Below, piece after piece: positions 1 to 11,620 of a stretch of DNA of 11,620 nucleotides. The notes beneath the pieces were generated by a model. It saw nothing but the letters and a program-made list of their open reading frames with translations. It was not told the origin of the DNA and did no database searches. A program made the position numbers and the translations under genes. Origin of the DNA: a virus (Duplodnaviria; Heunggongvirae; Uroviricota; Caudoviricetes); the IMG/VR virus record IMGVR_UViG_2531839468_000021. One strand, given 5' to 3'. How positions within the stretch are numbered: the first letter of the stretch is position 1; each line of letters begins with the position of its first letter.

Positions 1-456
1 TTGTCGCTGACGGGGCATTATGCCGGAGTCACTGCCGGGCAGCTGTGGACGCTCAGTCGTGCTATTTCCGGGAATGGTATTACGCAACATGCTGCAGCCG
101 GTGCGCTGGCTCAGGTGGTGGGGAGTGGTGCATTTCGTGGAAACGATATCGGTATGGTGGCGAGAGCTGCCGCACAGATGGAGCGATCGGTTGGCCAGTC
201 GGTCAGCGATACCATAAATCAGTTTAAGCGGCTGAAGGATGATCCTGTAAATGCCGCGAAGGCTCTGGACAATGAGCTGCATTTTCTTACTGCCACTCAG
301 CTTGAGCAGATACGCGTCCTTGGGGAACAGGGGCGGTCCAGTGATGCGGCTCGGATAGCCATGTCTGCACTGGCAGAGGAAACCGGTCGACGTACTGCGG
401 ATATTGATAATAACCTCAATGCGCTGGGCAGTACGCTGAAGTACCTGTCTGACTGA
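1..456 (+). CDS. H: Tail tape measure protein (lambda gpH-like), internal fragment; 5' end lies upstream of the window; ends at an in-frame TGA at 454-456 that looks like a frame break rather than a true gene end
   Basis: ORF runs from the window edge in frame 1. The translation (…GTAEQ-type Ala/Gly-rich segment then …NNLNALGSTLKYLSD) aligns by recollection with the central part of lambda gpH just upstream of its …SMWDAVLDIGRPD motif. Position immediately upstream of M is as in lambda. Confidence 0.85.
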   Translation: MSLTGHYAGVTAGQLWTLSRAISGNGITQHAAAGALAQVVGSGAFRGNDIGMVARAAAQMERSVGQSVSDTINQFKRLKDDPVNAAKALDNELHFLTATQLEQIRVLGEQGRSSDAARIAMSALAEETGRRTADIDNNLNALGSTLKYLSD

Positions 457-2102
457 TGGAGCAGTTCTGGGATGCGGCCATGAATATTGGTCGTGAAGAC
501 TCGCTGGATGAACAGATTACCACTTTACAGGAGAAAGTGTCGCGGGCGAAAAGACTCCCCTGGACGGCATCATCTTCTCAGGTTGAATACGATCAGCAGC
601 GTCTTAACGATCTTCAGGAGAAAAAACGCCAGAAGGATCTGCAGGATGCAAAAGAGCAGGCAGAGCGGAATTATCAGGAGCAACAGAAACGACGTAATGC
701 TGAAAATGCTGCACTGAACCGGATGAATGAAACGGAAGCAGCACGACATCAGCGTGAAATTGCGCGTATTAATGCCATGCAGTACGCCGATCAGGCTGTC
801 AGGGATGCGGCGATACAACGTGAAAATGAACGTTACGAGAAAGCCCTGGCATCCGGTAAGAAAAAAACACGCGAAACCCGTAATGATGAGGCCACCCGGT
901 TATTGCTGCAGTACAGTCAGCAACAGGCACAGGTGGAAGGACAGATTGCTGCTGCCAGACAGTCAGCAGGCATTGCCACGGAAAGGATGACAGAAGCGCA
1001 TAAACAGCTTCTGGCTCTGCAGCAGCGCATCAGCGACCTGGACGGGAAAAAACTGACGGCAGATGAAAAGAGTGTACTGGCCCGTAAAGATGAACTGATT
1101 CAGGCACTGACGCTGCTGGATGTAAAACAGCAGGAGCTTCAGAAACAGACGGCACTCAACGAGCTGAAGAAAAAAACAATTCAGCTGACCAGTCAACTGG
1201 CTGAAGAAGAGCGCGCTCAGCGTCAGCAACATGACCTGGATATCGCCACGGTGGGTATGGGTGATCAGCAGCGGCAGCGACATCAGGTACAACTGAGTCT
1301 TCGCCAGAAATACCAGCAACAGCTGGAGCAGTTGAGGCGGGATAGTGAGCAGAAAGGGACATATAACACGGATGACTACAGAAAGGCCGAGCAGGCGCTG
1401 ACGGAGAGCCTGAACCGACAACTGAATGAGAATCGCCGTTACTGGCAACAGCTTGAAGTTGTGCAGGGTAACTGGAAAAACGGAGTCCTGCGTGCATTTC
1501 AGGATTTTACCGTGGATGCAGATAATACGGCAGGAACAGCAGAACAGGTGTTCTCGTCAGCCTTCAGCAACATGGGAAATGGCCTGGCAACTTTTGTCAC
1601 TACCGGCAAACTCAATTTCAAATCCTTCACCTCTTCTGTGCTGTCAGATATGGCGAAAATCCTGGCGCAGGCAACCATGATGAAATCGATAAAAGGGATT
1701 GGCAGTGTACTGGGATTTGATCTCAGCAGCCTTTCCCTGAATGCCAATGGGGGGATTTATCAGTCTGCTGATTTGAGTCGTTACAGTGGCACGGTGGTTA
1801 ACCGTCCGACGTTTTTTGCTTTTGCAAAAGGTGCAGGTGTGATGAGGGAAGCTGGGCCTGAAGCCATTCTGCCACTGCGTCGTGGTGCTGACGGTAAGCT
1901 GGGGGTTGTGGCGGATATTGGTGGTTCAGGTATGGCGATGTTTGCCCCGCAGTACAACATTGAGATCAATAACGATGGCACGAACGGGCAGATAGGTCCG
2001 GCTGCCCTGAAGGTGGTTTATGACCTCGGGAAAAAAGCAGCAGCGGACTTTATGCAACAGCAGTCCCGTGATGGTGGTCTGTTCTCTGGAGGTGGACGAT
2101 GA
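456..2102 (+). CDS. H: Tail tape measure protein (lambda gpH-like), C-terminal portion (548 aa), in frame 3 relative to the upstream fragment
   Basis: Begins MEQFWDAAMNIGRED (cf. lambda gpH …SMWDAVLDIGRPD). Long Q/E/K/R-rich coiled-coil region. C-terminus …NNDGTNGQIGPAALKVVYD…DGGLFSGGGR is the conserved gpH C-terminal signature. Stop TGA at 2100-2102 overlaps the M start (ATGA). Confidence 0.9.
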   Translation: MEQFWDAAMNIGREDSLDEQITTLQEKVSRAKRLPWTASSSQVEYDQQRLNDLQEKKRQKDLQDAKEQAERNYQEQQKRRNAENAALNRMNETEAARHQREIARINAMQYADQAVRDAAIQRENERYEKALASGKKKTRETRNDEATRLLLQYSQQQAQVEGQIAAARQSAGIATERMTEAHKQLLALQQRISDLDGKKLTADEKSVLARKDELIQALTLLDVKQQELQKQTALNELKKKTIQLTSQLAEEERAQRQQHDLDIATVGMGDQQRQRHQVQLSLRQKYQQQLEQLRRDSEQKGTYNTDDYRKAEQALTESLNRQLNENRRYWQQLEVVQGNWKNGVLRAFQDFTVDADNTAGTAEQVFSSAFSNMGNGLATFVTTGKLNFKSFTSSVLSDMAKILAQATMMKSIKGIGSVLGFDLSSLSLNANGGIYQSADLSRYSGTVVNRPTFFAFAKGAGVMREAGPEAILPLRRGADGKLGVVADIGGSGMAMFAPQYNIEINNDGTNGQIGPAALKVVYDLGKKAAADFMQQQSRDGGLFSGGGR

Positions 2103-2428
2103 AAACCTTCCGCTGGAAAGTGAAACCCGGTATGGATGTGGCTTCGGCCCCTTCCGTAAGAAAGGTGCGCTTTGGTGATGGCTATTCTCAGCGTGCGCCT
2201 GCCGGGCTGAACGCTGACCTGAAAACGTACAGCGTGACGCTTTCTGTTCCCCGCGAGGAGGCCACGGCACTGGAATCGTTTCTGGCTGAGCACGGGGGCT
2301 GGAAGGCCTTTCTGTGGACGCCGCCTTATGGCTATCGGCAGATAAAGGTGACCTGCGCAAAATGGTCGTCGCGGGTCAGTATGTTGCGTGTTGAGTTTAG
2401 CGCAGAGTTTGAACAGGTGGTGAACTGA
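2099..2428 (+). CDS. M: Minor tail protein M (109 aa)
   Basis: MKTFRWKVKPGMDVAS…RVEFSAEFEQVVN is essentially the lambda gpM sequence as I recall it, with the same length. GGAGG at 2088-2092 six nt upstream of ATG 2099. ATGA overlap with the H stop and TGATG overlap with the L start indicate translational coupling. Confidence 0.95.
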   Translation: MKTFRWKVKPGMDVASAPSVRKVRFGDGYSQRAPAGLNADLKTYSVTLSVPREEATALESFLAEHGGWKAFLWTPPYGYRQIKVTCAKWSSRVSMLRVEFSAEFEQVVN

Positions 2429-3125
2429 TGCAGGATATCCGACAGGACACACTGAATGAATGCACCCGTGCGGATCAGTCGGCCAGCGTGGTGCTCTGGG
2501 AAATCGATCTGACAGAGATCGGTGGAGAACGTTATTTTTTCTGTAATGAGCAGAACGAAAAAGGTGAGCCGGTCACCTGGCAGGGGAGACAATATCAGGC
2601 GTATCCCATTCAGGGGAGTGGTTTTGAACTGAATGGCAAAGGCACCAGTACGCGCCCCACGCTGGCAGTCTCTAACCTGTATGGCATGGTCACCGGGATG
2701 ACGGAAGATCTGCAGAGTCTGGTCGGCGGAACGGTGGTCAGGCGTAAGGTTTACGCCCGTTTTCTGGATGCGGTGAACTTCGTCAACGGAAACAGCGACG
2801 CCGATCCGGAGCAGGAGGTGATCAGTCGCTGGCGCATCGAGCAGTGCAGCGAACTGAGCGCGGTGAGTGCCTCTTTGTACTGTCCACGCCGACGGAAACG
2901 GACGGCGCTGTTTTTCCGGGACGTATCATGCTGGCCAACACCTGCACCTGGACCTATCGCGGCGATGAGTGCGGTTATCACGGTCCGGCTGTCGCGGATG
3001 AATATGACCAGCCAACGTCCGATATCACGAAGGATAAATGCAGCAAATGCCTGAGCGGTTGTAAGTTCCGCAATAACGTCGGCAACTTTGGCGGCTTCCT
3101 TTCCATTAACAAACTTTCGCAGTAA
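2428..3125 (+). pseudogene. L: Tail tip protein L (lambda gpL-like), interrupted by an apparent 1-nt deletion in a T run at about 2874-2877; frame-1 ORF 2428..3054 carries the N-terminal 149 aa, then frame-3 ORF 2844..3125 carries the authentic Cys-rich C-terminus
   Basis: N-terminus MQDIRQDTLNECTRADQSASVVLWEIDL… matches lambda gpL. After …SELSAVSAS the frame-1 translation becomes Arg-rich nonsense (LYCPRRRKRTALFF…), while frame 3 continues FVLSTPTETDGAVFPGRIMLANTCTWTYRGDECGY…CSKCLSGCKFRNNVGNFGGFLSINKLSQ, the conserved gpL C-terminal Cys cluster. Adding one T to the TTT at 2874-2876 restores a continuous 232-codon ORF, the lambda gpL length. Confidence 0.85.
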
Positions 3126-3130
3126 ATCCC

Positions 3131-3874
3131 ATGACACAGACAGAATCAGCGATTCTGGCGCACGCCCGGCGATGTGCGCCAGCGGAGTCGTGCGGCTTCG
3201 TGGTGAGAACGCCGGAGGAGGAAAGATATTTTCCCTGCGTGAATATCTCCGGTGAGCCGGAGGCGTATTTCCGTATGTCGCCGGAAGACTGGCTGCAGGC
3301 AGAAATGCAGGGTGAGATTGTGGCGCTGGTCCACAGCCACCCCGGTGGTCTGCCCTGGCTGAGTGAGGCCGACCGGCGGCTGCAGGTGCAGAGTGATTTG
3401 CCGTGGTGGCTGGTCTGCCGGGGGACGATTCATAAGTTCCGCTGTGTGCCGCATCTCACCGGGCGGCGTTTTGAGCACGGGGTGACAGACTGTTATACGC
3501 TGTTCCGCGATGCCTATCATCTTGCAGGTATCGATTTGCCGGATTTTTACCGACATGATGACTGGTGGAAATCAGGTCAGAATCTCTATCTGGATAATCT
3601 GGAGGCCACAGGGCTGTATCAGGTGCCGTTGTCATCAGCACAACCGGGCGATGTGCTGCTGTGCTGCTTTGGTTCATCGGTGCCGAATCATGCCGCCATT
3701 TACTGTGGTGACGGCGAGCTGCTGCACCATATTCCTGAACAACTGAGCAAACGAGAGAGGTATACCGACAAATGGCAGCGACGCACACACTCCCTCTGGC
3801 GTCACCAGGCATGGCACGCATCTGCCTTTACGGGGATTTACAACGATTTGGCCGCCGCATCGATCTGCGTGTGA
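3131..3874 (+). CDS. K: Tail tip assembly protein K (MPN/JAMM-like plus NlpC/P60-like domains), 247 aa from the first ATG; an internal Met at 3275 would give the 199-aa form
   Basis: Contains the HSHP…S…D JAMM-type motif (…VALVHSHPGGLPWLSEADRR…) and a downstream Cys/His-containing segment (…DCYTLFRDAYHLAG…NHAAIYCG…). Its 3' end overlaps the I start by 103 nt in another frame, the same overlap I recall for lambda K/I. Confidence 0.88.
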   Translation: MTQTESAILAHARRCAPAESCGFVVRTPEEERYFPCVNISGEPEAYFRMSPEDWLQAEMQGEIVALVHSHPGGLPWLSEADRRLQVQSDLPWWLVCRGTIHKFRCVPHLTGRRFEHGVTDCYTLFRDAYHLAGIDLPDFYRHDDWWKSGQNLYLDNLEATGLYQVPLSSAQPGDVLLCCFGSSVPNHAAIYCGDGELLHHIPEQLSKRERYTDKWQRRTHSLWRHQAWHASAFTGIYNDLAAASICV

Positions 3875-4413
3875 AAACGGGGGCCGAAGCCATCCGGGCG
3901 CTGGCCATGCAGATCCCGGCGTTTCGTCAGAAGCTGAGCGACGGCTGGTATCAGGTACGCATTGCCGGGCGTGATACAGGTGAAACGGAATTATCAGCCC
4001 GTCTTAATGAACCGCTGGCAAATGGTGCTGTGATCCATATCGTGCCGCGTCTGGCAGGAGCCAAAAGTGGCGGTGTGTTTCAGGCTGTGCTGGGGGCGGC
4101 TGTTATGGCGGTTGCTATATGGATGCCGGGGGTAGGAATTATGGCGAGTAATCTGCTGTTTTCTCTCGGTGCCAGTATGACGCTTGGCGGTGTTGCACAG
4201 ATGCTGGCCCCTAAACCCAAAACCCCCCGCACACAGACAACGGATAACGGCAAACAGAACACCTATTTTTCTTCACTGGATAATATGGTTGCCCAGGGCA
4301 ATGTTCTGCCCGTTCTGTACGGTGAAATGCGCGTGGGATCACGTGTGGTATCTCAGGAGATCAGCACAGCAGACGAAGGGGACGGTGGTCAGGTTGTGGT
4401 GATTGGTCGCTGA
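3772..4413 (+). CDS. I: Tail tip assembly protein I (213 aa)
   Basis: MAATHTLPLASPGMARICLYGDLQRFGRRIDLRVKTGAEAIRAL… with a hydrophobic central segment and conserved C-terminus …NVLPVLYGEMRVGSRVVSQEISTADEGDGGQVVVIGR. GAGAGG at 3755-3760 upstream of ATG 3772. The 60-nt gap to J matches the lambda arrangement. Confidence 0.9.
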   Translation: MAATHTLPLASPGMARICLYGDLQRFGRRIDLRVKTGAEAIRALAMQIPAFRQKLSDGWYQVRIAGRDTGETELSARLNEPLANGAVIHIVPRLAGAKSGGVFQAVLGAAVMAVAIWMPGVGIMASNLLFSLGASMTLGGVAQMLAPKPKTPRTQTTDNGKQNTYFSSLDNMVAQGNVLPVLYGEMRVGSRVVSQEISTADEGDGGQVVVIGR

Positions 4414-4431
4414 TGAAAAACGTTTTATGTG

Positions 4432-4452
4432 AAACCGCCTGCGGGCGGTTTT
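4432..4452 (+). other. Stem-loop in the I-J intergenic spacer (8-bp stem aaaccgcc/ggcggttt, 4-nt loop, then T run); possible attenuator or RNA-processing/stability element inside the late operon
   Basis: Read directly: left arm 4432-4439, loop 4440-4443 (tgcg), right arm 4444-4451, which ends in ttt and is followed by one more T at 4452. Preceded by the AT palindrome aaaacgtttt at 4417-4426. Confidence 0.5.
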
Positions 4453-4473
4453 GTCATTTATGGAGCGTGAAGA

Positions 4474-6441
4474 ATGGGTAAAGGCAGCAGTAAGGGGCAT
4501 ACCCCGCGCGAAGCGAAGGACAACCTGAAGTCCACGCAGTTGCTGAGTGTGATCGATGCCATCAGCGAAGGGCCGGTTGAAGGTCCGGTGGAGGGATTAA
4601 AAAGCGTGCTGCTGAACAGTACGCCGGTGCTGGACAGTGAGGGGAATACCAATATCTCCGGTGTCACGGTGGTTTTCCGGGCAGGTGAGCAGGAGCAGAC
4701 ACCGCCGGAGGGATTTGAATCCTCCGGCTCCGAGACGGTGCTGGGTACGGAAGTGAAGTACGACACGCCGATTACCCGGACCATCACGTCTGCAAACATC
4801 GACCGTCTGCGCTTTACCTTCGGTGTACAGGCACTGGTGGAAACCACCTCAAAGGGTGACCGGAATCCGTCGGAAGTCCGCCTGCTGGTTCAGATACAAC
4901 GTAACGGTGGCTGGGTGACGGAAAAAGACATCACCATTAAGGGCAAAACCACCTCGCAGTATCTGGCCTCGGTGGTGGTGGATAACCTGCCGCCGCGCCC
5001 GTTCAACATCCGGATGCGCAGGATGACGCCGGACAGCACCACAGACCAGCTGCAGAACAAAACGCTCTGGTCGTCATACACTGAAATCATCGATGTGAAA
5101 CAGTGCTACCCGAACACGGCACTGGTCGGCGTGCAGGTGGACTCGGAGCAGTTCGGCAGCCAGCAGGTGAGCCGTAATTATCATCTGCGCGGGCGTATTC
5201 TGCAGGTGCCGTCGAATTATAACCCGCAGACGCGGCAATACAGCGGTATCTGGGACGGAACGTTTAAGCCGGCATACAGCAACAACCCGGCCTGGTGTCT
5301 GTGGGATATGCTGACCCACCCGCGCTACGGCATGGGGAAACGTCTTGGTGCGGCGGATGTGGATAAATGGGCGCTGTATGTCATCGGCCAGTACTGCGAC
5401 CAGTCAGTGCCGGACGGCTTTGGTGGCACGGAGCCGCGCATCACCTGTAATGCGTACCTGACCACACAGCGCAAGGCGTGGGATGTGCTCAGTGATTTCT
5501 GCTCGGCGATGCGCTGTATGCCGGTATGGAACGGGCAGACGCTGACGTTCGTGCAGGACCGACCATCAGATAAGGTATGGACCTATAACCGCAGTAATGT
5601 GGTGATGCCGGATGATGGCGCGCCGTTCCGCTACAGATTCAGCGCCCTGAAGGACCGCCATAATGCCGTTGAGGTGAACTGGATTGACCCGAACAACGGC
5701 TGGGAGACGGCGACAGAGCTTGTTGAAGATACGCGGGCCCTTGCCCGTTACGGTCGTAATGTCACGAAGATGGATGCCTTTGGCTGTACCAGCCGGGGGC
5801 AGGCACACCGCGCCGGGCTGTGGCTGATTAAAACAGAACTGCTGGAAACGCAGACCGTGGACTTCAGCGTGGGGGCCGAAGGGCTTCGCCATGTGCCGGG
5901 CGATGTCATTGAAATCTGCGATGATGACTATGCCGGTATCCGCACCGGCGGGCGCGTGCTGGCGGTAAACAGCCAGACCCGGACGCTGACGCTCGACCGT
6001 GAAATCACGCTGCCATCTTCCGGCACCACGCTGATAAGCCTGGTTGACGGGCAGGGGAGTCCGGTCAGCGTGGAGGTTCAGTCCGTCACCGACGGCGTGA
6101 AGGTGAAAGTGAGCCTGGTTCCTGACGGTGTTGCTGAATACAGCGTGTGGGGGCTGAAGCTGCCGACGCTGCGCCAGCGACTGTTCCGCTGCGTGAGTAT
6201 CCGTGAGAACGACGACGGCACGTATGCCATCACCGCCGTGCAGCATGTGCCGGAAAAAGAGGCCATCGTGGATAACGGGGCGCACTTTGACGGCGACCAG
6301 AGCGGCACGGTGAATGGTGTCACGCCGCCAGCGGTGCAGCACCTGACTGCCGAAGTCACCGCAGACAGCGGGGAGTATCAGGTACTGGCCCGCTGGGACA
6401 CGCCGAAGGTGGTGAAGGGCGTGAGTTTATGCTTCGCCTGA
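4474..6441 (+). CDS. J: Host specificity / central tail fibre protein J, N-terminal 655 aa; ends at a frame break
   Basis: [34 protein letters not shown]… and the following ~650 residues are near-identical to lambda gpJ by recollection. GGAG at 4462-4465 upstream of ATG 4474. The ORF terminates as …[11 protein letters not shown], where lambda gpJ continues. Confidence 0.9.
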
Positions 6442-7868
6442 CCGTGGCAGCGGATGACGGCAGTGAGCGGCTGGTCAGCACGGCCCGGACGACGGAAACC
6501 ACGTACCGCTTCACGCAACTGGCGCTGGGGCGGTACACGCTGACAGTCCGGGCGGTAAATGCGTGGGGACAGCAGGGCGATCCGGCGTCGGTATCGTTCC
6601 GGATTGCCGCACCGGCAGCACCGTCGAGGATTGAGCTGACGCCGGGCTATTTTCAGATAACCGCCACGCCGCATCTTGCCGTTTATGACCCGACGGTACA
6701 GTTTGAGTTCTGGTTCTCGGAAACGCGGATTACCGATATCAGGCAGGTTGAAACCACAGCCCGCTACCTTGGTACGGGACTGTACTGGATAGCCGCCAGT
6801 ATCAATATCAAACCGGGCCATGATTATTACTTTTATATCCGCAGTGTGAACACCGTTGGCAAATCGGCATTCGTGGAGGCCGTCGGTCGGGCGAGCGATG
6901 ATGCGGAAGGTTACCTGGATTTTTTCAAAGGCAAGATAACCGAATCCCATCTCGGTAAAGAGCTGCTGGAAAAAGTCGAGCTGACGGAGGATAACGCCAG
7001 CAAACTGGAGGAGTTTTCGAAAGAGTGGAAAGACGCCAGTGATAAATGGAATGCCATGTGGGGCGTCAAAATTGAGCAGACCAAAGACGGCAAACATTAT
7101 GTCGCGGGTATTGGCCTCAGCATGGAGGACACGGAGGAAGGCAAGCTGAGCCAGTTTCTGGTTGCCGCTAACCGTATCGCGTTTATTGACCCGGCAAACG
7201 GGAATGAAACGCCGATGTTTGTGGCGCAGGGCAACCAGATATTCATGAACGACGTGTTCCTGAAACGCCTGACGGCCCCCACCATTACCAGTGGTGGAAA
7301 TACACCGGTATTTTCCCTGACACCGGACGGGCGGCTGACGGCGAAAAATGCCGATATCAGCGGTAACGTGAATGCGAACTCCGGGACGCTCAACAACGTC
7401 ACGATTAACGAGAACTGTCGGGTTCTGGGAAAATTGTCCGCCAACCAGATTGAAGGCGATCTCGTTAAAACAGTGGGCAAAGCTTTCCCCCGGGACTCCC
7501 GTGCACCGGAGCGGTGGCCATCAGGAACCATTACCGTCAGGGTTTATGACGATCAGCCGTTTGACCGGCAGATTGTTATTCCGGCGGTGGCATTCAGCGG
7601 CGCTAAACATGAGAAAGAGCATACTGATATTTACTCCTCATGCCGTCTGATAGTACGGAAAAACGGTGCTGAAATTTATAACCGTACCGCGCTGGATAAT
7701 ACGCTGATTTACAGTGGTGTTATTGATATGCCTGCCGGTCACGGTCACATGACACTGGAGTTTTCGGTGTCAGCATGGCTGGTAAATAACTGGTATCCCA
7801 CAGCAAGTATCAGCGATTTGCTGGTTGTGGTGATGAAGAAAGCCACCGCAGGCATCAGTATCAGCTGA
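6429..7868 (+). CDS. J: Host specificity protein J, C-terminal 479 aa in frame 3, including a divergent C-terminal receptor-binding region
   Basis: [34 protein letters not shown]… continues the gpJ sequence directly after the break. The combined length (about 1131 codons) matches lambda gpJ. The last ~150 residues (…[24 protein letters not shown]…[10 protein letters not shown]) keep the gpJ C-terminal architecture but differ substantially from the lambda LamB-binding domain. Confidence 0.9.
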
Positions 7869-7886
7869 ATTTTATAACCCATATAC

Positions 7887-7911
7887 GGGCGCCAGAAATG
7901 GCGCCTTTTTT
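7887..7911 (+). terminator. Rho-independent terminator downstream of J
   Basis: GC stem gggcgcc (7887-7893) / ggcgcc (7900-7905) with a 6-nt loop agaaat, followed by tttttt at 7906-7911. Confidence 0.7.
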
Positions 7912-7924
7912 ATTGCAGAAAAGC

Positions 7925-7930
7925 GAGAGG
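7925..7930 (+). promoter_or_regulatory. Ribosome-binding site of lom (GAGAGG)
   Basis: Purine-rich SD-like hexamer 5 nt upstream of ATG 7936. Confidence 0.6.
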
Positions 7931-7935
7931 TAATT

Positions 7936-11620: not shown

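What the first reader, a model, noticed from the sequence alone, without database searches (positions are those of the whole stretch)
1..7868. Three tail genes (H, L, J) each broken by an apparent 1-nt deletion in an otherwise lambda-like module
All three disruptions move the reading frame from 1 to 3, which means one base is missing each time. Two sit in short T runs (TTT at 2874-2876 in L and TTT at 6426-6428 in J) and the third is at ctgatg (452-456) in H. In each case inserting one base reconstitutes a full-length protein of lambda-like size. The flanking protein sequence is very highly conserved, so these are recent events or artefacts. Either the assembly carries homopolymer indel errors, or this is a defective prophage whose tail cannot assemble while lom and the cargo gene remain intact, which would point to domestication of the element for its morons.
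Basis: partly seen in the sequence, partly recalled or inferred. Interest (0 to 1): 0.6.

Follow-up and report, generated by a model that had tools for sequence, protein, structure and literature searches.

The report
Probable assembly errors in prophage tail genes
The three broken tail genes are truly in this sequence, but they occur in only one 2011 draft assembly of a pig E. coli strain while near-identical prophages in sister strains are intact, so they are most likely sequencing or assembly errors rather than a domesticated prophage.

Summary
The window is bases 56-11675 of draft contig AFDT01000021.1 (porcine ETEC 3030-2). It holds a lambda-like tail module (H-M-L-K-I-J-lom-stf) beside bioA.

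All three frame breaks (frame 1 to 3) are present.
- L is a plain TTTT-to-TTT loss. Repair gives 232 aa, identical to the sister strains.
- J lacks one base at 6425/6426, with a paralogue-type substitution 5 nt upstream. Repair gives 1131 aa.
- H is not a simple deletion. It is an 80-nt mosaic of two natural H alleles containing a chimeric TGA codon and a one-base loss.

Sister assemblies with the same prophage, insertion site and cargo have intact H, L and J. They differ from each other by 0-2 substitutions and no indels over 13.5 kb.

The source carries seven private one-base deletions and no insertions. Three are in the window, one is 24 nt upstream, and three are just downstream. It also carries seven private substitutions. 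All lie in prophage DNA; the adjacent 8.8 kb of chromosome has none.

The truncated L and N-terminal J proteins are found on no other contig in the collection. Neighbouring accession blocks were 454 Titanium data assembled with Celera.

Best reading: artefact, about 0.7. A truly defective prophage is about 0.25. The result is ordinary either way.

The parts
1..456 (+). Middle part of tape-measure gene H, frame 1, ending at an in-frame TGA (454-456). The contig itself starts only 55 nt upstream.
   Evidence: ORF list. Pfam TMP_2 on the called gene. Corresponds to residues 322 onward of the 1021-aa sister H.
444..522 (+). H lesion: a fine-scale mosaic of two natural H alleles. It has allele-2 bases at 444, 453, 455, 462, 463 and 522; a chimeric TGA codon at 454-456 (TTA x TGG); and one base missing at 460-465 (AGTCGT / AAGCAG becomes AGCAG).
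   Evidence: Alignment A2 and allele table. The sequence is absent from viral, metagenome and GTDB genome contigs, from phages and from 5426 complete E. coli genomes.
456..2102 (+). C-terminal 548 codons of H in frame 3. Its ATG overlaps the TGA (TGATG).
   Evidence: Pfam TMP_4 and Tape_meas_lam_C.
2099..2428 (+). Gene M (minor tail protein), intact.
   Evidence: Pfam Phage_min_tail. 109 aa in the sisters.
2428..3125 (+). Gene L, broken by TTTT to TTT at 2874-2876. The frame-1 ORF runs to 3054 and the rest is in frame 3 to 3125.
   Evidence: The repaired product is 232 aa and identical to the sister's. The truncated 208-aa product occurs on this contig only.
3131..3874 (+). Gene K (JAB/NlpC-P60 peptidase), intact.
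   Evidence: The exact protein is present on many contigs.
3772..4413 (+). Gene I (tail assembly), intact.
   Evidence: Pfam Lambda_tail_I.
4474..7868 (+). Gene J (tip attachment protein), broken at 6425/6426 (GAGCTTT to GAGTTT), with a paralogue-type G-to-C substitution at 6420. The ORFs are 4474-6441 (frame 1) and 6429-7868 (frame 3).
   Evidence: The repaired product is 1131 aa with one residue changed. The 655-aa product occurs on this contig only. A natural GAGTTTT allele exists.
7936..8535 (+). lom (Ail/Lom outer-membrane protein), an open ORF with one private non-synonymous change at 8338.
8600..10184 (+). Side tail fibre genes (a 437-aa collagen-like N-terminal part and an 89-aa Phage_fiber_C part). 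Bases 8632-8691 carry 10 substitutions relative to the sisters that match the DEC9B-type allele.
10412..11620 (-). Cargo gene of 402 aa, an intact ORF of unknown function. It is identical in 19 contigs, including sisters whose tail genes are intact.
   Evidence: No NCBIfam family and no Pfam family reaching its cut-off. PGAP calls it 'hypothetical protein'.

Best explanation
The frame breaks are most likely errors of one old draft assembly, not features of the organism's DNA.

The window comes from contig AFDT01000021.1 of porcine ETEC strain 3030-2. This assembly was very probably made from 454 Titanium paired-end reads with Celera Assembler 6.0. The contig begins inside gene H, which suggests a repeat boundary.

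In this prophage stretch the consensus appears to have been built from few reads and/or from reads of more than one lambdoid prophage. Two kinds of error would follow. Homopolymer lengths were under-called (L, and most of the extra sites outside the window). Where two natural alleles differ by closely spaced changes, a column-by-column or run-length consensus became a chimera one base short (H and J).

Shown here: the lesions are private to this assembly, the sisters are intact and almost invariant, the events are confined to prophage DNA, and the H and J lesions are linked to paralogue-type bases. Inferred: the sequencing platform, and the way the consensus went wrong.
For: 1. Source and uniqueness. 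The window is contig positions 56-11675 of GCA_000225085.2. The truncated L (208 aa) and the N-terminal J product (655 aa) are found on this contig alone in the whole gene collection. None of 5426 complete E. coli genomes shares any of the three gaps.
2. Intact sisters. L023 and L007 carry the same prophage, with identical 402-aa cargo. L007 also has the same bioA-side insertion site and an identical 8.8-kb chromosomal flank. Both have H of 1021 aa, L of 232 aa and J of 1131 aa. L009 is intact across the J site.
3. The source is an outlier. The sisters differ from each other by 0-2 substitutions and 0 indels over 7.8-13.5 kb. The source differs from them by 25 substitutions and 3 one-base gaps in the window. 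It has 4 more one-base deletions just outside the window: GG to G 24 nt upstream, and A6 to A5, G3 to G2 and C4 to C3 downstream. That is seven deletions and no insertions. Five of the six deletions tested lie in runs of 3 or more (P = 7e-4); the seventh, found afterwards, shortens GG to G.
4. Rate. The rate of private events exceeds the sister-to-sister rate about ninefold (Poisson P = 6e-11). All of the private events counted lie in prophage DNA and none in 8.8 kb of chromosome (P = 4e-5). Ordinary mutation since the split from the sisters cannot supply this.
5. Mosaic H lesion. It mixes two natural alleles at single-base scale. TGA combines TTA and TGG. AGCAG is what remains if both gap columns of A-GTCGT / AAG-CAG are dropped.
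6. J and L run lengths. The J lesion has the paralogue base C at 6420, and the run lengths C0,T3 lie between the natural alleles C1,T3 and C0,T4. L has C1,T3, between the natural alleles C1,T4 and C2,T3.
7. Platform. AFDT lies inside the accession block AFDQ-AFEA. The published members of that block were sequenced with 3-kb paired-end 454 Titanium and assembled with Celera 6.0 at the same centre. 454 homopolymer-length errors are established knowledge.
Against: - No reads were available, so nothing here is proven at read level.
- The adjacent 8.8 kb of chromosome in the same contig has no error at all, so the assembly is not uniformly poor. The artefact must therefore be specific to the prophage or repeat, and that is inferred, not shown.
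- Illumina contigs of sisters L023 and L007 run straight through H-J. This argues against a near-identical second copy in those strains. Whether 3030-2 has an extra prophage with the second H allele is unknown.
- Seven substitutions (351, 639, 1281, 1845, 5637, 8338, 8596) match no allele seen. They are transition-rich (5:2), and 454 consensus errors are rarely substitutions.
- Losses of 1 to 0 (J) and 2 to 1 (upstream H) are not the typical long-homopolymer miscall.
- The platform of AFDT itself was not documented in any paper found.
Confidence: 0.7

Rival explanations
1. The lesions are real, independent mutations. In strain 3030-2 the prophage next to bioA is defective: H, L and J were each knocked out by small deletions (plus a nonsense codon in H) under relaxed selection, while lom and the cargo gene stay open.
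For: Defective lambdoid prophages with point lesions are common in E. coli (established knowledge). PGAP marks H as frameshifted in strain C3, and relative L018 has large deletions in H and J. lom, stf and the 402-aa cargo ORF are open. The seven unexplained private substitutions are transition-rich with about 2 synonymous to 4 non-synonymous, which is compatible with neutral decay. The chromosomal part of the same contig is error-free.
Against: No clone-mate or any other contig shares a single lesion. The sisters are nearly invariant over 13.5 kb and the chromosomal flank is identical. The time since divergence is therefore far too short for 7 deletions plus 7 substitutions in 13.5 kb (Poisson P = 6e-11). 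Private substitutions are absent from the 5.2-kb right arm of the same prophage (P = 0.002). The same cargo sits beside intact tails in the sisters, so nothing links cargo retention to tail loss.
Confidence: 0.13
2. The lesions are real but were made by recombination. Short gene-conversion tracts from another resident lambdoid prophage were copied into H, J and the start of stf. Patchy repair of the mismatched heteroduplex left a chimeric stop codon and one-base losses.
For: The H patch (444-522), position 6420 beside the J gap, the 8632-8691 patch and 9622 all carry bases of other natural alleles. Removing both one-base loops of A-GTCGT / AAG-CAG would give the observed AGCAG (inference). Exchange between lambdoid prophages is well known.
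Against: Conversion between AGC TTT and AGT TTT is a plain mismatch and cannot remove a base. The L gap and the four gaps outside the window have no paralogue-type base nearby. The alternation of allele 2, allele 1, allele 2 within 80 nt needs several events. Nothing like it is seen in any sister.
Confidence: 0.12
3. The breaks are functional. Either programmed -1 ribosomal frameshifting in L and J, or translational coupling across TGATG in H, yields the full set of tail proteins from split genes.
For: All three shifts have the same sign (frame 1 to 3). The H stop overlaps an ATG (TGATG at 454-458). Lambda-like tails do use one programmed -1 shift, in G-T (established knowledge).
Against: There is no X XXY YYZ slippery heptamer at the L site (GCC TCT TTG) or the J site (GTG AGT TTA) in the sequence itself. 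The arrangement exists in a single contig and in none of thousands of relatives. A tape measure in two pieces has no precedent in this family.
Confidence: 0.02

Closest known systems
Homopolymer-length and collapsed-repeat consensus errors in 454 pyrosequencing draft assemblies
   Same: There are only one-base indels. Six of the seven shorten runs of two or more identical bases. They are private to one 2011 draft whose neighbouring accessions are 454 Titanium / Celera 6.0. They sit in a repeat-prone prophage tail module, in a contig that starts inside gene H.
   Different: The adjacent unique chromosome is error-free. Seven unexplained substitutions accompany the indels. Two losses are 1 to 0 and 2 to 1 rather than in long runs. 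The platform of this particular assembly is inferred, not documented.
Defective (cryptic) lambdoid prophages of E. coli that keep moron or effector cargo, such as the defective prophage pool of O157:H7 Sakai
   Same: It is a lambda-like tail module with disrupted essential genes beside open lom and cargo genes, integrated next to bio.
   Different: Known defective prophages share their lesions across clone-mates and usually show larger deletions or IS insertions, as in L018. Here every lesion is private to one assembly, and the sister prophages are intact.
Phage lambda tail genes H-M-L-K-I-J-lom-stf
   Same: Same gene order and the same Pfam families (TMP_2, Tape_meas_lam_C, Phage_min_tail, Phage_tail_L, NLPC_P60, Lambda_tail_I, GpJ domains, Ail_Lom). 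It is 92-95% identical in DNA to the phage cdtI, mEp460 and 434 modules.
   Different: H is 1021 aa in this group, against 853 aa in lambda (own knowledge). The side fibre is a short collagen-like 437-aa form, followed by effector-type cargo.

Membership tests
Sequencing/assembly artefact (454 + Celera consensus error) | The lesions are absent from independent assemblies of the same element | tested here: met
   L023, L007 and L009 have the extra base at every site. The truncated L and N-terminal J proteins are on one contig only. 0 of 5426 complete genomes share them.
Sequencing/assembly artefact (454 + Celera consensus error) | One-base indels concentrated in homopolymer runs | tested here: met
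   Seven deletions: A6, C4, T4, G3, T3 (or A2), G2 and C1 each lose one base. Five of the six tested lie in runs of 3 or more, against 17% of bases in such runs (P = 7e-4).
Sequencing/assembly artefact (454 + Celera consensus error) | The assembly was made on an indel-prone platform | tested here: inconclusive
   AFDT is strain 3030-2. The flanking accession blocks AFDQ, AFDR, AFDU-AFDW and AFDY-AFEA were 454 Titanium / Celera 6.0. No paper states the method for AFDT itself.
Sequencing/assembly artefact (454 + Celera consensus error) | The reads disagree with or only weakly support the consensus at the sites | not testable with these tools
   No read data are accessible.
Defective (cryptic) lambdoid prophage | Inactivating lesions in essential morphogenesis genes are present in the organism's DNA | not testable with these tools
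   They are present in the deposited contig. Their presence in the strain needs reads or resequencing.
Defective (cryptic) lambdoid prophage | The lesions are inherited, that is shared by clone-mates carrying the same prophage | tested here: not met
   Sisters with the same prophage and identical cargo are intact: L007, which also shares the insertion site and an identical flank, and L023. L009 is intact at the J site.
Defective (cryptic) lambdoid prophage | The divergence is consistent with time-dependent decay | tested here: not met
   There are 0 changes in 8.8 kb of flank and 0-2 among the sisters, against the private events in the prophage part.
Programmed -1 ribosomal frameshift | A slippery X XXY YYZ heptamer at the shift site, conserved among relatives | tested here: not met
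   The sites read GCC TCT TTG (L) and GTG AGT TTA (J). The split arrangement is found in no relative.
Lambda-like siphovirus tail module | The gene order H-M-L-K-I-J with the corresponding protein families | tested here: met
   Pfam families on the called genes. 92-98% DNA identity to annotated modules.

The most novel reading that the evidence does not exclude
The lesions are real and were created in one step each by very short gene-conversion tracts between co-resident lambdoid prophages. Patchy heteroduplex repair between two in-frame alleles produced a chimeric stop codon and one-base losses. Prophage-prophage recombination would then itself be a mutagenic route that kills a tail module while leaving cargo intact.
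Probability: 0.1. Interest if true: 0.3.

Novelty: not a real feature. Interest (0 to 1): 0.06.

Why it matters
It matters mainly as a caution. Frameshifted tail genes in old pyrosequencing drafts should not be read as prophage domestication without read-level support. Comparison with sister assemblies is a quick control.

If the lesions were real, this would be one more defective lambdoid prophage in a porcine ETEC. That is already a well-known kind of element. The intact sisters show that the cargo does not depend on tail loss.

Tried and rejected
1. A hypothetical intact H allele (GAC CTG ATG GAG CAG, giving DLMEQFW) that would make the H break a single C loss. It was not found in viral contigs, metagenome contigs, GTDB genomes, phages or complete E. 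coli genomes. It was replaced by the two-allele mosaic seen.
2. Templated mutation from a nearby repeat. There is no second copy of the H-site 19-mer in the window with up to 3 mismatches, and no copy of the 17-mer in any fetched locus outside the source contig.
3. A uniformly error-prone assembly. This is rejected because the 8.8-kb chromosomal flank is identical to sister L007. The shorter bioA and bioD gene calls in the source turned out to be annotation differences on identical DNA.
4. General collapse of two prophage copies. This is unlikely, because only about 18 of the hundreds of expected paralogue-type bases appear, and the sister contigs are unbroken through H-J.
5. Literature search for the sequencing method of AFDT / GCA_000225085. 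Only the strain name was found. The method comes from the neighbouring accession block.
6. Function of the 402-aa cargo. No NCBIfam family and no Pfam family reaching its cut-off. Not pursued further.
7. An allele with AAA in place of AAG at the upstream GG-to-G site. It was not found in viral contigs, so the run-length-chimera idea is unsupported for that site.
Full report
**What is in the window.** The ORF map shows a lambda-like tail module on the + strand:
- H: 1-456 and 456-2102
- M: 2099-2428
- L: 2428-3054, with its remainder to 3125
- K: 3131-3874
- I: 3772-4413
- J: 4474-6441 and 6429-7868
- lom: 7936-8535
- a short collagen-like side fibre: 8600-9913 and 9915-10184
- a 402-aa ORF on the - strand: 10412-11620

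These come, and the Pfam families on the called genes agree. The DNA is 92-95% identical to many E. coli prophages and to phages cdtI, mEp460 and 434.

**Check of the observation.** All relatives aligned have one more base at each of the three places, and each break moves the frame from 1 to 3.
- L is a clean TTTT-to-TTT loss at 2874-2876. Adding a T gives 232 aa, identical to the sister protein.
- In J the base missing relative to the sisters is a lone C (GAGCTTT to GAGTTT). A G-to-C change at 6420 lies 5 nt upstream. Repair gives 1131 aa with one residue changed.
- H is more complicated. Restoring the missing base still leaves an in-frame TGA at 454-456, where the sisters have TTA.
- A fourth one-base loss in H (GG to G) lies 24 nt upstream of the window, within the first 55 nt of the contig.

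**Where the sequence comes from.** Exact-protein look-ups place the window at positions 56-11675 of AFDT01000021.1. This is a 53.7-kb contig of draft assembly GCA_000225085.2.
- The prophage lies next to ybhB-bioA-bioBFCD-uvrB.
- AFDT is porcine ETEC strain 3030-2 (PMC4358887).
- No paper gives its sequencing method.
- The accession blocks on both sides (AFDQ, AFDR, AFDU-AFDW, AFDY-AFEA) were produced at the same centre. They used 3-kb paired-end 454 Titanium reads assembled with Celera 6.0 (PMC3491183).
- I infer that AFDT was made the same way. This is an inference.

**Sister prophages.** The identical 402-aa cargo protein and the exact K protein led to independent assemblies that carry the same prophage. 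L007 also has the same insertion site and an identical chromosomal flank.
- L023 and L007 have H of 1021 aa, L of 232 aa and J of 1131 aa.
- L009 is intact across the J site.
- L023 and L007 differ by 2 substitutions and no indel over 13,462 bp. L023 and L009 are identical over 7,836 bp.
- L007 differs from L009-L012 by 0-7 substitutions and no indel.

**The source as an outlier.** Against this background the source stands out.
- Over the window it differs from L023 by 25 substitutions and exactly the three one-base gaps.
- Against L007 it has three more one-base deletions just right of the window (A6 to A5, G3 to G2, C4 to C3). It has no difference at all in 8.8 kb of chromosome.
- With the upstream loss this makes seven deletions and no insertion.
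- Five of the six deletions tested lie in runs of three or more bases (P = 7e-4).
- All the private events counted lie in the prophage part (P = 4e-5). Their rate is about nine times the sister-to-sister rate (Poisson P = 6e-11).
- The truncated L and N-terminal J products exist on no other contig of the collection. None of 5426 complete E. coli genomes shares a gap.

**Anatomy of the lesions.** The cluster at the H site first looked unique, but it is not random. A second natural H allele (strains 4114 and BCE049) reads GAC TGG TGG AAG CAG TTC where the sisters read GAT TTA TGG AGT CGT TTC.
- The window reads GAC TGA TGG AG- CAG TTC.
- It has allele-2 bases at 444, 453, 455, 462, 463 and 522, but sister bases at 456, 501 and 512-513.
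- The stop codon TGA is therefore a chimera of TTA and TGG.
- AGCAG is what remains if both gap columns of the alignment A-GTCGT / AAG-CAG are dropped.
- At J, the C at 6420 is the state of other natural alleles. Natural alleles with GAG TTTT also exist. The window's C0,T3 thus lies between C1,T3 and C0,T4.
- At L, the window's C1,T3 lies between the sisters' C1,T4 and the cdtI allele's C2,T3.
- A patch at 8632-8691 and position 9622 also carry bases of DEC9B-type alleles.
- Seven substitutions (351, 639, 1281, 1845, 5637, 8338, 8596) match nothing seen. Two are synonymous, four non-synonymous and one intergenic.

**Interpretation.** Any reading in which the lesions are real must place 7 deletions, 7 unique substitutions and several paralogue-type patches in about 13.5 kb of one isolate's prophage. 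Meanwhile its chromosome flank and its sisters' prophages stayed essentially unchanged.
- Ordinary mutation cannot do that in the time available.
- Old decay in an unsampled lineage is contradicted by the kilobases of perfect identity to the sisters between events.
- It is also contradicted by the absence of the lesions from every other assembly.
- Gene conversion explains the paralogue-type bases. It does not explain the J base loss, the L loss or the four outside gaps.
- An error-prone consensus over a repeat-prone prophage stretch of a 454/Celera draft explains all classes of event with one cause. The contig starting inside H fits this.
- The weak points of the artefact reading are the clean chromosomal flank, the seven unexplained transition-rich substitutions, and the lack of reads.

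I put the artefact at about 0.7, real lesions of either origin at about 0.25, and functional recoding at about 0.02. There is no slippery heptamer at the L or J site and the arrangement is not conserved.

**The domestication idea.** This has no positive support. The same cargo gene sits next to intact tail genes in every sister. The cargo itself has no recognisable family, and PGAP annotates it as hypothetical.

**Comparison with known things, and verdict.** The element is an ordinary member of the lambda-like prophages of E. coli. The disruptions match the known error profile of pyrosequencing drafts better than they match known defective prophages. Those share their lesions among clone-mates and usually show larger deletions; relative L018 is an example. 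Either way the finding is not novel. Interest is low.

Noticed in passing
L005:1-55 (contig AFDT01000021.1 positions 1-55, just upstream of window position 1): A fourth frame-breaking one-base loss in gene H (CAGAAGGAGGGGG to CAGAAGAGGGGG) lies 24 nt before the window. The contig itself begins inside H, which suggests a repeat boundary in the assembly.
   Followed up: yes
L008:9369, 9642, 9672 (contig 12307, 12034, 12004; 330-630 nt beyond the right end of the window): Three more private one-base deletions (A6 to A5, G3 to G2, C4 to C3) fall within 303 nt. They lie between the cargo gene and an NleD-like gene, in the source assembly only.
   Followed up: yes
window 8632-8691: Ten substitutions in 60 nt at the start of the side tail fibre gene differ from all sisters but match the DEC9B prophage allele (L003). 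This is either a short recombination tract or a stretch of paralogue-derived consensus.
   Followed up: partly
window 10412-11620 (- strand) and L007:8111-8809: The cargo is a 402-aa protein with no NCBIfam family and no Pfam family reaching its cut-off. A Peptidase_M91 (NleD-like type III effector family) gene follows further right. Such effector-type cargo is unexpected in a porcine ETEC, and I did not check whether the strain has a type III secretion system.
   Followed up: no
L018 (CP057589.1, 3844822-3865565): A close relative of this tail module in a complete genome lacks most of H and most of J through large deletions. This is what a truly degraded copy of this prophage looks like.
   Followed up: partly
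L008:2093-2731 and 5840-7072 versus L007:2090-2767 and 5780-7069: bioD and bioA are called shorter in the source assembly (212 and 410 aa) than in the sisters (225 and 429 aa), although the DNA is identical. This is a gene-calling difference, not a lesion.
   Followed up: yes
window 1-2102 versus L023:5906-8971: The tape-measure protein of this phage group is 1021 aa, well above the 853 aa I recall for lambda H, so a longer tail is expected. 'Lambda-like size' does not hold for H.
   Followed up: no
window 351, 639, 1281, 1845, 5637, 8338, 8596: Seven single substitutions (5 transitions, 2 transversions) occur at positions invariant in about 20 diverse relatives. Neither paralogue mixing nor typical 454 errors explain them.
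   Followed up: partly

Follow-up and report, generated by a model that had tools for sequence, protein, structure and literature searches.

The split tape measure gene of an Escherichia coli 3030-1 prophage is probably a consensus error close to the end of a draft contig

Tail tape measure genes of the type considered here are known from phages mEp460 and cdtI and from a prophage of E. coli strain 210221272 (1021 aa; WP_016242589.1, AFM76050.1), where the gene is uninterrupted and is followed by M, L, K, I, J, lom and a tail fibre gene. Lambda gpH (NP_040595.1, 853 aa) belongs to the same family, occupies the same position in the tail module and has a near-identical C-terminus. In the same module, upstream of the tape measure gene, the tail chaperones G and GT provide a true recoding site, a programmed –1 frameshift. 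In translationally coupled genes with ATGA or TGATG overlaps, the stop and the start share one base. A different source of broken reading frames is the consensus error of draft assemblies at collapsed repeats and homopolymers, which, as is generally known, brings private 1-nt deletions biased towards runs of one base, lesions at contig ends in multi-copy genes and patches in which two alleles are mixed column by column.

We analysed a stretch of 11,620 nt of prophage DNA (the window), which starts at position 56 of contig AFDT01000021.1 in a 2011 draft assembly (GCA_000225085.2) deposited as Escherichia coli 3030-1. This is the porcine ETEC strain that is named 3030-2 in PMC4358887. The contig begins 55 nt before the window, inside the tape measure gene. 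An earlier note on this DNA had described a lambda-family tail tape measure gene interrupted at a TGATG junction, and for the record as deposited both the Pfam domains and the ORFs bear this out. The first ORF matches TMP_2 (E=2.4e-32, 112.8 bits), and the second matches Tape_meas_lam_C (80 bits) and TMP_4 (62.3 bits); all three matches lie above the gathering score, and the intact 1021-aa homologue has the same three domains in the same order. Downstream, the window continues with M, L, K, I, J, lom and tail fibre genes, as in the three described relatives, while G and T, which precede the tape measure gene in homologues, lie outside it. The gene is thus a lambda-family tail tape measure by its domains and by its position in the tail module. 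The product of each of the two ORFs is known from one contig only; for the 548-aa product of the second, AFDT01000021.1 is the single source among about 15 billion proteins.

The gene had also been taken for lambda H proper. Since its type is only 29% identical to gpH overall and gpH is 168 residues shorter, it is not lambda H itself; sequence comparison assigns it to the 1021-aa mEp460/cdtI type. Nucleotide identity to mEp460, cdtI and the 210221272 prophage is 98.4–99.5% over positions 1–2083 or 1–2200. The closest complete E. coli genome is that of 210221272, a swine strain (99.5% over 1–2200), which carries one copy only of this tape measure type, as a single 3066-nt ORF (1021 aa). The closest phage records, namely mEp460, Ayreon, cdtI and relatives, are 94–98.7% identical, and each encodes its tape measure in one ORF of about 1021 aa. 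In contrast to mEp460, cdtI and 210221272, the gene in the record is broken by a TGA at codon 473, by a 1-nt loss at codons 475–476 and by another 1-nt loss just upstream of the window. Directly after the junction stands the motif FWDA(A/V)(M/L)(N/D)IGR, which is conserved with lambda gpH.

Table 1. Parts of the interrupted tape measure gene, lesions at its junction and 1-nt deletions relative to GCA_014461385.1, in window positions
Feature	Position	Strand	Details and basis
Tape measure, middle fragment (codons ~322–472 of 1021)	1..456	+	Frame 1, ends at TGA 454–456; ORF list, translation
Tape measure, C-terminal 548 codons	456..2102	+	Frame 3; ORF list, Pfam
In-frame TGA, tape measure codon 473	454..456	+	Allele A TTA (Leu), allele B TGG (Trp)
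1-nt loss, codons 475–476	460..464	+	AG-CAG vs AGTCGT (A) or AAGCAG (B); alignment
Mosaic patch, 21 nt	444..464	+	Difference lists, alignments with alleles A and B
The 460..464 loss as placed against GCA_014461385.1	464	+	Inside the A/B patch; shifts tape measure gene H
1-nt deletion, TTTT to TTT	2870..2873 (2873)	+	Cuts tail gene L to 208 aa vs 232
1-nt deletion, GAGCTTT to GAGTTT	6425 (6420..6441)	+	Splits tail-tip gene J: 4474..6441 and 6429..7868
1-nt deletion, G4 to G3	11945		Beyond the window
1-nt deletion, C3 to C2	11976		Beyond the window
1-nt deletion, T6 to T5	12246		Beyond the window

The junction is recorded as GACTGATGGAGCAGTTC (also written GACTGATGGAGCAG), and positions 439–474 read AAG TAC CTG TCT GAC TGA TGG AGC AGT TCT GGG ATG. 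The sequence and the ORF list agree with the positions that had been given for the frame-1 stop, for a TGA in frame 3 (450–452) and for the ATG (456–458) that opens the second ORF. The shift point had been placed within 453–456. Alignment with intact homologues leads to a different anatomy: frame 1 is the true frame through 454–460, and a base is lost only at 460–464. The junction therefore consists of two lesions rather than one shift point, a nonsense codon and, 5–10 nt downstream of it, a separate 1-nt loss, which leaves the remainder of the gene in frame 3. Nor are about four residues missing, as comparison with lambda gpH had suggested, for over 1–2200 the window is just 1 nt shorter than its closest homologues, and the four codons at the junction (LWSR or WWKQ in the two natural alleles described below) are present, if garbled. 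The apparent restart is explained by the same alignment. Natural copies of allele A already contain this ATG out of frame (TTATGG), and it joins the downstream reading frame only through the deletion that follows within a few bases. It is the first start past the frame-3 stop and not a conserved initiation site.

A further 1-nt deletion lies 24 nt upstream of the window, at contig position ~32, where GG is reduced to G (AAGGAG to AAGAG) relative to all homologues. With the TGATG junction at contig position ~511, about 0.5 kb from the contig start, the first 520 nt of AFDT01000021.1 contain three lesions that disable the tape measure gene, and the remaining 1.6 kb of the gene contains none. A lambda-family tape measure forms one uninterrupted ORF, the length of which determines that of the tail; the record breaks it at these three places and is alone in doing so, the sister assembly described below and all homologues being intact at 1021 aa.

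Comparison of the window with strain 210221272 over 1–2200 revealed 11 differences, six of which fall inside the short interval 444–464. In natural copies this part of the gene occurs in two forms. Allele A reads AAG TAT CTG TCT GAT TTA TGG AGT CGT TTC (protein LKYLSDLWSRFW; A-type junction sequence GATTTATGGAGTCGT), and allele B reads CAA ACC TTG TCT GAC TGG TGG AAG CAG TTC (protein LQTLSDWWKQFW; B-type junction sequence GACTGGTGGAAGCAG, B-type copy marker CAAACCTTGTCTGACTGGTGGAAGCAG). Aligned with them, the window reads AAG TAC CTG TCT GAC TGA TGG AG- CAG TTC, the stop being the sixth codon shown. All five substitutions of the patch relative to allele A (444 C, 453 C, 455 G, 463 A and 464 G) are the base that allele B has in the same column, and A-type bases are interleaved with them, so that the columns run A A A A B A B B A A gap B B. 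The TGA itself is composed of T, of G from the TGG of allele B and of A from the TTA of allele A, and is a stop in neither allele. The missing base is located at the offset gaps in the alignment of AGTCGT with AAGCAG. Compared with allele B instead, the interval 446–482 shows two differences only, G to A at 456 and the loss of one A. Upstream of the patch (1–440) there are about nine columns that differ from one B-type phage, and the window has the A base in every one of them; a uniform 50:50 mixture of reads would thus fit only if the B-type copy of the strain were otherwise near-identical.

Such a mixed form was not encountered in natural copies. Scanning IMG/VR by pattern yielded 120 stretches, from which 119 copies were tallied: 74 carry allele A and 45 allele B, all are in frame, the variable sites are fully linked, and A/B hybrids are absent among the 119. 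When the 47-nt junction was searched for among 5,426 complete E. coli genomes, the gene being present in about 1,800 of them, the best full-length match reached 89.6%; among 50,697 phage records it reached 87.5%, and the closest partial matches there were copies of allele B differing at two positions. The exact junction 27-mer was not found in metagenome, GTDB-genome and IMG/VR collections. The earlier note had counted homologues that share the two-ORF arrangement among the findings that would overturn its reading; none was found among the approximately 1,800 E. coli genomes with the gene, 17 phage records and 119 IMG/VR copies. We also considered a natural intact hybrid allele (GAC TGG ATG GAG CAG, ...SDWMEQFWD...), one base from the window, which a shift point at 453–456 would imply. 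In IMG/VR its core ATGGAGCAGTTCTGGGATGC was present in no more than two genes, both unrelated, and the levels of the best full-length junction matches in complete genomes and phage records likewise speak against it, so that this allele was rejected.

An independent view of the same prophage was obtained through the 402-aa ORF at the right end of the window, which led to GCA_014461385.1 and several other assemblies. In all of these the same prophage occupies the same chromosomal site, adjoining the bio operon and uvrB; GCA_014461385.1 is the single sister assembly that covers the junction. Over 21.2 kb it is 99.85% identical to the 3030-1 contig. The 8.8 kb of chromosomal flank are identical, and all 32 differences fall in the 12.4 kb (415–12815) of tail module and right-end accessory region. 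At the junction the sister assembly has pure allele A and none of the lesions, and its H (1021 aa), L (232 aa) and J (1131 aa) are all intact. The other outcome that had been expected to overturn the split, a continuous ORF restored by one added base, was thus in essence observed in the sister assembly and in the closest complete genome.

Relative to GCA_014461385.1, the indels of the 3030-1 contig are all 1-nt deletions, six in number, and insertions are absent (Table 1); with the deletion at contig position ~32 the private 1-nt deletions number seven, four of which lie in homopolymer runs of at least 3 nt and another in a GG pair. The deletion in L occurs in none of about 7,400 L copies from complete genomes, and that in J in none of about 8,600 J copies; the best matches of both genes are identical save for the single missing base. 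The contig also contains a second patch, 11–12 substitutions in the N-terminal part of the tail fibre gene (8632–8691), which matches alleles of other prophages at 98.5–99.2%. Since these positions carry the allele of other prophages, paralogous sequence entered the contig at a second place too. An absence of indels from the 8.8 kb chromosomal flank would be expected equally from real prophage decay under relaxed selection.

If the recorded sequence is taken at face value, the split might be functional, with two tape measure polypeptides produced by UGAUG termination-reinitiation, or one produced by programmed recoding, and with tail length still being measured. It is only the form of the junction, a stop and a start overlapping by one base as in coupled genes, that speaks for this possibility, and the caution of the earlier note about translational coupling was well placed. 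Unlike coupled genes or G/GT, the junction has neither a slippery heptamer (X XXY YYZ) nor a Shine-Dalgarno sequence at a proper distance, the 16 nt before the ATG (AGTACCTGTCTGACTG) containing nothing that resembles one, and its overlap results from an in-frame stop and a separate deletion rather than from a designed arrangement. The TGA at 450–452 would moreover force a –1 shift on GAC, where re-pairing is impossible. The sister prophage has one intact ORF, and L and J of the 3030-1 contig are broken as well, so that tails could not form anyway. The two-ORF arrangement is unconserved in every collection searched, and this lack of conservation effectively refutes a functional split, which we regard as very improbable. 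Its strictest version, in which the sequence is correct and two UGAUG-reinitiated polypeptides co-assemble into a working tail-length ruler, would be a split tape measure without precedent among lambda-type phages, and we give it next to no credence. A less exotic possibility, unlikely in our judgement but the main rival of the reading preferred below, is that the lesions are real and that recent inactivation of the prophage has left the tape measure as a pseudogene. In this account a B-type prophage of the same cell would have donated a short gene-conversion tract, which replaced codons ~472–476 of the A-type gene; with the conversion or after it, TGG would have become TGA at 456, one A would have been lost in AAG, and T would have changed to C at 444, while independent 1-nt deletions would have disabled L and J, and with them the building of tails.

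The near-match of 446–482 to allele B agrees with such a conversion, and the spread of damage over three essential tail genes (H, L and J) agrees with inactivation. The lesions are restricted to the prophage and the right-end accessory region and spare the 8.8 kb flank, a distribution that matches relaxed selection. Finished genomes do contain frameshifted prophage tail genes, such as a tail-fibre pseudogene in NZ_CP148374, and the tape measure of vB_EcoS-606R10 is annotated in two pieces, divided at another site. However, the pseudogene account needs a conversion tract and three private point events within 17 nt, two of which (444 C and 456 A) would happen to recreate the base of the other allele in the same column, and heteroduplex mismatch repair of two alleles of equal length cannot remove a base. 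Seven private deletions and about nine isolated private substitutions would also have had to accumulate along about 12.8 kb, while 8.8 kb of flank stayed unchanged relative to a sister strain with an intact prophage. No other assembly or collection searched shows any of the lesions, three of which lie within 520 nt of the contig end.

The split is confined to a single draft, lies close to the end of a contig and coincides with an A/B mosaic, and six further private 1-nt deletions accompany it; for these reasons it is probably not biological, and the view of it as a biological feature found no support. We consider a consensus error in the 2011 draft assembly of E. coli 3030-1 to be the probable origin of the split. 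The damaged record stands beside a near-identical, independent assembly that is intact, and its lesions are located near the end of a contig in repeated sequence, together with other indels that all go in one direction. Lesions at a contig end in a multi-copy gene, private 1-nt deletions biased towards base runs, and a patch mixing two alleles by column are shared with draft consensus errors in general; the 3030-1 contig differs from these in having no indels in 8.8 kb of unique flank. Real bacterial indels are likewise biased towards deletion in homopolymers, which counts against reading the deletions as an artefact.

The error could have arisen as follows. Most E. coli genomes have the tape measure gene, often as more than one copy, and the contig breaks inside this multi-copy gene. 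Near the break, reads from A-type and B-type paralogous copies would have been merged, a B-type copy presumably being present in strain 3030-1. A column-wise choice between the two alleles would then have produced GAC TGA TGG AG- CAG, with a stop that belongs to neither allele and one base dropped at the offset gaps, and the apparent restart would be nothing other than the out-of-frame ATG in the TTATGG of allele A. The other private deletions, mostly contractions of short runs, may reflect weak base-calling or consensus in repeated prophage sequence. Read mixing or base-calling, rather than mutation, appears to be the most economical cause, and the true gene of the strain would be expected to be a single intact ORF of 1021 codons.

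The junction itself has little biological weight. It does not represent a new way of making a tape measure; most likely it is an error or, at most, a dead prophage gene. Were the lesions real, the prophage would be defective in an ordinary way, having lost H, L and J. Should the sequence be wrong, the case is a reminder of the frameshifts and chimeric consensus patches that multi-copy prophage tail genes contain in early drafts, and of the read support that split-gene calls close to contig ends require. The case also illustrates that a column-wise mix of two natural alleles can create a stop that both of them lack (TTA and TGG giving TGA), and that such a mixed-allele stop can imitate a tidy TGATG coupling junction.

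Two other candidates were examined and set aside. As a precedent for a split tape measure, vB_EcoS-606R10 fails in that its record is a partial genome and the site of the split is a different one. An indel problem across the whole contig was considered as well: bioD and bioA are shorter in the gene calls, yet their DNA is identical to that of the sister assembly. The length differences are therefore differences between gene callers, and the flank is error-free.

The tape measure gene (H), split in the window at a TGATG junction (454-456/456-458), shows another 1-nt loss, AAGGAG to AAGAG, at positions 31-33 of AFDT01000021.1, the draft E. coli 3030-1 contig to which the window belongs; this site precedes the start of the window by 24 nt. 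Because of this extra deletion, the gene is in at least three pieces on the contig. We also observed two non-synonymous substitutions in this gene that are private to the 3030-1 contig; its sister assembly (GCA_014461385.1) has the same prophage at the same site with intact H, L and J. One of them changes Tyr to His at window position 1281; the other (GGGGG to GAGGG at 1845) replaces Gly with Arg within the conserved C-terminal motif GAGVMGEAGPE. Neither was found among the more than 100 homologous loci examined.

Tape measure sequences were also encountered in other phage records. A 238-nt unannotated stretch of Aeromonas phage AP1 (GenBank MT713136.1, 254 kb; positions 251326-251563) is 99.2% identical to window positions 771-1008. 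Such similarity to an E. coli tape measure gene is odd in an unrelated phage; it may reflect contamination or a chimeric record. The tape measure gene (positions 1582-4658) in the partial genome of Escherichia phage vB_EcoS-606R10 carries the B allele, one of two natural versions at the junction. Its annotation consists of a pair of CDS, 1582..2565 and 2673..4658, but the site of the split differs from that in the window.

Private 1-nt losses were likewise detected in two further tail genes (see table). In minor tail protein L, contraction of TTTT to TTT cuts the product short, to 208 aa vs 232 aa, and this deletion was present in 0 of ~7,400 L genes from complete E. coli genomes. In tail-tip protein J, the loss at position 6425 breaks the gene into ORFs of 655 and 479 aa and was found in none of ~8,600 copies from complete genomes; the adjoining GGGGG to GGGCG change at 6420 is present in one IMG/VR allele.

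Features of the tail genes and prophage right end (window coordinates; those of the contractions are equivalent coordinates)
Feature	Position	Strand	Detail
Gene L	2428..3054		1-nt deletion at 2870-2873
Gene J, two ORFs	4474..6441 + 6429..7868		lesion region 6420-6441
Tail-fibre N-terminal region	8596-8691		within ORF 8600..9913
402-aa ORF	10412-11620	minus	prophage right end
Contraction G4 to G3	11945
Contraction C3 to C2	11976
Contraction T6 to T5	12246

The tail-fibre N-terminal region contains one contiguous cluster, made up of 11-12 substitutions, relative to the sister assembly, the two being near-identical elsewhere. Tail-fibre alleles found in other prophages match this stretch at 98.5-99.2%; it derives either from gene conversion or from a cross-over, during assembly, of paralogous prophages.

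Past the window end, the prophage-end region of AFDT01000021.1 has a further three homopolymer contractions, likewise private. The prophage adjoins the bio operon and uvrB, and no differences from the sister assembly were observed in this next 8.8 kb of chromosome. The 402-aa ORF has no match in Pfam or NCBIfam; a Peptidase_M91 gene comes after it in related assemblies, and related prophages of other strains harbour type III effector genes at its position.

Follow-up and report, generated by a model that had tools for sequence, protein, structure and literature searches.

Does the broken reading frame of gene L in this lambdoid prophage belong to the DNA of its bacterial host, or only to the draft assembly in which it was deposited? 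The window analysed here, a stretch of 11,620 nucleotides from IMG/VR record IMGVR_UViG_2531839468_000021, corresponds to positions 56–11675 of contig AFDT01000021.1 (NCBI GCA_000225085.2), which begins inside gene H. It holds a lambda-type tail module on the plus strand, consisting of H (partial), M, L, K, I, J, lom and a short collagen-like tail-fibre gene. Gene L sits between M and K, and the order H-M-L-K-I-J is that of lambda. Both neighbours of L are intact and on the plus strand, M lying upstream (2099–2428, PF05939) and K downstream (3131–3874, with JAB and NlpC/P60 domains).

The deposited gene L is one base short

The frame break lies at a run of three T bases (2874–2876, plus strand), within the sequence CCTCTTTGTA at positions 2870–2879. 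Translation in frame 1 from the ATG at 2428 gives the N-terminal part of the protein, residues 1–149, which ends in SAVSAS (2428–2873, plus strand) and is 100% identical to the L protein of two relatives, L005 and L003. The same frame then runs on into an out-of-frame tail (LYCPRRRKRTALFF...NANA, 2875–3054, plus strand, stop codon at 3052–3054), giving a predicted product of 208 aa. Residues 150–232, the C-terminal iron-sulfur domain, are instead encoded in frame 3 (2874–3125, plus strand, stop codon at 3123–3125), where translation from 2874 gives FVLSTPTETDGAVFPGRIMLANTCTWTYRGDECGYHGPAV...CSKCLSGCKF...SQ before the stop, a reading that can also be followed as FVLSTPTETDG...CTWTYRGDEC...CSKCLSGC...SQ. 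A single uninterrupted L reading frame of ~232 codons is not present in the deposited sequence, which has to be read across from frame 1 into frame 3 at 2874, whereas L in the relatives is one ORF. The profile PF05100 (Phage_tail_L) was matched on both sides of the break, with profile positions 1–120 in the frame-1 part (E = 1e-57) and positions 122–206 in the frame-3 part (E = 7e-36).

Alignments against phage 434, PhiR63_2 and E. coli 210221272 showed that gene L is exactly one base short at the T run; the relatives have TCT TTT or TCC TTT at this site, i.e. one base more. The shortfall is therefore confirmed as a real observation in the deposited sequence. The initial annotation had claimed that a 1-nt shortfall in the T run parts the N-terminal part of gpL from its C-terminal domain, had named alignment with lambda gene L DNA as a check, and had proposed that restoring TTTT at 2874–2876 would give a lambda-like protein; the alignments with lambda-like L DNA bear out the first claim and the restored translation the last. 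Adding one T yields the full 232-aa protein, identical to the L protein of both relatives (L005 and L003) and matching lambda gpL (PDB 8iyk_L) end to end over residues 1–232 (E = 8e-155). At the nucleotide level the restored gene shows no differences from L of L005 across 699 nt, the missing T being the sole difference between the two.

The restored gpL has cysteines at residues 173, 182, 205, 208 and 212, all of them in the frame-3 segment. Cys173, Cys182, Cys205 and Cys212 are the ligands of the [4Fe-4S] cluster in gpL (PMC10721106), and all four are encoded downstream of the frame break, in agreement with the earlier assignment of the C-terminal iron-sulfur domain to frame 3. The cysteine pattern that had been read from the sequence stands in part: C-x2-C-x3-C is present (residues 205, 208 and 212), but the spacing given as C-x9-C is in fact C-x8-C (Cys173...Cys182).

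The deletion allele is private to one contig

Intact L alleles were recovered from at least 120 IMG/VR loci, and across these loci the base missing from the window was always there, as C in 63 matches and as T in 59. Of 4343 E. coli records with a match, the best 30 listed likewise all have the extra base. The deletion allele itself (GAGTGCCTCTTTGTACTGTCC) had no exact match in IMG/VR, JGI metagenomes or GTDB representative genomes, and the 208-aa frameshift product was found in one contig only, AFDT01000021.1, in an index of 153 billion genes. A second assembly of strain 3030-2, the source of this contig, was not found; the sister-lineage assemblies have an intact gene L.

Sister assemblies carry the same prophage without indels

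Five sister assemblies (L005 and L007–L010) were found via the 402-aa protein encoded near the end of the window, and in each of them the same prophage meets ybhB, bioABFCD and uvrB at the same junction. These genes, which lie outside the window (positions 1–7700 of L005 and L006), mark the classical lambda attachment region. One of the five, L005, spans the whole region, and its H (1021 aa), L (232 aa) and J (1131 aa) are all intact. Compared with L005 the source contig is 99.85% identical over 21.2 kb, with 26 substitutions, six 1-nt deletions and no insertions. In all six cases the base is missing from the source contig, and all six fall in the prophage part of ~12 kb. The chromosomal flank of ~7.7 kb shows no differences between the source contig and L005 and is identical in all six assemblies compared, and a single substitution falls in the 9.3 kb that precede the first indel.

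Five of the six deletions shorten a base run (A6 to A5, G3 to G2, C4 to C3, T4 to T3 and T3 to T2). Three are in the window, in H near 464, in L at 2874 and in J after 6425. The other three private 1-nt deletions of the source contig (L006 9369, 9642 and 9672; A6 to A5, G3 to G2 and C4 to C3) lie 150–460 nt to the right of the window, in the interval that separates the 402-aa gene from a tail-fibre-assembly remnant, and the longer A6, G3 and C4 runs are kept in the five other assemblies. At every deletion site that they cover, the four further assemblies have the same sequence as L005. As a control, the five other assemblies were compared with one another, and all ten pairwise comparisons gave no indels and 0–8 substitutions in the prophage part.

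The source contig also carries five private substitutions (at window positions 639, 1281, 1845, 5637 and 8338), four of which are nonsynonymous and all of which are missing from all other sampled alleles. Changes of this kind are not what 454 errors typically look like, and neutral drift in a prophage that is already dead would fit them as well. The substitution at 8338 changes Thr to Ala in lom (7936–8535), a state missing from 38 other sampled alleles, and in the gene index the Lom variant with this change occurs in the source assembly only. Look-ups of the Lom and tail-fibre products of the window found no sister assembly with the same private substitutions.

Differing gene calls outside the window had suggested frameshifts throughout the assembly, and these were rejected after alignment. 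The bioD (212 versus 225 aa) and bioA (410 versus 429 aa) genes show no DNA difference and differ only in the choice of start codon. A candidate nonsense mutation in the NleD-like M91 peptidase gene, which is uncalled in the source contig, was similarly dismissed, the gene being intact with one P3S change.

The short tail-fibre gene (8600–9913, 437 aa) combines a prophage tail-fibre N-terminal domain with collagen-like repeats and a Phage_fiber_C end, and is followed by a second Phage_fiber_C ORF at 9936–10184. Its 437-aa product is on record nowhere else, and the gene is uncalled in the source assembly though its ORF is open. The start of the gene (8596–8691) contains 12 substitutions in ~100 nt, which distinguish the source assembly from the sister assemblies, and in the closest complete genome the place of the short tail-fibre gene is taken by stfR, of 3.4 kb. 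Beyond these genes, the 402-aa ORF on the minus strand (10415–11620) was matched only by PHROG 26984, a family of unknown function, with no sequence match in Pfam, NCBIfam or PDB. Identical copies of its protein occur in 19 contigs, and its position, with the tail-fibre genes on one side and the gene for the NleD-like M91 peptidase on the other, is like that of a prophage cargo gene.

Further lesions in genes H and J

Gene H, which encodes the tape measure protein, contains five substitutions, including TTA to TGA at 454–456, plus a 1-nt deletion (444–464, plus strand). The lesion splits H into ORFs at 1–456 and 456–2102. For this stretch, each of the best 12 matches listed among more than 1800 matching E. 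coli genomes is one base longer. IMG/VR proviruses hold two families of H alleles, near-identical upstream of ~436 and divergent after it, and the lesion lies ~500 nt into the source contig, at the onset of the divergence between these alleles A and B. Allele A reads GAT TTA TGG AGT CGT TTC and allele B reads GAC TGG TGG AAG CAG TTC, while the window reads GAC TGA TGG A-G CAG TTC, a column-wise mix of the two that creates a TGA stop and a frameshift found in neither allele. Position 522 is another allele-B state amid allele-A sequence. Reads of a paralogous prophage copy that contaminate the consensus at a repeat boundary would give such a pattern, which would be hard to produce by mutation.

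In gene J the wobble C of a Ser codon (AGC) that precedes TTT is missing after 6425, leaving GGGCGTGAG-TTT (6420–6428, plus strand) and splitting J into ORFs at 4474–6441 (655 aa) and 6429–7868 (479 aa). The best matches listed among E. coli complete genomes are all one base longer than the window here. Alleles with AGC TTT and with AGT TTC both exist, and the window has neither C; the C at 6420 is the state of the second J allele, which is also found in the porcine strain UMNF18. A pattern common to the three deletions in the window, the loss of a Ser wobble base ahead of a Phe codon, was considered; L and J fit it, but the base missing from H is an A of AAG, as alignment to allele B shows.

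Origin of the missing base

AFDT01 is the assembly of the porcine enterotoxigenic E. coli (ETEC) strain 3030-2 (PMC4358887), and is a draft of 2011, now at version.2. Assemblies AFDQ, AFDR and AFDU–AFEA, from the same centre and project, were built with Celera 6.0 from 454 Titanium 3-kb paired-end libraries (PMC3491183), and AFDT, to judge by these neighbouring WGS prefixes, was probably also produced with 454 Titanium and Celera; the papers found for the accession name the strain but no platform for AFDT01.

We consider it likely that the T missing from L is a sequencing or assembly artefact of AFDT01000021.1 and that the deletion does not occur in the bacterial DNA. This explanation is better supported because the allele is private to one draft, because there are six private 1-nt deletions confined to the prophage, and because H carries the signature of allele mixing. 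It would also account for the occurrence of deletions only, for their confinement to a repeat-prone prophage and for sister assemblies that are free of indels. The error would have arisen in the consensus across a lambdoid-prophage tail region, a repeated stretch of the genome, probably from 454 Titanium reads assembled with Celera. A homopolymer under-call, with TTTT read as TTT, would be enough alone for L. In addition or instead, reads may have piled up from a pair of paralogous prophage copies, one with TCC and the other with TCT as the Ser codon before TTT, in which case a gapped or flow-space alignment would turn a wobble difference beside a T run into two half-filled columns, both of which could be called as gaps; the two processes can act together. 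The deletions in L and J both lie at C/T wobble polymorphisms beside a T run, and in the window both of the alternative bases are absent. For the pile-up we infer a second prophage copy in strain 3030-2. The real gene would then be an intact lambda-type L of 232 codons, encoding a tail-tip protein with a [4Fe-4S] domain. Counting against an artefact, L itself has no other sign of mixing across its 699 nt. Moreover, 454 sequencing at normal coverage does not usually give a consensus error at a run of only four bases, and the artefact therefore presupposes either low coverage or the mixing of paralogs.

Alternatively, strain 3030-2 may have undergone a real, private and recent slipped-strand loss of one T from the T4 run of L, which we regard as possible but unlikely. 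The T is, after all, missing from the deposited sequence. The distribution of the differences can also be read in this way: the chromosomal flank, which is under selection, has no deletion, all six falling in the prophage, on which selective constraint would be relaxed, and the private substitutions are mostly nonsynonymous (four of five) and outside the known alleles, as neutral decay predicts. Homopolymer runs are natural indel hot spots, and defective E. coli lambdoid prophages with frameshifted tail genes are common. Set against this is the balance of the changes, since six indels against ~8–10 scattered substitutions is far over the usual ratio of ~1:10, and this excess would have had to arise in a lineage whose flank is identical to that of five sister assemblies, themselves indel-free. 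The interleaved mix of two alleles in H is hard to get by mutation, the tail module has no other marks of decay (IS elements and large deletions are not present), and the lesion occurs in no independent assembly. The initial annotation had implied a genuine lesion in gpL, which is doubtful on this evidence; the assembly error that it had set against its own reading appears better supported.

Two further explanations, in which the break would have a function, seem very improbable. One is that L is a working two-frame gene, with full-length gpL controlled by a programmed −1 ribosomal frameshift or by slippage or a phase-variable switch at the T run. Getting from frame 1 into frame 3 does require a −1 shift and its site adjoins a stretch of U, and elsewhere in lambda-type tail operons, at G-T, a −1 shift is programmed, as annotated in phage 434. 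However, C UCU UUG at the site does not have the X XXY YYZ form of a slippery heptamer, and the 83 nt downstream (2878–2960) have a folding energy of −22.8 kcal/mol, shuffled sequences averaging −22.0 (z = −0.29). Three Ts are too short a run for transcriptional slippage or phase variation. Moreover, L is a single ORF in the 120 IMG/VR loci, in the best E. coli genome matches listed and in the sister assemblies, and the two-frame allele has no exact match in IMG/VR, JGI metagenomes or GTDB representatives. A programmed frameshift is rejected since there is no slippery heptamer, no downstream structure beyond that of shuffled sequence and, among the relatives examined, none with two frames. The other explanation, to which we give equally little credence, takes the H, L and J frameshifts as real and linked, either as selected or targeted silencing of the tail module in a domesticated prophage, in which lom, the tail-fibre gene and the cargo genes may have been kept, or as unconventional −1 recoding at the junctions of Ser wobble and Phe TTT in L and J.

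Implications and comparison with known systems

The frame break in L is thus most probably not a biological feature, as far as can be judged from comparisons of deposited sequences. If the deletion were real, gpL would be truncated to 149 native and 59 nonsense residues and would lose its entire iron-sulfur domain, and with H and J broken as well the prophage could not build tails. It would then be a defective prophage without tails, though still with lom, the tail-fibre gene and its cargo genes, and of an ordinary kind that is common and already well known. Either way, the locus says nothing new about gpL or its iron-sulfur domain. Its use is as a caution, in that frameshifts in prophage tail genes from 454-era drafts need read support before they are called pseudogenes, domain splits or recoding sites.

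The restored protein closely resembles lambda gpL (PF05100; chain L of PDB 8iyk, 8iyl and 8k35), having the same length of 232 aa with 9 differences, the cluster ligands at cysteines 173, 182, 205 and 212, and a place in the same H-M-L-K-I-J order of genes; unlike lambda gpL, the deposited ORF is broken after codon 149 by the 1-nt shortfall. As a set, the lesions resemble homopolymer and collapsed-repeat errors of 454 drafts, in that they are 1-nt deletions only, five of six in runs and private to one assembly, with a neighbouring batch made by 454 and Celera, a repeat-prone prophage segment starting from a contig end and one column-wise mix of alleles. They differ from typical 454 errors in that the runs are short (2–6 bases) and the J deletion is a single C, and 454 is only the probable platform of AFDT. 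With its frameshifts in H, L and J and its open cargo genes, the prophage is also like defective E. coli lambdoid prophages such as the prophage pool of O157 Sakai. Unlike the pseudogenes of such defective prophages, however, its lesions are not shared with sister assemblies and stand in otherwise identical sequence, with a signature of allele mixing.

Follow-up and report, generated by a model that had tools for sequence, protein, structure and literature searches.

A one-base gap in the gpJ gene of a lambdoid prophage of Escherichia coli 3030-1, most likely a sequencing or assembly error

The prophage at the bio locus and its relatives

The stretch of DNA considered here, hereafter the window, is 11,620 nucleotides long and corresponds to positions 56-11675 of contig AFDT01000021.1 in the draft WGS assembly GCA_000225085.2 of E. 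coli 3030-1. The contig begins within the tape measure gene H, 55 nt ahead of the window, and continues through M, L, K, I, J, lom, stf, a short piece of fibre C terminus, a minus-strand orphan ORF of 402 aa and nleD into the chromosomal genes ybhB-bioA-bioB-bioF. The prophage is thereby placed at the att-lambda/bio locus, the site occupied by the effector prophage Sp3/CP-933K in O157:H7. The features central to this analysis are the following.

444-467, plus strand: lesion in H, consisting of five clustered private substitutions (TTA to TGA at 454-456) and one lost base
2428-3054, plus strand: minor tail protein L, 208 aa, frameshifted at 2874-2876
4474-6441, plus strand: N-terminal fragment of J, 655 aa, comprising 651 native codons and 4 out-of-frame codons (LCFA), with TGA at 6439-6441
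6420-6431, plus strand: frameshift site cgtgag^tttatg, with 1 base fewer than in every other J examined
6429-7868, plus strand: C-terminal fragment of J, 479 aa, reading from the internal Met653 codon

Searches with protein K and with the product of the 402-aa ORF retrieved six more assemblies (L248, L250-L253 and L262), referred to below as sisters, and the arrangement uvrB-bio-ybhB-nleD-402aa-stf-lom-J...H is common to 3030-1 and all six. A look-up with Lom returned only the 3030-1 contig, because a non-synonymous change at 8338 makes the Lom of the window private. Along the 8.8 kb of chromosome from uvrB to ybhB there are 0 differences between 3030-1 and L248 and L250-L253, the five sisters aligned there. 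The annotated lengths of bioA (410 vs 429 aa) and bioD (212 vs 225 aa) do differ; general sequencing error was rejected as the cause, the DNA being that of the sisters and the start-codon calls being different.

Two further genes of the right end deserve a brief description. The 402-aa ORF (10412-11620, minus strand) sits in the cargo position and has no significant match in Pfam, NCBIfam or PDB sequences. An identical protein is encoded on 19 contigs, and relatives in complete genomes, at about 96% DNA identity, are annotated as hypothetical, one of them lying beside an EspF-repeat protein. The stf gene (8600-9913) encodes a 437-aa side tail fibre with a collagen-like Gly-X-Y stretch and sub-threshold NCBIfam matches to Scl/Lcl collagen-like adhesins. 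In the 3030-1 contig only, the gene caller put minus-strand ORFs over most of stf. A shredded gene was considered and rejected as a gene-caller effect, since the frame of 8600-9913 (437 aa) is unbroken and corresponds to the genes of O157 and of the sisters. A separate case was encountered in the complete genome GCA_013887475.1 (CP057589.1, 7100-15200; L257), in which no H is called and the place of J holds only a 53-aa Ig_J piece; that tail module may be full of frame breaks, either real or produced in assembly.

A gpJ gene in two reading frames

Direct reading of the letters gives tgaagggcgtgagtttatgcttcgcctga for window positions 6413-6441, that is ...gaagggcgtgagtttatgcttcgcctga..., and it is here that two ORFs meet. 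The upstream ORF, 4474-6441, ends in ...KGVSLCFA*, and the downstream ORF, 6429-7868, lies in the -1 frame relative to it. The junction as deposited is the gapped GAGTTTATG; with an extra base at 6425-6429 it becomes GAGCTTTATG or an equivalent. Codon 651 of J (AGT, Ser) is the last native one and only F652 is absent between the pieces, so that one base added between 6425 and 6429 yields a single ORF of 1131 codons reading ...KGVSFMLRLTV.... Residues 1-1130 of this repaired J align from end to end with residues 1-1131 of lambda J (PDB 8IYK chain J; E=0, 2312 bits). On this evidence the two ORFs, whose products carry the accessions EGW91078.1 and EGW91079.1, are read as the two halves of one lambda-type gpJ gene and not as a chance pattern. 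An initial annotation of this DNA had already described them as a single gpJ cut by the loss of one base, which one added base would turn into an ORF of about 1131 codons. The cut is borne out and falls in gagtttatg, some 651 codons into the gene; the length is upheld by the repair and by the alignment with lambda J, and the lambda sequence that it had given for the junction agrees with PDB 8IYK.

The repaired protein contains, in order, the Pfam domains FNIII-A_GpJ (PF24801, residues 86-207), Phage-tail_3 (PF13550, 330-498), Ig_J (PF24421, 610-714), Ig_J_second (PF24489, 716-818), Phage_Tail_Tip (PF09327, 845-972) and Ig_GpJ_C (PF12421, 1001-1131). The structural names used here, namely hub, FNIII-1, FNIII-2, shaft, central fibre and receptor-binding domain, derive from work on the lambda tail (PMC11101478). 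The N-terminal fragment contains FNIII-A_GpJ, Phage-tail_3 (hub) and profile positions 1-42 of the 104 of Ig_J (FNIII-1). The C-terminal fragment contains Ig_J positions 45-104, Ig_J_second (FNIII-2), Phage_Tail_Tip (shaft and central fibre) and Ig_GpJ_C (receptor-binding domain). As Ig_J, spanning residues 610-714, is divided at profile positions 42/45, the break lies in the middle of FNIII-1 and coincides with no domain boundary. If the lesion were real, the 655-aa product would by analogy with lambda retain the hub domains and lose most of FNIII-1 together with everything beyond it, namely FNIII-2, the helical shaft, the central straight fibre and the receptor-binding domain; adsorption would be lost, to judge from lambda structures and genetics. 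The claim of the initial annotation that a broken J removes the central fibre and adsorption therefore holds in its conditional part, since these domains would indeed be lost were the lesion present in the cell, but its premise that J is actually broken is not established.

Natural variation at the junction bears on which base is gone. The sisters L248, L250 and L262 span the junction, and all three read through it as GGG GTG AGC TTT ATG, encoding KGVSFMLRLTV. Measured against the sisters, which read AGC TTT, the lost base is the C that ends AGC, between 6425 and 6426; measured against other natural alleles, which read AGT TTC, it is the C preceding ATG. There is, in addition, a rare AGT TTT allele, which would fit the repair by an extra T. 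These three one-step repairs are equally possible and all give the same protein (VSFM). The extra T that the initial annotation had proposed at 6426-6428 does give VSFM, but it is only one of three equal repairs, and the sisters imply the C of AGC instead. The counts below come from 246 loci that were fetched with a degenerate pattern and thus form a set biased to such forms.

GGG GTG AGC TTT ATG: 127 loci
GGC GTG AGC TTT ATG: 73 loci
GGC GTG AGT TTC ATG: 31 loci
GGG GTG AGT TTT ATG: 2 loci

The window, which may be written GGC GTG AG(T) TT- ATG, is one step away from three of these four main alleles. At 6420 it has C where the sisters have G; the difference is synonymous, and the C is a known polymorphism present in the AGT-TTC and GGC-AGC-TTT alleles.

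Distribution of the gap and other private changes

A 105-nt query across the site matched 4,362 complete E. coli genomes at 8,864 places, none of which has the gapped J; the best of these matches are 105/106, identical apart from the extra base. An exact search for the gapped J gave 0 matches in metagenome, viral and GTDB-representative contigs; the intact pattern, used as a positive control, gave at least 120 matches in the metagenome contigs and at least 120 in the viral contigs. One apparent second carrier of the 479-aa protein (L003, GCA_020108905.1) was rejected, as it proved to be a gene call at a contig edge with intact junction DNA. Since the gapped form was not found as two genes elsewhere, it does not represent a natural split gene. 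The initial annotation had named conservation of both fragments as separate genes as the finding that would overturn its reading; such genes were looked for and were not found, and a conserved split gene is rejected on its absence from the complete E. coli genomes and the three contig collections.

These searches also bear on the idea that the split is functional, either because ribosomes shift by -1 near AGU UUA or because two pieces assemble non-covalently as hub and fibre. The sequence permits the second version: the C-terminal piece starts at ATG 6429, which overlaps the end of the upstream ORF, and an AAGG Shine-Dalgarno-like motif stands about 10 nt upstream, within AAGGG at 6414-6418. 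A precedent exists in phage T5, in which the hub (pb3) and the fibre (pb4) are separate proteins, each encoded by its own gene. The junction, G AGU UUA UGC, is however not a slippery heptamer of the form X XXY YYZ, and the RNA downstream (6430-6520) is less stable than its shuffles (MFE -25.9 vs a mean of -31.2, z = +1.62) and gives no sign of a stable stimulatory structure; recoding is rejected on these two grounds. Nor was an internal promoter or terminator found at the junction, within 6200-6600. The two-frame arrangement is conserved in no relative (0/8,864 places and 0 exact matches in three contig collections), the break cuts into the FNIII-1 beta-sandwich at Ig_J profile positions 42-45 of 104 instead of separating two domains, and with L and H also broken in this contig no working tail would be made in any case. 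A functional split is thus very improbable, and the sequence, as far as it can tell, excludes both recoding and a split gene that is real and inherited. Even more doubtful is the specific proposal that the gap is real and both pieces are made, the 479-aa piece by translational coupling at ATG 6429, or a low amount of full-length J by -1 slippage at U UUA. Were it true, a lambda-type phage would have a natural central tail fibre made of two pieces, and the covalent hub-fibre link and an intact FNIII-1 would be dispensable.

The sisters place the gap in a narrower frame. The J reading frame, divided into two ORFs in the window, is uninterrupted in L248, L250 and L262, and the lesion is not shared by these related strains. 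The J of L248 has 1131 aa and differs from the repaired J of the window solely by R388S. In L262 the entire portal-to-J module is intact, with H of 1021, M of 109, L of 232, K of 247, I of 200 and J of 1131 aa. A correction of the sequence to a single ORF, which the initial annotation had listed as evidence against a broken J, has in effect been obtained from these assemblies, as in three sisters the junction of this prophage, inserted at the identical chromosomal site, is uninterrupted, and J is 1131 aa long in L248 and L262.

The gap does not stand alone. Compared with its sisters, the 3030-1 contig shows seven private one-base deletions and 0 insertions over 13.9 kb, all of them in prophage DNA. 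Five of the seven fall in runs of 2-6 identical bases and three of the seven in non-coding remnant DNA; the others break H (at two sites), L and J.

Contig position 31: GG to G, in H
Window position 461: one base, within the five-substitution cluster that makes TGA at 454-456, in H
Window positions 2874-2876: T4 to T3, in L (208 vs 232 aa)
Window position 6425/6426: one base, in J
Window-equivalent position 11945: G4 to G3, in non-coding remnant DNA
Window-equivalent position 11976: C3 to C2, in non-coding remnant DNA
Window-equivalent position 12246: T6 to T5, in non-coding remnant DNA

The lesion in H splits that gene into ORFs 1-456 and 456-2102, which share a TGATG stop-start overlap. The lesion sequence was looked for in complete E. 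coli genomes and in viral and GTDB-representative contigs, and no allele with it came up; a natural in-frame allele as the source of the lesion was rejected since pattern searches disclosed none. The T3 form of L is similarly absent from 8,129 matching places in complete genomes, from two sister assemblies and from the contig collections scanned. In two unrelated assemblies (P0032 and P0033), on different alleles, L is likewise 208 aa long and ends in an identical out-of-frame tail; this recurrence marks the T run as a recurrent site of slippage or miscalling.

Substitutions complete the picture, 25 being private to the 3030-1 contig. At the start of stf, within ORF 8600-9913, 11 private substitutions with respect to all sisters are packed into the 60 nt of positions 8632-8691, and their sequence agrees in full with that of another natural stf allele (L135, L141, L153, L230). 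Such a patch points to gene conversion by a prophage resident in the same cell, or else to paralogue reads that entered the consensus. Novelty, in the sense of absence from 262 other loci, extends to the H cluster and to about nine isolated private substitutions. Altogether some 16 private point events are novel, seven of them the one-base deletions, and all are located in the 12.9-kb prophage part, with none in the 8.8-kb uvrB-bio-ybhB part. Homopolymer density is similar in the prophage and the adjacent chromosome. Six of the deletions lie in the stretch compared with L248, and the probability of all six landing in the prophage by chance is about 0.045. This restriction to the prophage is predicted neither by uniform sequencing error nor by uniform mutation.

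A probable consensus error or a possible prophage decay

As the J of the same prophage is intact in three sisters, the gap in J is most likely a sequencing or assembly error and at most a private pseudogene of an ordinary kind. The missing base is probably due to base calling or to the consensus in repeated lambdoid prophage DNA, a technical cause deduced from the pattern of changes. One route to such an error would open if two J alleles, AGC-TTT and AGT-TTC, were present in the same genome and their reads were merged into one consensus: the two differ by a displaced C and, aligned with gaps, could give exactly GAG-TTT-ATG. An alternative route would be the undercalling of a short homopolymer. 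Many of the 2011 draft E. coli genomes of the AFDT accession series were presumably pyrosequenced.

Several observations count in favour of an error. Independently assembled sisters of the clone (L248, L250 and L262) lack the gap at this locus, and the 3030-1 contig contains other one-directional single-base changes, seven deletions and 0 insertions. The indels are exclusively deletions, mostly in short runs, and affect coding and non-coding DNA alike. Indels account for about 10% of the natural E. coli mutation spectrum in mutation-accumulation studies, and seven deletions out of some 16 novel events depart from that proportion with a binomial P of about 5e-4. The draft contig ends inside the repeated tail module, and paralogous prophage sequence does intrude, as in the stf patch at 8632-8691 and in the C at 6420 that adjoins the gap. 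Other observations count against it. The 8.8 kb of adjacent chromosome carries neither indel nor substitution despite a similar homopolymer density; uniform error does not fit this restriction, and the error hypothesis has to assume in addition a link to the repeated prophage DNA. The missing base of J lies outside a homopolymer in the sister allele, and the nine or so isolated substitutions and the H cluster are not obviously explained by a mixture of paralogous reads. Prophages at the bio locus are also known to decay, an example being Sp3 (PMC2669165).

The competing explanation is that the deletion is real. In that case the prophage of 3030-1 would have recently begun to decay, with J, L and H each bearing a private frameshift, and J would be an ordinary strain-private pseudogene ending after residue 651, inside FNIII-1, with no infectious particle produced; the broken L and H would, by analogy with lambda, block tail assembly anyway. 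The lesion is, after all, present in the deposited sequence. Confinement of the private point changes to the prophage, with none in the adjacent 8.8 kb of chromosome, is expected if only the prophage escapes selection, and the novel isolated substitutions, about nine in number, are mostly transitions and resemble mutation rather than read mixing. Attaching-and-effacing E. coli commonly carry defective lambdoid prophages, one of which is Sp3 of O157 Sakai, at the same locus (PMC2669165). Against this explanation, the lesion is found in no other assembly searched, the three same-clone sisters included, and the whole morphogenesis module of the sisters is intact. Seven deletions and no insertions beside about nine novel substitutions are far off the natural ratio of indels to substitutions. 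For three essential tail genes to be knocked out independently while the flank shows zero divergence, the prophage alone would have to decay unusually fast. The prophage restriction thus costs each hypothesis an extra assumption, a consensus problem linked to repeats in one case and very fast prophage-specific decay in the other. On balance a real private frameshift is a possible explanation, though a tentative one. The J of the 3030-1 cell is most likely a normal protein of 1131 aa, as in the sisters: the initial annotation read the deposited sequence correctly, but the split is most likely not a feature of the organism.

The consequences differ accordingly. If the gap is an error, the tail module of the 3030-1 prophage is probably normal like that of its sisters, and the entries EGW91078.1 and EGW91079.1, both named 'host specificity protein J domain protein', each represent half of a single gene. 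A real gap would add one more private inactivating mutation in a prophage, a well-known phenomenon. For genome scans, frameshifts in multi-copy lambdoid tail genes of old draft assemblies should be checked against sister assemblies before decay is inferred.

Comparison with known systems places these alternatives in context. The gene order H-M-L-K-I-J-lom-stf is common to lambda and the window, and the Pfam domain order of lambda gpJ (PDB 8IYK, 8XCG-8XCK) is identical to that of the repaired J. The window differs in that its frame is interrupted at codon 652, and substitutions between lambda J and the repaired J become denser toward the fibre end, past about residue 940, in an alignment seen only to before the receptor-binding domain. 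The Sp3/CP-933K prophage of E. coli O157:H7 and O55:H7 occupies, like that of the window, the chromosomal site next to ybhB-bioA. The two have in common a right end with nleD, gap-free over 5.28 kb at 98.5% identity, and the same layout of tail fibres, in which an 89-aa C-terminal piece comes after a stf of about 437 aa. The O157 copy differs in possessing an intact J of 1137 aa, in harbouring nleB2/nleC at the place of the 402-aa orphan ORF, and in tail genes that are just about 93% identical to those of the window. On paper, a split J would resemble the tail tip of T5, with its hub and a separate FNIII/fibre protein; unlike the T5 arrangement, the break in the window falls inside a domain, is unconserved and is accompanied by broken L and H. 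Typical frameshift artefacts of draft assemblies differ from the present case in two respects, as the gap in J is not in a homopolymer with respect to the sister allele and the contig has novel substitutions too. Like such artefacts, the changes in the 3030-1 contig are single-base, deletion-only, mostly in short homopolymers and private to one assembly, and they occur in multi-copy prophage DNA near a contig end.

Follow-up and report, generated by a model that had tools for sequence, protein, structure and literature searches.

According to the cryo-EM account of phage lambda (PMC11101478), a trimer of Ig-like receptor-binding domains (RBDs) of gpJ puts four bottom loops into the lumen of LamB. 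The bottom of the trimer then spreads, the movement is passed up the fibre and the tail opens (PMC11101478). The classic precedent for a change of receptor is phage 434, as exchange of the J C-terminus moves lambda from LamB to OmpC. OmpC is also the receptor of 434 itself and of the phi330/WGPS6 clade (PMC12502783). In the work of Brödel et al. (Nature 2024; PMC11338833), natural gpJ C-termini were fused to lambda gpJ at residue 964, and the chimeras A8 and 1A2 were tested. On wild-type LamB+ MG1655, 1A2 particles gave 5.2% delivery at an MOI of 50, and wild-type lambda particles gave 97.7% on those cells. Delivery by 1A2 was 2% on delta-lamB delta-ompC cells with K-12 OmpC and 98.3-98.6% on MG1655 carrying EDL933 OmpC, while 21 of 23 OmpC variants were served by A8, 1A2 or both. 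All 1A2 experiments were carried out with this chimera, whose body is that of lambda and whose side fibre is engineered, and with no natural phage (PMC11338833). In a follow-up study, 1A2 was used against O157 strains (10.1101/2025.02.28.640725). The structure of the A8 RBD has been solved alone (PDB 9wca) and in complex with the OmpC trimer (PDB 9wcb).

In the DNA analysed here (the window, 11,620 nucleotides), the distal tail genes of a lambdoid prophage lie in the lambda-type gene order H-M-L-K-I-J-lom-stf, beginning with the 3′ part of H and followed after the side tail fibre gene by cargo. The 3′ end of its J gene very probably encodes an alternative gpJ RBD allele of the VT1-Sakai/PPompW/1A2 type, with OmpC as receptor, which was recombined onto a lambda/434-type J body. 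The mosaic structure, domain family, allele identity and prevalence were computed here, and the receptor was taken from the literature.

The window is contained without any change in contig AFDT01000021.1 (positions 56-11675) of the draft assembly GCA_000225085.2. Beyond the window, at contig positions 14069-17923, a PBP-family gene is followed by three genes with the Pfam domains of bioA, bioB and bioF. From its position, the PBP-family gene is taken by us to be ybhB, and the next three are presumably bioA, bioB and bioF themselves. On this reading of the gene domains, the right side of the contig is the att-lambda side of the chromosome, and the prophage lies in or close to the region of the lambda attachment site. 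The region 8600-10184 holds the side tail fibre gene, which encodes a 437-aa protein with phage_tail_N, collagen repeats and Phage_fiber_C, and a following Phage_fiber_C gene of about 270 nt. Both are about 92% identical at the nucleotide level to the corresponding genes of 434, not to those of lambda, and the right arm of the prophage is 434-like. Compared with 434, gene I lacks several short stretches at 4113-4160; these clustered deletions amount to 30 nt in total and keep the frame overall in a locally divergent stretch. A 402-aa ORF without Pfam or NCBIfam match occupies 10412-11620 on the minus strand. Other E. coli have it annotated as a hypothetical protein, once adjoining an EspF-repeat effector gene, and DNA similar to this region was found in 1,262 genomes, with 523 of the places on plasmids.

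The J gene extends from 4474 to 7868 on the plus strand and is present as two ORFs split by a 1-base deletion (Table 1). A single unbroken J frame of about 1130 codons was not found in the window, as it is broken at this deletion. At the lesion one C has been lost, GAGCTTT having become GAGTTT, and insertion of one base at this point gives an open frame of 1131 codons. When compared with the NCBIfam profile NF049904 (lambda_TipJ), the 5′ ORF covered profile positions 1-651 of 1163 (1471 bits) and the 3′ ORF the contiguous positions 652-1163 (841 bits). Each half scores below the full-length cut-off of 1950 bits because the gene is split. Taken together, the halves make up the full profile, and the Pfam series is complete and ordered: hub, FNIII, Ig, tail-tip-fibre and C-terminal RBD.

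Table 1. Positions of the J-region features in the window
Feature	Position	Strand	Evidence
5′ ORF of interrupted J (hub domains, FNIII-A, first Ig_J), lambda-type	4474..6441	+	ORF list, NCBIfam, Pfam
1-base deletion shifting the J frame, GAG[C]TTT	6426..6429	+	Alignments against lambda, 434 and the relative L005
3′ ORF of J (Ig_J, Ig_J_second, Phage_Tail_Tip, Ig_GpJ_C)	6429..7868	+	Pfam, NCBIfam, comparison with intact J
Approximate recombination junction, lambda/434-type J body to the left, VT1-Sakai/1A2-type distal end to the right	7290..7310	+	Five-way alignment
Strongly divergent RBD allele, 1A2/VT1-Sakai type	7419..7868	+	blastn, amino acid identity, Pfam match 7473-7865, allele comparison
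Intrinsic terminator hairpin after J	7887..7913	+	Terminator scan, annotated terminator in 434, alignment
lom (Ail/Lom outer-membrane protein), conserved right flank of the cassette	7936..8535	+	Pfam Ail_Lom, E 8e-123

Intact relatives of this J were found. E. coli 200177 has an uninterrupted J of 1131 aa with a lambda-type body about 97% identical to that of the window and an identical RBD, so the hybrid J, a lambda-type body with this RBD, is not unique to the window. The 5′ ORF showed 97% amino acid identity to the J of E. coli 200177, and the 3′ ORF matched an intact J over residues 653-1131 at 97%. The missing C is retained in the near-identical relative L005 (GCA_020108905.1), so the lesion is specific to the window's assembly, where it could be real or a sequencing error. 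Sharing of the frameshift by L005, which has a 479-aa ORF, was considered as a candidate and rejected, since the C is present in L005 in the alignment.

Lesions were also seen in L and H. In L (2428-3054), a -1 frameshift relative to phage 434 lies at 2877 (window 2870-2880), where CTCTTTTG has become CTCTTTG and a run of four T residues is reduced to three. The L ORF stops early at 208 aa with an aberrant tail, and the C-terminal third is lost; insertion of one base restores the full 232-aa L including its Cys-rich C-terminus. This change looks like a homopolymer miscall, a typical sequencing error. E. coli DEC9B has an intact 1024-aa H; compared with it, H of the window is interrupted by a TGA in frame at 454-456, followed a few bases on by a 1-base deletion (lesion 454-471), and the downstream ORF restarts at 456.

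The three lesions, in H, L and J, suggest a decaying prophage, and if the assembly is accurate, this copy is probably a remnant making no functional tip. In the reference Stx1 prophage VT1-Sakai (Sp15; AP000400.1), J has this RBD allele and also bears the annotation "truncated protein by a mutation", so disrupted J genes with this tip are not rare. That nothing functional is encoded in the window, the RBD sequence being kept simply as raw material for recombination, was given a slightly better than even chance. The frameshifts in J and L and the stop with indel in H, seen against intact relatives, and the truncated J of VT1-Sakai speak for it, whereas the draft status of the source assembly, the error-like change in L and an undegraded RBD, 100% identical to that of the plaque-forming phage PhiR5_1, speak against it. 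This reading concerns the state of the present copy and is compatible with the origin of the allele by exchange of the RBD, for which the evidence was obtained as follows.

To the left of the RBD, J is of lambda type. A blastn comparison with lambda J (NC_001416) returned one alignment with one gap, which covers J nucleotides 1-2945 (window 4474-7418) at 95.35% identity; for the final 450 nt of J, no similarity to lambda J was detectable by blastn. When a global DNA alignment of this last segment was forced, the identity to lambda was 57%, and the binomial probability of so few matches at the upstream rate was about 2e-134. At the protein level, identity between the repaired J and lambda gpJ was 96.4% for residues 1-981 and 41.7% for residues 982-1132, the last 151 residues (window 7416-7868). 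In a finer split, identity was 96.8% for residues 1-945 and 86% for residues 946-981; in successive 50-residue bins toward the C-terminus it was 96, 72, 48, 40 and 31%. With these values, the LamB-specific RBD allele of lambda was not found at residues 982-1132.

The preliminary description of this DNA had placed the change in the same region. It held the first 980 or so residues of J to be near-identical to lambda gpJ and the last 150 or so to be only loosely related, with PFDRQIV and DMPAG(H/R)G retained. The identities above agree with both statements, and both motifs are present in the alignments. High identity of the C-terminal domain to lambda gpJ on proper alignment, which would have argued against a swap, was looked for, and the low value given above was obtained. 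The coordinates 7416-7868 given there fit the strongly divergent core, and the switch in sequence type starts about 110 nt earlier, at about 7309.

The position of this switch comes from a five-way DNA alignment of the window, VT1-Sakai, PhiR5_1, lambda and 434. The window follows lambda/434 up to about 7308 (about alignment column 195), in a part where the J body of VT1-Sakai and PhiR5_1 is of another type. Starting with the conserved TTTTCCCTGACACCGGA, the window matches these two phages almost completely, and the near-identity runs on over the stop codon, the terminator and lom. The terminator hairpin after J is common to 434, VT1-Sakai and PhiR5_1 and absent from lambda. Compared with 434, both flanks of the cassette are about 92% identical at the nucleotide level (88-100% in 60-nt bins across lom), whereas the RBD core is 50-78% identical in bins of the same size. 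The type switch and the near-identical flanks around a divergent core thus define the 3′ end of J as a discrete mosaic cassette with a left junction (Table 1) and a conserved right flank. Such a pattern is that which would be expected of homologous recombination between lambdoid phages. An RBD of 434 type, as are the flanks, was also considered and was rejected on the low identity of the RBD bins and on the placement of 434 in a separate protein clade.

The divergent segment belongs to the same domain family as the RBDs of known structure. It matched Pfam PF12421 (Ig_GpJ_C) with an E value of 6.8e-38 and 130.2 bits against a gathering cut-off of 26.2; residues 349-479 of the 3′ ORF align to profile positions 1-135 of 135, end to end at the extreme C-terminus of J. 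It also aligned over its full length to the solved gpJ RBDs 9wca (A8 gpJ713, E 9e-81) and 8xcj (lambda, E 3e-59), and these matches settle the fold of the RBD. A single-sequence AlphaFold2 model of the last 184 residues (mean pLDDT 50.4, pTM 0.42) was too poor for loop mapping or fold search.

Within the family, the allele could be identified. The 453-nt segment showed 98.7% nucleotide identity to VT1-Sakai, to PPompW prophages and to several Stx2a phages, and the RBD protein was 100% identical to that of PhiR5_1, 99.3% (150 of 151 residues) to that of VT1-Sakai and 99.3% to that of PPompW. Four clades were distinguished in the protein alignment, with identities to the window taken over the 151-residue query: the window, PhiR5_1 and VT1-Sakai (99-100%); A8 (identical to PhiR30_1), mEp460_4F5 and BP-4795 (59-65%); lambda (42%); and 434 with WGPS6/phi330 (about 40%). 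The differences between clades cluster in four indel-rich segments between the conserved strands FDRQ, NG..I, DMPxG and V.V.KK, and these segments are taken to be the receptor-contacting loops. The allele was found in 59 phage records and in 3,350 of 5,426 complete E. coli genomes (median 2 copies), and 2,332 records match it at an identity of at least 95%. Many Stx phages and JLK-2012 are among its other natural carriers, and in prophages of E. coli it is very common.

For comparison with the tested chimera, the GpJ 1A2 DNA in Supplementary file 1 of PMC11338833, a recoded sequence in a machine-read PDF with dropped bases, was translated in three frames. The translation reproduces the window RBD, with 135 of 151 residues lying in exact shared 5-mers; the gaps fall at PDF reading errors, and the other 16 positions are covered solely indirectly, via VT1-Sakai. 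The sole clear difference is at the third-last residue, the window ending in AGISIS and 1A2 in AGITIS. As VT1-Sakai shares the ITIS ending, 1A2 would be the VT1-Sakai allele, one residue off that of the window. By near-identity, the window thus carries the OmpC-specific 1A2/VT1-Sakai allele.

Since this RBD matches the tested 1A2 allele, the delivery data obtained with 1A2 can be carried over by analogy: the receptor of the window allele is most probably OmpC and not LamB, with selectivity among OmpC alleles. The preliminary description had proposed a domain swap away from LamB, and the mosaic cassette, the identity to 1A2 and the transduction data of 1A2 on OmpC and LamB lend this proposal their support. 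We infer the single S/T difference to be without consequence. PhiR5_1, with an RBD identical to that of the window, is listed with E. coli C as host; in the SNIPE paper, which used the Brenes and Laub panel of PhiR phages, no outer-membrane receptor is given for them.

It was considered improbable that the RBD targets another outer-membrane protein (OmpF, FhuA, BamA or others), or that the S/T change or the native J body alters its specificity relative to 1A2. A few point mutations can shift the receptor of gpJ, as reported for lambda (to OmpF) and for phage 21 (to OmpC) (PMC11336670, PMC11101478), and the receptor is known for the 1A2 chimera, one residue off the window sequence. Against this, the S/T change is conservative and lies three residues from the C-terminus, the OmpC-binding A8 has the ISIS ending of the window, and the part swapped in 1A2 (lambda position 965 onward) otherwise matches the window. 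A related reading, that the natural hybrid, in which a lambda/434-type body bears a 1A2-type tip with the ISIS ending, differs from 1A2 in porin or OmpC-allele specificity, or likewise that expression of the split J continues, for instance through suppression of the frameshift, was considered very improbable. It is hardly credible that the domain is a drifted lambda RBD that still recognises LamB: it shares its Pfam family with lambda and keeps the core motifs PFDRQIV, DMPAGxG and the terminal KK..GIS, but the divergence is abrupt, from 95% nucleotide identity to undetectable at the domain boundary, the segment is 98.7% identical to a distinct and widespread allele, and particles with the 1A2 allele fail on LamB+ MG1655 and succeed on delta-lamB cells with EDL933 OmpC (PMC11338833).

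With an OmpC-type RBD on a lambda/434-type body as the preferred reading, a sequence of events can be proposed. Homologous recombination in the conserved stretch just upstream of the RBD would have joined the allele to the lambda/434-type J body. By analogy with lambda gpJ on LamB and A8 gpJ on OmpC, we infer that the trimeric central fibre ends in three RBDs whose variable bottom loops would enter a trimeric porin at its extracellular mouth, and that this would trigger opening of the tail. The porin for this allele would be OmpC, the EDL933 type and several other variants being accepted and K-12 OmpC not, and LamB would not be used.

Previous publications already describe the allele, where it occurs and which receptor it uses, and the swap is real but ordinary: it is a textbook case of modular exchange of host range among lambdoid phages and opens no new question. 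The receptor can be assigned from the sequence because the allele was experimentally tested. For annotation, the J of the window is to be read as carrying an OmpC-type and not a LamB-type tip, and this is relevant to the use of prophage J tips as parts of engineered delivery particles.

Among the known systems, the lambda gpJ RBD (PDB 8xcj/8xck, LamB-specific) shares with that of the window PF12421, a 96% identical J body and the presumed trigger by loop insertion into a porin; it differs in RBD sequence, where DNA similarity is missing, and in receptor. With A8 gpJ, the domain family, length class, use of OmpC and a C-terminal stretch of 19 residues are common, and identity is about 69% over the last 184 residues and about 62% in the RBD core. 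The differences from A8 lie in the variable segments, for example a 6-residue longer loop at HENFNSNNQQSYW, and in that A8 accepts K-12 OmpC whereas 1A2 does not (PMC11338833). Phage 434 resembles the window in J body, post-J terminator, lom and side tail fibre (about 92% nucleotide identity), but its RBD, like that of WGPS6, belongs to a separate clade with extra loop insertions; identity to the window is about 51% over the 184-residue tail, conserved fibre included, and tblastn gave about 40% to WGPS6 over the 151-residue query. In VT1-Sakai and PhiR5_1 the allele sits on a non-lambda J body, unlike in the window. In construction the J of the window resembles 1A2, whose fusion at lambda residue 964 falls in the same conserved stretch as the natural junction of the window at about residue 946, although the window hybrid is natural and frameshifted and 1A2 is engineered. 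Both the classic lambda h434 host-range hybrid and the 1A2 chimera, the latter made by engineering, have a natural counterpart in the J of the window.
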